Below, in pieces: positions 1-64,000 of a stretch of 64,000 bases of DNA (position 1 is its first letter; each line of letters begins with the position of its first letter). The translations under genes were made by a program, and so were the position numbers. The stretch is from positions 96,001 to 160,000 of the forward strand of contig JAWLHR010000002.1 in the NCBI GenBank assembly GCA_041690295.1, given 5' to 3'. This stretch comes from Bdellovibrionales bacterium (lineage in GTDB: Bacteria > Bdellovibrionota > Bdellovibrionia > Bdellovibrionales > UBA1609). A model generated the notes under the pieces. The model ran no database searches, was not told where the DNA came from, and worked only from the letters and a program-made list of their open reading frames with translations.

Positions 1-1680
1 GGCTTCCACGCCGATCATCCGGTGAACCATCGGAATGTAATCGTCCATGACGGCGATCACGGGCTGCATGGACGAAGTGAAATTTTTGGCCACGTAGACG
101 TAAATCAAAGCGCAAACCACGAGGAAGGTGGCCACCGAGGCGATGCGGGCCGGTTTGACCGGAATTTCGCGCCTCGTTTTTCTCCGGCTTTCCACCGCGA
201 CGGGAGTGGCGCGGGACTTGCGCGTCGCCACCGGAGCGGGGCGGGTTTCCTCCACCCTTACATCCGACTGAGTCACATCCGGAGCGTCCATTAAATCACC
301 CGCTTTGATTTCAATCGGCTGGATCCGGGTGGTCACGCTGGTCACGGGCGTTTCAAAGTCAGCGGCTTTTTTCAAAGCGCTGTCATCCAAAATGTTGGGG
401 TTATTGGACATGGACGGGTCGGAATCGGGAAATCCCGAAGGCGGACCGTCGCCTTGGCCGAGCGGAGTCTCGGTTTGGGTGATGATGATCCCGCTGTCCG
501 TTGACGAGGGGATGTTGACCGAACTCAAGTTCGGAAGGATGGTCTCGCTGGCCGTCGGGACCGTGTGATCCTTGGACGGGGCGGAAACTTCGGTTACATC
601 CGAGTTCTCGGTGATACCGGAGTTTGTATCCTGGGACTCAGGCATCAAGTCAGCGGCACTGCGGCTGGATCCACCGCGGGAGATATCCATTGACGATGAA
701 GCGATATTCACCTTGGCGTAATCCACCAGGCGTTTGCGCAGCGAGAGGATTTCGTCGGCGAACACGGACTTGACGAAAACCGAGAAGTCGTGAGCGCTGA
801 AATCGGGATACTGCCGGTTAAGAAAGCGGTTGAGATCGCGATGAAGAGCGGCCGCCGTTTGGTAGCGAAGGTTGCGGTCGCGAGCCAGCGCTTTTTGTAC
901 GATCCGCTCCAGCTCGGTATGGATGTTCGGGTTGATCTTTCTGAGCGAGGGCACTTGGCAATCGCGGATTTTTCTCAAAGTGTTGATTTCGTTATTGGCG
1001 ACGAACAAACGATCGTTCGCCAGAAGTTCCCAAAGCACGATGCCCAACGAAAAAATATCGGTTCGCAGATCCACCGGCTGCCCTTCGGCCTGCTCCGGAC
1101 TCATGTAGCCGAATTTACCTTTAAGCGTGCCGGCGCGGGTGGATTCGATCTGGCTTTCGGCTTTGGCGATTCCGAAGTCGACGATTTTCACTTCGCCTTC
1201 GAAGCTCACCATGATGTTCTGCGGGCTCATGTCCCGGTGGGTGATGTTGAGCGGCTTGCCGGTGGAACCGTCAATGCATCGGTGGGCGTGATCAAGTCCC
1301 GCCGCGACTTCTTTCACCACGTAGATGATTTGATCGATCGTGAATTGGGTCGAGGATTTTTTCATTTTGTTCAGAATCTGACGAAGATTCCGACCCTCGA
1401 CGTAGTCCATCACCAGGAAGAATTGGCCTTTTTCAACGCCGAATTCGTGAATGGAAACGATGTTGCTGTGATTCAGGTTGATCGCGATCTTGGCTTCATC
1501 CTTGAACATCTCGATGAATTCCACGCTGTCGGCGTATTGCGGAAGAATGCGTTTGATCGCGAAAAATTTGCCGATGCCGCCGGCGCCTGTGCCGCGGCTT
1601 AGAAACACTTCGGCCATACCACCGGTGGCTAATTTTTCGAGCAGAATATATTTGCCAAACTGTTCAAAGTGCCCTGACAC
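1..1680 (-). CDS. Hanks-type Ser/Thr protein kinase with downstream TM segment (3' end outside window)
   Basis: Hand translation of the minus strand from GTG at 1680: FGKYILLEKLATGGMAEVF, HRDMSPQN, DFGIAKA, KGKFGYMSPEQ, DIFSLG. The ORF is absent from the supplied track because it runs off the left end. Confidence 0.93.
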   Translation of the reverse strand, partial: MSGHFEQFGKYILLEKLATGGMAEVFLSRGTGAGGIGKFFAIKRILPQYADSVEFIEMFKDEAKIAINLNHSNIVSIHEFGVEKGQFFLVMDYVEGRNLRQILNKMKKSSTQFTIDQIIYVVKEVAAGLDHAHRCIDGSTGKPLNITHRDMSPQNIMVSFEGEVKIVDFGIAKAESQIESTRAGTLKGKFGYMSPEQAEGQPVDLRTDIFSLGIVLWELLANDRLFVANNEINTLRKIRDCQVPSLRKINPNIHTELERIVQKALARDRNLRYQTAAALHRDLNRFLNRQYPDFSAHDFSVFVKSVFADEILSLRKRLVDYAKVNIASSSMDISRGGSSRSAADLMPESQDTNSGITENSDVTEVSAPSKDHTVPTASETILPNLSSVNIPSSTDSGIIITQTETPLGQGDGPPSGFPDSDPSMSNNPNILDDSALKKAADFETPVTSVTTRIQPIEIKAGDLMDAPDVTQSDVRVEETRPAPVATRKSRATPVAVESRRKTRREIPVKPARIASVATFLVVCALIYVYVAKNFTSSMQPVIAVMDDYIPMVHRMIGVEA

Positions 1681-1745
1681 GTAATTCAAATCGGATTTTG
1701 GCCTTAAGACCTTGAATTTTTTGATCTTTGTCCTAGAGTAAGGTC

Positions 1746-2363
1746 ATGCTTTGGATCGGCCTTACCGGCTCAATGGGAAGCGGTAAATCCACCGCGGCCA
1801 AAGTCCTGCGCGAACTTGGCTTTCCTGTGTTGGATGCGGATCAAATCGTCCATGAATTGATCGCCCCGAACGGACCGGCGGAAAAAGAAGTGATCGAGGC
1901 TTTTGGCGAGCCCGTCAAAGGTCCGGATGGTCATGTGGACCGTCGCGCTTTAGGGCGTATCGCCTTTGCGACATCCGAAAACCTGGCGCGGCTCGAGGAG
2001 ATTTTACATCCGAAAGTGCGGACCGAAGTGGCCAAACGAAAAAGCCAGCTTTGGGCGCAAGGCGCGGAAGCGGTTTTTTACGATGTGCCGCTGCTCTTTG
2101 AGAAAAAAATGGAAGATCAATTCGACTACATTCTCGTGGTGAGCGCGGCTCCGGAAATTCGCCGGGCGCGGATCAAGGCGCGCACGAACTTGAGTGACTC
2201 CGAAATCGACGCGCGCCTGAGCTGGCAAATCGCACCGGAAATCAAGGAAGCCAAAGCCACGGCCGTGATTCCCAATAACAGCGATGAAGCCGCGCTGAAG
2301 AATGAAATTCTCGCGGTGTTGAAACGCTTGAATATCAAGCTACCATCCGCGGCTCAATCCTAG
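1746..2363 (+). CDS. coaE: dephospho-CoA kinase
   Basis: IGLTGSMGSGKST P-loop, DADQIVH, LEEILHP, DVPLLFE motifs; 205 aa. Confidence 0.96.
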   Translation: MLWIGLTGSMGSGKSTAAKVLRELGFPVLDADQIVHELIAPNGPAEKEVIEAFGEPVKGPDGHVDRRALGRIAFATSENLARLEEILHPKVRTEVAKRKSQLWAQGAEAVFYDVPLLFEKKMEDQFDYILVVSAAPEIRRARIKARTNLSDSEIDARLSWQIAPEIKEAKATAVIPNNSDEAALKNEILAVLKRLNIKLPSAAQS

Positions 2364-2963
2364 CGTCAATGAAGTCCGCGTCTTCTCGTGATTGAAGAGA
2401 AATGACGGCTCGAAGCGAAGCGAGTAAGGGTTGGAGATGACGAACTCCAACGTGCCGGCCAGGCGAACAAAATAATGTTCGGGATCGGCGAGTGTGGCGA
2501 GACCCTTTTTGCCTTCCACCTGGTGATCCAGGGCCAGTTTGAACGATGGCCGGAAATAACCTCTTTCGTTGTGAATCCAGCGCGCGCCCGCATGGATATG
2601 TCCTTTGCCATCCTCATGGAGATCCGCTCCTGCTTCCAATTTGGGCGAAAGGAACTTGGGAAAGAGATATTCAAACCCTAAAATCAAGTCTTCCACCGAA
2701 ATCTTGGGAAAATCGGAGTCGTAGCCGGCGTGAAAGGTGAGCGCCTGCTGGTAGGGATAGTAGCGAGCTGATTCGGTGCGGGAGATTTTCGTTGGGGCTT
2801 CCGGCGCGGGACTGATCACCATGGATTCATCGAGGCGCAAAACTTTTTCGTCGCTCTTTTCCGGAGCCGGCGCCGATTCCTTCACTTCGGAATGCGGATT
2901 GGCCATTAAACTCAACGAAAACACGACGAACGTCCCACTGACAATGAACCGTAGCTTTGCCAT
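2340..2963 (-). CDS. secreted hypothetical protein, probable small outer-membrane beta-barrel
   Basis: Signal peptide from ATG 2963, alternating amphipathic strands, C-terminal Trp. Confidence 0.6.
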   Translation of the reverse strand: MAKLRFIVSGTFVVFSLSLMANPHSEVKESAPAPEKSDEKVLRLDESMVISPAPEAPTKISRTESARYYPYQQALTFHAGYDSDFPKISVEDLILGFEYLFPKFLSPKLEAGADLHEDGKGHIHAGARWIHNERGYFRPSFKLALDHQVEGKKGLATLADPEHYFVRLAGTLEFVISNPYSLRFEPSFLFNHEKTRTSLTLGLSRGW

Positions 2964-3013
2964 CGTGAAGTAAGGATATCGTGAATCGAACATCGGAAGG
3001 TAGGATTTTCATC

Positions 3014-4186
3014 ATGCGTGGATTCTTGGGTTCCGTTCTCGTTGGTTTGGCACTCTCACCACTTTCGGTTCGGGCCCAATCGGTACGCGCACTCGACTTC
3101 ACCATCCATCAGGAATACACGAGCACGCGCGCGCTCGGCATGGGCAACGCGTTCACGGCGGTTTCCGATGACCATAGCGCGATGTTTTACAATCCGGCGG
3201 CTCTCGCGTTTCGCAAAGACGGTCACCTGCGAATGTTCATTCGCGCGGGGGCCTCGCCCGAGTCACTGGATCTGATCGATGAAATCGGCAAGGCTGACGA
3301 CATCGACGATGAGAGCGCCAAAATCGACGAGTACAGCCGGATCATCCAAAGCCATTACGGTGATCACTTTTACTATCGCGTGCCCACGATCGGCGCGATT
3401 TGGGTGCGGCCGAACTGGGGTATCGCGCTTGTTCCCGCGGATCTTTCCCTGGATGTGGCGGTTCATCGTCAGATCGGCCCTTCTCTCGTGGTGAACCTCT
3501 ACCAGGACACGACTCTGGCCTTTTCCTACGCGCGAAAGCTGAAATGGATGCCGAAAGGGCATCAGTTTTCAATGGGCGCGACGTTAAAAACCATTCACCG
3601 GATTCATGTGGCCGAAAGTTTATCCGCGGGGCAGTTGGCCGACGGCAGCTCCTTGTTTGAAACTTCACAGGCCAATGAAGGTTTGACCGCCGATCTTGAT
3701 CTCGGTTTCATGTGGAAACCGAAGATCGCGGGCTTTTTTAAATACTTCAAATACATGCAACCGACTTTCGCGTTGGTCGGACGAAATTTGGTCGATTACG
3801 GTTTTAAAAAGAATTTTCATTTTATCGATGAAAACTCCGGAGAACCGGCGAAGTTACAACGGCGAATCGACTTCGGCAGCCGTTGGGATTTGGGCCGGCT
3901 TTGGGTGTTTGAGCCCAAGTTCGCTCTCGATATCCGTGACGTTCTCCACGAAAACTGGACGTGGAAAAAAGGCTTTCACATGGGATTTGAAGCCTACTGG
4001 CGGATGTACAACTGGTGGAAAGGTCATTGGTCAGTGGGTTTGAACCAGGGTTATTGGACGGCCGGTTTCGGTGCCCGCATGCTTTGGTTCCAGTTGGATC
4101 TTTGCAGTTACGGTGAAGAGGTCGGCACGCCCTCGGCGCCGCAGGAAAGCCGGCGCTACATGGCCGAACTCGCTCTCGACTTCTAA
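3014..4186 (+). CDS. TraF/PorV/FadL-like outer-membrane beta-barrel protein (paralog 1)
   Basis: Signal peptide; RALGMGNAFTAVSDDHSAMFYNPAAL N-terminal motif; C-terminal GYWTAGFG...YGEEVG...RRY; ends in Phe. Confidence 0.75.
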   Translation: MRGFLGSVLVGLALSPLSVRAQSVRALDFTIHQEYTSTRALGMGNAFTAVSDDHSAMFYNPAALAFRKDGHLRMFIRAGASPESLDLIDEIGKADDIDDESAKIDEYSRIIQSHYGDHFYYRVPTIGAIWVRPNWGIALVPADLSLDVAVHRQIGPSLVVNLYQDTTLAFSYARKLKWMPKGHQFSMGATLKTIHRIHVAESLSAGQLADGSSLFETSQANEGLTADLDLGFMWKPKIAGFFKYFKYMQPTFALVGRNLVDYGFKKNFHFIDENSGEPAKLQRRIDFGSRWDLGRLWVFEPKFALDIRDVLHENWTWKKGFHMGFEAYWRMYNWWKGHWSVGLNQGYWTAGFGARMLWFQLDLCSYGEEVGTPSAPQESRRYMAELALDF

Positions 4187-4189
4187 AAG

Positions 4190-4240
4190 GTAGGCCGTTC
4201 CAAATCAGGATGCGTGGCATCCTGATTTGGAACGGCCTAC
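4190..4240. repeat. perfect 24-bp inverted repeat with 3-nt loop between convergent genes (bidirectional terminator or REP doublet)
   Basis: GTAGGCCGTTCCAAATCAGGATGC-gtg-GCATCCTGATTTGGAACGGCCTAC. Confidence 0.9.
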
Positions 4241-5310
4241 TAAAAGCGGAAAGAGAATTTCACGACATAGCGACGGTCCTCACGGGGCTCATCCGGAGTT
4301 CCGATGTCTTCGCCATAGGTGGCCGCTTGGAATTGATAGTTGACGATCGCCAGCTCCAAACCGGCCGTGTACCAGTGTTGGTGCCAGCCGCCACGAATGA
4401 AAATCGCGTCGGCATAGTTGAACTCCACGCCGGCGTGCGCCCGGCGCACGTACCCGTCTTCTTCCGCGCTGTTCATCACGTCTTTTAACTCCACCGTCCA
4501 AAGGGAGCGCCAACGTTTGCCGAGAATCGGCGAGACCGAAAGCGCGACGTCCAAGGTCGGCGGTGTCGAGTGCGGATCGTCGTCGGTGCGCATGAGCAGA
4601 CCGTTGCGATAAGTGTAACTCGTGCGTCCCACGTCACGATAAACGGCGCCGATGGAGGGTAGCCAGGCGATCGGCGCGGTCAAGACGATGGCCGTATCGC
4701 TGGCGATCCCCACACCGCTCGCGGCCAAATCTTTAAGATCGTTTCCGGTCGATGCGGGATCAATATCGTCGCGGCGGACTTCCGTGCGATTGACCGCCCG
4801 AGCGTTCGCGCCCAGTTTGACAATGCCGTTGAACAAGCGAAGGTTAAAACCAAACACCAGGGCGTAGTCGTTGGTGTAGTGGTATTTGAAGGCGCTCTCG
4901 TCCTCGTTGGTTTCGGCGTTGATCTCATACTTGCCGAGTACGCCAAAGCCGAAATTGGGGACCACGATCGAGGGGAAGAGCTGGGTGCGAATGTGCAAAT
5001 GTTTGCCTGGCTTTTTGTTCGTCAGCTCCATCGTGTCTTGGGGATCCATGACATCAAGTATTTTGAGGCCGGCGATCTGCTCGGTTTCCTGGCTGACCGC
5101 GCCTTCCGGATCGAAAAGGGTGATGAAGTAATCCCTCAGGCGGCCAAGACCCGCGGGATTATGAAGCAGGGCCGTCTCATCGTTGGCGACGAGCACGGTG
5201 GCTCCGCCCATTCCCAGGCTGCGAACACCGTTATAGAATTCATACCGCTCACCGGCCGACGCCGTTGAACAAATGAGAGTTGTAACGAGGTAAAAGAGCC
5301 CTTTCCCCAT
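4240..5310 (-). CDS. TraF/PorV/FadL-like outer-membrane beta-barrel protein (paralog 2)
   Basis: RSLGMGGATVLVANDETALLHNPAGL; WYTAGL...ATYGEDIG...EDRRY; ends in Phe. Confidence 0.75.
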   Translation of the reverse strand: MGKGLFYLVTTLICSTASAGERYEFYNGVRSLGMGGATVLVANDETALLHNPAGLGRLRDYFITLFDPEGAVSQETEQIAGLKILDVMDPQDTMELTNKKPGKHLHIRTQLFPSIVVPNFGFGVLGKYEINAETNEDESAFKYHYTNDYALVFGFNLRLFNGIVKLGANARAVNRTEVRRDDIDPASTGNDLKDLAASGVGIASDTAIVLTAPIAWLPSIGAVYRDVGRTSYTYRNGLLMRTDDDPHSTPPTLDVALSVSPILGKRWRSLWTVELKDVMNSAEEDGYVRRAHAGVEFNYADAIFIRGGWHQHWYTAGLELAIVNYQFQAATYGEDIGTPDEPREDRRYVVKFSFRF

Positions 5311-5438
5311 ACTGGGTTTTTCGACCTAAGATTGATTCAACTTGAGACAGCCTGACCATTTCAGGACTTTCAAAACACATCCAAAGTCCGGTCCTGAATG
5401 AACTTCAATTGCCTTCGGGAAATCCCGAAGAGTTCAAT

Positions 5439-6224
5439 ATGAATATGAAAGCTCTCATTCTGACGTTTCTTTTTAGCACGACGGCCTTGGTCTTAGCTTC
5501 TTGCGCGGGATCGGACGAGGCGGATGATATAGCCAAAGCGCAAAAATGCCTCGATGAAGTGCCTGAAAGTGATCCGGCGTCGGCTTCGAACTGCATGCAG
5601 TACGTGGCCAAATACACTTCCCAGCAGGCGTACATTTTGAAATGTTCCATCGCCATGGCCGCGGGCGGCTTGATGGAATCCAAAACCGTGAACGCCTATA
5701 AAATTCTAAAGGGCGATAGCGTGCCTGAGCCCAACCGCAACACGGCTTTCATGGCGGCGCTTGCTCTCGATGTGCCGACCATCGCGGATGGCTACACCAA
5801 AGCCAAAGAAGCGGATGTTTTCTGTCAAAAGACGGGGATTTCCGGATTGATGTTTCTCTCCGGCGTGGTGCTGTCCGGTTCTTGGATGGCCAAGACCATG
5901 GCTGATCTCACGGGCAATCCCAATCTCGATTTGTCCGATCCGAACGCGGTGAATGCGGGAGTGGACCATCTCTTGAACAGCGCTGGTGGTTGTTTGGACG
6001 CCTCTCCGCCACCGACTTGCGATCAGGATTTGGAGGTTTTGGGAACCGCGGTCGCCTCGCTTTCGAACAATTACTGCAATAAAAAAGGCGCGGACGCCAA
6101 AGTGTGTGATGAAATCAACGACGCGACGGAAGCCGCGGGCAATAACGCCACGGCCATTGGCCAGGCGCTTCTTTGTTATTTGAAAAAGCGCACTTACAAT
6201 CCCGACACTCAGACCTGTAACTAA
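5439..6224 (+). CDS. Cys-rich lipoprotein
   Basis: Lipobox LASC; multiple Cys; mostly helical. Confidence 0.75.
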   Translation: MNMKALILTFLFSTTALVLASCAGSDEADDIAKAQKCLDEVPESDPASASNCMQYVAKYTSQQAYILKCSIAMAAGGLMESKTVNAYKILKGDSVPEPNRNTAFMAALALDVPTIADGYTKAKEADVFCQKTGISGLMFLSGVVLSGSWMAKTMADLTGNPNLDLSDPNAVNAGVDHLLNSAGGCLDASPPPTCDQDLEVLGTAVASLSNNYCNKKGADAKVCDEINDATEAAGNNATAIGQALLCYLKKRTYNPDTQTCN

Positions 6225-6300
6225 TCGATTCTAGACCGGGGGCCGATGTTTCCGGCCCTCAGATTACCTTAAAATTAAATAAATTCTCACTGGAGTTTAG

Positions 6301-7170
6301 GTGATGCGTCTTCTCGGCCGCGTTCTGCTCGGCTTTTGGTTTCTCGCCGGCAATTTGAGTTGCACGGTGAACATCCTCGAAACCTTCGCGGATAAGAACA
6401 CGCCGGAAGCTCTTTATGAAACCGCGAAAAAACAAATCAATGACGGTAACTATGCCGGCGCCCTTGAAACGATCGGGAAAATCACCGGTTCACTGGCCAG
6501 TCATCGCAAGGTGACGGCGCTCAAAGCGTCCGCTCACGCGGGCCTTTGCGGTTTGGAATTCCTGCCATTGGTGGAAGCGCTTCCCGATTTGTCCAATCAG
6601 CGGCTTTTCCCTTTGCTTATGTCGATTTTTCGCTCCGGTGATGACACGGATAAAATCGACAATTGCATAGCGGCCGAAGAAATTTTGGAGTCCATCGGCG
6701 ACGCCAACGCCCGCACGAGCGATGAAAATCTCTTCCTCGTGCTCGTGGCCTTCGCCAAAATCGGCGTGACTTTGAGTTACTACGCCGACGCGGATCAGGA
6801 CGGAACCGTCACGAACAACTACGACATTTGCGCCGCGGGTGCGACGCGAACCGCGGGCGGCGATATGCCTGATAGCGACGTGGCGGAAATTGGATGGTCG
6901 TTGGTTTCAGCGATCAATAACATCACGGCGGTTTCTTCTTCGGTGGATGTGGGTGATGACTCACTCGATGCGATTCAAGACGCCTGCTCGGTCCTGGGCG
7001 GTTTCAACCCGGCTTTTGATTTTTGCGCGGCGGCCAGTAAAGAAGACCTTGCGGCCGACCCGTTCATGCTCCTCGGCATTCGCAGTTTGATTAAAGAAGA
7101 TAGCGTCATCGGGCTTGATACATTGCAAGCCGGATGTGATGGGGATGTGACCACTTGCCACTGCCCCTGA
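6301..7170 (+). CDS. Cys-rich lipoprotein with TPR-like N-terminus
   Basis: Lipobox-like NLSC; ALYETAKKQINDGNYAGALE helix pair; several Cys. Confidence 0.72.
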   Translation: MMRLLGRVLLGFWFLAGNLSCTVNILETFADKNTPEALYETAKKQINDGNYAGALETIGKITGSLASHRKVTALKASAHAGLCGLEFLPLVEALPDLSNQRLFPLLMSIFRSGDDTDKIDNCIAAEEILESIGDANARTSDENLFLVLVAFAKIGVTLSYYADADQDGTVTNNYDICAAGATRTAGGDMPDSDVAEIGWSLVSAINNITAVSSSVDVGDDSLDAIQDACSVLGGFNPAFDFCAAASKEDLAADPFMLLGIRSLIKEDSVIGLDTLQAGCDGDVTTCHCP

Positions 7171-8318
7171 TCGCGCTCACGGCGCTTCTTGTCTGGTGGC
7201 CTTTCTCGCTGCAAGCGGCTGAGTACAGCACAATCAACTCATCCATCCGCGCGCTCGGCATGGGCGACGCGCACGTGGCGATCGCCCACGATGATGCCGC
7301 CCTTTTCTACAATCCCGCGGGCCTTTCCCGAGTGGAGGGGATCAATTGGAAGGTCTTCAGCTTGCGCGTGGGCGCCAGCGGCTACGAGGCCTATAACAAA
7401 ATTAAGAATCTGAATTCCGATGACAGCGATGACTTCGCCGATACCGTTCAGGAACTTTATGGCGAACATGTGTGGGGCGGAGCCGGCGGGCAATCGATAA
7501 TCACCGCGCCCATGATCGGGTTCGGCGTTTACAATCATCTTGATTCGCTCATCAAAATCGATAATCCGGTTTACCCGGAAATTTACACGAGCGTGATCAA
7601 TGACTACGGATACGTCTTGGGCTTCGGCGCTCCCATTGGTCCGTTTCTAGAAGCCGGCGCGAGTCTCAAATACATCAAGCGCACGGGTTCGCGCGTGCCC
7701 TGGGGCGCAAGCTTCATCGCCGATCTGGAACCGTCAACGATCTATGACAATATCACGGGCTGGGGAACGGGTTACGGTGCCGATGCGGGAATGAATGTGG
7801 TGGTTCCCGCGGGGATCATCACAGGATCATTTTCCGCTGTCTGGCGAAATATCGGCGGAATTAAATTTCGCTCCAACAATCCCAATGCGGCGCCCGTTCC
7901 GTCGGAAGACAATGACATCACGCTCGGCGCGGGCTTGGTGTTTGACTTGCCGCTCGTGACCATAAGACCGGCTCTCGATTTTCGCTATTTGAATCGCACG
8001 GATTTGCAGCTCACGCGTAAGATCAATTTCGGAATTGAAATCGGACTTCCCCTGTTGGATATTCGAGGAGGATTTCACGAAGGTTATTACACCGCGGGTG
8101 TCGGCGTGAACCTCGGACTTTTCCAAGTGAACGCGGCGACCTATGGTGTTGAGTTGGGGGAATATCCTGGGCAAATCGAAGATCGGCGATACGCATTGGA
8201 ATTTGTCATGGAAGTTGGGGTCGGCAACTTCTCAGCCAGCGGCTCTTCCTCGAGGGGTGGCAAAGGTTCATCCAACCGATCGATCTGGGGATCGGGACGT
8301 CTTAAACAACGTCGGTAA
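7155..8318 (+). CDS. TraF/PorV/FadL-like outer-membrane beta-barrel protein (paralog 3)
   Basis: RALGMGDAHVAIAHDDAALFYNPAGL; GYYTAGVG...ATYGVELG...EDRRY; basic C-terminal tail. Confidence 0.75.
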   Translation: MPLPLIALTALLVWWPFSLQAAEYSTINSSIRALGMGDAHVAIAHDDAALFYNPAGLSRVEGINWKVFSLRVGASGYEAYNKIKNLNSDDSDDFADTVQELYGEHVWGGAGGQSIITAPMIGFGVYNHLDSLIKIDNPVYPEIYTSVINDYGYVLGFGAPIGPFLEAGASLKYIKRTGSRVPWGASFIADLEPSTIYDNITGWGTGYGADAGMNVVVPAGIITGSFSAVWRNIGGIKFRSNNPNAAPVPSEDNDITLGAGLVFDLPLVTIRPALDFRYLNRTDLQLTRKINFGIEIGLPLLDIRGGFHEGYYTAGVGVNLGLFQVNAATYGVELGEYPGQIEDRRYALEFVMEVGVGNFSASGSSSRGGKGSSNRSIWGSGRLKQRR

Positions 8319-8329
8319 AATTAAGAATC

Positions 8330-11053
8330 ATGCTTGAAGTTATCGCCTGCGATCATCCTGAGCGGAAAAGGGAACACTTTTCCCGAATGAATCCCAAAGA
8401 AGTGACTTGGGTGGTGTCCGACTTGCAGTCGAAATGGCATCTGCAGCGTGAATGGCTCTCAAAGTATGGCCTGCTTGATCAAACCAGCGTGCTGCGGGCC
8501 AGCGAATTGTGGCGCAAGTTGGCGCTTCAGATCCGTCCGCGGATTAAATGGCTCTCTTTGGAACTCGCGCAAATTTTGATTTGGAAACGAATTGAAGAAA
8601 AAAATCTGCCTTGGCTGAAATCACCCGCATCGGTGCGCACCGTCCTGAAACAAATGGAGATGTGGGTGAGCGTTTTCGCCAATCCCGATTACAAATCCGT
8701 TATGTCCGAATGGTTCACCGCCAATTCGGAATCTTTCACCCGTTGGGGCCATTGGTTTCTTCTCTGCTCCGAACTGTGGGAGGAAATGTGCGAAAAGGAT
8801 TGGCTTCTCACGCAATGGACTCCGGGATTGCTCCTCAGCGAGGGAAGTGAGCGCCTCGTGTGGAATAAGAAATTGGTTTTCGATTTGGGTCCCCAGATCT
8901 CACAGGCGGAAGGACAGTTGATTCGTGAGTTGGGACGGCGATTCGACGTGCAGGTGCTTTATCCGGACGCGCCTTGGCTGGCCCTGATGCCACAGACCTT
9001 GCAACCTTATGCCGACATGGTGGATCGCCCGGATCAGATCGTTTCCCAATGGGAACCGCAGAAAAACGAGCGATGGTCGTTCGGTCGTTTTTCCACCCAG
9101 TTGGCGGAAGTGAAAGATGCGGTGGCGCAAGTGCGGATCTGGTTGGAAGAGGGCGTTCAACCTGAAAAAATCGGAATCGTGGCTCCGGACATCGAGACCC
9201 ATTGGCCGGCGCTTCGCTTGTATTTCGAGCGCGAGGGAATTCCCGTCAACAAAGCGGTGACCGCCAAGATGGGTTCCTTTGTGGATTTGGCTCATTGGAC
9301 GGCGGCGGTGCGGACAAGACTTAGAAAAGCTCAGGCCAATGATCTGGAAATTTATTTTTACTCTAATGTGGACAAGCCACGTCTCGCGGTCAGCGAGTTT
9401 CGCCGGCTCTTCACCCACTTTTATGACGAGCGTGACCTGGCCCGGGGTGAACATTTGTTCACAAGTGAGGATGGGGAGATCCCAGCCACATTGGGCGTTC
9501 GCGAATTTCTCGCCTGGGCATTGAAATATTGGCAGGGTCCCGCCACGGAACGCCTGGACACGCTCCTTGGACTGATGGCGCAGGAGGTGCCACCTGATTT
9601 GTCACTGCCCGTGGAGGAGTGGCTCACTTATGTTGAAGGCGTCATCGCGCGCCGGGAAGTGACGCTGGCGCCACCAGCTGACAATGGTGTGGCTTGCGTG
9701 TCACTGAGCTCGGCGCATTGGCTCCCACTAACGCACGTTGTGCTGGTGAATCTGAGTGAAAGCGCGCTACGCAATGTTGAGCGCTCACCGGTCAGCCCCG
9801 CCGAGGCCTCGCGCATTTTCTACGACACCGGCATGGCCTTAGGTTCGGTGGATCGACAACAATTGGAGTTTGAACTTATTTGGTTTTGGCAAAAGCCCCA
9901 TGAGCAATTGCGGTTGACGTTCGCCGAAACGGACTTTCAAGGTGCGGTTAACAGCGCCTCACGGTTTTGGATGTGGGCCGCCATTCAAAATGAAAAACTG
10001 AAACGGGGGCCCGAAGCGCCCCGCCTGACCCGGTGGGATGAGTGGCAGAGAATGCCGTTTTCCCGTTGGCTTGAATTGATGGACCTTGAGGAAAGCGATC
10101 GCGCGAACCTCACGCACGCGATCAACCGCGACGTGAATGGAAACGGCTCCTGGCCCGCACAAAACGGTGTTTCGATTTCGGCGTCCAGCTTAAGCGCCTT
10201 CTGGGAGTGTCCTTTCGTCTTCGCCATGGAGAAAAGACTTGGTTTTCGCGACGAGCCCGCACTGGATTTGGACGTGGATCACTTTTCGCGCGGGCGTTTG
10301 CTCCACGCCCTGCTTGAGGTTTTGGGCTCTGAGCCGGTGCGGTTTGACTGGCGCGATGATGAAATTCTCGATCTCCTGGAAAAATCTCGCGAGAGGGAAA
10401 AAATCGAAATTGGCGAAGAAAAACTATGGCCGGCGGTTAAGGCGCAACACCTGCGCCTGGCCCGTAAGTTTCTGGAGTTCGAAAGGGATTGGCGCACGAA
10501 GTTTCCAAACACCAAGAACGTGGGCCATGAAATCCCGTTTGAGATTTTCTGGGACGTAAAAACCGGTGAGCCGGTGAAAGAGAAGCGTCCCGTGCGGCTT
10601 CGGGGGCGCATCGACCGGATCGATCAAGACTCAAAAGGACGCTACGCCGTTATCGATTACAAGAGCGGTGCGACGAAGCTCACCAGTTGGGGATCCTGGC
10701 TGAAAAATCATCAGATCCAACTTCCGTTATATGCCTGGTTGCTTGAGCGTGGATTGTTGAATCTGCCAAGCGGGCCGGTTGTCGCCGCCAATTATTTTGT
10801 GGTCCGTGATCAGGATCGTAACCGCGGCTTTTATTTGCGCGATGAAAGCGCGGAACTTTATGACCCAAAGGAAAAGCGGCGCAATTACATTGAGACGGCG
10901 GAAAAAGAGGAGTTGTTCGCGCAAATGGGTGAAAACATTAATTCCGCGCTGAACGCGATTCTCTCGGGGCGGCTTGATCCCGTGCCCGAGGATCCGAAGA
11001 TTTGCGAAAAATGTCATTGGAGAAGGCAGTGTCGGGCACCCCATCTGAACTGA
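8330..11053 (+). CDS. addB: AddB-like PD-(D/E)XK nuclease subunit
   Basis: C-terminal LRGRIDRID...VIDYKSG nuclease motif; Fe-S staple Cys (WECPF ... CEKCHWRRQC); directly upstream of a UvrD-type helicase-nuclease. Confidence 0.85.
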   Translation: MLEVIACDHPERKREHFSRMNPKEVTWVVSDLQSKWHLQREWLSKYGLLDQTSVLRASELWRKLALQIRPRIKWLSLELAQILIWKRIEEKNLPWLKSPASVRTVLKQMEMWVSVFANPDYKSVMSEWFTANSESFTRWGHWFLLCSELWEEMCEKDWLLTQWTPGLLLSEGSERLVWNKKLVFDLGPQISQAEGQLIRELGRRFDVQVLYPDAPWLALMPQTLQPYADMVDRPDQIVSQWEPQKNERWSFGRFSTQLAEVKDAVAQVRIWLEEGVQPEKIGIVAPDIETHWPALRLYFEREGIPVNKAVTAKMGSFVDLAHWTAAVRTRLRKAQANDLEIYFYSNVDKPRLAVSEFRRLFTHFYDERDLARGEHLFTSEDGEIPATLGVREFLAWALKYWQGPATERLDTLLGLMAQEVPPDLSLPVEEWLTYVEGVIARREVTLAPPADNGVACVSLSSAHWLPLTHVVLVNLSESALRNVERSPVSPAEASRIFYDTGMALGSVDRQQLEFELIWFWQKPHEQLRLTFAETDFQGAVNSASRFWMWAAIQNEKLKRGPEAPRLTRWDEWQRMPFSRWLELMDLEESDRANLTHAINRDVNGNGSWPAQNGVSISASSLSAFWECPFVFAMEKRLGFRDEPALDLDVDHFSRGRLLHALLEVLGSEPVRFDWRDDEILDLLEKSREREKIEIGEEKLWPAVKAQHLRLARKFLEFERDWRTKFPNTKNVGHEIPFEIFWDVKTGEPVKEKRPVRLRGRIDRIDQDSKGRYAVIDYKSGATKLTSWGSWLKNHQIQLPLYAWLLERGLLNLPSGPVVAANYFVVRDQDRNRGFYLRDESAELYDPKEKRRNYIETAEKEELFAQMGENINSALNAILSGRLDPVPEDPKICEKCHWRRQCRAPHLN

Positions 11054-13995
11054 AAGAATTCGTGGTTCGCGCCGGAGCGGGTGCGGGAAAGACTTATGGA
11101 CTGGTGGAGCGAGTCACGGCGGTTTATCGTGAGTTCGCCAAGGCGAAACGTAGGCCGCGGATTGTGCTCACCACATTCACCCGCAAGGCCACTCAGGAAT
11201 TGAAAGAGCGTTTGATCCTTAAAGCCTGTGAAACCAAGGACCCGGCTTATTTACAGTTTGTCTCCGACCCGCTTTCGCTGCACATTTCAACGATTCATGG
11301 TCTGTTGAATGTTTTTTTAAAACAAGTGGGGCATTTGGCCCAACTCGATAGCGGTTTTCAGATCATGGATGAGCGCGAGGCCACGCGCTTGGCCCGCCGC
11401 GCTTGGCGCGAAGTTTTGATCCGCCATCCGAATGGACTGCGCTGGTTTGAAGACTTCGGGCTGAACCGAACTTTAAAAATGGTTCGGGCCTTTGATTTGA
11501 AATCCAGGGAGTGGGGACCGCTCTCACCCGCCGTCCTTAAGGATATCGAAGAGGTGGCGAATCAAAGAAAACAGGAATGGCGGACGAAGCTTTATGAACT
11601 TTCGGCCCGAGTTCTTGAAGAAGCGGCGGGAAAGAGCTGGGAAAAATTCGGCATGGAACTTCGTCGCTTCGCCGATGAATGGCCCGAGTCATTGCCACGC
11701 AAACCAAGTCGGAGTTCGAAAAACCCCGAGTACGAAGATCTGCATAAACTGATTGAAGAAACTCTCAAGCCCTTGCGTAAGGAGCTTGACGAACCCGGTT
11801 GGAATCCGGAGCGTTGGCCTCGAATGGCGGAGAGGTGGGAAGAGTTCAGGCCTGTGGCGGAGGAGTTCGCGCGGGAATTCGCCGCTCTTAAAGAACGCCA
11901 CAGCCGTTTTGAAATGTCCGATCTTGAACTTCTGACTCTCGCGATCCTCAAAGAAAAACCATTTCTCGGTTCCATCTTCGCCGAGAATTGGGACTATTGG
12001 ATGATCGATGAGTTTCAGGACACAAGCCCCTTGCAGGTGACCTGTTTGAATGCTCTGATCGCCAATCAAAAACGTTACTTGGTGGGGGATCCGCAACAAA
12101 GCATTTATCTTTTTCGTGGATCCGATGTGACAGTCTTCGCCAAGGCCGAAAAGGAGATGAAAGGACAAGGGGCGGAGTGCGTTCAACTTCGAGTGAATTA
12201 CCGTTCCGAGCCGGGCCTTTTACGTTTGATCAATGATTTCATGGCCAGCGTCGATCAAAGTTTCGCGCCGATGGAGCCGAACCGCGCGGACGGGGATAAA
12301 AATTCGGCCTGCGCCGTCTTCTTGCGGGCCCGAGATGCGGATCATGAACTCAATGGAATCGTTTCCCGCGTGAGCGAACTCATCAAGCGTGGCGCCAAAC
12401 TCCAGGATATCTGTGTACTCGGTCGAACTCACAAGAATCTTCTCGACGTGGCCAAAGCGTTGCGCGCCCATGGATTTCCCACCCATGTGCACGCCTCACG
12501 AGGGTTCACCGCCCGGCGTGAAGTCATGGATGCGCAAGCCCTTTGGACTTTCCTTCTGAATCCCCACGATTCGGAGAATTTAGTGGCGCTCCTTCGTTCG
12601 CCCTGGTTCTTTGTGCCTGACGATCAAATCGAAGCATGGATGGCGAACTCGAAAGGGCAAAAATCTCTCTGGTCGGTGCTGTTGGATCTCGCCGAAGATC
12701 AAGCGCCTCGCTCGGTGGCCAAACTTAAGGCAGGCGCGTTTTCCGTGCGGGAGATGGGCGTGACTTACGCCTTTGAATCGCTGATCCGCGAAGGTTATTG
12801 CCTTGATTTGGCTTTGCACAATGATCCCGCCGGGCGAAAGGAATCCAATCTTTGGAAAATGATCATGAAGGCCCGCGCTCTCGAGCGCGAAGGCACGCGA
12901 TCACTGCTGGATTTGCGCGGCGAGGAGCTGATCTTCGACCCGCTCGATATCACGGAAGGGGATGCGGCTTCGGCTCAGGAGCCCAATTGCATCAATCTCA
13001 TGACCATTCATGCGGCGAAAGGCTTGGAGTTCGCCCATGTGATTATTCCCTTCATGGGTGAGGCGCCCCAATACTCATCCACGGCTGAGTTCAACGCCAG
13101 CGAGGGGAAATTTCATTTTCCAATGTGGGATGAAGACAGCGGGGAAAATATTCCTTCGCCTTTGGATATGGAAAGCCGCAAGCGTTTGCGGGCGCGTGAA
13201 GCGGAAGAACTGAACCGCTGGCTTTACGTGGCCGTCACTCGCGCCAAACAAACGCTGACGATGTCCTGGTCCGATGTTCATCGTGAGTCATGGGCAACGC
13301 GAAGCCCCTGGTTTCGGTCGGCGGCGGGTGTTTACGACAAACCGGAATATATCTTTGACGTTCGTGAAGAATGGCCTGAGCCGTCGCCTTACGATGTGAA
13401 GCGGGATGATGAACTTAAACCCCGTCCCTTGTGGTCAACCGTGAAAACGCTTTTGCCGCAATCTTTCGAGCGCCAATCAGTGACGGAAATTTTGAATCGA
13501 AAGGCGGCGATGGATCAGCGCGAGCCCACTCGGCCTGATGTTCGCGGATTTGAATCCCGCGCGGTCGGCCAACGCATCCACAGGGCGCTCGAGAATTTGA
13601 AATTTCACGCCCAAACGGAAGTCGGCGAGGACCCGGCGGTTAGGTTTGTCCTTGGTCTCAAGTCCCCGCCCATGCGTGAGCTGATCCGCGAAGGCGAGGT
13701 GGAATGGGGATTCCAGGTGCAAACCAAGAGTGGCGTGCTCGAGGGCCAAATTGATCTTTGGGGAAAGGCGAATGGACGCCTGTTCATTATTGATTATAAA
13801 ACCGGATCCATGTCGAGACTCGAGCAGGCGTTCACGCAACTTGAAATTTACGGTTGGGCTCTTAGAAAGTTCGGTCATTCAGAGCCCATGGAATTGTGGG
13901 TGATTTATCCGCTCGCGGAAAAGGTGGAGCGCCGCGAGTTCACCGAAGAGTTATTTTCTCGCTGGGAAGTTGAACTCGGCCTGCCCCAAACTTGA
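11011..13995 (+). CDS. addA: AddA-like UvrD helicase-nuclease
   Basis: RAGAGAGKT, TFTRKA, IDEFQDTS, VGDPQQSIYLFRG, TIHAAKGLEF, YVAVTRAK, C-terminal GQIDL...IDYKTG. Confidence 0.92.
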   Translation: MSLEKAVSGTPSELKEFVVRAGAGAGKTYGLVERVTAVYREFAKAKRRPRIVLTTFTRKATQELKERLILKACETKDPAYLQFVSDPLSLHISTIHGLLNVFLKQVGHLAQLDSGFQIMDEREATRLARRAWREVLIRHPNGLRWFEDFGLNRTLKMVRAFDLKSREWGPLSPAVLKDIEEVANQRKQEWRTKLYELSARVLEEAAGKSWEKFGMELRRFADEWPESLPRKPSRSSKNPEYEDLHKLIEETLKPLRKELDEPGWNPERWPRMAERWEEFRPVAEEFAREFAALKERHSRFEMSDLELLTLAILKEKPFLGSIFAENWDYWMIDEFQDTSPLQVTCLNALIANQKRYLVGDPQQSIYLFRGSDVTVFAKAEKEMKGQGAECVQLRVNYRSEPGLLRLINDFMASVDQSFAPMEPNRADGDKNSACAVFLRARDADHELNGIVSRVSELIKRGAKLQDICVLGRTHKNLLDVAKALRAHGFPTHVHASRGFTARREVMDAQALWTFLLNPHDSENLVALLRSPWFFVPDDQIEAWMANSKGQKSLWSVLLDLAEDQAPRSVAKLKAGAFSVREMGVTYAFESLIREGYCLDLALHNDPAGRKESNLWKMIMKARALEREGTRSLLDLRGEELIFDPLDITEGDAASAQEPNCINLMTIHAAKGLEFAHVIIPFMGEAPQYSSTAEFNASEGKFHFPMWDEDSGENIPSPLDMESRKRLRAREAEELNRWLYVAVTRAKQTLTMSWSDVHRESWATRSPWFRSAAGVYDKPEYIFDVREEWPEPSPYDVKRDDELKPRPLWSTVKTLLPQSFERQSVTEILNRKAAMDQREPTRPDVRGFESRAVGQRIHRALENLKFHAQTEVGEDPAVRFVLGLKSPPMRELIREGEVEWGFQVQTKSGVLEGQIDLWGKANGRLFIIDYKTGSMSRLEQAFTQLEIYGWALRKFGHSEPMELWVIYPLAEKVERREFTEELFSRWEVELGLPQT

Positions 13996-14541
13996 CGTCA
14001 AAATCACTTTGACATCGTTTTGTTCGATGGTCGTCATCGGAACATTAAATGTGATCTCGTAAGGCGTGCTGAAGCGATCCATGTAGGGAAAGATCGAGCG
14101 CAGCTCCACGAACTTCTGCGAGACTTTAGTGACCTTTCCTTCAAAGCGATTGCCCTTGTACTCCAAGAACACCTTCCAGATGGATTTTCCCTTGTGAAGA
14201 TCATCGTACTCATGTTCCGGGGAATAAAAGCGCATAAAAAACTTGGCGTAGGCGTTGGCTTCCTGCACGGCTTTTTCCCGTTCGGTTTGGAAATCTCTTT
14301 GCGTCCACTGCAGAAAACTGGCTCTTTGCCTCAGAGTGGCGCTTTGCACTTCGGTGGTGAGCATGGTTACGTGCGCCTGGAACGTCTGGTACAGGCCGGA
14401 GTATTGATCGGTGCTCGCCGTGTGCCGCGAAATCAAGCGCTGGTACTCGCCCTGATCCATCGGTTCGACGCTGTCCGGACCCAATATCGGTCGTTGCGCG
14501 CAGGCGGTTAACACGAAAATAAGTGCGAGCACACGAACCAT
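13951..14541 (-). CDS. hypothetical lipoprotein
   Basis: Lipobox LTAC; 196-aa ORF in an operon with the hydrolase. Confidence 0.75.
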   Translation of the reverse strand: MVRVLALIFVLTACAQRPILGPDSVEPMDQGEYQRLISRHTASTDQYSGLYQTFQAHVTMLTTEVQSATLRQRASFLQWTQRDFQTEREKAVQEANAYAKFFMRFYSPEHEYDDLHKGKSIWKVFLEYKGNRFEGKVTKVSQKFVELRSIFPYMDRFSTPYEITFNVPMTTIEQNDVKVILTSSLGQAEFNFPARK

Positions 14542-14543
14542 GG

Positions 14544-15383
14544 TTAAGCTCCTAAAAACGGATTGATGAATTTTTTAAGATCCTTGATCGCCTTGGAGCG
14601 ATCACGGTCATTGAACACTTCATGCAAGCTGTCGGGATACATGATGAGTTCTTTATTTTTAGCTTCGAGTTTTTCAAAGAAATCCCGCGCCGCCTCGGTG
14701 CTGACCAGCCGATCCTCGCCGGAAACCTGCATGAGCACCGGTTTTTTTATTTCACCGGTTTGGTCATGAGCCAAGTCGAAGGACTCCACCATGCTTAAAA
14801 ATAGACCAGGAGAAATCTTGTCATGGCGAAGCGTATCCGACTGGTGGGATTTAAGCATGTCTTCATCGCGGGTCAGATCCTCGTAACGGATTTCATTGTA
14901 CATGGTCAGTGTCGGCACCCATTTCACGGCGATATGGGCCAGCGCTTCTTTGATGCGCGGAACTTTGACCGTGAGTCCAAGCGCTGGCGAACTCACGCAA
15001 AGGGCGGCGTATTCAGGTTTGAAATTCTGGATATACCGGATCGTGACCAAACCACCCATGGAATGTCCGAACAGCACCAGGTTCTCCGGAGTGTCATGGC
15101 GGACCACGGTGGTGAGAAGCGTATTCAAATCTTCGATGTAATTGTTCAGGTGTCGAACGTACCCGCGCTTGCCTTCCGAGCGGCCATGTCCTCGCAAGTC
15201 CCAACCGAACACCTTCCAACCGTCTTCACAAAGCTCCCGGGCGACATGATGGTAGCATTCACTGTGTTCGGCGAGTCCGTGGGTGATAACGATGGCTCCG
15301 CGGATCTTGTCCGGAGTCCAGGTCTGATAAAAGAGTTCAGTGCCGTCGAACCCTTTGAAATACCCTTCATGGCGTTGCAACAT
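14544..15383 (-). CDS. alpha/beta hydrolase (lysophospholipase / monoacylglycerol lipase family)
   Basis: HGLAEHS, DLRGHGRS, GHSMGG nucleophile elbow, catalytic Asp (EDRLV) and His (LHEVFND). Confidence 0.92.
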   Translation of the reverse strand: MLQRHEGYFKGFDGTELFYQTWTPDKIRGAIVITHGLAEHSECYHHVARELCEDGWKVFGWDLRGHGRSEGKRGYVRHLNNYIEDLNTLLTTVVRHDTPENLVLFGHSMGGLVTIRYIQNFKPEYAALCVSSPALGLTVKVPRIKEALAHIAVKWVPTLTMYNEIRYEDLTRDEDMLKSHQSDTLRHDKISPGLFLSMVESFDLAHDQTGEIKKPVLMQVSGEDRLVSTEAARDFFEKLEAKNKELIMYPDSLHEVFNDRDRSKAIKDLKKFINPFLGA

Positions 15384-15437
15384 GCTTTATTTTTAGTCCA
15401 AATGGACAAAGGGTCAAGGACCTCCTAGGATTGAGAA

Positions 15438-15935
15438 ATGACCAGAATTTTTCTGCTGATTTTCTTAATGTCCACTCCGGCGTGGGCGCAAAACGAAGGC
15501 GGGGGTGGAGCCGATCAGGATCCGTTTTTCGAAATGGGTTTCCATCTGGGAAACTTGCTCCCCAATCAGATCAATGGCGTCACCGAGATCATGGGACTTG
15601 GTGGTATTCGCACCGGCTTAAGAATGAGTGAAGGGTCTTATTTCGAAGCCGGATTCATCGCGGGCAATGGCGAAGGACAGGAGTGGAAGAACCTTCACGC
15701 CGATATTCGCATGGACATTCCGATTGAGAATCTGGTGGCGTTGGCTTACATCGGCGCGGACGCCGTTTATTATAGCGGTCATGGAGTTTCCGATAAAGTT
15801 GTCTTTGGCGGCCATGCGGGTGGTGGTGTGCAAGCTCAGCTCACCGGCGTCACGTGGTTTCGCGCCGATATGAAATTCGGTTTCAGCCCGGGGACATCGC
15901 TTTATATCGGCTGCGGCTTTTCCTGGCGGTTTTGA
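15438..15935 (+). CDS. small outer-membrane beta-barrel protein
   Basis: Signal peptide (AWA), Gly/aromatic alternating strands, terminal FSWRF. Confidence 0.7.
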   Translation: MTRIFLLIFLMSTPAWAQNEGGGGADQDPFFEMGFHLGNLLPNQINGVTEIMGLGGIRTGLRMSEGSYFEAGFIAGNGEGQEWKNLHADIRMDIPIENLVALAYIGADAVYYSGHGVSDKVVFGGHAGGGVQAQLTGVTWFRADMKFGFSPGTSLYIGCGFSWRF

Positions 15936-16030
15936 GACTTGGACGAGCCGCGTTCGGGTTTTTCGGTCGGTTCTTTCACATTGAAAATATCTATTGGATT
16001 TCCTCCGGCGCCACCGGTAGTCTAACCGGC

Positions 16031-16501
16031 ATGAAGCGAATCATTATCCTTTTGCTTATGACATTCATTGGAGCGACCGCTTCCGCGCAAGATCATCGCT
16101 CTGGGATTTATACCTACCCCATGCTCGAACCGGACCTTCTTGACTACGGGTCGTTTAAAATCACGGATATCGAACTTATACTCGATGAACTTGGGAAAAT
16201 CGTGCTTCAATTCACTCCGCCTCCACTTCTGACCGGGAGAACAACGTCCATTCAGTTGATTGGGATAAGTGTGGATGGGACAATGCGATTGTCTGGGGCC
16301 GATGGAAGCGCGAGATGTTTGCGTCTAAATGACGAAATCGTCTGCCGCATTAGGTACGCGCCATTTTATGCTGACGCGGCGAAAAGAGAAGAACTGATTC
16401 GCGGAAGCTCGAATGATCCGCAAGCCATCGCCAATCTGCTTCAAGTCGCTCGCCTGTTTGATGGCGAACCGATCGGCGTTCTCAGATTTCCCGCGCCTTA
16501 A
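16031..16501 (+). CDS. secreted hypothetical protein
   Basis: ATG 16031 gives signal peptide MKRIIILLLMTFIGATASA; one Cys pair. Confidence 0.65.
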   Translation: MKRIIILLLMTFIGATASAQDHRSGIYTYPMLEPDLLDYGSFKITDIELILDELGKIVLQFTPPPLLTGRTTSIQLIGISVDGTMRLSGADGSARCLRLNDEIVCRIRYAPFYADAAKREELIRGSSNDPQAIANLLQVARLFDGEPIGVLRFPAP

Positions 16502-18230
16502 TTAAATATCGGGTTGCCCTCCCGTGGCCTCGGCGAATGAGCTTCTTTCGGCGCACTAAATCGGATAAATCACGAAACGCGGTCATATTGGATACCTGAA
16601 ACCATTCGCGGTAATTGGAAATACTGAACCAGGCGGAACTGGGGGGAGAAGTGAGAAGTTGAATTTGACGATAGTTCAGTGACGAATCGAAGATATTTAC
16701 GTTCTTAAAAGCTTGTTCGAGTCGAACTTCTCCTAAATCCCGCGCGCCAAGCCAAACCACTCGCAATTGAGACGCGAATCGATAGTTCCCTTCTTCAACG
16801 GCCAACCACGAAGCGAATGGTCCCAATATTCGCCGAAGCTTCGCCACCAAGCCATGCACGAGCGGATCGTGGCGAAGCGGATCGTACTGGTAGCGCCAGA
16901 CGGTTTGAATCAGGTCCGACTTCACCGCTGGTCCCATTTCGAGGCGCGAAATCAATTTTCGTAGCAAATCGCTCATGGCTCGCGAATTGTGCCACACCTC
17001 GCCCGCATGGCAGGCGGTGAGGGAGCGTGGTGCCAGATCCACGATCAATGTCGGCACTCGCGCATCAAGCTCCAAAATTTCCGGAAGAAGTCCCCAGAGT
17101 TCATATTGGACGATCAGTTTTCGGGCCTCGATCGGCTCCGCCGAGCGGATGCGATCGATCGCATCGCCGATGAGATCTTCACCTAATCCGTGAGTGCTCG
17201 TCTGCCCTTTGGATCGCGCGATAATCCGGCGATGGACAAAGTCGCCGTTGGGTAAAGCCGCATCTTCCTCGGGATGGCCTAATTCGCGAGCCAGCTTCAG
17301 GCGCAAACCATTGATTCGGTTCCAAATAGCGGCGTCGATTGAACGATCCACCGATTGCGCGGCCAAGTTCAGGAGCATCAAGGCCTGTTGCGATAGACCG
17401 CGCGACTTAATGAGAGCGGCATATCGGAAATGTAGAGTGGCGGAGTGTCTCTTGTGACCGTAACGGTGTATTTCTTCCGCGCTCGCTTCCAGCTCGCGTT
17501 CGGCGGCATTCGCTTTTCCGCGCAAAAGCAGTTGGCGTGCGAGTTCGAGTCGCAAGAGAGTCCTGGAATAGGTATCTGAAGGTTGAAGTTCCGAGATGGC
17601 GTTTTTGAGGTCCGTTACTGGGTGAGGCAAGTGACCGAATCGAGCGGAATAGTGTATCAGCGAAACGTGAATGGCGCCGACAAAGGTTGAATTTCCCAAG
17701 CGGCGTGCGAGATCTTTGGCTTTCTCCAGCTCGCGCAATCCCCGGATCACCTCACCGTCAAAGATCAGCGCTTGGCCGAGAAGATCGCGCGCTAAAATCT
17801 CACCAAAAAGAAAATCCAAGCTCAGTGCCAGTTTGAGCGCGGTCTCGGCCCCCCTCACCACTTCGCGCATGTCGCCGCGAAAGTAATTGAAAAACGCCAC
17901 GGCCTGATTGGTGAAATACAAAGTCTTTCGGCTCGGCCTCTTCGCGCATTCGGTTCGCATCGAGCGGATCTCAATTCGCGCTTTCGCGTAATCGGAAATC
18001 CGAATCCACCCAATGGCTAGGTAAAACCTCGCCTCCACACGAGCATCGGCGGATAAATGCTTTTTATTTTTATCAAAAATGACTTGCGCGAGTTCAAGCC
18101 GGCCCGCGAAGCCATAGGCACCGATCGCCGCCACGCAGTCTTTCGGGACATGTTTTTGCCGACGTCGGTCCCACGCCGTCAACGTTTCCTGAATTCGGCC
18201 TGAATGGAAAAGCCTTTCTAATTCACTCAT
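16482..18230 (-). CDS. TPR-like/helical transcriptional regulator with OmpR-type and C-terminal winged HTH domains
   Basis: KSDLIQTVW...LVHGLVAKLRRIL...GNYRF (trans_reg_C-like); C-terminal FQVSNMTAFRDLSDLV...GHGRATRY wHTH. Confidence 0.75.
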   Translation of the reverse strand: MSELERLFHSGRIQETLTAWDRRRQKHVPKDCVAAIGAYGFAGRLELAQVIFDKNKKHLSADARVEARFYLAIGWIRISDYAKARIEIRSMRTECAKRPSRKTLYFTNQAVAFFNYFRGDMREVVRGAETALKLALSLDFLFGEILARDLLGQALIFDGEVIRGLRELEKAKDLARRLGNSTFVGAIHVSLIHYSARFGHLPHPVTDLKNAISELQPSDTYSRTLLRLELARQLLLRGKANAAERELEASAEEIHRYGHKRHSATLHFRYAALIKSRGLSQQALMLLNLAAQSVDRSIDAAIWNRINGLRLKLARELGHPEEDAALPNGDFVHRRIIARSKGQTSTHGLGEDLIGDAIDRIRSAEPIEARKLIVQYELWGLLPEILELDARVPTLIVDLAPRSLTACHAGEVWHNSRAMSDLLRKLISRLEMGPAVKSDLIQTVWRYQYDPLRHDPLVHGLVAKLRRILGPFASWLAVEEGNYRFASQLRVVWLGARDLGEVRLEQAFKNVNIFDSSLNYRQIQLLTSPPSSAWFSISNYREWFQVSNMTAFRDLSDLVRRKKLIRRGHGRATRYLIKAREI

Positions 18231-18241
18231 TTAGACTGGAT

Positions 18242-18261
18242 TCATATCAAATCATATCAAA
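18242..18261. promoter_or_regulatory. tandem 10-bp direct repeat, candidate operator in divergent promoter
   Basis: TCATATCAAA-TCATATCAAA, one helical turn apart, between the regulator and the cytochrome operon. Confidence 0.5.
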
Positions 18262-18326
18262 AATGCACGAGGGATTTGGTGGGCCCGGAAATGAATTTCC
18301 ATGAACTTAGCGCATGGGAGGGGACC

Positions 18327-18647
18327 ATGAAAAATTTCGCGATCATATTAAGCGGTTTATATTTGGCCGCATGCAATTACCAAGAGTTCAAGCAATCGCC
18401 CCAAGGCATGGCGGCGACGCCTCTGGAAGACGCGATCGTTCGCTTCGCGGATGTTAAGAGTTTCATTTTCGAAAACCATTGCACGCTTTGTCACGCGCGG
18501 TACGTCGAATACGAGGCGGTGGTGGCGGATTTGAGTGAAATTCGCGCGCGTGTTGAAAGCGATAATATGCCTAAGAACAGACCGCCGCTCTCGCCCGAGC
18601 TAAAAGCTCTCCTCTTCGCCTGGATCGACTCCGGAGCGCCGCTATGA
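18327..18647 (+). CDS. small monoheme cytochrome c lipoprotein
   Basis: GGAGGG RBS, lipobox LAAC, CTLCH, distal MP (DNMPK), WIDSGA end. Confidence 0.8.
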   Translation: MKNFAIILSGLYLAACNYQEFKQSPQGMAATPLEDAIVRFADVKSFIFENHCTLCHARYVEYEAVVADLSEIRARVESDNMPKNRPPLSPELKALLFAWIDSGAPL

Positions 18648-19198
18648 GGGCTGTCATGAAATTCGGCTTTTTACTTTGGATCATCGCTCATTCCGCCCTT
18701 AGCCAGGCGGCGACCTACCAAATGCAGCAAGGGCTCGTGGAGTTCGCGGCCTTAGGTAAACCCGCCTTCATCAAAATCAATGGCCGTGGGCAGGGGCTTT
18801 CCGGAGCTGTCACGGAAAGCGAATCCACCCTTAGCGGGGTGATTGAATTTCAGCTGGACACTCTGAATACCGGAATCGACCTTCGCGATGAGCATATGAA
18901 AAAGCGTTATATGCAAACCCATCTCTATCCGAAAGCGGTGTTGCGTTTGATGGGGTTGAACCTTCCCGCGGATTTGGAAAAACCGTTTCCTTTCCAGGGC
19001 CGTCTGGAACTTCGGGATGTCATCAAAGGTATAGAGGGTCTGGCGAGAGTGAAAGCTGAAGGCGACCTTCATCGGATTGAGGCGGAATTTTCCATTAAGA
19101 TTTCCGAATTCGGAATCGACGTTCCGTCTTTTCAAGGAATCACTGTCACCGAAGATGTTAAAATCAAGGTCCACGCCCAGGCGCGGAGGTCTCCATGA
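18644..19198 (+). CDS. YceI family polyisoprenoid-binding protein
   Basis: Signal peptide; LNTGIDLRDEHM, YPKA, SEFGI motifs. Confidence 0.9.
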   Translation: MRAVMKFGFLLWIIAHSALSQAATYQMQQGLVEFAALGKPAFIKINGRGQGLSGAVTESESTLSGVIEFQLDTLNTGIDLRDEHMKKRYMQTHLYPKAVLRLMGLNLPADLEKPFPFQGRLELRDVIKGIEGLARVKAEGDLHRIEAEFSIKISEFGIDVPSFQGITVTEDVKIKVHAQARRSP

Positions 19199-20286
19199 TC
19201 CACCTATTGATCCTGTTCGTCGCCTCGGCGTCATGGGCCTATCTCGAAAACGTCGTTCATGGATACCAGAATTGTCGAGCCTGTCACATATCTCCTAACG
19301 GTGGCGACCTTCTCACCGATTACGGCCGCTCCTTGTCGCGGGAACTTATGAGCACTTGGGGTTGGCGAAACTCGGAACAGGCCCTTTTCGGTGCGCTTCC
19401 GGAAAATGAAAAATTTCGCGCCGGTGGTGATTTCCGCGCGATTCAGACCGCGATCGAGAATCGTCGGATGAGACGCGGTGAGTTCTTCCTCATGCAACAG
19501 AATCTGGAATTGGCTTATCGGCTAGGCAACACATGGCTGGTTTCCACCTTCGGCACTCAAGAGGGGCCGGGCACCGCTCAAGATAAAGGCCGATTCCTTT
19601 CGGAGCGGCACTACGCTTTGATTGAACCTTCGGAACTCACGACCATGAGAGTCGGGAAGTATCGCATCCAATATGGATTGAATGATTCCAATCACACGCG
19701 ATTCATCAAGTCCGAATTGGGTTTCGGTTCACTCAGTGAGACATACAATCTCGAGGTTGGCTTTTCAGGCGAAAAACACGAGTTGTTCCTGACTTCAGGT
19801 TTGGGGCGGTTGGATGAACCGCGGACGGAATCCGAGCGGAGCATAAGCGCGTTTTACGGGTACTCTCTCGGTGGCCAATCGAAAGTCGGGGCCAATGCCT
19901 TATTGGGCGAGGGAACGTCCCAAAGGCGTTTTCTCGGCGGGATCTGGGCGATTCTTGCTCCTTGGCCGAAAACATTATTAATTACGGAACTGGACTTCGA
20001 GCGTGCGCACCGGGCCGCGAATTCAAAAAAGGCGACCGAACGTGCCGCGGGTCTGGTTAAAATCGCTCAATCTGTTCACCGCGGAATTTCCACGTACCTA
20101 GTTTACGAACACTTGCAAGCAGATCTGAAGGATCCTAAGACGGTCGTGACTTCACCGGGAATCGGGGTGCAATGGCTGCCGTTCCCACATTTTGAAGTCC
20201 AAGCGGAAATCCAGAATCGAGTCCATGCGGCACGACCTGATCAAGGCACTGAAATCGGGTGGATTTTGCTTCATTTTTATATCTGA
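19195..20286 (+). CDS. cytochrome c (CxxCH) - beta-barrel fusion, Cyc2-like architecture
   Basis: Signal peptide, CRACHISPNGGDLLTDYGR, then amphipathic beta strands ending LHFYI. Confidence 0.65.
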   Translation: MIHLLILFVASASWAYLENVVHGYQNCRACHISPNGGDLLTDYGRSLSRELMSTWGWRNSEQALFGALPENEKFRAGGDFRAIQTAIENRRMRRGEFFLMQQNLELAYRLGNTWLVSTFGTQEGPGTAQDKGRFLSERHYALIEPSELTTMRVGKYRIQYGLNDSNHTRFIKSELGFGSLSETYNLEVGFSGEKHELFLTSGLGRLDEPRTESERSISAFYGYSLGGQSKVGANALLGEGTSQRRFLGGIWAILAPWPKTLLITELDFERAHRAANSKKATERAAGLVKIAQSVHRGISTYLVYEHLQADLKDPKTVVTSPGIGVQWLPFPHFEVQAEIQNRVHAARPDQGTEIGWILLHFYI

Positions 20287-20314
20287 TCAGCCCGAATTCG
20301 GCTCTAGCTTGGGG

Positions 20315-20439
20315 TCCGACTCATAAAATCGAATCGCGCGCTTCCGGTCCCGGCTCCGGGCAATTGAGATTGAAGTGAATGCCCCGGGATTCCCGGCGCT
20401 GAAGCGCGCAACGAACCGTCAATTGGGCCACCAAGGCGA
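20315..20439 (-). repeat. 125-bp direct repeat copy 1: orphan duplicate of nadB 3' end
   Basis: Identical by eye to 22783-22907, including the nadB stop codon. Confidence 0.95.
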
Positions 20440-20718
20440 CAATCAATTGGCGCGTTTTCACGTCGCTGAAATCTACGTGGTGGTCGTAAAGGATAAGAAC
20501 AGACTTTTTGTCTTCATTCGCGGGACTATAACGGAATCCCATCAACCTTGTCCATTTGCCAACTCACGATGACTCCTGTCAGGAAAAGTCAGGTTGTCAT
20601 AAGTTGCGTGAGGGGTTCTCGGGTATGGCGACCCAGCGGAGGATATTTTGTGCCGCTGAGCGAAGCAACAGTTAGAGAGAATAAGAATTTTCAAACTGAG
20701 TGAAAATTTAATATATTT

Positions 20719-21969
20719 TCAGTCCTTTGAAAGACACTCCACGAGCGCTTTTGCTGAATCAAGGTCCACATCTCTAGCGTCGATGGTGGTGTCGTCTAAT
20801 AAAATATCGAGTGGTGTCTTCTCAGTTCGTTCAACCACTCGATGCCAATCGGGTTTTTCATTCAGGTCGAGTGCTAAAGACGCAAGAGCCGAAAGAACAT
20901 AAGGGCTATCCTGGAATGCAGTTTGTCTAGCAACATCATTCATTAAATTCTGAATCGTTTCGGATCTAATTTTTTCATCTGGAGCCTCACATCCGAGCTT
21001 CATAAGCGCTTGAGTTCTCGCTTCAACAAAATCAGCCGTGCCCTCATCCTTATTGTCGCGAGCGCTCAAAATCATCGGAGCTTCCTTTCTGAACTTGATG
21101 TATGCACCTTTGGCCAACTTTAGGTGCTTTAAAGCTTCGTCTTTGTCGCGACCTTGTTTGTTTTCGATGTATTTAAGCAAGTGAAAAATGAGGCGCTCTG
21201 TGAGCGCATTCGCCAACGGCAGTTTAGTTTGTTTCTCGAAATTCAGTTTCTCGGAATGTACTTTTCTCTTTGGCCAGTCTCTCTGGTGCAGGTGGAAACT
21301 CTCGTGAACACAGAACCCTTCCAGATAGTGGTCCTTCAGTAAGGAGTTCAGTTCAATTTTCTGGAGCGGAATTGATTGAGGGGTTGCGAGAGATGAGCAT
21401 CGCGTGACTTTCTGATTATGGGAGCTGACCCATGATTGATTTCCTATTCTTGTTTTTCGAGCGAAGTCAGAAGCACTTTTGTTAAGAATAAGAAACTCTT
21501 TTCTCTGCTCTCGGGAGTAGAGGGTGGAATATCCTATAAGATCGGCCACCGAACGCTGAAACTCGATGTCGCGTAAGACCTTGGGGGCCGGGCGACATCC
21601 CTTATCCTTCTCCCACAAACAAACGGATGATGTTGTGACATCATAGAAATAGGTTGGAAGGGTTCCAAGTTTAGTGTTTTCTGTCTGCCAGATCCGCTCT
21701 GGGCAAGAAAGGCTGCGTTCAAAAATTGAAACCATATCGTCCGCTTGCTCAGACTCTTTGAAATGGTTCGCGAGAGCCACGAGGTCCTTAAATTCTGCGA
21801 AATGGCCGGACTTGCAACTAGGGGACCTTTCTTGGCCATGCGCAGATGGCATGATCATAAAAGCAATTGAGAAAATGACGAACGCACCTATGAATCTCGC
21901 TCTCTGAAAATGGGAGTGGTGTGGAAACCAAATATGAACTGTGGTCACGCGATGGTCACTCCTAGGCAC
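20719..21969 (-). CDS. secreted gluzincin-type zinc metallopeptidase (start uncertain)
   Basis: Hydrophobic signal ending SAHG; VHESFHLHQ (HExxH) and downstream EGTADFVE third-ligand motif. Confidence 0.65.
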   Translation of the reverse strand: MPRSDHRVTTVHIWFPHHSHFQRARFIGAFVIFSIAFMIMPSAHGQERSPSCKSGHFAEFKDLVALANHFKESEQADDMVSIFERSLSCPERIWQTENTKLGTLPTYFYDVTTSSVCLWEKDKGCRPAPKVLRDIEFQRSVADLIGYSTLYSREQRKEFLILNKSASDFARKTRIGNQSWVSSHNQKVTRCSSLATPQSIPLQKIELNSLLKDHYLEGFCVHESFHLHQRDWPKRKVHSEKLNFEKQTKLPLANALTERLIFHLLKYIENKQGRDKDEALKHLKLAKGAYIKFRKEAPMILSARDNKDEGTADFVEARTQALMKLGCEAPDEKIRSETIQNLMNDVARQTAFQDSPYVLSALASLALDLNEKPDWHRVVERTEKTPLDILLDDTTIDARDVDLDSAKALVECLSKD

Positions 21970-22224
21970 GATGAACTAGATTATACTCGCTCTAACATAT
22001 TTACATCAAGGCAGTAGACGATGATCTGAAGCGCCCAATAACCTATTTCACGACGTTAGTATGTTTGGTTCGCGCGTTTTAGGGCCTCGATACCAGAAAC
22101 CCTTAGTTATCACTCTCTATATCACCGGACGGATCCGGATTCGCGGGTTCACTTTGGGACAACTAAAAATGGCCCTTTGAAAGTTAAAATGAGGCGCAAG
22201 CGAGGCGGGCAAATCACCGAATCC

Positions 22225-22388
22225 GTGAAGCCAACTTGTAGCCAGAATGTAGCCAACTTCTGTGATTGCGCGTGATCAAGCGTGATGCGCTTCAACTGCG
22301 GGATCTCTAAGTGATTGAAACCTTCTGTCTATGATTTTCAGTTCTTACGATTCTTGTTCCCCAAACTTGGGAAATTAATGGCGGAGAG
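22225..22388. other. att-site-like relic: arm-type repeats, IHF-like site, tRNA 3'-end fragment
   Basis: GTGAAGCCAAC/TTGTAGCCAGA/ATGTAGCCAAC (11-bp period); GTGAT x3 at 10-bp period; TAAGTGATTGAAA; TGGCGGAGAG (reverse complement CTCTCCGCCA). Confidence 0.45.
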
Positions 22389-22479
22389 GATTTTAATTTT
22401 ACTAAAAAACCATTTTCCGCCTTTATATCAACTGGGTAACAAAAATCGCACACCTAATTATTAAAAATCACTTAAAAAC

Positions 22480-22782
22480 TTACGGGCGGGGAATGTTTAA
22501 GCAATAGATTCTTGAGTTGGTTATGATCGCAACTTTCTTTTGAGATTTTATTTCCTCGCCCTTGTTGTTGTAAGTTGTGTAGTTAGAAAGAACATCGCCA
22601 TTTTCTACTTTCGCGTTACAAAATCCATTATCGCGATCTGGAATTCCGTGTTCATCAGTTGGATAATTGCAGTAAATCGGAGCCTCAGCATTTGGCCCGA
22701 CCATCAAATCTAAATTGCCGTATTAATGAATAGGACTTATTGTATGCCAACTGGCAAAAAAGTATTTTCCGGCAAATTCATA
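22480..22782 (-). pseudogene. 5'-truncated gene fragment with one in-frame stop
   Basis: Frame reads YEFAGKYFFASWHTISPIH*YGNLDLMVGPN... from the repeat junction to the stop at 22480. Confidence 0.4.
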
Positions 22783-22907
22783 TCCGACTCATAAAATCGA
22801 ATCGCGCGCTTCCGGTCCCGGCTCCGGGCAATTGAGATTGAAGTGAATGCCCCGGGATTCCCGGCGCTGAAGCGCGCAACGAACCGTCAATTGGGCCACC
22901 AAGGCGA
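22783..22907 (-). repeat. 125-bp direct repeat copy 2 (functional nadB 3' end)
   Basis: Identical to 20315-20439. Confidence 0.95.
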
Positions 22908-24354
22908 TGTTTCGAAGTTCCTCGATGTCGGTGTGAGTTTTGAACGAAGAGTAATATTCGCCGATCTCCTGTTGGATCATTTGCAACCGATTGGCGGCGC
23001 GCTGGAGCCGCCGGTCGGTGCGCACGATGCCGACGTAATTCCACATCAATCGGCGGATTTCGTCCCAAATGTGGTGAATAACAATCATCTCGTCGGGGTC
23101 ACTCAACGAGGAATTTCGCCACGGCGGCGGCTCACCGGGTAACTTGAAATCCGAGCGGGTGTTCAGGTAGGTTTCCGCGGCGAGGTGTGACACCGCCAGA
23201 CATTCCAACAAAGAATTCGAGGCCAATCGGTTCGCGCCGTGCAGGCCGGTGCACGCGGTTTCGCCCAAAGCGAAAAGTCCCGGCACGTCCGTGGCTCCGT
23301 TCACATCGGTCAAGACGCCGCCGCAAAGATAATGGGCGGCGGGAACAACAGGTATTGGTTTGGTGGCCATGTCGATTCCGAGATCCAAACATCGTTGATA
23401 AATCTGTGGAAATCTCTTTTTCAGGTAATCCCGGCCTTTGTGAGTGATGTCCAGGTAAACGCATTCGGATCCAGTGCGTTTCATTTCCGCGTCGATCGAA
23501 CGGGCGACAATATCCCGCGGCGCCAGCGAACCCTGTGGAGAATAGTCTTTCATGAAGGCGCGTCCGCGCGAGTCGACCAATTCTCCGCCTTCGCCGCGAA
23601 CGGCTTCTGAAATCAAAAAGTTCCGTTCGTTGGGGTGATATAAACATGTGGGATGGAACTGCATGAACTCCAAGTTGGCCACCCGGCAGCCGGCCCGGTA
23701 AGCCATGGCGATGCCGTCACCGGTGGCCCCGCTCCAGTTGGACGTGTAGAGATAAACTTTTCCCGCTCCACCGGTCGCGAGAAAAGTGGTGTTCGCCAGG
23801 ATGGTTCGTACGTCACCATCCGGCGTCAGAACGTAAGCGCCCACGCAACGGCCCGGGCCAACCGCGCGCGCGTCCAAGTGCCGGGTCAAAATCAATTCGA
23901 GAGCGTAGTGGCGCTCCAAAACGGTAATGTTTTTGTGGGCGAGGACGACTTTTAAAAGATGGGCGTGGATCGCCTCTCCGGTATGATCCGCGACATGTAC
24001 AATCCGTCGGGCGCTGTGGCCGCCTTCCCGCGTGAGTGAAACGCGATCGCCTTCGACATCGAAGTGCACTCCCCAGGATAAGAGATCTTCAATTCGCGCC
24101 GGACCTTGCTCGATGATTCGTCGAACCACCGACTCGTTACACAGTCCCGCTCCGGCATTCAGTGTATCTTGAATGTGACGATCAAAACTGTCGTCTTCGG
24201 ACATCACCGCGGCGATCCCGCCTTGCGCCAAGGCCGAGTTGGCGTGCTTTAGATCCGTCTTGGTGCAAATCACTACCTTGGCGTGATCCGCGACTTTCAA
24301 AGCCAGAACCAACCCAGCCAATCCTGAACCCAAAACGAGAACTTCTGTGTCCAT
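22789..24354 (-). CDS. nadB: L-aspartate oxidase
   Basis: GSGLAG FAD motif, AQGGIAA, EGGHSARR, QFHPT, SEAVRGEG, PAAHYLCGG, HGANRLASNSLLE, RESRGIH. Confidence 0.97.
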   Translation of the reverse strand: MDTEVLVLGSGLAGLVLALKVADHAKVVICTKTDLKHANSALAQGGIAAVMSEDDSFDRHIQDTLNAGAGLCNESVVRRIIEQGPARIEDLLSWGVHFDVEGDRVSLTREGGHSARRIVHVADHTGEAIHAHLLKVVLAHKNITVLERHYALELILTRHLDARAVGPGRCVGAYVLTPDGDVRTILANTTFLATGGAGKVYLYTSNWSGATGDGIAMAYRAGCRVANLEFMQFHPTCLYHPNERNFLISEAVRGEGGELVDSRGRAFMKDYSPQGSLAPRDIVARSIDAEMKRTGSECVYLDITHKGRDYLKKRFPQIYQRCLDLGIDMATKPIPVVPAAHYLCGGVLTDVNGATDVPGLFALGETACTGLHGANRLASNSLLECLAVSHLAAETYLNTRSDFKLPGEPPPWRNSSLSDPDEMIVIHHIWDEIRRLMWNYVGIVRTDRRLQRAANRLQMIQQEIGEYYSSFKTHTDIEELRNIALVAQLTVRCALQRRESRGIHFNLNCPEPGPEARDSIL

Positions 24355-24491
24355 GGTAAGGGGAGTCCTACCATATGCGGCGCGCAGATAAATAGCCCTT
24401 TGTCTGAACCGCGGTTGAACTCTTGCAGTTGGACCCTATCAAGCCCTAGAATAAAGTCAGGGTACCCGCTTAAGGTCCAGGGAAGGAAACC

Positions 24492-26309
24492 ATGCGCAAT
24501 CAATCCTTACGTCTGTTTCTTTACTCTTCTACAGCCCTCGTGGTTTTGACTTTGGTCTGGGGATTCCGAACGATTCCCAAACAAGCGGAGTTGGCCCGCT
24601 CGGCGGTGAAGTCCAGCGTGGAGCAGGAAATTCTCAGTCTGACGAGCGCGGTGCAGGCGAGCACGCAGGCTTTGAAGTATCGGCTGCTGGATGTCCTCAA
24701 GGCCGAAGGCAATGATTATCCCTCCCGCACCTTCCGGCAATCACCCTTCGTGGCCGTGACGTTGTTGGAGTGGTCCGACACCCAGTGGAAGATGCTTTGG
24801 CATTCGAGCAAAACGAAAGCGCAGTTCCAAGCGCAGGATTTTAAAAACTGGATGCTCGAGTGGCCGCTGTCCAAGATCGAACCCGATCAGGTTCACTTCG
24901 TGAAAGTGGGTGACTGGCAAGGTCAGCCTTACTTCGCTATCCTCGCTCCGGTTCGCCGTCCTTCAAACATCCCCATGATCGGCGTGGGAGTTTTCCCGGC
25001 CAATCAATTCGGATTGACGATCACATCGGATCGAATTCGTGACGTTCATGTTTTTGATGACAAAGGTTACGCAATCGCTTTGCGAGATCCCGCCTATCTG
25101 GGTACAGCGCTCAAAGCGGAACCGGCTGTTGAAACCGCGTTGAGTTCCGGTGAGGTTTTCGTCCGTCATGAGTTCAGCGATGGTAAGGGACGCTCATTAC
25201 TGGCCATGGCGATGCGAATGCCGGGGAGCAACCTGACCGCATCGGTGCAGGCGAATCTTAATCCCACGACGCCGTTCAAATTGAAATCATGGTTATTTCT
25301 CATCTTTTCCGCGGCGGCCGCGTGCGCGCTCAATTGGTTGCTTTTTATTTTCCTCAGCCGTCCGGTGAAAATCGAAAACGAGCAATTGCAACGCACCATC
25401 GAGAATTTAAAACGGCAACTTCTGGAGCGTAAGCCAGAAGAACCCGTGATTCAGCCGACGCTGCCGCTGGATTTCGTCGAACCGGAATCTCAAGTGGGAT
25501 TGCCGGCGCCCGAGGCTCTGCGCCAGACTTCGCTGCAACAGGTGGTAACCGCGGCTTTGAAAAGCCTGGATTCGCGAATCAAGGATTCGAATATCCAGGT
25601 CGCTGAAAAAGGTTTACAGTCGGTCTTCATTCAAGGCGATATCCTTCAGCTGCAAACCGCGATCGAGGAAATTCTTAAGAACGCCATCGAGTCCATGCAA
25701 TTCAGTCCCGAGCGCTGGCTGACGATCACGGCCACGCAAGCGGATGGTGAAGTTCGGGTCATCATCGAAGATACGGGCGTGGGGATTTCCAACGAGAACA
25801 TCGAAAAAGTTTTTGATCCGTTCTTTTCGACCAAAGATTCCGAAGGTGTGGCGCGCGGTCTCGGACTGAATGTGGCCCGCAGAGTGATCGAGGAGATGAA
25901 CGGCCGGGTCAGCCTTGAGTCTCACCAGAGCGAGAAGTCCTCCGGCACGACGGTCACCATGGTTTGGCCGCAGGAGACGGCGGTGAGTGAGTCCGTTGAA
26001 GAGGTGTCCGTATCGGCGGCGCCTGCCGAACAAGAGCCCGCCAAACCCGGCGAGGCTCCTGTCAGGGGCGTTGATGAGATGATTCTTGAGTCGGACGACC
26101 AACAAAAGGATGAAATCACCGTCGATAACTCGGCCGAGGAGGCGAGACAGCTTCTGTTCGAAGAGACCATCGCGGCGTCAAAGCCCGTCGGAGCGCCCGA
26201 GCCGGTGATTTCCGATCTGGACTTGTTATCTGAAGAGTATGAAAACGAAAGCTTGAAACTGTGGCCGACGGTGCCCATTCGTAAACCCAAAGTGAGGTCG
26301 CTTGATTGA
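24492..26309 (+). CDS. membrane sensor with HATPase_c domain; no phospho-acceptor His visible
   Basis: Two TM segments around a Cache-like domain; EILKNAIES, DTGVGI, FDPFFSTK, GLGL boxes; acidic tail. Confidence 0.85.
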   Translation: MRNQSLRLFLYSSTALVVLTLVWGFRTIPKQAELARSAVKSSVEQEILSLTSAVQASTQALKYRLLDVLKAEGNDYPSRTFRQSPFVAVTLLEWSDTQWKMLWHSSKTKAQFQAQDFKNWMLEWPLSKIEPDQVHFVKVGDWQGQPYFAILAPVRRPSNIPMIGVGVFPANQFGLTITSDRIRDVHVFDDKGYAIALRDPAYLGTALKAEPAVETALSSGEVFVRHEFSDGKGRSLLAMAMRMPGSNLTASVQANLNPTTPFKLKSWLFLIFSAAAACALNWLLFIFLSRPVKIENEQLQRTIENLKRQLLERKPEEPVIQPTLPLDFVEPESQVGLPAPEALRQTSLQQVVTAALKSLDSRIKDSNIQVAEKGLQSVFIQGDILQLQTAIEEILKNAIESMQFSPERWLTITATQADGEVRVIIEDTGVGISNENIEKVFDPFFSTKDSEGVARGLGLNVARRVIEEMNGRVSLESHQSEKSSGTTVTMVWPQETAVSESVEEVSVSAAPAEQEPAKPGEAPVRGVDEMILESDDQQKDEITVDNSAEEARQLLFEETIAASKPVGAPEPVISDLDLLSEEYENESLKLWPTVPIRKPKVRSLD

Positions 26310-27769
26310 AGATTGAGGAGATTCGCCCGTCCTTCACGGTGTATTTGATCGCGAGCGATCTCGATCAGATGGACGGGATCGCCGAATCCCTCGGATTGGC
26401 CGGCTATATGGTGGCCAGTTTCAGCGAGGTCACCGCCGCGTTTTCCGAATTTCCTTCCAATCCGCCGCATATGCTGGTCTTCAGCGCCACCGAAGATAAA
26501 TTTGATCTGGCCAAGGTTTTCCGCCAGGTGGCGAACCAGCTTCCGGAAAGTCACGTTTTTCTCGCCACTCCCGTGGACAACCGTGAAAAAGCCGTGGCGT
26601 ATTTGGATCACGGTGTCTATGACCTGATTTATCTCCCGGTCAAATCAACCACCGAACTTTTAAAGCCCTTCGACCGTGCGGCCGAGCGGGATTACTTCAT
26701 GTATCTGAACGAGAGATTGGTCGAAGGCGAAAAGGACGCGATCGCCGCGCAGGTCGGCGGCGCTGTGAATTTGGCCACCATTCGTAAGCTCTTTGATCAG
26801 CGAAATCCGGACGACAGTCTCCAGCTTTATTTGCGGGTGGCCTCGGGGCTTTTGGGGAATTGCCCGGCGATTTACTTTAAATTCATCGCCAACCGCCGGG
26901 TGATCATGGCCACGCACGCGGAGGGCATCGAAGATAACAGCTGGCGCGGACTGGGTGTGGACTTCAATGCCAGTGGCGATAATTTTCGAACCGCCCATTT
27001 GCGCGAACCGGCCGCGGTTCCGGAAATCCAACAATTGGTCACCGATGTTTTTAACAAAGACGATTTTGTGGCCTATTGCCTGGAAGTTTTGGGCGAGATT
27101 CAAGGTGTGGCCGTTTTCCTCGGCCCTGAGCCGGACACCGCTCAATCGAAGGTTCTTGAGGACTGGTTGCAATTGGTCACTCGCGCGCTCAGTCAGCAGG
27201 AAGCCGAGCGCCGTCTCCATGTCATGACCGTAAAAGATCCGGCCACGGACCTTCTGAATCGGCAGAATTTTTTAACGAGAGTGAGCCAGGAAATCAGCCG
27301 CGCGCGGAGAACATCGACCGCCTTATCGCTGGCCTTGATGGCCGTCGATCAGTACGGTCAGATCGTCTCGCAAGTCGGACAGGAAGAAGCGCAAGTCATA
27401 TTGCGCATGATCGCGAGAATCATCGAGAAGCATTCGCGCATTAACGATCTCCTCGGCCGCACCGGTTCGGACGAATTCGGACTTTTGCTGCCGCACACGG
27501 GAAGCCGGGGCGCCTTGATCAAAGTGGAACGCCTGCGCAAGATCATCGAATCGGCGGACTTCAGCCGGGTGCTGAAGAGCTTTCCGCAAATCACGGTTTC
27601 CATTGGAGTGGCGGAATATCCCGGCATGGTGAGGGATGCCGACGAGCTGATTCAGCTGGCTGATGAGGCGCTTTTCCAAGTGCGGGAGCAGGGGAATAAG
27701 ACCTGCGTCGCCAAGCCGCCCGACGGATTCGTGGCGGATTTTCAGGTGCAAGACAAAGGGCTGGCGTAA
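26306..27769 (+). CDS. pseudo-receiver + degenerate GGDEF (GSDEF) protein with RxxD I-site, CdgA-like
   Basis: DPATDLLNR, RINDLLGRTGSDEF, ITVSIGVA, LADEALF; N-terminal REC-like fold lacking the phospho-Asp. Confidence 0.85.
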   Translation: MKIEEIRPSFTVYLIASDLDQMDGIAESLGLAGYMVASFSEVTAAFSEFPSNPPHMLVFSATEDKFDLAKVFRQVANQLPESHVFLATPVDNREKAVAYLDHGVYDLIYLPVKSTTELLKPFDRAAERDYFMYLNERLVEGEKDAIAAQVGGAVNLATIRKLFDQRNPDDSLQLYLRVASGLLGNCPAIYFKFIANRRVIMATHAEGIEDNSWRGLGVDFNASGDNFRTAHLREPAAVPEIQQLVTDVFNKDDFVAYCLEVLGEIQGVAVFLGPEPDTAQSKVLEDWLQLVTRALSQQEAERRLHVMTVKDPATDLLNRQNFLTRVSQEISRARRTSTALSLALMAVDQYGQIVSQVGQEEAQVILRMIARIIEKHSRINDLLGRTGSDEFGLLLPHTGSRGALIKVERLRKIIESADFSRVLKSFPQITVSIGVAEYPGMVRDADELIQLADEALFQVREQGNKTCVAKPPDGFVADFQVQDKGLA

Positions 27770-28863
27770 TGGCCCGGCGGACCCGCGTACAGATCGATTG
27801 CGAAGCCTTAAGAGAAAACTTACGGCGGCTGATGAAAATCAATGGCACAAGTTTTTTTTGCCCAATGATCAAAGCCAACGCCTATGGACATGGAGTGGGA
27901 ATTGTCTCGCGCGTATTGCAGGAAATGGGAATCCAGGCCGCCGGTGTCGCGCTCTACGAAGAAGCGGCGGAAATCCGTGACTTGGGTTTTGATTTTCCCC
28001 TTTTGGTTTTCGGCCCCACCTCGAATGAAGACGCGAAATTAGCCGCGAAGTTGCGGGTGACACCAGTGGTGGGACGATTCGAAGATTTAGAGGCGCTGGA
28101 GTCGGCGGGCTTTAAGGGCGAGGTTCACCTTAAGTTCAACACGGGAATGCACCGTCTTGGGTTTGATGAAACCGATCTTCCCTCGTTGAAATCCAAGTCA
28201 TTTTCGTTTCGTGTGGCCGGTGTCTGCACTCACTTCACCCATGGTGAAGACGCGGGCGATGAGAACGGCCCCACCGCTCTGCAAGTGCAACGATTCTTGA
28301 CGATGGCGAAGGATTTTCCCGGAGTGCGACATGCCCATAAAAGCGCCACTTTGGCGACGATGACGGGATTAAAGAATCGTCATCCGGAAATCGGCGCCCG
28401 CCCGGGTATTTCAGTTTACGGTTTGCCCTATGAAGGGCGCGCCACCGGACCTGGACTGCAACCGGTGTTACGATGGGTGAGTGAGTTGGTGGATTTGCAC
28501 ACGGTTGAGCGGGGAGAGTCGGTTTCTTATTCGGCGCGCTGGACGGCCGAGCGACGCTCCATCGTGGGTGTCGTGGCCGTGGGCTACGGCGATGGATATG
28601 CACGAAGTTTATCCAATCAGGGTGAAATGCTGTTCCGAGGGCAAAAAGTCCCGGTGATCGGAAGCGTCTGTATGGATTATACTTTAGTTGATCTCACCGA
28701 CGCTTGCGCGGGACAAGACGCCCGTCTCGGTGAGGAAGTCGTGATGATCGGTCGGCAGGGGACGGCGGAAATCGCCGCCGCGGACCTAGCCGAGAAGATG
28801 AACACGACGGTTTATGAAGTGGTGGCCGGTATCGGCCCCCGTGTGAGGCGAGAGGAAAAATGA
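27769..28863 (+). CDS. alr: alanine racemase
   Basis: IKANAYGHG PLP-Lys motif, HLKFNTGMHRLG, GYGDGY, GSVCMD. Confidence 0.97.
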   Translation: MARRTRVQIDCEALRENLRRLMKINGTSFFCPMIKANAYGHGVGIVSRVLQEMGIQAAGVALYEEAAEIRDLGFDFPLLVFGPTSNEDAKLAAKLRVTPVVGRFEDLEALESAGFKGEVHLKFNTGMHRLGFDETDLPSLKSKSFSFRVAGVCTHFTHGEDAGDENGPTALQVQRFLTMAKDFPGVRHAHKSATLATMTGLKNRHPEIGARPGISVYGLPYEGRATGPGLQPVLRWVSELVDLHTVERGESVSYSARWTAERRSIVGVVAVGYGDGYARSLSNQGEMLFRGQKVPVIGSVCMDYTLVDLTDACAGQDARLGEEVVMIGRQGTAEIAAADLAEKMNTTVYEVVAGIGPRVRREEK

Positions 28864-29702
28864 TTCAAGCGTGGAAACAACACCGCCAACGCGTGAACGA
28901 CATGATCGATGAGGCCTTCATCGCCGCATGGAAGGAAATTCACCGCTTCTTTTTCGACTGCGGACGCGCTTGCATCTTTTTCTGGGATTCAGTGAAGCTC
29001 ATTTTCCATGGCCCGTCCCGTATCGAGGAGATCGTCAAACACATGGAGTTCATCGGGAACCGCTCGGTGATCATCATCGCGCTCACGAGCATTTTCACCG
29101 GTATGGCGCTCGCCTATCAGATTTTTCTGGGATTCAAATTGGTGAACGCCACGAATTTAGTGGGGCCGACAGTGGGACTGGCGATCACGCGGGAATTAGG
29201 ACCCGTGTTAACCGGATTATTGGTGGCCGCGCGCGCCGGCGGGGCGATGGCCGCACGCCTTGGCACCATGCGTGTTTCCGAGCAGATCGATGCTTTGGAA
29301 GTGATGGGTGTGGATCCCAAACAATATCTGGTCGCTCCACGAATCGTCGCGGCCTTTTTGGCCATGCCCCTTCTCTGCGGAATTTTTGATTTCACCGCCA
29401 TGTTGGGAGCACATTTTTTGTGCATTAACGTGTTGGGTCTCGATCGCGCCATTTTCTGGGACAAGATTCAGTTGTGGCTGAATCCCGATGACATCTATCA
29501 GGGTATGATCAAAGCGGCGGTGTTCGGCTTGACTTTCGCCGCCGTGTGCACAAACAAGGGTTTCTTCGCCTCGGGCGGCGCCAAGGGCGTCGGTGAGGCG
29601 ACGAATCAAGGCGTGGTCAACAGCATGGTGCTCATCATCATTATCAATTCGTTCATGACCAACTTCATCCGCTTCTTCTATGTCATGATGGGATGGAAAT
29701 GA
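28860..29702 (+). CDS. mlaE: MlaE-family ABC permease
   Basis: RELGPVLTGLLVAARAG, LGTMRVSEQIDALEVMG. Confidence 0.93.
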   Translation: MIQAWKQHRQRVNDMIDEAFIAAWKEIHRFFFDCGRACIFFWDSVKLIFHGPSRIEEIVKHMEFIGNRSVIIIALTSIFTGMALAYQIFLGFKLVNATNLVGPTVGLAITRELGPVLTGLLVAARAGGAMAARLGTMRVSEQIDALEVMGVDPKQYLVAPRIVAAFLAMPLLCGIFDFTAMLGAHFLCINVLGLDRAIFWDKIQLWLNPDDIYQGMIKAAVFGLTFAAVCTNKGFFASGGAKGVGEATNQGVVNSMVLIIIINSFMTNFIRFFYVMMGWK

Positions 29703-30466
29703 ATCAGCGGGAAGAAGCGGCCATTCGCATTCGGGATTTGCGCAAAACCTTCGACGGGCGCGATTACGTTCTGAACGGAATTAATCTCGACATCCCGAAA
29801 GGTAAAATCACTTCGATCATCGGCTTCAGCGGAACGGGAAAAAGCGTATTGCTGAAGCATATGTTGGGTCTATTGAAACCCACGTCCGGCAAAGTCGAAG
29901 TGTTGGGGCGCGATATTTGGGAAATGTCCATGGAGGAATTGATTCAATTGCGCACGCGATTGGGCGTTTCATTTCAGTATTCGGCGCTTTTTGACGATAT
30001 GACCGTGATGGAGAATGTGATTTTTCCGCTGAAAGAACATCGTTTCGCTTTGGGACCAAAGAAGTGGGAAGAAATTGCCGTCCGGAAACTCGGCCAGGTC
30101 GGGCTCGAAGCGAAACACTTCCACAAACTTCCGTCGGAGCTGAGTGGAGGAATGCGAAAGCGTGTCGCTCTCGCGCGCGCACTGGCTTTGGATCCGGACA
30201 TTTTGCTTTATGATGAGCCCACGACAGGACTGGATCCCATTCTCACCGAGATGGTGGACGATCTCATCCATGACACGCACAAGAGTCGCGCCGGATCTAC
30301 GTCGGTGGTGGTCAGCCACGACCTTTTCGCGGCTTTCCGCATAAGCGATTATATAGTTATGCTGGATAAGGGCGGCGTGTTATTGGCCGGCACCCAGGAA
30401 GTTTTTCATAAATCCACCAATGAGTTTGTGAAGAAATTCCTGTCTAAAGGTTTCAAGCAGGGATAG
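29693..30466 (+). CDS. mlaF: MlaF-family ABC ATPase
   Basis: GFSGTGKS, LSGGMRKRVALARA, YDEPTTGLDP. Confidence 0.93.
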   Translation: MEMNQREEAAIRIRDLRKTFDGRDYVLNGINLDIPKGKITSIIGFSGTGKSVLLKHMLGLLKPTSGKVEVLGRDIWEMSMEELIQLRTRLGVSFQYSALFDDMTVMENVIFPLKEHRFALGPKKWEEIAVRKLGQVGLEAKHFHKLPSELSGGMRKRVALARALALDPDILLYDEPTTGLDPILTEMVDDLIHDTHKSRAGSTSVVVSHDLFAAFRISDYIVMLDKGGVLLAGTQEVFHKSTNEFVKKFLSKGFKQG

Positions 30467-30477
30467 GCATCCGGGAA

Positions 30478-31827
30478 ATGACTTGGTTAGGCAGTCCTGA
30501 ATTGAAAGTTGGCCTTCTGGTCGTGGCGGTGAGTGCGCTCATCGGCGCGATGGCGTTGAAGGTGGCTGAAGGCCCCGGTGTTCTGGCTGGCGCCAAGCGA
30601 TATCACTTCATCGTCGACAGCGCGGGCGGGTTGGTTCCCAACAGCGCGGTTAAAATGGCGGGAATCAAAGTCGGAATCATCAAGGACATCCGGCTCACCG
30701 ACGGTCGTGCGAAAATCATAATCCTTCTCGAAAATCACGCCAAGCTCACCGAGAGCGCGCGGGTGAAACTCCTGGCCGACGGTATCTTGGGCGATAAACA
30801 CGTCGAAATTATTCCTGGCAATCCGGACGATCCGCTGATTCCCTCCGGATCAGAGCTTCTCGTGGCTGAAGACTCCGGTGGCGGACTCGATGACGTGATG
30901 GCCGACGTGAGCCGCATGGCGAAGAACCTGAATGAGCTTCTTACCGTCCTGAGAAAAGCCGCGCAGGAAGGCGATGAAACCACTCCCATCGGGCGCATCA
31001 TTAAAAACATCGAAAACCTCACTGGTGACGTGGCGGAGATCACGGGTGAAAACAAGGAAAAGGTCGGCGAGATCGTCGATCGTGTGCGTAATCTGGCCAA
31101 GAACATCGACACCTACATCAACGAAGAAAGTTTGGCTCGGGTCGATCGCTCTTTACGTAACATCGAGGACATCACATCCAAGTTGGCCAAGGGTGAAGGT
31201 ACGCTCGGCCGCTTGATTAACGACGAAGCCACGGTGGAGGAACTCAATTCGGCGATCTCGAACGTGAACAAGTTTCTGGGCGGCGCCGAAAAACTTGAAA
31301 CCAGTGTCGACTTTCACAGCGAATTCCTCACCGGGCCGTCGGAAACCAAATCCTTTTTGGGTATAAAAATCCAGCCCGGGCTGGATCGCTATTATGAACT
31401 GCAGGTCATTGATGATCCGGAAGGTGTCAAGCGGTCCACTTTGACCACCACATCCACCAACGGCGGACCGGAAAACACCTACGAAGAGACCACGGTTTAT
31501 CGCAACAAGCTTAAAATCACCGCGTTGTTCGCCAAGAACTTTTGGAATTGGACGATCAAGGGCGGGATGATTGAAAGCGCCGGAGGCTTCGGCGTGGATT
31601 ATCACTTACTCAATAAAAAACTTCGGATCTCCGCTGAGATGTTTGATTTCAAAGACGCGCAGTTGCGCTTTTTCGCGCGCTACAATTTCTTGAGAGGCGT
31701 TTATCTTATCGCCGGCGGTGACAACCTTCTCGGCTCGAATGACGAGGACCCGACGGCCTTTGTCGGCGCCGGGATCTTCATCACCACGGATGACCTGAAA
31801 GTTCTCGCGAGCAAATTCGCGTTCTAG
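30478..31827 (+). CDS. mlaD: MCE/MlaD protein with long helical stalk and C-terminal beta-rich domain
   Basis: N-terminal TM, GLVPNSAVKMAGIKVG, GILGDKHVEI, GEGTLGRLIND. Confidence 0.88.
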   Translation: MTWLGSPELKVGLLVVAVSALIGAMALKVAEGPGVLAGAKRYHFIVDSAGGLVPNSAVKMAGIKVGIIKDIRLTDGRAKIIILLENHAKLTESARVKLLADGILGDKHVEIIPGNPDDPLIPSGSELLVAEDSGGGLDDVMADVSRMAKNLNELLTVLRKAAQEGDETTPIGRIIKNIENLTGDVAEITGENKEKVGEIVDRVRNLAKNIDTYINEESLARVDRSLRNIEDITSKLAKGEGTLGRLINDEATVEELNSAISNVNKFLGGAEKLETSVDFHSEFLTGPSETKSFLGIKIQPGLDRYYELQVIDDPEGVKRSTLTTTSTNGGPENTYEETTVYRNKLKITALFAKNFWNWTIKGGMIESAGGFGVDYHLLNKKLRISAEMFDFKDAQLRFFARYNFLRGVYLIAGGDNLLGSNDEDPTAFVGAGIFITTDDLKVLASKFAF

Positions 31828-33053
31828 TAGCGATAGCTCTGAGAGTACGGTCGGTGCACTCTCGGATAGAGCGCTTGAATGGCATTGATATCGTACGGTG
31901 TCAGCTCCGTGTTGTCGGACTCATCGTAGCTCATAATGGACCGTGTTCCATCGAACTTGTGATGGAGACCTAATAAATGGCCAAGTTCATGGGTGACCGT
32001 GTTCTGCAATACATCGCGGAGGGACATATGAAAGACTTTGCCGCTGTAGACCACGCTAGAATCAGTGACTTTTTGACCAACCACTTTTTGAATCTCGCCC
32101 AAAAAGATGAAGACGTCTGAATCAAAAAACTCACGTCTCGAGAGATCACTTCGGGAAAAATTGACGCCGGCACTCGCCGAGTTTTTGCTATTCGGTCTTT
32201 CGAGCCATTCTGTAATGTAATGGAAATTTCTAGAGTTTACGTCGGAGTAGGGAGGACAGGGCTGATTCTTCTGGAGTTTCATCTCGAGACGAGACTCTAG
32301 TGCACGACTCCAGTCTTGAACACCCTTTTCAACAAAACGGTCGAACACCGCCGGCAGTCCGCTGGTGCAATATTTCACTGTGAGAACCTTGTTTTGTGGC
32401 CATTTCACTTTGACGCCGGTTCCATTCATGTACTCGTAACCGAGACTTTTCAAATCCGGATCGGCCTCAAGTTCGGAGGCGAACGGATCCAGTTTCAGTA
32501 TGTACAATGTGAGCAAAAGTTTTTCCGCGCCTTCCTCCAAATAAATGAGAATGGAATGGGCGTTGGCGTCCGGTCTGCTGCTGTAATGCATGATTTGAAA
32601 GTCCGACTTGGTGGCTTTCGAGTCACCAAACTGGACTTCCTCCAATTCAAGGCGGTTATTGCGGGACTTGAACAACAATTTGCTTTCTTTGTCGGCGCTT
32701 ACAAAGATGACCGAGTCCCCAAGTATTTCGACCTCAAATTTATTGGCGAGGGCGTTGGCTTTCTGTTCGCCCGGGGACTGTTCCTTCACTATTTCTTCAT
32801 AAGAAGCTTCTTTTTCCACGACGTTGAGTATGGCGTGTGCCATGACGTCATATGTGCCGCCGGATCGAAAAACGTTCACGTCCAAGGTGGATTGGGTGTT
32901 CGAAACGGTACCTTTAAGAAAAGCGCGGGGGTCACCTTTGATGCGAACAATGTCAGCTTGTGGTTTCTTTTTCTTTGCATCAGGGCAGCCGGTCAGCCCA
33001 AACAAAGCCGATAACAGAAACACAACTACGTAACCGGTACGGGATCTTTTCAT
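31824..33053 (-). CDS. matrixin-like (metzincin) metalloprotease lipoprotein
   Basis: Lipobox LTGC; HELGHLLGLHH; Met-turn SIMSY. Confidence 0.88.
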   Translation of the reverse strand: MKRSRTGYVVVFLLSALFGLTGCPDAKKKKPQADIVRIKGDPRAFLKGTVSNTQSTLDVNVFRSGGTYDVMAHAILNVVEKEASYEEIVKEQSPGEQKANALANKFEVEILGDSVIFVSADKESKLLFKSRNNRLELEEVQFGDSKATKSDFQIMHYSSRPDANAHSILIYLEEGAEKLLLTLYILKLDPFASELEADPDLKSLGYEYMNGTGVKVKWPQNKVLTVKYCTSGLPAVFDRFVEKGVQDWSRALESRLEMKLQKNQPCPPYSDVNSRNFHYITEWLERPNSKNSASAGVNFSRSDLSRREFFDSDVFIFLGEIQKVVGQKVTDSSVVYSGKVFHMSLRDVLQNTVTHELGHLLGLHHKFDGTRSIMSYDESDNTELTPYDINAIQALYPRVHRPYSQSYRY

Positions 33054-33232
33054 TGGACCTATTCCCTTGTCGTCAGCCTTCTAGTACATGGATTTCTGTG
33101 GGTCAGCAATTCCAATGCCCGGTAAGCACAGGTTAAATTGGAGCGGATTTCGGGCAGGCCTAAAATTGTCACCCAGTCCATTGGCAAAAATAGTCCATTG
33201 GCGTGGGGCCCCGGCCGTGCTAAACCACGGGC

Positions 33233-34750
33233 ATGTCTAAGCACTTTAAAAATGCGTTGGTCAGCGTCTCCGATAAAAGCGGCCTGGTGGATTTCCTAAA
33301 ACCTCTCCAGCAAAATGGACTCCGTATCGTCTCCACGGGCGGTACCGCTCGCCTTTTGCGTGAAGCCGGTCTGAAAGTGGTTGATGTCAGCGAGCAGACG
33401 GGTTTTCCCGAAATCATGGACGGCCGGGTGAAAACGCTCCACCCCAGGGTCCACATGGCCCTGCTCGCTCGGGCGGATCATCCCGAGGACGAGCGGCTCT
33501 TGCTCGAACACGGTCTTGAACCTTTCGACTTAGTGATAGTGAATTTGTATCCGTTTGAACAAACCTTGGCCACCAAGGCGGAACAATCGGAGCTGATTGA
33601 AAACATCGACATCGGCGGGCCCAGTTTGTTGCGGGCCGCGGCCAAAAATTTCGAGCGCATGGCCGTGATCGTGGATCCAGAAGATTACAAGAAGTATTCC
33701 GAAATGCCGTCGTTGGCGGACCGGCAAACTCTGGCGGCGAAGGCGTTCGCCCATGTGAGTAGCTATGATGCGATGATCAGCCAGACGTTAGCGCCGAGGG
33801 AATTATTCACCAACTTCCCGTTGGGCGGAACTCTCCAGCAAACACTCCGGTATGGTGAAAATCCCCATCAAAAAGCCAACTGGTATAAGCGACGGGGAGC
33901 GCCGACCGGCTGGCATGACGCCAAAGTCCTCCAAGGCAAAGAACTTTCATTCAACAACCTTCTGGATTTGGAATCGGCCCTTTTACTTTTGCGCGAACTC
34001 GATGGGCCGTCAGCGGTCGCGGTGAAGCATAATAATCCTTGCGGTGCCGCCACGGCGGACACACTCGAAGCCGCGGTGGAACGTTGTATTAAAGCCGATC
34101 CGGTCAGCGTGTTCGGTGGCATCGTGGCTCTCAATCAACCGGTCAGCGCCCGGGCGGCAGAGGCTTTGAATCAAGTTTTTCTCGAATGTGTGGTGGCGCC
34201 GAAGTTCAACGCGGATGCCCTGGCTGTTTTATCCAAAAAGAAGAATCTCCGTTTGTTGGAGTGGCCGGAACTCGCCATCAAGGATGAGTTTTGGCGAATT
34301 CAAACCATTCAGGGTGGAATTCTGGTGCAGGAACCGGATCGCATCTTGGCGTGGAGTCCGGAATGGAAAGTGCTTGGCGAAACACCGAGCCCGCATGTTC
34401 GGGCGGACTTAAGTTTCGCCTGGGCGGTTTGCGCTCAGCTCAAGAGCAATGCCATCGCTATCGCCGCGAATAAACAAACACTGGGCCTTGGTATGGGTCA
34501 GGTGAACCGGGTTGACTCGGTCGAGCTGGCGATTTCGCGAATGCGAAAATTCCATCCCGAAGCCGCGGAGCCCGTCTTGGCCAGTGACGCGTTTTTCCCG
34601 TTCCCGGATTCGATTGAATTGATTCACAAGGCGGGAATTCGTTGGATCATTCAGCCGGGCGGATCCGTGCGGGATGAGGAAGTGTTTCAGCGCGCGCGAG
34701 ACCTCGGTCTAAATATGGTCCTGACCGGTCAGCGACATTTCAGACATTAA
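33233..34750 (+). CDS. purH: bifunctional AICAR transformylase / IMP cyclohydrolase
   Basis: ALVSVSDK, STGGT, GRVKTLHP, IDIGGP, LRYGENPHQ, KHNNPCG, SDAFFPF, RHFRH. Confidence 0.98.
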   Translation: MSKHFKNALVSVSDKSGLVDFLKPLQQNGLRIVSTGGTARLLREAGLKVVDVSEQTGFPEIMDGRVKTLHPRVHMALLARADHPEDERLLLEHGLEPFDLVIVNLYPFEQTLATKAEQSELIENIDIGGPSLLRAAAKNFERMAVIVDPEDYKKYSEMPSLADRQTLAAKAFAHVSSYDAMISQTLAPRELFTNFPLGGTLQQTLRYGENPHQKANWYKRRGAPTGWHDAKVLQGKELSFNNLLDLESALLLLRELDGPSAVAVKHNNPCGAATADTLEAAVERCIKADPVSVFGGIVALNQPVSARAAEALNQVFLECVVAPKFNADALAVLSKKKNLRLLEWPELAIKDEFWRIQTIQGGILVQEPDRILAWSPEWKVLGETPSPHVRADLSFAWAVCAQLKSNAIAIAANKQTLGLGMGQVNRVDSVELAISRMRKFHPEAAEPVLASDAFFPFPDSIELIHKAGIRWIIQPGGSVRDEEVFQRARDLGLNMVLTGQRHFRH

Positions 34751-34801
34751 GACGATCTGCCCGCGTGACATTGCGCCTATTTTGGGTTCACCATAATAAG
34801 G

Positions 34802-36571
34802 ATGGCGGATGATTATTCTTGGCTGGTTAAAAGTAGTGGGCGGGTACTAGGTCCCTTCACCTCTGAAAGAATCGCCGAGCTTCTGCGCACCCGTGAAATT
34901 TCGGTTCTCGACGAAATTTCACAGCCGATGAGGCGTTGGCAAACCATCCAGTACCATTCCGAATTTCGCGATGTGGTTGAAAGCCTTCGCAAAGCCACGC
35001 TCGGCGAGAAAACGGAAGCCACGTGGACGCCCGCGGGACTTACGGGAATCACGCAAACACTCACCGATCTGAGTGACGGCGACGCCGATCTGACCGAAGA
35101 AATCACGATGGATTTGGAAGGATTCAACACCGCCAAAGAAATCGTGATTCATGATGTGAAAGAGCAAAACCTGAATTCATCCTCGCTGTCAGCGGCGCGC
35201 TTTCAGCCACAAATGGGGCAGAACACGGCCATTCAACGGCAGGTGGAACGCACGACCAAAGGTCTTTGGTTTATCACCATTTTCGTTTTGGCTCTGGTCA
35301 GTGCCTATATCATTCACCGCCGCCAGGCCACGCAAAACCCCGAAGGCTACATGTCGGCGCAGAGCCTGAAACAAGTCGTCGTGAATCTGGTGCAGATCGG
35401 GCATTATCACGAGGCGCTCAACAAATTGAAATCGCATATTCCGGATCCCAATCTGGCCGGTGATCTCGCCATCTACTACGGTCCGCTGGTGATTCAGGTG
35501 GAGGGCCAAACGGTTCTGGGGCGACGGCTGTTGAATGCCGCCCTGGCCGCCAAGCGGCCGGAAGTGAAACAAGCTTATTCGGGGTTGGGAGTTGCGGATT
35601 TGATCGACGGGCAGCTGGATTCCGCCGAGGCGAATTTTGAAAAGGCCATGGCGCTGGATCCGGATTATGTGCCGGCCATCACCAACATGGCGGCGGTCGC
35701 TTTGCAAAGAGGCGATTACACGCGCGCCAAAAATTTGGCCCTTCGCGCGCTGACATTAAGTCCCTTCCAAGGCGAAGCGCTGATCATTCTTTGTGAGGCC
35801 CAACTTTATTTGTTTAAAGCCAGCGGTCAACTTCGTGATCTCGCGCAAGTGTCGCGCATGATCCGCGAATTTCAGGCGCGCCAGTTTGACTATCACGCCG
35901 AGGTCGGATTTTACGGTTTGTATTTTGATTTCCTGAAACGGGAGAGAGGACTTGAGGAGTCCATACGCGCGTATCTGGATGCCGATCCCCGCTTGACCCA
36001 GGATCACCGCCATAATGTTTTTATCTATAAGGGCCGCGCGAATTGGAAAATCATGGCCCGGTTCTGTGAACAAATGGTGGAAAAACTCAGCGGAAGCGCG
36101 CGGCACACGACGCTTCTGGCATCATGTTATTCCCGCGAAGGCAAGTGGGATATGGCCCGTCGTTTGATCGAAAAGGCGGTGAACCAGGCTCCCAAAGATC
36201 CACTGGTGCAAGCGTGGTACTCGCACATTCTTAACGAGAGCGGTGACGCCGATCAGGCCAGTGTTGTTTTCGGTCGGGCCACTGAATTCAACCGGCGAAA
36301 TGAGTTCGCATTGCCCACGGTATTGCAAGCGCGCTTTTCGCAGGCCAATGACGATATTGAAAACGCTCGCTCTTCCTGGCAGCAGTTGATTGAGAGAGAC
36401 ATCAACTACCTTCCGGCCATCGCGGGTCTGGCTTGGGTGCACACGCGCAAGAAGATTTTCGCTGAGGCCAGCCGCTGGATTGAAAAAGGACTCCGCATTT
36501 CGCCCGATTACATTCCTCTCTTGGAGCTCAAACAAAAAGGAGAGTCCGAGGGCTGGTATGCGGTTCGTTAG
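34802..36571 (+). CDS. GYF_2-like N-terminal domain, TM and TPR protein
   Basis: WLVKSSGRVLGPF motif, TM near residue 155-172, several TPRs. Confidence 0.8.
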   Translation: MADDYSWLVKSSGRVLGPFTSERIAELLRTREISVLDEISQPMRRWQTIQYHSEFRDVVESLRKATLGEKTEATWTPAGLTGITQTLTDLSDGDADLTEEITMDLEGFNTAKEIVIHDVKEQNLNSSSLSAARFQPQMGQNTAIQRQVERTTKGLWFITIFVLALVSAYIIHRRQATQNPEGYMSAQSLKQVVVNLVQIGHYHEALNKLKSHIPDPNLAGDLAIYYGPLVIQVEGQTVLGRRLLNAALAAKRPEVKQAYSGLGVADLIDGQLDSAEANFEKAMALDPDYVPAITNMAAVALQRGDYTRAKNLALRALTLSPFQGEALIILCEAQLYLFKASGQLRDLAQVSRMIREFQARQFDYHAEVGFYGLYFDFLKRERGLEESIRAYLDADPRLTQDHRHNVFIYKGRANWKIMARFCEQMVEKLSGSARHTTLLASCYSREGKWDMARRLIEKAVNQAPKDPLVQAWYSHILNESGDADQASVVFGRATEFNRRNEFALPTVLQARFSQANDDIENARSSWQQLIERDINYLPAIAGLAWVHTRKKIFAEASRWIEKGLRISPDYIPLLELKQKGESEGWYAVR

Positions 36572-37199
36572 CCTCTTTTGTATCTTTCTCTTTCATTTTT
36601 TGTCTTGGGGGAATGATTTCGTCGATCACAGCGCGAAAACCGGAAGCCGCGATGTGATGATTCCCCGCGCGCTGGTGGCGCGGATCGAGAAAGATTATCA
36701 GGAATTTCTCGAGAAAGAAGGGGTTCTCACGCCAGGACCGATTCAGCGTATGTTATTGAACGTTCGCGCGGAACTCTGGCAAGAGCGGCCCGGAGCATTG
36801 CATGAGAATGCGAGAATTCTGACTCCGCTTGGCGGCGGAGTGGTGGATCTGGCGGATATCGTGACACCGCTTCGTGGATCTTTTTGGATGAAGATCCATC
36901 CTTACTCCGAAAAAAGCGGCGGAAAACTGGATAACGCGCGTTTCTTCTTTGTCAGTCGGGCCAAGGTGAGGTCCATTCAGGGCGAGACTTACGGTGCCGG
37001 TTGTGATAGATGGATGGATATCACGTCGTATTTCAACCAAGTTATGGCTGGAAAAGGGTTCCAGCTTTACAGCACTGATCAACGATATTTGTCCGTGGTA
37101 GGGGGAACATTCTTGGCTGTGAACTTCACGAAAGAGGCCATCGCCGTGGCCAGTTTGACATTCACTGATTCACGGTACCCGGAAATGTTGTGTGAGTGA
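36558..37199 (+). CDS. secreted hypothetical protein
   Basis: ATG 36558 gives a signal peptide; overlaps both neighbours as in an operon. Confidence 0.7.
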   Translation: MRFVSLFCIFLFHFLSWGNDFVDHSAKTGSRDVMIPRALVARIEKDYQEFLEKEGVLTPGPIQRMLLNVRAELWQERPGALHENARILTPLGGGVVDLADIVTPLRGSFWMKIHPYSEKSGGKLDNARFFFVSRAKVRSIQGETYGAGCDRWMDITSYFNQVMAGKGFQLYSTDQRYLSVVGGTFLAVNFTKEAIAVASLTFTDSRYPEMLCE

Positions 37200-38175
37200 G
37201 ATGAAGACATTTATCAAAGATTTAAAAGAGAAGGACCAGGTCCAATCCATTTTTTTGGTGACGGAAAAGAATTCGGGAACGGACCGTAACGGCAAAACGT
37301 TCTTGAGTCTCACGCTGTCGGATGCTTCGGGTCATATCAATGGCCGCATGTTCGAGCGTGCGGCGGAAGCGGGTCAGGGTTTCGATGTGGGCGATCCGGT
37401 ATGGATCAAGGGATTCGTGCAATTGTTTCAGAACCGGCGACAAATGATTCTGCATGAAATTCGCCGCGCGACGGACGGTGAATTTGAAATGACGGATTTG
37501 GTGGCTGAGCTGGGCGGTGACCCGAAAAAACATCTCCAGGAACTTCTGGAGATCGTGGATTCGCTGGACAATTCCTTCGCGCGTGAACTTTTGCGCCGGA
37601 CTCTCAATGATCCGGAGATAAACGCGTTATTACTTCGGGCGCCGGCGGCGAAAACCATTCATCACGCCTATCGGGGCGGATTGATCGAACACATTCACTC
37701 GATCACCAAAATGATGGTGTGGTTATCCGAGCATTACCCGTTCCTGGATAAGAACCTTTTGGTTTTCGGTGCGATTTTCCATGATCTGGGCAAGGTTTTC
37801 GAACTGGGAATGGACGACGGAATTCAGTACACACAAAGCGGGCGTTTGATCGGACACATGGTTTTGGCCTGCGAGATCGTGGATCGCATCGCTGGCGGCA
37901 TTCCTGATTTCCCGGTTGATTTGCGAGATGTGATGAAGCACATCATTCTCTCCCATCACGGAAAACTGGAGTACGGTTCGCCGAAGCTGCCGATGATTTT
38001 GGAAGCGGTGGTGGTGTCCATGATCGATGATCTGGACAGCAAGGTGAACACGATCTCCCGCTTCTTAAAGTCGGAAGTGCAGAGTCTTCCCCCGAATGAG
38101 AAGTGGAGTCATTACCACGCGGGATTCGAGCGCTATTTCTTCCTCGACTTTTTCCGTAAGCGGGTGGAGTCTTGA
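37192..38175 (+). CDS. yhaM: OB-fold + HD-domain 3'-5' exoribonuclease, YhaM family
   Basis: LTLSDASG OB fold; PAAKTIHHAYRGGLIEH, FHDLGK, ILSHHGKLEYGSP, IDDLDSK. Confidence 0.88.
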   Translation: MSEMKTFIKDLKEKDQVQSIFLVTEKNSGTDRNGKTFLSLTLSDASGHINGRMFERAAEAGQGFDVGDPVWIKGFVQLFQNRRQMILHEIRRATDGEFEMTDLVAELGGDPKKHLQELLEIVDSLDNSFARELLRRTLNDPEINALLLRAPAAKTIHHAYRGGLIEHIHSITKMMVWLSEHYPFLDKNLLVFGAIFHDLGKVFELGMDDGIQYTQSGRLIGHMVLACEIVDRIAGGIPDFPVDLRDVMKHIILSHHGKLEYGSPKLPMILEAVVVSMIDDLDSKVNTISRFLKSEVQSLPPNEKWSHYHAGFERYFFLDFFRKRVES

Positions 38176-38354
38176 TGCGCGCCCGCTTCTGCGCGCTCAA
38201 TCATATTTAGAAGTGGAATCTTGATGCGCTCCTGCTTCCGATTTGGAAGTGGAATCTTGATGCGCTCCTGCTTCCAATCGGGAACTGGAAGCTTGACGCG
38301 TGCCCACTTCCGAATCGGAAGTGAACTCTTGATGTGCTCCACCCCGAATCGGAA
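38164..38354. repeat. five-unit ~36-bp tandem repeat made of yhaM 3' end plus palindrome
   Basis: Units at 38164, 38213, 38249, 38285, 38321; consensus GTGGAATCTTGATGCGCTCCTGCTTCCGAATCGGAA. Confidence 0.9.
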
Positions 38355-38364
38355 CGTGTGAGGT

Positions 38365-39018
38365 CTAAATGATCAACACGACCGGTTCCGCGTCGTCCAA
38401 ATCAGTGACAGCTGTCAAGTCACGACCCTTGCCGCGGATCACCCGCTCATTTTCCTGGGTGAGGTTCAATCCTAAAACGCAATTCCGCTCAGCGAAGTGG
38501 GTGGCCAGTTCTTGCGCGAGAATTCCCGCGCGATAAGGTGTTTCAAGAAGAATGATGGGTCGGTTTTCCTTGCGCAACTCACGCCAGCGGCGTTCGCGCT
38601 CTTCTTTTTTTGTCGGCAAAAAACCGGCGAAGAAAAAACTTTCCAATCGATGACCGGCCACCGAAAGGAGAGCCATCAAACTCGATGGTCCGGGGAGACC
38701 GTAAACCGGAATTCGCGCGCGATGGCAGGCGTCGACCAATTCCGCTCCGGGGTCGCAAAAACCGGGCGTGCCGCAATCGCTGACCAAGACGACATTTTTT
38801 TCGCGGCATTCACCGACAAAATACTGCACATCGTCTTGGGTCGAATGTTCATTGAGTTGATCCATGACTTTGGCTTGAACTCCCGCGGCCTTGAGAATTT
38901 GGCGCAACGCTTTGAGTTCTTCGCCGATGATCAAATCCGCATTTTTCATCGATTCAATGGCCCGCAAGGTGAAATCCTTGGGGTTTCCAATTGGTGTTGC
39001 GACCACGAAAAGCGCCAT
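38365..39018 (-). CDS. rsmI: 16S rRNA (cytidine1402-2'-O)-methyltransferase
   Basis: LFVVATPIGN, LVSDCGTPGFCDPG, PGPSS, FFAGFLP, LETPYR. Confidence 0.9.
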   Translation of the reverse strand: MALFVVATPIGNPKDFTLRAIESMKNADLIIGEELKALRQILKAAGVQAKVMDQLNEHSTQDDVQYFVGECREKNVVLVSDCGTPGFCDPGAELVDACHRARIPVYGLPGPSSLMALLSVAGHRLESFFFAGFLPTKKEERERRWRELRKENRPIILLETPYRAGILAQELATHFAERNCVLGLNLTQENERVIRGKGRDLTAVTDLDDAEPVVLII

Positions 39019-39040
39019 GGTACTGTCGGTATCACATCTT

Positions 39041-39766
39041 ATGGCGCGGTGGAAAGTCCTCAAATCACAGGATTTATTTAAATCGGGCTTTTTCAGGCTC
39101 CGCGTGGACGAATGCGAACTTCCCGACGGCCGTATAATGCCTCGATATTATGTGATCGAGTTCCCTGACTGGGTGAATGTGGTGCCTGTGACCGATGACG
39201 GCCAAATGGTTCTGGTGGAGCAGTACCGGCATGGAGTGGTACGGCTAAATCAGAATCCGAACGGCGATCCCGCGCCGGCCTCGGATCAAGACTCCAAATC
39301 TCGCGCGCCGGCCTCGAATCAGGCCTCCAATGATCGTGCATCCACCGGTGAGAATCCAGGCCACTTTGGTTCAGTGGCCAACAATGGTTCTACCGCCAAT
39401 CACAAAGAAATATTCCTCGAGATTCCGGGTGGAAGCACTGATCCGAAAAATCACGAAGACCCGCGTTTGGCGGGCGTGCGCGAATTGCGCGAAGAAACCG
39501 GATATGAAGCGCGCGAATGGGTTTATTGCGGTTTTCACTATCCGAATCCCGCACTCCAAACCAACAAGATGCACACCTTCGTGGCGTTCGGTTGCACCAA
39601 AGTGGGAGAGCCGATGTTGGATCCCTACGAGGACCTGAAGGTGAGTGTGCTCCCCGTAAAAGAGGTTTATCGCCGTTGGTATGCGGGTGAAATCAAACAC
39701 TCGTTGATCTTCACATCGCTTGGCCTCGCCATTCCGCACTTGCGTAAGGCGGGCTTTGAGGTTTGA
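39041..39766 (+). CDS. NUDIX hydrolase (ADP-ribose pyrophosphatase-like) with ~55-aa internal insertion
   Basis: VEQYRHG...LEIPGG...AGVRELREETGY Nudix box. Confidence 0.9.
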   Translation: MARWKVLKSQDLFKSGFFRLRVDECELPDGRIMPRYYVIEFPDWVNVVPVTDDGQMVLVEQYRHGVVRLNQNPNGDPAPASDQDSKSRAPASNQASNDRASTGENPGHFGSVANNGSTANHKEIFLEIPGGSTDPKNHEDPRLAGVRELREETGYEAREWVYCGFHYPNPALQTNKMHTFVAFGCTKVGEPMLDPYEDLKVSVLPVKEVYRRWYAGEIKHSLIFTSLGLAIPHLRKAGFEV

Positions 39767-39843
39767 TGGATTCCCCATCTGCGTAAGGCGGGCTTTGAGG
39801 TGTGATGGACCCATCCGTGTAAGGCGGGGTTGAGCTGTGATTG
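39731..39843. repeat. three-unit ~39-bp tandem repeat of the NUDIX gene 3' end
   Basis: ATTCCGCACTTGCGTAAGGCGGGCTTTGAGGTTTGATGG at 39731; copies at 39770 and 39809 (degenerate). Confidence 0.9.
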
Positions 39844-39927
39844 CGGGCGCTTTGAGCTTTTTAGTGGCGGCGATCGGCGAGATTTTTTGCACTAGACGTA
39901 CGAGTTCAATGGTTGCGCAGGATCCAC

Positions 39928-41046
39928 TTAAAATATGCCTCGCGCGTTCCAACTATCAAATTGCTTTTCAAGCTCACACTTAAACTTTAATCGATTGTGA
40001 ACCGCGCACAGCAACTGTAGATTCTCCGGCTCGTTACCGCCTCCCGCGGATACTGACCGAATGTGATCCAATTGTAAGAGAAATCTCGAGCCACACTTCT
40101 TACCCGTAACCGGGTCCCGCCATTGGCAGCATCGGTCTCTTTGATAAATTTCGCGCCTCACATGAACCGGAATAGGCTGTCGTTTTCCGGTTAGTTTCAC
40201 ATGAGCAACAATGGATTTCACATTGCCAGCTCTCAAACCTGCAAACGTTGGCATCGGTTTCTTACGTGAGAGCTGATTCCTTGCGACTTCCGATTCGGAA
40301 GTGAAGTTCCGCCCTAAGGTTTTCTGGGTTTGGCGCGCTGAGGCCGGTTGCAAAACTTTTTCCTCAGCTTGTATCACCGGAAAGGACTTAACCGTTTTGG
40401 ACTTCGGACGAGTGGACTTCTTTAATAGCGGATCCTTACGTTTGACAAACTCCTCGGTAAGTGCCGCAAACAGCTCGGCCCAACCGGCTCGGGGAATTTT
40501 GTGCGACAAAAGCTCTTTCGCGCGATTGATCTGTTCAATCTGTTCTTTGGTCAAGGTAAACTCAATCCGCACCGACTCATCTTGCTGCACGCGCTTCTTT
40601 TCATATTGAATCGGCTTCACGTCGAGAACCCGCGCCAACACCTTTTGCGTCTCATTCACGTCCCGGCCCTTGATTCGTTGTAAGAGCTGACGCTTTTCCT
40701 GGTTTGAGAGTGAAACCTCCGGCGATTCTTTTTTCTTTTGCCTAAGACTTTGTGCCATCAATGACATTCGGCTCACGTTAAGCTGGCCAGACTCCAGGTC
40801 GTGTTTGGCCTCAGGAACCGCCCGGAGAATGCGAGCGGCATCAATTCGCCTTTGCGCCGAAGCGGGAGTGTAGCCGATCCCGTCTGTGAGATAAGCAAAC
40901 AAACTCGAATAGCCCAGTTTTAAATATAACTTTCGACGATCGATCTCTTTGATGTGCTCCAGAATCTCGGCAGTCGTTCGTCGCTCGACCTTCACAAGTT
41001 CGATCAGGCGTTGAACTAAAGATTGATCGGTTAAATTGGAAATCAA
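39928..41046 (-). CDS. HNH endonuclease with N-terminal DUF222-like helical domain
   Basis: N-terminal LVKVERRTTAEILEHIKEIDRRKLYLKLGYSSLFAYL...AQRRIDAAR; C-terminal RDRCCQW...C...LDHI...GGGNEPENLQLLCAVHN; TTG start after AAGGGGG. Confidence 0.88.
   Translation of the reverse strand: MISNLTDQSLVQRLIELVKVERRTTAEILEHIKEIDRRKLYLKLGYSSLFAYLTDGIGYTPASAQRRIDAARILRAVPEAKHDLESGQLNVSRMSLMAQSLRQKKKESPEVSLSNQEKRQLLQRIKGRDVNETQKVLARVLDVKPIQYEKKRVQQDESVRIEFTLTKEQIEQINRAKELLSHKIPRAGWAELFAALTEEFVKRKDPLLKKSTRPKSKTVKSFPVIQAEEKVLQPASARQTQKTLGRNFTSESEVARNQLSRKKPMPTFAGLRAGNVKSIVAHVKLTGKRQPIPVHVRREIYQRDRCCQWRDPVTGKKCGSRFLLQLDHIRSVSAGGGNEPENLQLLCAVHNRLKFKCELEKQFDSWNARGIF
40286..40302. repeat. palindrome ACTTCCGAWTCGGAAGT inside the HNH gene (encodes TSESEV)
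   Basis: ACTTCCGATTCGGAAGT. Confidence 0.9.
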
Positions 41047-41133
41047 GCAAGCCCCCTTGAAAGCGAATTCACTTATAAAAAATCGGTTTGAAAAATGCGA
41101 GCACTTATGCGCCAAGTAAATAAAAATATTTTA

Positions 41134-41385
41134 TCCGAACTTCGGACATTGGGAAGAGAGAAAAGGTTATCAGCGTTGGCTCATATTCGCACTTCCGAAT
41201 CGGAAGTGAGTAAGAGTAATTCTCACTCGAATCGGAAGTACGGGTGCATCGGCAAGGTAATTACCAATACCAATGCGCGGCTCATGCACTTCCGAACTGA
41301 AAGCACGGGTGCATCGGCAAGTTAGCTGCGAATTGAACTCGAATTGGGGCGCGACTCACGCCTTCCTCACTTCCGAATCGGAAGT
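41134..41385. repeat. cluster of ACTTCCGAATCGGAAGT palindromes upstream of the HNH gene
   Basis: Perfect copies 41190-41208 and 41368-41385; degenerate copies 41224-41239 and 41287-41304; related TCCGAACTTCGGA at 41134. Confidence 0.88.
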
Positions 41386-41508
41386 TCTGTCGCCTCATTC
41401 TTCAAAAAGCCGAAGCGGAAACCCATGCGCGTTGATCTTAATCCAAGAGATGCCAGCAAACGGAAGGAGGACCACCGAAACCACAAGCAAAAAAATGCTC
41501 TCGAAACC

Positions 41509-42285
41509 TTATCCCGCCTTCCGCAAGCGCTTGCGGAACCGGTGATCCACGGGCGTGGTCAGGGAATGCGCGCCGATCTTGTACTCGTTCTTGCGATACT
41601 TCTCGCGCAGGCGAACGATTAAGTTCAAACAAAACACCAAACTCACCGCCAACGGATCGAACACCGAAACAAACAACACGATCAACCACTTGACGGCGCG
41701 GTCCGGGTCCACATCGAAGGCGCGGGCGATGTACATCACCGGACCGACCTTGGCGTTCAAACCGATCATCGACTGGCGCTTCAATTCCACTTCGTGCAAA
41801 ATCGCATCAGAGCGTGCATGCAGCTCATCGATCTTGGGCTGGTATTCCTTCTGAAACTCAAACTTGCGGGAAATCCGTGAAGGCGGAATCTGATCGATGA
41901 ACCGCCGGTACTCAGCCGCCTGAGCCAGAACTCGATCGTTTTCACGCAGTAAAGCTTCGATTTCCATTCGGCGTAAATGCAGGTCACCCGCCGCCACGTC
42001 ATAGGCGTGGGATAAATAGCCGAAGATCCCTATGCTCGTGATGGCCATGAGAACCACCACCGAAAAAATCAAATAACTCCGCAGGGGCCGGTGGATATGA
42101 CCCCAATAACGATACACGAAGCCCACAATAATGAATTTACTCAACTCCAGCGCGCCCGCCATGACCGCCACGGACTTGGGCGCGCCACCGAAGAGCTGGG
42201 CCAATCCGGTGATCGAAAATAAGGCGCCCGTGATTGAGACGATCACCGTGGCGACTAATAGCAGCACCAAATAAACAACACTCAT
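41509..42285 (-). CDS. membrane protein: 3 TM, coiled coil, TM (DUF4407-like / phage-type family)
   Basis: FSITGLAQLF...ALELSKF...YRYW...ITSIGIFGYLS and KVGPVMYIA...VFDPLAV motifs. Confidence 0.75.
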   Translation of the reverse strand: MSVVYLVLLLVATVIVSITGALFSITGLAQLFGGAPKSVAVMAGALELSKFIIVGFVYRYWGHIHRPLRSYLIFSVVVLMAITSIGIFGYLSHAYDVAAGDLHLRRMEIEALLRENDRVLAQAAEYRRFIDQIPPSRISRKFEFQKEYQPKIDELHARSDAILHEVELKRQSMIGLNAKVGPVMYIARAFDVDPDRAVKWLIVLFVSVFDPLAVSLVFCLNLIVRLREKYRKNEYKIGAHSLTTPVDHRFRKRLRKAG

Positions 42286-42341
42286 GCACTATATTGATCG
42301 GCCCATCTCGGCTCGAAATAAAGCCAGGCTAAGGTCCTGGA

Positions 42342-43862
42342 TTATTGAGTGGTGATGCCCATGCACGTCGGCTCACCAGTGAAATCAGCGAACACGATCG
42401 GCGAAATGCCTAGGTGATCGACGGTTCGAGAAACCGCGACGATCTGGTTCTGCCACGGGTCCGAGTGGGCCGTAGAAGGCCTGAGATAAAGGCATCTCTC
42501 CTGGTCTGTGATTCTGCCCTTTACGAAGTCCCAAGTGGAGCCTTCCGGTTTTTTAATTTCAACTTTGGCGACAACATTTTGGAATATGAAAACGCCAGCA
42601 AAATTCAAGCGCAGACTGGGATCACGAGCTTTGTTAAAATTGGGAGACGGATTGAACTCGAAAATAATCATGGATTGACGATCTCCGATTTTTTTCTCGT
42701 GTTTGAAATCCAATTCGGCGAACGTAACCATGAAGTAGTCGCGATTTAAATCGCGCGCGGAAGAAATAGTCACTTTGTCGGGTGTGTGGGCGGCGAACAC
42801 TTTTGTTTGACCACCCGCTCGCAGCGCGATTTTCAGTTTCTTCATAGGATATTCGTCTACGATTTCGAATTGCGCCTCACAATCCGCGATCTTTTCGCCC
42901 GTGGGCGTTCGGCACACGTCAACCTTGCGGCCGAGGCTTTCCTCAACCGTGAGAAGCTTTAAGAAATCGGCGAGAGGCATCTCTTTAATCGAGTCGAAGC
43001 CTTCGGGAACGGTGCTTTGCTCATTATCCAAGAATCTTTTGTCGAAATTGTTATAACGAAGGAGATCATCGAACTCCCGCCAGGTCATCGTGCGCCCACG
43101 TTCGAACAGAATGTCGGTGACACGTCGAATGGCGAAGTAATCTTGCCGGTTCAGCGGGCGTCGCGGTTCGGCTTTAAGCACAACGTCCATGTGGTTGAGT
43201 TCCCCGTCCGCGAAGTCAATTTTGGCTTTCGGATCCACCTGTTTGAACCGCCGCAGGATATCCGAGAATTTTTCGAATCGCAGGAGATAAAGTTGCATCA
43301 CGATTTCATGCAGGATGAGACGGGCGAATTCGCGGTCGTTGGTGTTATCGGTCTTCTTGGAGTCAATCCAAATTTCTTCGCGATCCTGACAGGCGAGTTG
43401 TTCCACGCCGTTTCCGGCGAAGCTTACGCCCAAGGTGTCTTTGTCCACGCAACTCATGTTCAAGGGGATTAGGTACCAGCGCTTTAATTTCAGCCAGATG
43501 CCGAGGTCATTCATGCTATCGTTTTCCGACGATTCCTCGGCTTTCTCTGACTTATTCAAATTGTCGATGATCGGCTGAATGTACTCCTTAAAACCCCGGA
43601 GCTGGGTGGGGTCCACGATGTAGGATTCGAACGGCTGACCAAGGACTCCATTGCCGCCACCACCATCGGTTGTGCCCTGAAATTTCCCGTTGCCTCCTGG
43701 ATTCGGCGACTGACCGCCTGGGCCATGGGCGTCCTCTATGGCCGGAGCGACACCCTTCACTTGGCGGCGGTTGTCCCGGTGACAGGCGCCGATAAAGGTC
43801 ACCATCGCCAATAAAAGGCAAAACAGCGTCCGGCTTGAGAGGTTAATCGCTTGTAAAACCAT
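42342..43862 (-). CDS. secreted/lipoprotein hypothetical protein
   Basis: Lipobox-like IGAC; GTTDGGGGN motif; LILHEIVM (incomplete HExxH). Confidence 0.75.
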   Translation of the reverse strand: MVLQAINLSSRTLFCLLLAMVTFIGACHRDNRRQVKGVAPAIEDAHGPGGQSPNPGGNGKFQGTTDGGGGNGVLGQPFESYIVDPTQLRGFKEYIQPIIDNLNKSEKAEESSENDSMNDLGIWLKLKRWYLIPLNMSCVDKDTLGVSFAGNGVEQLACQDREEIWIDSKKTDNTNDREFARLILHEIVMQLYLLRFEKFSDILRRFKQVDPKAKIDFADGELNHMDVVLKAEPRRPLNRQDYFAIRRVTDILFERGRTMTWREFDDLLRYNNFDKRFLDNEQSTVPEGFDSIKEMPLADFLKLLTVEESLGRKVDVCRTPTGEKIADCEAQFEIVDEYPMKKLKIALRAGGQTKVFAAHTPDKVTISSARDLNRDYFMVTFAELDFKHEKKIGDRQSMIIFEFNPSPNFNKARDPSLRLNFAGVFIFQNVVAKVEIKKPEGSTWDFVKGRITDQERCLYLRPSTAHSDPWQNQIVAVSRTVDHLGISPIVFADFTGEPTCMGITTQ

Positions 43863-43888
43863 GGCGGGTTTCTCCTTTCAAATTCCGT

Positions 43889-43936
43889 GCAAAACTGACC
43901 GGTCCGGAGCGTGAGGCGCCGGACCGGCGGTTTTGC
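43889..43936. terminator. intergenic stem-loop
   Basis: GCAAAAC..CCGGTCCGG..loop..CCGGACCGG..GTTTTGC just after the stop of 43941-44348. Confidence 0.55.
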
Positions 43937-43940
43937 AACC

Positions 43941-44348
43941 TTAGAAGCGGAAGCATGAGACCGAGACTTTATTGGGCTCGGAAATCAAGGTCAAAGCTCT
44001 AGAGCCCCACGCGGTCGAATGGGATTGCAGAAGCTCGTCCAAGTTGCTGGCCGTCACCTTGCCGATCGAAACGATCAATTGTTGCGGGTCGTTCTCGGGC
44101 TTTGACGTGTAAACCAAGGTGGCGCCGTCGATGGCTTTCCAGTCTTGATAGGCCATGTCGTCGAACTTCTTCAGGGTCACCTTCTTGCCTTGGATGATAA
44201 TCGCCTGACCGGTCACATCCTGAGCGGACATGACTTCCTGATCATATGAACCCTTCTCGTTGGGGTTCTCACCGTAAACGGCGCACATGATTTTCGCATT
44301 GGCGTTCAATCCGGCGATCATGAGAGCGGCTAAGACTAACTTTTTCAT
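43941..44348 (-). CDS. small secreted protein
   Basis: AAGGAG RBS; MKKLVLAALMIAGLNANA signal; N- and C-terminal Cys pair. Confidence 0.8.
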   Translation of the reverse strand: MKKLVLAALMIAGLNANAKIMCAVYGENPNEKGSYDQEVMSAQDVTGQAIIIQGKKVTLKKFDDMAYQDWKAIDGATLVYTSKPENDPQQLIVSIGKVTASNLDELLQSHSTAWGSRALTLISEPNKVSVSCFRF

Positions 44349-44455
44349 TTTCTTCTCCTTTGTTTTTGTTCGCGGCTTCATGCCGCGAGTTCGAAGCCAA
44401 TATACCGGCTCGACCTTCGTCGAAATAGATGGAGTTTAGTAAAAAGTAATGAAGA

Positions 44456-44476
44456 ACTTTTACCGATAGTAAAAGT
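44456..44476. promoter_or_regulatory. 8-5-8 inverted repeat abutting the TIGR02147 start codon, candidate operator
   Basis: ACTTTTAC-cgata-GTAAAAGT then ATG; an extra GTAAAAAGT half-site near 44439. Confidence 0.5.
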
Positions 44477-45277
44477 ATGGTTTCGGTTTTCGACTTCCAT
44501 GATTACCGGGAATTCTTAAGCGAATGGATTAAATCCGCGAAAATTCGAGGGGTTAAGTCTCGCTTGGCCGCCGCCGCCCAAGTCAGTCCGGCGATGATGA
44601 GTCTGATCTTCAAAGGCGAAAAACAAATGTCCATGGAACAAGCGGCTGAGGTGGCGGAGTTCCTTAATCTCAACGACTCGGAAACAGATTATTTCTTACT
44701 CTTAGTGGAACTGGGGCGCGCGGGCTCGTTTAAGCTCGAACAAAAGCTCAAGCGCAAAATGCGCGAGATGCAGAAGGAGGCGAGAAAAATCGCCAAACGC
44801 GTGCGCAAGGATCGTGATCTCTCCGACGAAGAAAAGGCGATTTATTACTCGAATTGGCTTTACACGGCCGTCCGCAATCTCTGCGCCATCGAGGAGTACG
44901 CGAATGTTCATCAAGTGTCGGCGCGCCTGGGATTGCCGGAATCACAAGTGGTGCGTGTGGTGGATTTTCTCCTCGAGCACGGGCTCTTGAAGAACGAAAA
45001 AAATCGTCTGACCTACGGCCCCGCGCACCTTCATATCAGTTCCGATTCGCCGTTCGTGAGTCGTCACCATCAGAACTGGCGGCTTCAAGGATTCAAACAC
45101 ATGGACCAACTCACGGAGAGCAATCTCTTCTATACCTGTCCGATGTCGCTTTCCAACGAGGCGGTCGAGAAGGTGAGAAAGCTTTTGCCCACCGTCATCG
45201 ATCAGGTTTTGAAGATCGTCGGCCCCTCCAAATCGGAGCGCGCGTTTTGCTTTAATATTGATTGGTTTGAGTATTGA
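44477..45277 (+). CDS. TIGR02147 / DUF4423 family HTH protein
   Basis: VFDFHDYREFL, HTH LAAAAQVSPAMMSLIFKGEK, YYSNW, HHQNWR, FNIDWF. Confidence 0.85.
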   Translation: MVSVFDFHDYREFLSEWIKSAKIRGVKSRLAAAAQVSPAMMSLIFKGEKQMSMEQAAEVAEFLNLNDSETDYFLLLVELGRAGSFKLEQKLKRKMREMQKEARKIAKRVRKDRDLSDEEKAIYYSNWLYTAVRNLCAIEEYANVHQVSARLGLPESQVVRVVDFLLEHGLLKNEKNRLTYGPAHLHISSDSPFVSRHHQNWRLQGFKHMDQLTESNLFYTCPMSLSNEAVEKVRKLLPTVIDQVLKIVGPSKSERAFCFNIDWFEY

Positions 45278-45287
45278 TCACATCATA

Positions 45288-45304
45288 ACTTCCGATTCGG
45301 AAGT
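45288..45304. repeat. solo copy of palindrome ACTTCCGAWTCGGAAGT between convergent genes
   Basis: ACTTCCGATTCGGAAGT, identical to the copy inside the HNH gene. Confidence 0.9.
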
Positions 45305-45309
45305 CGCTA

Positions 45310-46059
45310 TCACCCGCTCCGCCGCGAATCCAGCCAATCGCCATGAAAGCCCATTCCGATCGTCGGCAAATCCGTGGGCGTCGGCGCCCGGCCCGAATGA
45401 ACGGAATTCACGAACACGATTCGCACATTCGGGACCGCCGCGCGCACTTCGTTGATGATCACCGGCTCGTTCTCAAAAAACCAGATATGATCGAACTTCG
45501 GCGCAAGGCTTTTTAACGTCGTGGTTTTGTAATGCTCATCTGTTTCCACTTCGAGCGGTTTCATGAGAAGTCGCGAATCGGAAACCAGAGGAAAGCCGAA
45601 CTTCGCCAGGGACGACAAAGTTCCCGAACGCATCAAAGTTTCGGGTCGACCCGTCAGGTAAAAAACGTCGGCTCCCAATTCGTGCAAATGCCGAACATAC
45701 TCATTGGCCGCCGGGTAAATCTGATCGTGATCGAGAAAATGACTGCTGAAAAACCGACTGCGCCAGTAATCGCGAACCTGCTTAAAAAATTCCTGGGGTC
45801 CCTCGGGATGGTAACGCTGCATCAGCGAGCGCAGTCCCCAATCCGTCGGTAACACTTCCACTTCCGCGAGTACCGCGGCCTGCTTCTCAAATTGCGCTTG
45901 AAATTTGGGATCGCGGCCCAGCGAGCGAAGGATCGCTTGCGTGCGAAAACTCACACAAAACAAAGTCGAGTCCAAGTCAAAAAAGACTCCCACCCGAGAG
46001 TTTCGCGCGTGTATCCGCACGAACTCACTCACCATTTTTAGTGCATCAGTTTGAGACAT
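45310..46059 (-). CDS. HAD-superfamily hydrolase
   Basis: FFDLDSTL (DxD motif), YLTGR, FFENEP. Confidence 0.85.
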   Translation of the reverse strand: MSQTDALKMVSEFVRIHARNSRVGVFFDLDSTLFCVSFRTQAILRSLGRDPKFQAQFEKQAAVLAEVEVLPTDWGLRSLMQRYHPEGPQEFFKQVRDYWRSRFFSSHFLDHDQIYPAANEYVRHLHELGADVFYLTGRPETLMRSGTLSSLAKFGFPLVSDSRLLMKPLEVETDEHYKTTTLKSLAPKFDHIWFFENEPVIINEVRAAVPNVRIVFVNSVHSGRAPTPTDLPTIGMGFHGDWLDSRRSG

Positions 46060-46248
46060 CCCGGCGTAAGTTTACGAAAATCGTCAAACCCTTGCAAACC
46101 GCACTGAAGCGCACTTTGACAGTTTTCGTGAACTTTCCAAAAACTGCCTCAAGATCTGACATCCAGCTGTAATCGTTAGCGTTTTCAGGGCATTGGCCTT
46201 GAGACGAGGCCCCGCCCGTCCGAGAAGGAGGGGCAGAAGGGGAGCGGT

Positions 46249-47058
46249 ATGAAATATAAAGTATCCCGCCAGGGTGAAGAACTGGGCTCATTCGATTTGG
46301 ATCAAATCGCCACGATGATTCGCGCGCGGGAAATCGAGCTTTTCGATTACATCTTCGATGAAGACAAAAACGACTGGATTCTCCTCATGGAGCATCCGGG
46401 TGTAACGGCGAAACTGAAAAGCAACAAGCCCGGCAAACCGCCGAAAAAAGAAACCACCGCTGAACCGCGGAAGTCCACCACGGAAACCGTGGTCACAGCC
46501 GAGGCTCCGGTTCAGCAGGCTGCCGCCGGTGGTGAATGGTTCGTGTTGAAAGGCGAGCACCGCTTTGGACCTTTTGAATTCGCTGAACTGATTCGCATGC
46601 TTCAGCAAAAAGTGGTTTACCCGTTTGATTTCGTTTGGCACGCCGGACTCAGCGATTGGAAACGTCTCGCCGAACTCCCGGAATTCCAGCCGGACGCCAT
46701 TCGCGGCTTGATGGCGGGCAAAGACAAAAAAACCTCGGAAGTGTTCGTGCCCCGCAAGCACAAGCGCAAAAAACACAACACCCGCGTGATCATTCACGAC
46801 AATCTCTCGTTGTGGAAAGGACAAAGCTTCGAAGTTTCCAAGGGCGGCCTTGGAGTCACGCTGACCAACGCCTTGGTGGTTCCCGGTCAACAGGTGTTTC
46901 TGCACTTCTCCGGCGGCGAAGGTTGGCCGACGTTCAATGCGGTCTGTGAGGTCGTCAGCAAGACCTACGTTGATAAGAATGCTCCTGTTCAATACGGTCT
47001 AAAGTTTTTGAGCGTCAGCCAGGAAGCCCTGGCTGAATTCCAGAAGAAGGTGAGTTGA
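46249..47058 (+). CDS. tandem GYF_2 (DUF4339) + PilZ domain protein
   Basis: EELGSF and HRFGPF...VWHAGLSDWK...LPEF; PilZ RKHKR...EVSKGG...YGLKF. Confidence 0.8.
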   Translation: MKYKVSRQGEELGSFDLDQIATMIRAREIELFDYIFDEDKNDWILLMEHPGVTAKLKSNKPGKPPKKETTAEPRKSTTETVVTAEAPVQQAAAGGEWFVLKGEHRFGPFEFAELIRMLQQKVVYPFDFVWHAGLSDWKRLAELPEFQPDAIRGLMAGKDKKTSEVFVPRKHKRKKHNTRVIIHDNLSLWKGQSFEVSKGGLGVTLTNALVVPGQQVFLHFSGGEGWPTFNAVCEVVSKTYVDKNAPVQYGLKFLSVSQEALAEFQKKVS

Positions 47059-50042
47059 TCGTGAAACCGGCGCTGACTTCGATTCTCATTCAGATCCTGC
47101 TCGTCGGATCGATGGCTTTATCGGTCACGGCTGAAGCGCGCGCCAAAAAAGACACCAAAAAGGTGGAGCCGCTTTCGGATTTGAAACTGGTCGAGGGCGA
47201 TGAAAAAGGCAACGAAGTGCGCTCGCTGAAAACCGAGCTGCTCGTGGCCAGCGCCGAAAAGAAAGCCATCGAGCAAGCCCACCGTTTAATCCGTAAATAT
47301 CGCGGAATGCCGATGGAAGCCGAGCTTCATTTCCGATTGGCCGAACTTTACATGCGTAAGGCGAAAACCGATCGGTTCTTTGAGATTCATCGTCACTCGG
47401 AAACCGTGGTGAAGTTCGCTCCGCGGTTGGCGCGTTCAGCCTCATCCAAGGCCACGATCCGCGACGCGATTTCGCGTTATGCGATGATTCAAAAGCGTTT
47501 TCCCGGATTCGAGCAGATGGACTTGGTGATTTTCAATCAGGCCTTCGCGTATCAGACCCTGGGTGACGACTCCAAAGCCGAGCCGCTTTATCGCCATCTG
47601 GTTAAGAAATACCCCGATTCCCTCCTTGTTCCCGATTCTTATCTGGCGCTTGGTGAAATAGAATTTAACCGCAACCGTTTCTCGGTGGCCTTGGAGCATT
47701 TCAACGCCATCCGGAAATATCCCGACAGCCGCGTTTATCCTTATGGTTTATATAAAGCCGCGTGGACACATTATAATCTGAGGGATGCGCTCAAAGGGTT
47801 AAAAACCCTTGAAGAGGTTGTGGCCTACGGCAAAATGGTCGCGGAAAAAGGCATCGACGCGCGATTGGATCTTCGCAAAGAAGCTTTGGAAGATATGACG
47901 CTCTTTTTCGAGGAAGTCTATCCTTCGAAGAACGCGTACTCTTATTTTCTCAAGCAAGCGGGCAAAACGGAAGTGGGGCCGATCCTCTTGCGTCTCGCCT
48001 CGCTTTATGAACGCCATTCGCGATTCAGTGATCAAAGAATCGTTTTGGATCAATTCATCGACGACCTTCCGCACTCGCCGCTTTTGCCGCAGGTTCATAA
48101 TGATCTCGTCTCCGCGCACGATCATATGCGCGAGAAACCCAAGGCCGTCGCGCGAATGGAAGACTTTTACCGTCTTTGCCAAAAAGACGCCCGTTGGGTG
48201 AAGAGCCAAGGTAAGACCGACCAAGAACGCGTCAAGGCGGCCGAGGAATGTATCACCTCGCTCAATACACTGGCTCTGCGTCTGGCGAGAAAATGGCTTT
48301 CGGCGTGGAAGAAGATCCCGGCCGATACAACCTACGCGGACTCCTCCGAACAGGCCTTTGAAATCTATCTACGCACTCCCGCGACCACTGAAGAATACGC
48401 GACCTCGCGTTTCGCTTATGCCGAACTTCTTTTCGCGCGTAAGAAATTCCGCAAGGCTTCGGATGAGTACGCCAAGGTCACCGAACATGGTAAAGCGCCG
48501 AAGCTCAATCATGACGCGTCCTACGCCGCGGTGCTGAGTTTGGAAAAAGCCGTGGGTGACAAGTGGAGCGCGGAGGATGAAGCGCGATTCCATGATCTGG
48601 CCAAACGCTACGTGACTCAGAATCCTAAAGGGAAATACCGTCTTGATGTCGAATATAAGATGGCGCTCCTGGCTTATGAGAAAAACCGCTACGATGAAGC
48701 CGCGCCCATCTTCCTCAAGCTCGGCTCCGAGTTCGCCGGCCAGGAAAAAGGACTTAAATCCCAGGATCTGTACCTCGATATCCTTAATATAAAGAAGGAT
48801 TATCAGGGCATCCGCGATTACACCAAAAATCTTCTGAAGTCGGCGAAAAACGGTGATCGCCAGCAGAAACTGAGAAAGCTCACCGAACAGGCGCACTTCC
48901 TCCAGGTGCAAGGACTTGAGGAAAAAGGTCAGCTTAAAGAAGCTTTAAATGAGTACCAGGCCTTCACCAAGCAACATCCCAAATCCGAACTTCTCGAGCC
49001 GGCCATTTGGAACACCATGCAGTTGCAGTTCAAGTTGAATGAAATCCGGGCTGGATCGGAAACCGCGGTTGAATATGCCACCAAGTTTCCCAAGGCCAAG
49101 AACGTGACGGAAGCTCTCCTGAAGGCGGCGCAATCCTTCGAAACCATGGGGCAACTCAAGCGGGCGGCGCAGGTTCTCGAAATGTTGGCCGCCAAGGATG
49201 AAAAATCAGCTCGCAAGTGGAAAGAGTTGGCGGCGGATTTTTACGCGCTCGACGGCCAACCGGATTCGGCCCGCAAGATATATACCTCTTTGAATAAAGA
49301 AAAAATCGGCTCTGATTTACGCGTGAGTTTGATGACCAAATTGGATGCGCTGGAAAAATCCTATGGTGATAGCAGATCGCAGGCCGCCATCCAGAGACAA
49401 ATCATTGAAATGAACATCCAGCCCCAGGCGGGACTGGCCAAGGTGGCCCGGGTGGAAAGTCTTTTTGAACAAGGTAAATACGCCGACGCCTTCAATGAGG
49501 CTCGCCAAAACCTAAGCTCCAAGCAATTGAACGCCCATCACAAGGCGCGTTTGCGCCTGGTTCAGGCCAAGGTACTCGAAAAAGAATTCATGGATCAAAG
49601 CGTGAAGGCCCGGGCCGAAAAAGTGGTCACCGTGCTGGCGATCAAGACCGAAAAACTGCAGAAGGCGCAAGAGGCCCTGCAATCGGCGATCAAGTTCGGC
49701 GACCCCAAAGTTTCCATGGATGCCTTCGAGCGGCTCTACCGCATCTATCATCATTACGTGAAAGCACTGAAAGAGATGCCGACGCCCACCGGACTTAGCG
49801 CCGAGGACGCTCAGGCGTTTCGCACCGAGATCGACAACCTGGTGATTCCGCTTGAAGAAAAAAGCGTCGAAACTTTGGCGCAGGCGTTTGAGTTCGCCCG
49901 TAAGAATTCGGTTTTGGATGATACGGCTATGCGGCTCGAGCGTGAATTGGATCAAGTGAATCATCAGACACCGACGAATTATACGATGCCGTTGTCGCAA
50001 CCTGAAATCATGTTGCCGGTCGTGGCGGGAGTTGGATCATGA
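47055..50042 (+). CDS. large periplasmic TPR protein, GltD/AgmU-like
   Basis: Signal peptide, FRLAELY, YKAAWTHYNL, LRKEAL, many TPRs; first gene of a Glt-type operon. Confidence 0.78.
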   Translation: MIVKPALTSILIQILLVGSMALSVTAEARAKKDTKKVEPLSDLKLVEGDEKGNEVRSLKTELLVASAEKKAIEQAHRLIRKYRGMPMEAELHFRLAELYMRKAKTDRFFEIHRHSETVVKFAPRLARSASSKATIRDAISRYAMIQKRFPGFEQMDLVIFNQAFAYQTLGDDSKAEPLYRHLVKKYPDSLLVPDSYLALGEIEFNRNRFSVALEHFNAIRKYPDSRVYPYGLYKAAWTHYNLRDALKGLKTLEEVVAYGKMVAEKGIDARLDLRKEALEDMTLFFEEVYPSKNAYSYFLKQAGKTEVGPILLRLASLYERHSRFSDQRIVLDQFIDDLPHSPLLPQVHNDLVSAHDHMREKPKAVARMEDFYRLCQKDARWVKSQGKTDQERVKAAEECITSLNTLALRLARKWLSAWKKIPADTTYADSSEQAFEIYLRTPATTEEYATSRFAYAELLFARKKFRKASDEYAKVTEHGKAPKLNHDASYAAVLSLEKAVGDKWSAEDEARFHDLAKRYVTQNPKGKYRLDVEYKMALLAYEKNRYDEAAPIFLKLGSEFAGQEKGLKSQDLYLDILNIKKDYQGIRDYTKNLLKSAKNGDRQQKLRKLTEQAHFLQVQGLEEKGQLKEALNEYQAFTKQHPKSELLEPAIWNTMQLQFKLNEIRAGSETAVEYATKFPKAKNVTEALLKAAQSFETMGQLKRAAQVLEMLAAKDEKSARKWKELAADFYALDGQPDSARKIYTSLNKEKIGSDLRVSLMTKLDALEKSYGDSRSQAAIQRQIIEMNIQPQAGLAKVARVESLFEQGKYADAFNEARQNLSSKQLNAHHKARLRLVQAKVLEKEFMDQSVKARAEKVVTVLAIKTEKLQKAQEALQSAIKFGDPKVSMDAFERLYRIYHHYVKALKEMPTPTGLSAEDAQAFRTEIDNLVIPLEEKSVETLAQAFEFARKNSVLDDTAMRLERELDQVNHQTPTNYTMPLSQPEIMLPVVAGVGS

Positions 50043-50860
50043 AGCGATTGAGTTGGATCGCGATTTCCATTTTAGTCACCGGTTGCGCCTCGCAATCGAT
50101 GAAATCGGCGAAGTCCACGGGTTCGGACCACGTCAAGCCGAGCTATGACGAAAAAGCGGGCGTGGTCGAAGCCGATGCCGTGAAACCGCGAGCCTGCCCG
50201 GCGGACGGCGCGTGGGAAAAGGTTGAATGGCGCAAGGTCATTCCCATGGCCAATGCCTGTGTCAGCGCGAAAGACTGGCGCAAGGTGGAACTGATCGGCC
50301 GCCATCTGGGGCAAAATGCTCCGCTCACGCCTTGGGGAGCTTATTACATGAGTCTCGCGGCCAACGCGCGCAAAGATTATCCGCGGGCGGTGTGGATGAT
50401 CCAATTGGCTTTGAAAAAGGCGCCGAAAGAGGGGCTCTTCAATTATCAGCTCGGCCGGTTGCATTGGGAAATGGAAGACGACGTGGCGGCTCTGCAGGAG
50501 TTGGAAAAAGCCATTGAACTGAATCCCAAACTGACGGACGCCCAATGGATCATCGGTCAGATCGCCTTGAAACGCGGTGATCACAAGAAGGCCGAACGGC
50601 ATTTGACGATGGCGCTTGAACAGAATTCGAAGCATGCCCAAGCTCTTCTGGCCATGGCCTCATTGCGGGCCAAACAGAAGAACTGGGTGGATGCGGAATC
50701 TTTTTTAACTCGAGCCCAGAGGGTTCACCCGCGCGATGCGAACATCCAAGCGGCGCTGAATCATGTGAGGGAAAATCGAGCCAAGATGAAGGCGGCGGAG
50801 GCGCCGGTTAAAACGGTGTCCACGCGCGCACCCACGGGCGAGGGAAAGGTGGCGGATTAA
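50039..50860 (+). CDS. TPR lipoprotein, GltE/AglT-like
   Basis: Lipobox VTGC, TPRs, operon position. Confidence 0.72.
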   Translation: MKRLSWIAISILVTGCASQSMKSAKSTGSDHVKPSYDEKAGVVEADAVKPRACPADGAWEKVEWRKVIPMANACVSAKDWRKVELIGRHLGQNAPLTPWGAYYMSLAANARKDYPRAVWMIQLALKKAPKEGLFNYQLGRLHWEMEDDVAALQELEKAIELNPKLTDAQWIIGQIALKRGDHKKAERHLTMALEQNSKHAQALLAMASLRAKQKNWVDAESFLTRAQRVHPRDANIQAALNHVRENRAKMKAAEAPVKTVSTRAPTGEGKVAD

Positions 50861-51114
50861 TGAAATACCTGATCTGTTTAATCATCGCTTTCGTCGCGAT
50901 CGCGGCGCAGGCGCAGGCGAAAAAAGGCAAGAAGAAAGTCGAGTACCGCAAAACTCAGGAAGTGAACTTCGATGCGGCGGATATCGACGGGCAAGTCCGC
51001 TCTCCCGACGGCGCTTATCTTTTGCAAAAGCGCGGAGTGCGGTTCATGCCGATTTATAAAGTGAACAATCAATTTGAGAAAAACATTCTCGAGTCGGTGG
51101 AATATCTGAGGTAG
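50860..51114 (+). CDS. small secreted protein, GltF/CglF-like
   Basis: Signal peptide; KTQEVNFDAADIDGQVRSPDG motif. Confidence 0.72.
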   Translation: MKYLICLIIAFVAIAAQAQAKKGKKKVEYRKTQEVNFDAADIDGQVRSPDGAYLLQKRGVRFMPIYKVNNQFEKNILESVEYLR

Positions 51115-51119
51115 TTTGA

Positions 51120-52607
51120 ATGAAGAAGGCGGCCCTTCAAGTTGAACATAGGATCAAGAACCGGTTCGTCGGTTCCTGCCTGCTCTCCGCGGAGAGCGGA
51201 CTGACGACGATTGGTTCTGCGCAGACCGCGAAGATCCGCGTGCTGGGCGAGGAGATCGCCGGACTCCACGCCGCCCTTGAATTTCACGAGGGCGAATGGC
51301 ACATCTGCGACTTGGGGAGCAAGACCGGGACCTGGATAAACAAACAATCGATTATCGAGGAAAAAATATCCGAACCGACCACCATTCAGGTGGGTGCTCA
51401 CGTATTGAAAGTGACGCCTCTGGAAATGGAGCGGAATCTTTTTGAAAAGAACGACGAAGTTAAATCCGCGCAGGGCCCGGTTTACCATCAAGTGGTGGTG
51501 CTGAAGAACGGTGTCCTGATCGAGTCTTCGCTGCTTCCGCAAACCGAAAACTTCGAATTCAACGGCCAGGTTTATCCGGCGCCGAAAGACCACGATTGGG
51601 TGGTGACCGAAGCGGCACCGTTCGTTTTGAAACAACGGCTGGTGAACGCGGAAGTCCTTCCCGAGACGCGCTTCAAAGAAACCATCGGTGAAGGATGGAA
51701 TCGTCCGGCGCCGCTGATTGCCTTGGGCTTGTTCGTGATCGTCATGCTGGCTTTCATGCTCGCGCCCCATAAGCCCGACGACGAGCTGAAGACGCTTAAA
51801 CCTACCATGCAGAACCAATACACGCGCATGATTTTCGACGGCAAAAAACTGCGCGAGAAAAAAGTGGCGGCCGAGAAAATGCGTAAATCTCTGCAAGGTC
51901 AGACCCGCCAGGGCGTTCCCAAACCCACGCCGGGTGGTGACGCCGGGGCGAAGCTCGCCGGCGGAAAAGGAAAACCAGCTCCCAAAGTCGTAACTAACAT
52001 TCGCGCCGCGGGCCTTGGAGCCTTGATCGGTAAAGTGGCCGCGCGCGCCAGCAAGAACGCGCAGCTGGTCCAAGCCGCGGGTCTTGCCGCGGACAACGCC
52101 CGCTCCGGTCGCGCGTTGGCGCTGGGCGGAGGTTCTTCTTTGGATAAGCTCGGTGGCGGCACGTCCGGTGGTGACACCAAGAAAATCGGTGGTCTGGGAA
52201 CGGCCGGTAAAGGCGGCGGTACGACCGGTTATAAGGGCACGGGCAGTTTGAGTTTAGGTAACACGGGAAGCGCGGAAGTCGGTATTCTTGACGAGGAAAC
52301 GGAAGTGGCCGGCGGTCTGGATAAAGAAGTGATCGCCCGCGTGATCAAATCCCAATTGGGTCAGATCCGCTATTGTTATGAGCGCCAACTGAGCGCGAAC
52401 CCGGATTTGTACGGAAAGATTTTAGTTAAATTTACGATTGGTGCGACGGGAAGTGTGGTCGCCCAATCGATAGGCACAACGTCATTAAATAACGCCATGG
52501 TTGAAGGATGTATTCTGAGGCGTATCGCGGGATGGAAGTTCCCCACTCCGAAAGGTGGAACGAACGTCCTGGTGACTTACCCGTTCTTGTTTAAGAGCAA
52601 CCGGTAA
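51120..52607 (+). CDS. FHA - TM - Gly-rich - TonB_C (AgmX/PglI) protein, GltG-like
   Basis: FHA (DLGSKTGTWIN), TM, GLDKEVIARVI...QIRYCYE...FPTPKGG...YPF. Confidence 0.85.
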   Translation: MKKAALQVEHRIKNRFVGSCLLSAESGLTTIGSAQTAKIRVLGEEIAGLHAALEFHEGEWHICDLGSKTGTWINKQSIIEEKISEPTTIQVGAHVLKVTPLEMERNLFEKNDEVKSAQGPVYHQVVVLKNGVLIESSLLPQTENFEFNGQVYPAPKDHDWVVTEAAPFVLKQRLVNAEVLPETRFKETIGEGWNRPAPLIALGLFVIVMLAFMLAPHKPDDELKTLKPTMQNQYTRMIFDGKKLREKKVAAEKMRKSLQGQTRQGVPKPTPGGDAGAKLAGGKGKPAPKVVTNIRAAGLGALIGKVAARASKNAQLVQAAGLAADNARSGRALALGGGSSLDKLGGGTSGGDTKKIGGLGTAGKGGGTTGYKGTGSLSLGNTGSAEVGILDEETEVAGGLDKEVIARVIKSQLGQIRYCYERQLSANPDLYGKILVKFTIGATGSVVAQSIGTTSLNNAMVEGCILRRIAGWKFPTPKGGTNVLVTYPFLFKSNR

Positions 52608-52653
52608 GTCGCACGATACGTAAAACCCACGGCAGATCCTAAAGGAGGGATCT

Positions 52654-53442
52654 ATGGGAACTCGGAATGCAACAATGATCGGCATCGCGGTTATTGCCTT
52701 CTTCGCCACTTTGCCCGCCGCCCATGCTCAAGCCAAAGGCGCGGCGGCCAAAAAAGGGGCCGCGGCCAAGCCGGCGGATGACGGCAAAGTCGATATTTCC
52801 GATCTCGAAAATAAATACTGGGCTCCGAAAGACACGGACTTTTCCGTGGTTCAAAATCGGACTTACGCGAAAGAGAAGAAATTCACCATCACGCCGCAAT
52901 GGGGAACATTGATTAACGATCCTTACAGCGACGGTACCATCTTCGGACTGACCGGCAACTATTTCTGGTCGGAGCGGATGGGCGTTCAGGTTTCCTATTA
53001 CAACGCTGACCTGCGAAATAACAACGCGGTTAAGGACCTTGCGGAATTGGCGACCACCACGGGCGCCCGTCCGGACCACGGTAAAATCACTGGCTACTAC
53101 GGCATTGGTTATAACTTCGTGCCGTTTTACGCCAAGATGAGCGTGATGAGTTCGAAGATCATTTACTTCGACATGGCCTTTACTCCCACGATCGGTATGA
53201 CCACTTATGATCAACAAATCGAGTCGGGGAATAAGTCCAAAACGGCGTTCACCTACGGGCTTGATGTGACCCAGTTTTTCTTTTTTTCCAAGTGGTTCGC
53301 CGTCAGGGCGGATTTGAGAAACCAATGGCGTTCAGAGGAAGTCGTTAAATACCGTGGAACTTCGATCGGCCGAAAGGTCAAAGACAAGTTCCAGCACGAC
53401 ACCATGTTCTTCATCGGCGCGACTTTCTATTTTGGAACTTAA
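52654..53442 (+). CDS. outer-membrane beta-barrel, GltA/B/H-like
   Basis: SVVQNR, INDPY, PFYAK...IYFD, RADLRN motifs. Confidence 0.78.
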   Translation: MGTRNATMIGIAVIAFFATLPAAHAQAKGAAAKKGAAAKPADDGKVDISDLENKYWAPKDTDFSVVQNRTYAKEKKFTITPQWGTLINDPYSDGTIFGLTGNYFWSERMGVQVSYYNADLRNNNAVKDLAELATTTGARPDHGKITGYYGIGYNFVPFYAKMSVMSSKIIYFDMAFTPTIGMTTYDQQIESGNKSKTAFTYGLDVTQFFFFSKWFAVRADLRNQWRSEEVVKYRGTSIGRKVKDKFQHDTMFFIGATFYFGT

Positions 53443-53469
53443 AGGTTTGGAACCAAAAGGAGCGGGGAC

Positions 53470-55896
53470 ATGAAAACTCGCATTTTAACCATACTGATTC
53501 TGGTGGCCGTGAGTCTCTCGGGCGCTCAAGCGCTCGCGGACGAACCCCAGGGTTTCGTCGCTCGGTTGAAACAAAAATGGACCGAAGTTTCAACCGAAGT
53601 GAAAGCGAAGGTGAAAGCCAAAGTCGACGAGTGGATCGATTATTGGCAAGGCGGTGATAAAACCAAAACCGCTCAGCAGCAGCAACAGCCACAGGCTCCC
53701 GGCCAGTGGACACCGCCGCCGGTGAAGATCACGGAAACCAATGAGCAGGCTCAGTTGCGCGCTCAACCGATTTATGAGGAAAAAGCGCCGAACAGCACCC
53801 TCGACGATGTGAAGCGGGTGCAACAGACGGTGAAGGATACGCCTGTTCTCTCGGTCGCGACACCCGCGGTGCCGGGCACGAGCAATCTGCCCAAAACCAA
53901 GGCGGGCGTGCCCAAGGCGGACTTCAAACAGTTTAAAGTGACGAAAAAAATTCCGCGTCTGGATATCGGAACCGAGCCCACGATTTCGGCGAAAGATTTC
54001 AACTACGGCCACTTGAACTGGAATCCACACACGGGCGCTGAGTTTCAACGCCTGCCGCCCGTGCCGGAAATCAAAAGCCAGGAATTGACAGCCGCTTTAA
54101 CCATGAAAGTGGCGCCGGCCAAAGATCCCAAGGAACCCCCGATCCAAAAACAGGTGATGAAAGCGGTGAACCAGGGAACCATCGACGCCATCACGTATAA
54201 CCTCGAAGTGGGTGAGGAAGCCAATCCCTTGCCCTACCAGGCGCTCACGCCTGACGAACTCAAGATGGTGGCGGCTTTGATCCTTTATGAAAAGGGCAAT
54301 AATTGCCCCGTGGTGATGGGTCATTTTCATGAGTTGGCGCAAAAAGCGAAGACCAAACTTGAGGCGACCTTTCACTTGGGCGCCTGCGCCCGCGAACTTA
54401 AAATGCACCAGGCGGCCTTTGATTACTTAAGCGAAGTCATCCGCGCCAACGACAGTGAATACTCAGCGGCCGCGTTGGAAATGCTCGCGCGGGATTTGCA
54501 GCCGATTTACGAGCGTGATTTTTATAATCTCGCTAAGTCCGTTCCCAATTTCAAATCGTTGATTGGTGAGAAATCCAGGGATCTGATCACTTATCGGATG
54601 GCCAAAGGGGCTTACCGCGCGAAAGATTACAAAACTTCGATTCTTTACGCGGATCAGGTTTCGGAAAAGTCGGATCTTCACGACGACGCCCGCGTTCTTT
54701 CGGCCATGAACAGTTTCGCCATGGGTGAAAAGTCAAAAGCCCTCAAGAAACTTGAGACCACCTGGGCTTCATTGCAGGCCCGAAAAGGCCCCACGAGCAA
54801 CATCAGAGCTCTGGTGGCCGTGAATCTGGCGCGGATGTATTTCTCGCAAAAGAAATATCCGAAAGCGCTGGAATCGTACATGCAAGTGCCCAAAGATCAC
54901 GCGCTCTGGGTTCAGGCTTTGATTGAACAAGGTTGGACTCAAATCGCGATCGAGGACTATCCGGGCGCCATCGGAAACATGTACTCACTGCATTCACCGT
55001 ACTTCAAAGCGGTCTATCAGCCCGAGTCTTTCGTGGTGCGCACGATCGGCTACCTGAACATCTGCCAATACGGTGACGCCTATAAGACTCTGACCTGGCT
55101 CGAGAAGGATTATCGCAAATGGTATGATCATCTTGACGCCTATTTGAAAACCAAGTCGCAAGGTCCTTTGGTTTACGAATCGGTTAAATCGTACATTCGC
55201 GGTAAAAGTACGGAGAGCGTGGATGGAGTTCCCTTCCAGCTCTGGCGTGAAATGGCTCGAGGTAAGGAGTTCCTGAACCTTCAATCCGCCATGAATGACA
55301 AACTGGATGAAGTGAGACGCTTTTCGGAAGCTCATGAACGGATGAACAAAGCCAAAGCCAGCCTCTTGAACCGCGTGGCCCAGGCGAACCGCCGGATGGC
55401 TGAACTTCGCGCCAAAATCGCGCAGGTGAAAGTGGATAAGACGCTCGCCAAGGAAGTTCCCGGATGGAGGAACAGCTTGAAACTGGAGCAGGATCTGGTG
55501 ACCGGTCTCCGGTATCAGGCCGCCATGATCGATGAGAATCGCAAGACGTTCAGCCGATTCGAACGCCAAAGCCGGAGCAAGATCGACGGCATGGTTTCAA
55601 GGCTTTCCAAGCAGGCGGGATCGGTGTTGCTCGCGCGCGCTAAAGAAATGCGGCAGGAAATGGCTCGCGTGCTCGAGAACAACGAGCTTCTTCGCTATGA
55701 GGTTTTCGCCGGCAGCGGTGAAAACATCCGTTATCAAGTGGCGGGCGGTGAAGCGGCGGGTTCCAATCGCGTTCCGGCCCACATCAAACCCACGAAGATG
55801 ATGAATTGGTCGTTCGACGGTGAGTTCTGGGAAGACGAAATTGGAAGTTATCGGTCATCGCTTCAGAACAACTGCCCCAAAACGGCAAAGCGATAA
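53470..55896 (+). CDS. TPR protein, GltC-like
   Basis: Signal peptide; ALIEQGW, LHSPYF, C-terminal WSFDGEFWEDEIGSYRSSLQNNC. Confidence 0.72.
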   Translation: MKTRILTILILVAVSLSGAQALADEPQGFVARLKQKWTEVSTEVKAKVKAKVDEWIDYWQGGDKTKTAQQQQQPQAPGQWTPPPVKITETNEQAQLRAQPIYEEKAPNSTLDDVKRVQQTVKDTPVLSVATPAVPGTSNLPKTKAGVPKADFKQFKVTKKIPRLDIGTEPTISAKDFNYGHLNWNPHTGAEFQRLPPVPEIKSQELTAALTMKVAPAKDPKEPPIQKQVMKAVNQGTIDAITYNLEVGEEANPLPYQALTPDELKMVAALILYEKGNNCPVVMGHFHELAQKAKTKLEATFHLGACARELKMHQAAFDYLSEVIRANDSEYSAAALEMLARDLQPIYERDFYNLAKSVPNFKSLIGEKSRDLITYRMAKGAYRAKDYKTSILYADQVSEKSDLHDDARVLSAMNSFAMGEKSKALKKLETTWASLQARKGPTSNIRALVAVNLARMYFSQKKYPKALESYMQVPKDHALWVQALIEQGWTQIAIEDYPGAIGNMYSLHSPYFKAVYQPESFVVRTIGYLNICQYGDAYKTLTWLEKDYRKWYDHLDAYLKTKSQGPLVYESVKSYIRGKSTESVDGVPFQLWREMARGKEFLNLQSAMNDKLDEVRRFSEAHERMNKAKASLLNRVAQANRRMAELRAKIAQVKVDKTLAKEVPGWRNSLKLEQDLVTGLRYQAAMIDENRKTFSRFERQSRSKIDGMVSRLSKQAGSVLLARAKEMRQEMARVLENNELLRYEVFAGSGENIRYQVAGGEAAGSNRVPAHIKPTKMMNWSFDGEFWEDEIGSYRSSLQNNCPKTAKR

Positions 55897-55931
55897 TTTG
55901 GTGAAGAATTATGAATTTTAAAAAAGGGAGA

Positions 55932-56576
55932 ATGCCCATGTGTAAAAAAACAATAGCCGTAATGACAGGCTTCCTGCTGTTGAGCTTGTCGGCCGCGGCC
56001 AAAACCAATGTGAAAAGTTCGTTGGAACAGCTCAAGACCAACGAGGAGAATTCCAAGGCGAATCTGAAACAATATCAGACGAACGCCGAGATCTCCGATA
56101 AAAACGTCAAAGAGGTCGATAAGGCGATTAAAGAAATCAAAACCCAGAAAAAGAATCTGAACCAGAACGCTCAGAATCTGGAAAAGAATCGCCAGACGCT
56201 CGACAAAATGAAAGCCAAGCTGGAGGAGTATAAGAACGACGAAATGAAGCTCCTTCAAAAAGAAGAGGAGCAGATCAAACAACTTCGCAAAATGCTGACG
56301 ATTCTCGAAGAGAATAAAATAAAGCGTCAGGCCAATATCTCCGCTTACGATCAGAAGATCGCCGAGGTGGAGCAGGAAAAATCCGACTGGGATTCGCAAA
56401 AACAAGCTTTCGCGACCTTGCAAGCCGAGCTGGACAAAAAGGAAAAGGCCGCGACGGCTGAGCGCGCCCGCTGGATTGAAAAACGAAACGGCTACCGCAC
56501 TGAGGCCAACAAATGGGCCAAAGAGGCCAAACTCGCTGAACAAACGCGGATCCGCTTCGATAAGCTTAAAGATTAG
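55932..56576 (+). CDS. secreted coiled-coil protein
   Basis: Signal peptide followed by K/E/Q-rich heptads. Confidence 0.75.
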   Translation: MPMCKKTIAVMTGFLLLSLSAAAKTNVKSSLEQLKTNEENSKANLKQYQTNAEISDKNVKEVDKAIKEIKTQKKNLNQNAQNLEKNRQTLDKMKAKLEEYKNDEMKLLQKEEEQIKQLRKMLTILEENKIKRQANISAYDQKIAEVEQEKSDWDSQKQAFATLQAELDKKEKAATAERARWIEKRNGYRTEANKWAKEAKLAEQTRIRFDKLKD

Positions 56577-58368
56577 TTTTTTCGAGTTCCCGTTCGCGCG
56601 TGAGCGCGAACTGGGAGCGATAGAGGTCGTGGTATATCCCTTTTAGGGCGAGCAGTTCCTCATGCCGCCCTTTTTCCATGATACGCCCCTCACTCAGCAC
56701 CACAATCAAATCACAATGAAGAATGGTGGATAACCGGTGCGCGATGATGATGCTGGTTCGGTCTTTGGTCACGATTTCAGTGGCCTTTTGAATGGCTCGT
56801 TCGCTCACCGAATCGATATTCGCGGTGGCTTCATCCAGGATCAAAATGTCGGGGTCGAAAGCCAGGACCCGGGCAAAGGCGAGAAGCTGCCGTTCTCCCG
56901 AACTGAGATTGGCTCCGCGCTCCTGAATTAAACCTTCAAGTCCGCCATGCAATTTAAGTATTTCGTGGCATTGGGCCTGGTGAGCCGCCCAAAGGGCGCG
57001 ATCACGCGTGATGTTGGGATCAAAGAGAGCGATGTTGTTGAAAATGGTTCCACTGAACACGAATCCATCCTGCTGAACTACGCCCACTCGAGGTCTGAGC
57101 GAGCGTGGTGAGATTTCTTGCAATGGGACTCCATCAATCAGAATGCGGCCTTCTTCGACGTCATAAAATCGTTGCAGCAATGACACCATGGTGCTTTTAC
57201 CGCTTCCGGTTCTTCCGACGAGGGCCACGGACTGACCCGGTTCAATGGATAAATTGATCCCGCGCAATGCGTAGGGAGCGTTTTCGTGATACCGGAAATG
57301 AACGTCTTTGAACTCGATTCGTCCCGCGAGTCTCGGTTGCTCCAGCGAGCGGCCTTCGGTGTTTTCGGGAGCCTCATCCAAAAGATGAAAAACGCGATCG
57401 GCGCTCGCCAAGCTGTTTTGCAATTGGTTGTAGCGTTCAAGAATGGTTTTTAACGGTTTGAAAAAGCTTTGCAGCAAGAGCAAGTAGGCGACCAGCGAGC
57501 CCATCGATAGCCCGGCGTTCTTGTGCAGATAGGCGCCGACAAAAAGGGCCACGGCCAAAGTGAAAATATTGAAACCTTCGATCACCGGCCAGAGTGTGGC
57601 GAAGAGTTTAACCGTTGAGAGTTGCAAATCGCGATAATCCCGCGAAATTTTCTGGAAGAACTCGCGCGATTCATCAGTGCGATTAAAGAGCTGCAGGATT
57701 TTTATCCCGCCGAATGACTCCGCGCTAAAGGCGTTGATCATCGACAGTTTCCGTTTCGTGGCGCCGAATTGAAAGCGAATGCGACGGCTGATCTTCATGC
57801 AAATCCAAACCAGAGGCGGAAGAACCAACGTGGTGATGCCCGTCATCTGCCAGCTGATCAGAGTCAAGGCCACGAAAATGGAGATCATCTCCACCAAATT
57901 CACGAAAATGGCGGCGAATCCATGGGAGAAAAGCTCACCCAGAGCGAAGACATCATTCGTCACACGAGTGACAATGCGGCCTGCTGGATTTATTTCGAAG
58001 AAACGCACCGGCAGGCGTTGCGCATGGCTGATTAGCCGCTCGCGCATTTCAAAAAGAACTTGGTTGCCGAAGCACTGGATGTACCGGCTTTGCATGAAGG
58101 CGAGATAGGCGCGCACGGTTTCAAGCAGCAAATAAGCGATCGCCACCTGCCAGATCACCGACCACTCGTTTTGCTGAACTCCCTGGTCGATGGCGTAACC
58201 GAAGAGAAAGGGGAGAAGGCGCCCGACGCCCACGAAAGCGCCCACCAGCAACAGCGAATAAATGACCCGGGATTTATGCCGCCACAGATACGGCCAGATT
58301 TTTAAAAATAATTTTTTGAACGTAAGTTCGAGAGCGACATTGTCCTCGGTGAAAAAGTGATGGGTCAT
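56566..58368 (-). CDS. ABC exporter, fused TMD-NBD (MdlB-like half)
   Basis: GRTGSGKST, LSSGERQ, ILDEAT; six TM. Confidence 0.93.
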   Translation of the reverse strand: MTHHFFTEDNVALELTFKKLFLKIWPYLWRHKSRVIYSLLLVGAFVGVGRLLPFLFGYAIDQGVQQNEWSVIWQVAIAYLLLETVRAYLAFMQSRYIQCFGNQVLFEMRERLISHAQRLPVRFFEINPAGRIVTRVTNDVFALGELFSHGFAAIFVNLVEMISIFVALTLISWQMTGITTLVLPPLVWICMKISRRIRFQFGATKRKLSMINAFSAESFGGIKILQLFNRTDESREFFQKISRDYRDLQLSTVKLFATLWPVIEGFNIFTLAVALFVGAYLHKNAGLSMGSLVAYLLLLQSFFKPLKTILERYNQLQNSLASADRVFHLLDEAPENTEGRSLEQPRLAGRIEFKDVHFRYHENAPYALRGINLSIEPGQSVALVGRTGSGKSTMVSLLQRFYDVEEGRILIDGVPLQEISPRSLRPRVGVVQQDGFVFSGTIFNNIALFDPNITRDRALWAAHQAQCHEILKLHGGLEGLIQERGANLSSGERQLLAFARVLAFDPDILILDEATANIDSVSERAIQKATEIVTKDRTSIIIAHRLSTILHCDLIVVLSEGRIMEKGRHEELLALKGIYHDLYRSQFALTRERELEKTNL

Positions 58369-60110
58369 CAGCCGTTCTCCCGGGTTTGCATGTCCTGCAG
58401 TATGCGGTAACTGGCGGATTCGCGGAGAAGAGTTTGGTGATTGCCCATCGACTCGATTCGCCCTTTGTTCAAAACCAGAATCTGATCGGCTTCGCGCACG
58501 CTGGCCAGCCGGTGCGAGACCACGATCGACGTGGTTTTCTTCAGCTCTCTTCGTAATCTATGAAGGATGGCTTCTTCCGTCTTGGCGTCGACGGCGCTCA
58601 AAGCGTCATCCAAAATCACCAAAGGATACTCACAGATAATGGCGCGGGCGAGGGTAAGGCGCTGTTTTTGTCCGCCCGAAAGATTCACACCGCGTTCCCC
58701 CACCAGCGCGTCGTAAGCGCCCGGCCAAGAATCGATTTCATGATTCATGTCCACGCTTTCGGCCGCCATACGAACGTCTTCCAGCTCCCACTGATTCAGC
58801 CCGAGAGCCACATTCTCACTGACCTTGCGGGAAAAGAGAAAGGCTTCCTGTGGAACCACGCCGATCAGACGGCGAAGCGATGAGGTTTTGATTTTCTCGA
58901 TGGGAACGCCGTTGATCAGAATGGAACCGCTCGGGACAGCGTATTGGCGCGTGAGCAATTCAATCAGGGTGGATTTTCCCGATCCGGTCATCCCCACGAT
59001 GCCCAGACATTGCCCCCGTTCCAGCCGGAATGAAATGTTTTTCAAAGCCGGCTGATTGGCATCGGGATAAGTGAACGAGAGATTTCGCACTTCCAAACTT
59101 TCAAGTTCGGAGATTTCGATTTCGCCTTCGTCCGGCACGTCGGGACGGGCTTCCAGAACGTCGCGAATCCGGCGAAAGGCCGCGTGGCCTTCTTGCATAT
59201 GGCTGAGCCCGATTCCGATCGCGGACATCGGCCAGATCATGCGCTGGATGTATTGGTAAAACGCGATGAATTGCCCGAGCGAAACTTCATTTGACATCAC
59301 CAAAGGTGTGCCAAGTAAAAGAAGGATCACGCTTCCCAGCGCCACCGGCAACTCCAGTGACGGACCGAATAGGGCATCCCAAAACGCCACCTTGTCGCAA
59401 GCGGCGCGAAAAGCGCCGGAGTGTTTATTGAATTGAACGGTTTGGTTGTGCTCTTGGGCGAAACTTTTGATCACCCGTATGCCCGAGATGATTTCTTGCG
59501 CAGAACCCGAGAAGTCCGCGAACCGTTCCTGCCGGGTGTGGTAGGCTCCATGGATCCGGTCGAGGATTTTTCGCACCATGAATGGCACGAAGGGCATCAG
59601 GATGAGCGTTTGCCAGGTCCACGTCGGCGAAATGTAAATCATCTGCGGCAACACCAGCAGGATAAGAAAAATTCCATCGAAGAGAATCAGATGTCCCGGT
59701 CCAATTCCCATGCGAAAGGAATTGACGTCGTTGGAAATCAACGAAATCAGTTGACCCACTTTGCGCGGCCGGAAAAACGACGGTCCGAGATCCATCATTT
59801 TATCGAAAAGCCGGTTGCGCAGATCATCGGCGGTGGAGTGATGAAAGGTCGCCCAGAACAGCCGCCACAAGAATCGGAAAATCGAAATGACAATGATCAC
59901 GCCGAAAATCCAGCCCACCATCTCGGCCACGTCGGTGAGCGGACGTCCTTCGGCGATGCGGTCGATGGTCAGGCCTGTCAGCATCGGCACGAGCGAATCC
60001 ATCAAATTGGTGAAGAATAGGCAGGTGAGTCCCAGGATCACGAGGCGCAAATGCCGCTTCATGTAGTACCCGTAGGGTCTCTCCAGTAGCTCCCTTGGAT
60101 TTTCCGGCAT
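58368..60110 (-). CDS. ABC exporter, fused TMD-NBD (MdlA-like half)
   Basis: GMTGSGKST, LSGGQKQR, ILDDALSAVD (degenerate Walker B Asp typical of heterodimers). Confidence 0.93.
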   Translation of the reverse strand: MPENPRELLERPYGYYMKRHLRLVILGLTCLFFTNLMDSLVPMLTGLTIDRIAEGRPLTDVAEMVGWIFGVIIVISIFRFLWRLFWATFHHSTADDLRNRLFDKMMDLGPSFFRPRKVGQLISLISNDVNSFRMGIGPGHLILFDGIFLILLVLPQMIYISPTWTWQTLILMPFVPFMVRKILDRIHGAYHTRQERFADFSGSAQEIISGIRVIKSFAQEHNQTVQFNKHSGAFRAACDKVAFWDALFGPSLELPVALGSVILLLLGTPLVMSNEVSLGQFIAFYQYIQRMIWPMSAIGIGLSHMQEGHAAFRRIRDVLEARPDVPDEGEIEISELESLEVRNLSFTYPDANQPALKNISFRLERGQCLGIVGMTGSGKSTLIELLTRQYAVPSGSILINGVPIEKIKTSSLRRLIGVVPQEAFLFSRKVSENVALGLNQWELEDVRMAAESVDMNHEIDSWPGAYDALVGERGVNLSGGQKQRLTLARAIICEYPLVILDDALSAVDAKTEEAILHRLRRELKKTTSIVVSHRLASVREADQILVLNKGRIESMGNHQTLLRESASYRILQDMQTRENG

Positions 60111-60172
60111 TCCACTACACTAGGATGAGGACCGGGGAATTGCAATTCACACTGTCGTGCGATGATTTAGAC

Positions 60173-60199
60173 AAAAAAAGCCCGCCATCATGGCGGGCT
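60173..60199 (-). terminator. rho-independent terminator of the subtilase gene
   Basis: AGCCCGCCAT/ATGGCGGGCT stem plus A7 (U-tract on the minus strand). Confidence 0.85.
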
Positions 60200-60229
60200 A
60201 AAAGATAACAACCGAGCTTTGGGAGAAGA

Positions 60230-61687
60230 CTAGTAACGAATCAAGCTTTGGACGTCCAATTGGCCGCCCGAAACTGTCTTACCGTTCAAAACGCTGGTCT
60301 TTTTAACGCTCATCAAGATGGCGTTTTTCACTTCCTGCCAAGTTTTGGTCGGATGCAAGCTCCAGTACAGAGCCGCGGCACCGGCCACATGGGGAGTCGC
60401 CATCGAAGTTCCATCCCAAGTGGCGGTGATCAATCCGGGAATGTCGATCACCGTGTCGGTGTACTTCACCGACTGAGTGACCGTGCTGAACACCTTCACG
60501 CCGGGAGCGCCAAGGTCCACCGATCGCGCGCCCCAGTTAGAAAAGCTGCCAAGCTGCCCGGCCTCGTTGATCGCGGCCACGCTGATGATGTTTTCATGCG
60601 GATAGCTCGCGGGATAAGCGGGTTTGGAGTCACGGTCATTGTCGTAGCCCACGCCTTGGTGTCCGTTACCGGCGGCGGCGATGAAGAGCACGCCTTTCGA
60701 CTGCGCATAAGAGATCGCGTCTTTGAGAGCGCCGGAGTCGGGGTCATTCGGATCTTCGCCTTCCGAACCCCAGGAGTTTGAAGTGACTAAAGCGCCGTTA
60801 TCAACAGCGTACTTAATGGCCTTGATCGCGTCGGCGGTCGTGCCCTGGCCTTTTTCACTGATGAACCGCAGAGCCATGATTTTCACGTTCGGTGCGACGC
60901 CGGCGATGCCTTTGCCGTTGTCGCCACGAGCGGCCACGTTACCCGCGCAGTGCGTGCCGTGACCGGGATTGCCGCCGCTGAAGAGCATTTCAAAGAGGTT
61001 GGCGGTGAGGTCATAAGGCTTGTTGTCGTTGGAAACAAAGTCCCAACCGACGATATCATCGACATAACCGTTATTATCGTCATCGATGCCGTTTCCGGGA
61101 ATTTCGCCGGGGTTACGCCACATATTGTCCACCAAGTCTTCGTGAGTGTAGTCGACTCCGGTGTCGATCACCGCGACCACCACTTCGGGGTTTCCTTTGG
61201 TGTAGTTCCATGCGTCCTTAACGCCCATTTGGTTCATACCCCATTGATTGCTGAACAAGGGGTCGGGGCCCGAGCCACCGCTACCGTTGCTGGGAATTTC
61301 CGGATTGTCCGGAGCGGGAGTTTCACCGAAGCCGGGGAATCCGCCGTCATCCATGATTTTGCTTAGAATCTCGGCGCGAACCTTCGGGTTCGAAAGCGCG
61401 GGATTATCGAACAGCCGGATCGTGTAGTTGGGCTGCACTTTTAAAACGCCCGGCATCTGCTTAATTCGCGCCTGGGTGAAATTCGCCGCCACGCTCGGGG
61501 GAAACTTGACGTGAGTCCAACCGTCCACGCCCAAGTTCTCCATCTGAACTCCGGCCGGCAGTTTGGCGGAAAACGCCACCGCAGCCGCTGGGCTGGACTT
61601 AAGTTTCACCAGGTAATCGCCGGGTTCGGCTTTGGCGAAGAGACTGCCTGAAAATAGGGCAGCCATAAGAACGGTAATGAATTTCAT
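60230..61687 (-). CDS. S8 subtilisin-like serine protease
   Basis: VIDTGVD, HGTHCAG, AAAGN, GTSMATPHVAG; signal and propeptide. Confidence 0.96.
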   Translation of the reverse strand: MKFITVLMAALFSGSLFAKAEPGDYLVKLKSSPAAAVAFSAKLPAGVQMENLGVDGWTHVKFPPSVAANFTQARIKQMPGVLKVQPNYTIRLFDNPALSNPKVRAEILSKIMDDGGFPGFGETPAPDNPEIPSNGSGGSGPDPLFSNQWGMNQMGVKDAWNYTKGNPEVVVAVIDTGVDYTHEDLVDNMWRNPGEIPGNGIDDDNNGYVDDIVGWDFVSNDNKPYDLTANLFEMLFSGGNPGHGTHCAGNVAARGDNGKGIAGVAPNVKIMALRFISEKGQGTTADAIKAIKYAVDNGALVTSNSWGSEGEDPNDPDSGALKDAISYAQSKGVLFIAAAGNGHQGVGYDNDRDSKPAYPASYPHENIISVAAINEAGQLGSFSNWGARSVDLGAPGVKVFSTVTQSVKYTDTVIDIPGLITATWDGTSMATPHVAGAAALYWSLHPTKTWQEVKNAILMSVKKTSVLNGKTVSGGQLDVQSLIRY

Positions 61688-61896
61688 AAAGGACCCCTCC
61701 TTGGTTGACGGGATTGCACAAAGCGTTACCCGCCCAGTTCACACTCCATAGGGAACTGTGAAGACAATTTTATTAGCCCATTGGCTGGTTTCAATTTGTA
61801 ACCGGAAAACTGGACCTTTTAGTGCTCGGCAGCATTGAAGCGCTCCTTATATTTTGCTAAGCACTTGATGAATGCTCATTGATAAAGGAGTTCCAG

Positions 61897-62430
61897 TTGG
61901 CTGAGGCTCTCAGGCAAGTGGACCGCGAACTCGTCGAGAGTACTCGTACGTTTGCGTTCACCACAAAATTAGAAAAGATCGTGGCTTGGGGAAGGAAGAA
62001 TTCCCTGTGGCCTTTACCTTACGGTACGGCTTGTTGCGGAATTGAGATGATGTCGGTTATGGGACCGCGCTACGATCTCGCGCGATTCGGCGCCGAAGTC
62101 GTCCGCTTTTCTCCGCGCCAAGCGGACATGATGATTGTCGCCGGCACCATCACCGAAAAAATGGCGCCAGTGATTTTGCGAATCTATCAGCAAATGCTTG
62201 AACCGAAGTACGTGATCGCCATGGGCGCTTGCGCGAGCTCCGGAGGCTTCTACAGATCATACCACGTTCTTCAAGGTGTGGATAAAGTGGTGCCCGTGGA
62301 CGTTTACGTTCCCGGATGTCCGCCGACACCCGAAGCGGTTTTGGATGGGGTCATGCGAGTGCAGAAGATGATTGAGGACGGATCACCCCGTCCGTGGAAA
62401 GAACACTGGCAACCAGGCGTTTATCGATGA
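61897..62430 (+). CDS. nuoB: NADH-quinone oxidoreductase subunit B
   Basis: [34 protein letters not shown] before TTG. Confidence 0.97.
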
Positions 62431-64000
62431 GCGCGAATACGATTGAGTCGGTTCGTACCGACCTGAAAACCAAATTCCCGAACGTCAACTTTGATTACGC
62501 TTATGAGAATCACGCCAACATCCTTCATATTCCCAAAGAATATGTGGTGTTGGTGATGAAGCATTTCAAAGACAGCGGCCGCTTCGATTTCCTGATGAAT
62601 ATTTCAGGTGTCGATTATCCCGAACGCGAGAAGCGCTTTGAAGTCGTCTACGAACTTTTCTCCTCGCGAACCATGGAGCGCCTGCGGGTCAAAACCAAAG
62701 TCGGCGAAGACGAAGAAGTCCCGACCATCATTCATTTGTGGCGGGGAGCGGATTGGTTTGAGCGTGAAACCTGGGACATGTTCGGCATCAAATTCGCCGG
62801 TCATCCGAATTTACGGCGCCTGCTGGTGCATCACCAGTTTCAAGGATTTCCCCTGCGCAAGGATTATCCGGCGGATTTGCAGCAACACTGCACTGAAGCC
62901 ACGCCCATTCATTTCGACGTGGATCCCGAGTACACGGCGCCTCCCGATAAGGATTTGGTCCCGCTGAATATCGGTCCGTCCCATCCGGCCACGCACGGAA
63001 CTTTGCGGGTGATGGTGCAACTTGATGGCGAAAAAGTTCATCGCGCGACGGTTGAAATGGGTTACCTGCACCGCTGTTTTGAAAAAATGGCGGAAACCCA
63101 TCCTTACAATCAGGTGATTCCGTACACGGATCGTTTGAACTACTGCTCGGCGCCGATGAACAACGTGGGCTACTGCAAAGCCGTCGAGAAACTGCTCGGC
63201 GTGGAAATCCCGCCGAAGGCGCAGGCGATCCGGGTGATTTTGTGCGAGCTTTCGCGCATCATCGATCACATTGTTTGTATCGGCGCCAACGCGGTGGACC
63301 TCGGTGCTTTGACGGGATTTTTCCATCTCTTCACTTATCGCGAAAAAGTCTATTCGCTTTTCGAACAACTCTGCGGGGCGCGTTTGACGGTTTCACTCAC
63401 GCGCGTGGGCGGAATGGCCAATAATCCTCCCGAGGGTTGGTATAAGAACGTCCTTCAGTTCGTGAAGGAAATGCGCAAGGGCGTTGACGAACTCGATCTT
63501 CTTCTCACCGAGAATAAAATCTGGATTCAACGGACACGGGATGTCGGCAAGATTTCCCCGCAAGAGGCGATTGAATGGGGATATACGGGTCCGTGCTTGC
63601 GGGCCGCCGGTGTGGGATTGGATTTGCGTAAAGCCCAGCCCTATTACGGCTACGATCAACTCGACTTCGACGTTCCCGTGGGAACCACCGGTGACGTTTA
63701 CGATCGCTATCTCGTGCGGGTCGCCGAAATGCGCGAGTCATTGAAGATCATTGAGCAGGTGGCGAAAAACATTCCCGAGGGCGATTACACGATTCGCGAC
63801 AAGAACATCGTCTTACCGGAAAAGAAGGACGTCTACGGCAACATCGAGGGCTTGATGAACCACTTCATGCTGGTGATCAAAGGCCTTAGGCCGCCGGCCG
63901 GCGAAGTCTATGACGCCACCGAAGCCGCCAACGGGGAACTTGGATTTTACCTGGTCAGTGACAACAGCGCGCGTCCCTACCGTTTGAAAGTGCGCGCGCC
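62427..64000 (+). CDS. nuoCD: fused NADH-quinone oxidoreductase subunit C/D (3' end outside window)
   Basis: Hand translation from ATG 62427: [19 protein letters not shown], then [25 protein letters not shown] in one frame. Confidence 0.94.

Follow-up and report, generated by a model that had tools for sequence, protein, structure and literature searches.

The window analysed here, a 64-kb stretch of the genome of a Bdellovibrionales bacterium, carries on its minus strand a gene for a DUF222-like HNH nuclease that both contains and is surrounded by copies of a 17-bp palindrome, hereafter word A (Table 1). Its reading frame most likely starts at TTG 41046 (372 aa, protein record P0001), which follows a ribosome-site-like AAGGGGG by 5 nt, rather than at 41115. 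The 372-aa protein scores 26.9 bits against Pfam HNH and 18.9 bits (E 0.001) against PF02720 (DUF222), which is under the gathering score of 24.4; PF02720 is carried by many homologues in precomputed matches (12% in the Atlas cluster), and 8,539 homologue clusters were obtained at E 1e-10. We found no GC anomaly, and PADLOC gave weak matches only.

Table 1. Features of the nuclease locus, with positions as counted in the window
Feature	Position	Strand	Basis or remark
DUF222-like / HNH nuclease gene	39928..41046	-	Pfam HNH above cut-off, DUF222 under it
Predicted ParB/KorB-like helix-turn-helix DNA-binding domain (model residues 22-143)	40615..40980	-	structure matches
Ala62 (372-aa numbering), first turn of predicted recognition helix TPASAQRR	40861..40863	-	covariation with site base pair 4/14
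Ribbon-helix-helix domain, predicted dimer interface	40429..40599	-	structure matches NikR, TraM, AmrZ, MazE, ParD, Z 4.0-4.8
Disordered, fast-changing linker holding the site	40195..40395	-	pLDDT under 50
HNH nuclease domain, zinc ligands and catalytic residues retained	39961..40179	-	alignment and structure match
In-gene site, codes TSESEV on minus strand	40286..40302	.	same frame as 37/75 homologues
Non-coding leader; exact sites 41191, 41369; degenerate sites 41223, 41288 (4 mismatches each)	41047..41508	-	
36-bp tandem array between converging yhaM-like and rsmI-like genes	38164..38340	.	3.8 copies at 38205-38340
39-bp tandem triplication of NUDIX gene 3' end	39731..39841	+	87 nt beyond HNH stop
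Solo site in 32-nt gap between converging genes	45288..45304	.	right edge of block 39767-45309

Word A occurs in five exact copies within the window (38306-38322, 40286-40302, 41191-41207, 41369-41385 and 45288-45304) and in ten genome-wide, where 3e-4 would be expected; at up to 3 mismatches the window holds six matches (0.26 expected), one of them a 2-mismatch copy at 38234, and all lie inside 38234-45304. An earlier sequence-only reading of this DNA had described the in-gene copy read as TSESEV, the upstream copies, the downstream array and the solo copy at 45288, all of which were found with coordinates off by at most 1. It had noticed no copy outside about 7 kb, which holds inside the window; elsewhere in the genome, five further exact copies lie at C2:173611, C6:10135, C9:118664, C14:21531 and C25:38535, none of them adjoined by a gene of the family. 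Enrichment near the gene, for which it had proposed a test, is borne out genome-wide, with four of the nine extragenic copies lying within 5 kb of the HNH gene (P ~3e-8), the nearest downstream one at a distance of 1.6 kb. No other perfect 8-1-8 palindrome is as frequent in the genome as word A (10 of 90), whose exact form occurs in none of 60 relatives' genomes, two congeners included.

The degenerate leader pair at 41223/41288 is a duplication spaced 65 nt, and the unit of the 36-bp array joins the yhaM 3' end, a spacer and the site, with a 5-mismatch unit at 38270. One strain contig has a version of this array that is shorter by 74 nt, and the congener G053 has no array, the stops of the yhaM-like and rsmI-like genes overlapping there. 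Both congeners also lack the block 39767-45309, whose left edge is the NUDIX triplication. Outside family genes, near-exact copies are intergenic in 25 of 27 cases, and the gene context of solo sites (n=24) is convergent in 11 and tandem in 13 cases and never divergent, against a background of 32% divergent. Solo sites are exact yet have unrelated flanks, and blastn found no leader relics beside them.

The predicted architecture of the protein is a helix-turn-helix (HTH), a ribbon-helix-helix (RHH) dimer, a flexible tether and an intact HNH domain. Residues 22-143 of the model match ParB-parS, KorB, Spo0J, SopB and VirB structures at Z 4.3-6.3, with six ParB-family members within the top 50 matches; all fold Z-scores lie below 8, which is the tool's guide value. 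The best Foldseek row was P1 ParB (prob 0.92, E 0.035), no row reached E 0.001, and a sequence search of the PDB matched HNH domains alone and no ParB-family protein. A predicted homodimer through the RHH strand scored 0.66, compared with 0.00 for the best of three controls, with contacts agreeing to at least 91% between runs and pLDDT of at least 82. Of 30 solved pairs, 20 attain the mark applied to this score, as does 1 of 23 single chains; because RHH dimers have already been solved, the pass may reflect likeness to them. In the HNH domain, C306, C317, D326, H327, C346, H349 and N350 are invariant among 43 sequences, and the best structure match is the HNH protein of phage GVE2 (Z 7.6). The linker holds a cluster of SNPs at 40233-40266 in one strain contig, in which the site is unchanged.

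In 37 of 75 homologues the linker contains a 17-bp dyad, always in the same reading frame, and all 34 near-perfect linker palindromes are in frame 0, compared with 7 of 26 in an N-terminal control; in 37 of the 75 the generic motif is absent, and half of the homologues are without a recognisable site. The site also recurs upstream, with 28 copies in the 58.6 kb within 1 kb upstream of homologues and 23 in the remaining ~796 kb. In-gene and upstream variants resemble each other at the same locus (mean distance 1.29, permuted 3.47; p 1e-4, 14 loci). The pairing of gene and palindrome, which had been proposed from the single locus, and the co-variation of in-gene and flanking copies across homologues, which had been named as a test, are now both supported by its relatives. 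The first locus search pre-selected one class because it used a helix pattern. A motif-blind test found a 16-mer common to the linker and its own leader at 24 of 96 loci (controls 2 of 193) and no such sharing at the other 72, with downstream copies at 4 of 96.

Site and protein also change together. Ala in the predicted recognition helix goes with T:A at pair 4/14 of the site in 10 of 10 cases, and Gly or Ser with G:C in 26 of 26, in a test that left 74 of 119 homologues unlabelled. Non-coding copies alone give the same rule (3/0 versus 0/12 loci), and on quick trees helix residue and base pair changed together six times; the independent pairs with good support number only three (p 0.25 by a sign test). 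In two protein sets, Ala is never found among G:C-type linkers (0/8 and 0/18), whereas T:A-type peptides also occur without Ala: one set has 4 such proteins with Gly and 1 with Ser among 8, the other has 1 of each among 23. The rule is one-sided: Ala occurs only with T:A, and G:C only without Ala.

The gene family profile has 11 matches in the source genome and 1-31 in each of 27 of 61 genomes. The host group consists of predatory bacteria, in which the HNH gene is present in many copies. Word A is absent from all of the other 11 paralogue loci; treating this absence as a refutation was dropped, as a motif-blind search found the paralogues' own words. Words B, C and D each lie in the linker of one paralogue and are dispersed between genes, and no own word was found for paralogues p1, p2, p7, p9 and p10. 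The source genome holds four different words, each tied to one paralogue class, and by sequence comparison the word differs between paralogues whose helices differ. Among the relatives of paralogue p3, 37 of 54 have the linker peptide xPGx, compared with 1 of 182 in the window gene's class. Counts of a generic word A pattern in the 61 family genomes mostly stay close to background and do not follow gene number, because other classes use other words.

The REP-like dispersal suggested by the sequence-only reading is pronounced in some relatives: the complete genome G063 carries 36 sites, with clusters of 2-4 copies among them, and a single intact gene, and G065 has 28 sites of its own variant. 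In G013 we counted 8 in-gene, 3 flanking and 14 solo sites; G070, chosen as site-less, turned out to hold 17 sites and further homologues with in-gene sites. A one-sided tail accompanies word A in the source genome (CGC at +6) and the sites of G063 (AAGC-N4-GCGT); none was seen for words B and D or in G013. G061 underwent a recent burst of gene copies, yet the pattern used detects only 2 sites there; seven of its copies are 88-96% identical and share a ~1.65-kb unit with ragged, imperfect inverted ends of ~22 bp, for which no clean target duplication was seen, and no such unit was found for the window copy. Paralogues within one genome have 250-470 nt of leader in common. The tandem amplification suspected near the gene has a counterpart across the family, tandem repeats being 2.6-fold denser in the non-coding DNA that lies no more than 600 nt from such a gene (24 in 66.6 kb against 8 in 58.9 kb; p 0.009). 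Of 76 tandem-repeat rows near homologues, only 3 contain the site. The remnant p11 starts at its own in-gene site. Among the congeners, which are too distant for a base-by-base comparison, and short strain contigs from four runs, we found no empty site at base level, and no strain contig had a junction spanning a solo site.

Judged by sequence, the HNH gene is not a RAYT: Pfam finds no Y1_Tnp in its protein, all seven Y1_Tnp genes of the genome are at other loci, and a real RAYT with its own REP is present. The sites are, as REPs are, extragenic, located downstream of or between converging genes and clustered (G063); repeat and protein evolve in step, and genomes that have the gene are rich in the repeat, with G061 and G070 as exceptions. 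In the work on RAYT-REP, BIMEs and REPINs (Nunvar 2010, PMC2817692; Di Nocera 2013, PMC3733652), these systems likewise pair a nuclease gene with adjoining, co-evolving cognate palindromes, which show strain-specific, intergenic dispersal, pile-up near the gene, clusters and gene 3' ends in arrays. RAYTs as described there are HUH tyrosine transposases of the IS200/IS605 type with more than 100 repeat copies, whereas the window gene encodes an HNH protein with a predicted duplex-type HTH reader and has tens. Unlike a RAYT, it is itself multi-copy, carries the site in its own linker and upstream without a flanking inverted pair, and has no GTAG or CGTC at the stem end in flank profiles.

Actinobacterial DUF222-HNH or REP13E12 genes resemble it in their C-terminal HNH domain and their multi-copy, patchy occurrence, and differ in that the DUF222 match of the window protein is below cut-off; the accessible portions of the sources describe them as uncharacterised and their loci as gene-conversion hotspots (87 events), and mention neither an in-gene site nor a cognate repeat (PMC13061034, PMC10589994). 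The homing endonuclease and autorepressor I-TevI similarly combines a DNA-binding domain, a long linker and a nuclease with an own-site operator upstream, but it is a GIY-YIG enzyme, intron-borne, and cuts the intron-less allele (PMC2988022); the window system keeps an intact site in its gene and has it genome-wide, presumably by seeding. A homing endonuclease interrupting its own target was rejected, as the intact cognate site lies inside and before the gene. The predicted fold of residues 22-143 resembles the DNA-binding domains of ParB, Noc, KorB and SopB (PDB 6s6h, 1r71, 1vz0, 3mkw and 1zx4), which read 16-17 bp palindromes with two-fold symmetry and a specificity that a few residues switch (PMC7383237); in the window protein the similarity is modest (Z at most 6.3), RHH and HNH are fused and a CTPase domain was not seen.

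We lean, if only slightly, towards the reading that the HNH protein binds the dyad as a duplex through a ParB-like HTH dimer, that the tethered HNH domain nicks nearby and that repair copies the site into intergenic DNA. A protein dimer would hold the 17-bp dyad as double-stranded DNA. The leader and in-gene copies would serve as main and auxiliary operators, holding down the level of a toxic nuclease as the operator of I-TevI does, and would double as loading sites. Nicks repaired by template switching or gene conversion would leave solo copies, clusters and tandem duplications, and copies falling in genes or promoters would be purged. Comparison of the sequences establishes the fixed linker frame, upstream recurrence, co-variation, class-specific words and genome-specific intergenic dispersal; that the nuclease itself writes new copies we infer from their cognate, genome-specific, intergenic dispersal and the nearby tandem duplications.

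It seems rather unlikely that the palindrome is an operator bound by its own protein whose solo copies were spread by the host RAYT, element decay or horizontal uptake and not by the HNH protein. A RAYT-type REP directly adjoins two of the 29 solo sites, with an identical offset in both, and stands 199 nt from another, but 26 of 29 are not beside the RAYT's REP, and the RAYT itself (C6:63303-63947) is flanked by its own, different one. Similarly, 3 of 18 site loci in G063 have a RAYT-type repeat within 250 nt, yet the only Y1 gene of that genome has its own inverted repeats and no site within 3.5 kb. One solo word A site precedes a Y1 transposase ORF by 175 nt, several solo sites are contained in, or border on, blocks that congeners lack, and the p11 remnant would fit deletion at its site; the exactness of solo sites amid unrelated flanks counts against this reading. 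The sequence-only reading had suggested recognition of a hairpin or cruciform that is nicked single-stranded, in a functional copy of RAYT chemistry. We now consider this improbable in view of the ParB-type HTH prediction, of a helix residue whose identity follows that of a base pair, the pattern of reading in the major groove, and of the absent GTAG/CGTC tag; duplex palindromes are the targets of ParB-family HTH dimers (PMC7383237). Word A does fold (7-bp stem, -5.6 kcal/mol), and the G063 clusters resemble BIMEs in a REP-like location, but in-gene words B and C behave as A does and fold at only -0.1 to -2.3 kcal/mol. That two of the four words in the genome barely fold points to duplex rather than hairpin recognition. 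At pair 3/15 of in-gene sites, sense-strand mismatches are T-G (7) and never C-A (0), which fits a hairpin and hints at selection on hairpin or RNA.

A host regulator, LexA or another repressor, could control the nuclease gene and a regulon through the palindrome, for which the exact leader sites, preceding the start by 145 and 323 nt, would be well placed. This is very improbable given the absence of the exact word from the 60 relatives, the four words in one genome with one per paralogue class, and divergent gene pairs that hold 0 of 24 solo sites. Moreover, 21 scanned neighbours of sites share no common function and include no SOS gene, and a host operator is not expected to track the helix of the HNH protein. 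We give hardly any credence to the leader or the 36-bp array being a guide RNA (IscB/omegaRNA- or TIGR-like) for an RNA-guided protein. The leader shared by paralogues of one genome would fit, as would the folding z of -3.0 of the window leader, a score that counts the palindromes themselves. The array period of 36 equals the TIGR unit length, but the array is a decayed duplication of a gene end, variable between strains. The IscB model scores 21 bits (cut-off 175) on the HNH part only, Pfam finds neither Nop nor RuvC in the protein, and Rfam has no match. IscB and TIGR-Tas membership was rejected for lack of RuvC and omegaRNA and of a Nop domain with a dual-repeat array, respectively.

Whether the nick-and-repair reading extends to the family we regard as evenly balanced: DUF222-like HNH genes would then be self-addressed nucleases with a subfamily word in linker and leader, site and helix re-programmed jointly, chromosomes seeded by nick-and-repair, a second, RAYT-independent REP-like engine and a readable protein-DNA code that spans thousands of clusters. 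A search of the openly available literature, mainly listings and abstracts, yielded no description of a DUF222/HNH gene paired with its own palindrome. REP-like repeats have a single known driver, and some families have none assigned (PMC3733652); the nuclease would be a second, unrelated candidate beside the RAYT family. The large, uncharacterised DUF222-HNH family would gain a substrate readable from each gene, and helix-base covariation would make it a source of naturally occurring, compact nucleases that are specific for sites of 16-17 bp. Translation of such DNA sites would also account for TSxxEV, TATVAV, TPTSEL and VPGPV, the odd peptides conserved in the linkers.

The palindrome found in the window (word A) is real and tied to the HNH gene. 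Its positions in the sequence-only reading proved correct to within 1 base, but the same reading had seen the motif nowhere beyond about 7 kb. Clustering near the gene holds (4/9 extragenic exact copies lie <5 kb away), whereas confinement does not: across the 2.88 Mb and 30 contigs of the genome (G000) the word occurs 10 times exactly (3e-4 expected), 4 times with one mismatch and 9 times with two. Names of homologues suggest that this genome belongs to Bdellovibrionota. Exact word A was found in 0/60 same-family genomes, and no description of an HNH gene paired with its own palindrome was found in the literature searched.

Of 138 loci gathered (window included), 100 carry the full gene and 75 are non-redundant. 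Near-perfect 17-nt linker palindromes at these 75 lie in frame 0 in 34/34 cases (control: 7/26). The pattern ACYKCC-N5-GGMRGT, built from the same 75 loci in which it was counted, occurs in 38 linkers (37 in frame), with 28 flanking copies in 58.6 kb (≤1 kb upstream) versus 23 in the remaining ~796 kb, mostly coding. In-gene and flanking copies co-vary among homologues, a check that the sequence-only reading had proposed: at 14 loci with both, partly kin and thus non-independent, upstream copies follow the variant found inside the gene (1.29 differences, 3.47 when permuted; p 1e-4). Pair 4/14 alternates between G:C (22) and T:A (11) among the 37 in-frame linker sites, and because of this swap the linker peptide shows Ser-Glu or Ala-Ala pairings. 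In a motif-free test, linker and own leader share a 16-mer in 24/96 genes, including two duplicate pairs, versus 2/193 controls, which also exposes further words. Half or more of the family genes have no recognisable site. The site peptide is tandemly repeated inside the linkers of proteins P0042 (up to six times), P0178 and P0031.

The structure model (pLDDT 83) starts with a helical N-terminal domain, continues through a strand-helix-helix unit and a disordered linker, and ends in the HNH domain, where zinc and catalytic residues do not vary among 43 sequences. Structure searches matched the N-terminal domain to DNA-binding domains of ParB-parS, KorB, Spo0J, SopB and VirB (Z 4.3-6.3; best Foldseek row P1 ParB, E 0.035) and the strand-helix-helix unit to ribbon-helix-helix (RHH) proteins (Z 4.0-4.8), modest scores that unrelated helical proteins equally reach. 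For residues 9-211, modelling predicts a homodimer joined at the RHH strand, with a score of 0.66 against 0.00 for the best control; contacts agree to at least 91% and pLDDT is no lower than 82. This score passes a mark reached by 20/30 solved pairs and 1/23 single chains, a pass that may merely reflect resemblance to RHH dimers of solved structure. In ParB dimers, as PMC7383237 describes, the recognition helix reads palindromic duplex sites and a few residues switch specificity.

A single alignment column stands out against the site, Ala62 (column 64): T:A sites at pair 4/14 go with Ala in 10/10 cases and G:C sites (n = 26) with Gly (24) or Ser (2). Residue and pair each changed six times on the tree (two duplicates removed), with 3/3 well-supported independent pairs agreeing, too few for significance; using non-coding copies only, the split is 3/0 versus 0/12 loci (p 0.002). 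In two peptide-classified protein sets, Ala occurs in 0/8 and 0/18 G:C-type linkers and in 21/23 T:A-type linkers, but in 3/8 in the second set; therefore, Ala implies T:A while Gly tolerates either pair, a pattern that contact with the methyl group of thymine would produce. Paralogues in G000 with other helices hold other words (see table); B/D-type peptide is present in 37/54 relatives of paralogue p3 versus 1/182 proteins of the window's class. In-gene words B and C show hardly any hairpin folding. Several family copies in genomes G002 and G017 match only from profile position ~100-110 on, in long open frames, suggesting from sequence a different N-terminal reader domain.

Outside family genes, near-exact A, B and D copies are intergenic in 25/27 cases, and the 24 classed of 30 solo sites (copies away from family genes) lie in convergent (11) or tandem (13) gaps and in no divergent one (background: 32% of intergenic bases), although a cruder gene caller places one in a divergent gap; such dispersal is REP-like, as proposed. 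Genes beside solo sites share no function. A variant of its own occurs in G013, with 8 in-gene copies, 3 flanking ones and 14 that are solo. In the complete genome G063 (locus L034), three family matches (one intact) stand against 36 sites, most of them grouped between genes in clusters of 1-4. A one-sided tail is common to 13/29 examined G063 sites and also follows the in-gene copy (p 0.003), and CGC stands at +6 of 9/16 word A sites in G000 (p 0.003); no such tail was found beside words B, D or G013 sites. G065 holds 28 sites of its own element's variant, G062 17, G064 3 and G061 2. Genomes chosen for site-less genes have 0, 0, 4, 1 and 17, the last having other homologues with sites. Words of different classes can adjoin in intergenic spots, and in G013 word A adjoins other 16-17 bp palindromes (L204, L209, L211, L212).

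At the genomic level the system is RAYT-REP-like, recalling REPs piled near their RAYT gene and gene ends drawn into arrays (PMC2817692). An HNH analogue of RAYT-REP had been suggested; the genomic behaviour fits this, but protein, tag and layout place the system outside RAYT-REP proper. G000 has seven Y1 transposase genes, including a textbook RAYT whose own inverted REP, starting AARGTAGGCCGTTCC (26 hits genome-wide), is unrelated to words A-D. Because two solo sites touch REPs of this RAYT and a third is found 175 nt ahead of a different Y1 gene, the two kinds of repeat may share havens or be mobilised together; 26/29 solo sites adjoin no RAYT REP, and no site lies at the only Y1 gene of G063. 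REP pairs of this RAYT make REPIN-like doublets and likely explain AGGATGC-N3-GCATCCT palindromes (11 copies).

We consider it very probable that an HNH protein dimer binds the site as duplex DNA. Leader and in-gene copies would then hold down expression of the gene and bring the nuclease into place, much as I-TevI uses an operator of its own gene (PMC2988022), and nicks near bound sites would be mended by copying, spreading the site and duplicating neighbouring DNA. We infer the copying step from sequence because copies are cognate, exact and genome-specific with unique flanks; the whole chain has, in our view, slightly better than an even chance.

Features and their coordinates
Feature	Position	Remarks
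HNH ORF	41046-39928	372 aa
Disordered linker	model residues 217-283	includes TSESEV
Inserted block	39767-45309	left edge: triplicated gene end; right: solo site
Block genes	41509-45277	three unannotated, one TIGR02147/DUF4423, alongside HNH gene
Block gene	41509-42285	paralogue on C23; adjoins efflux-type gene in both congeners
NUDIX gene insert	39268-39460	~60 aa, low complexity, plus 33-bp duplication; missing in both congeners
Word B	p3: upstream twice, in gene, downstream	8 exact copies in G000
Word C	p4-p6	
Word D	p11	
HNH-only remnant	G000 C11:27776-28072	homology starts at in-gene site, right after AT-rich stretch
Textbook RAYT	G000 C6:63303-63947	
Adjoining words	G000 C20:6369-6441, C21:55391	D beside B, A beside D-like copy
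Tandem repeats beside Y1-like genes	G000 C2:75416, C6:118845, C13:17804, C14:20713, C17:37875	
CRISPR-like array	G000 C11:86032-87279	repeats of ~36 nt with a period of ~71

The family has a patchy distribution and multiple copies (27/61 genomes, 1-31 matches each). Paralogues share a leader over 250-470 nt, and seven G061 copies share a ~1.65 kb unit whose inverted ends are imperfect and which lacks a clean duplication of its target. The NUDIX gene directly adjoins a HAD gene in both congeners, which therefore identifies an inserted block in the window. At the place of the window's array, the yhaM and rsmI stops overlap in congener G053. Of two strain contigs, each single and of low depth, one has an array 74 nt shorter, and in the other SNPs cluster next to an in-gene site that is itself unchanged. 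Homology of remnant p11 begins at its in-gene site. In M. tuberculosis, REP13E12 loci are hotspots of gene conversion (PMC13061034). The suggested amplification of adjacent DNA is borne out at the level of sequence pattern, with tandem repeats 2.6-fold richer in non-coding DNA ≤600 nt from family genes, few of them containing the site. Y1 transposase-like genes without obvious REPs adjoin 5/14 non-coding tandem repeats of G000.
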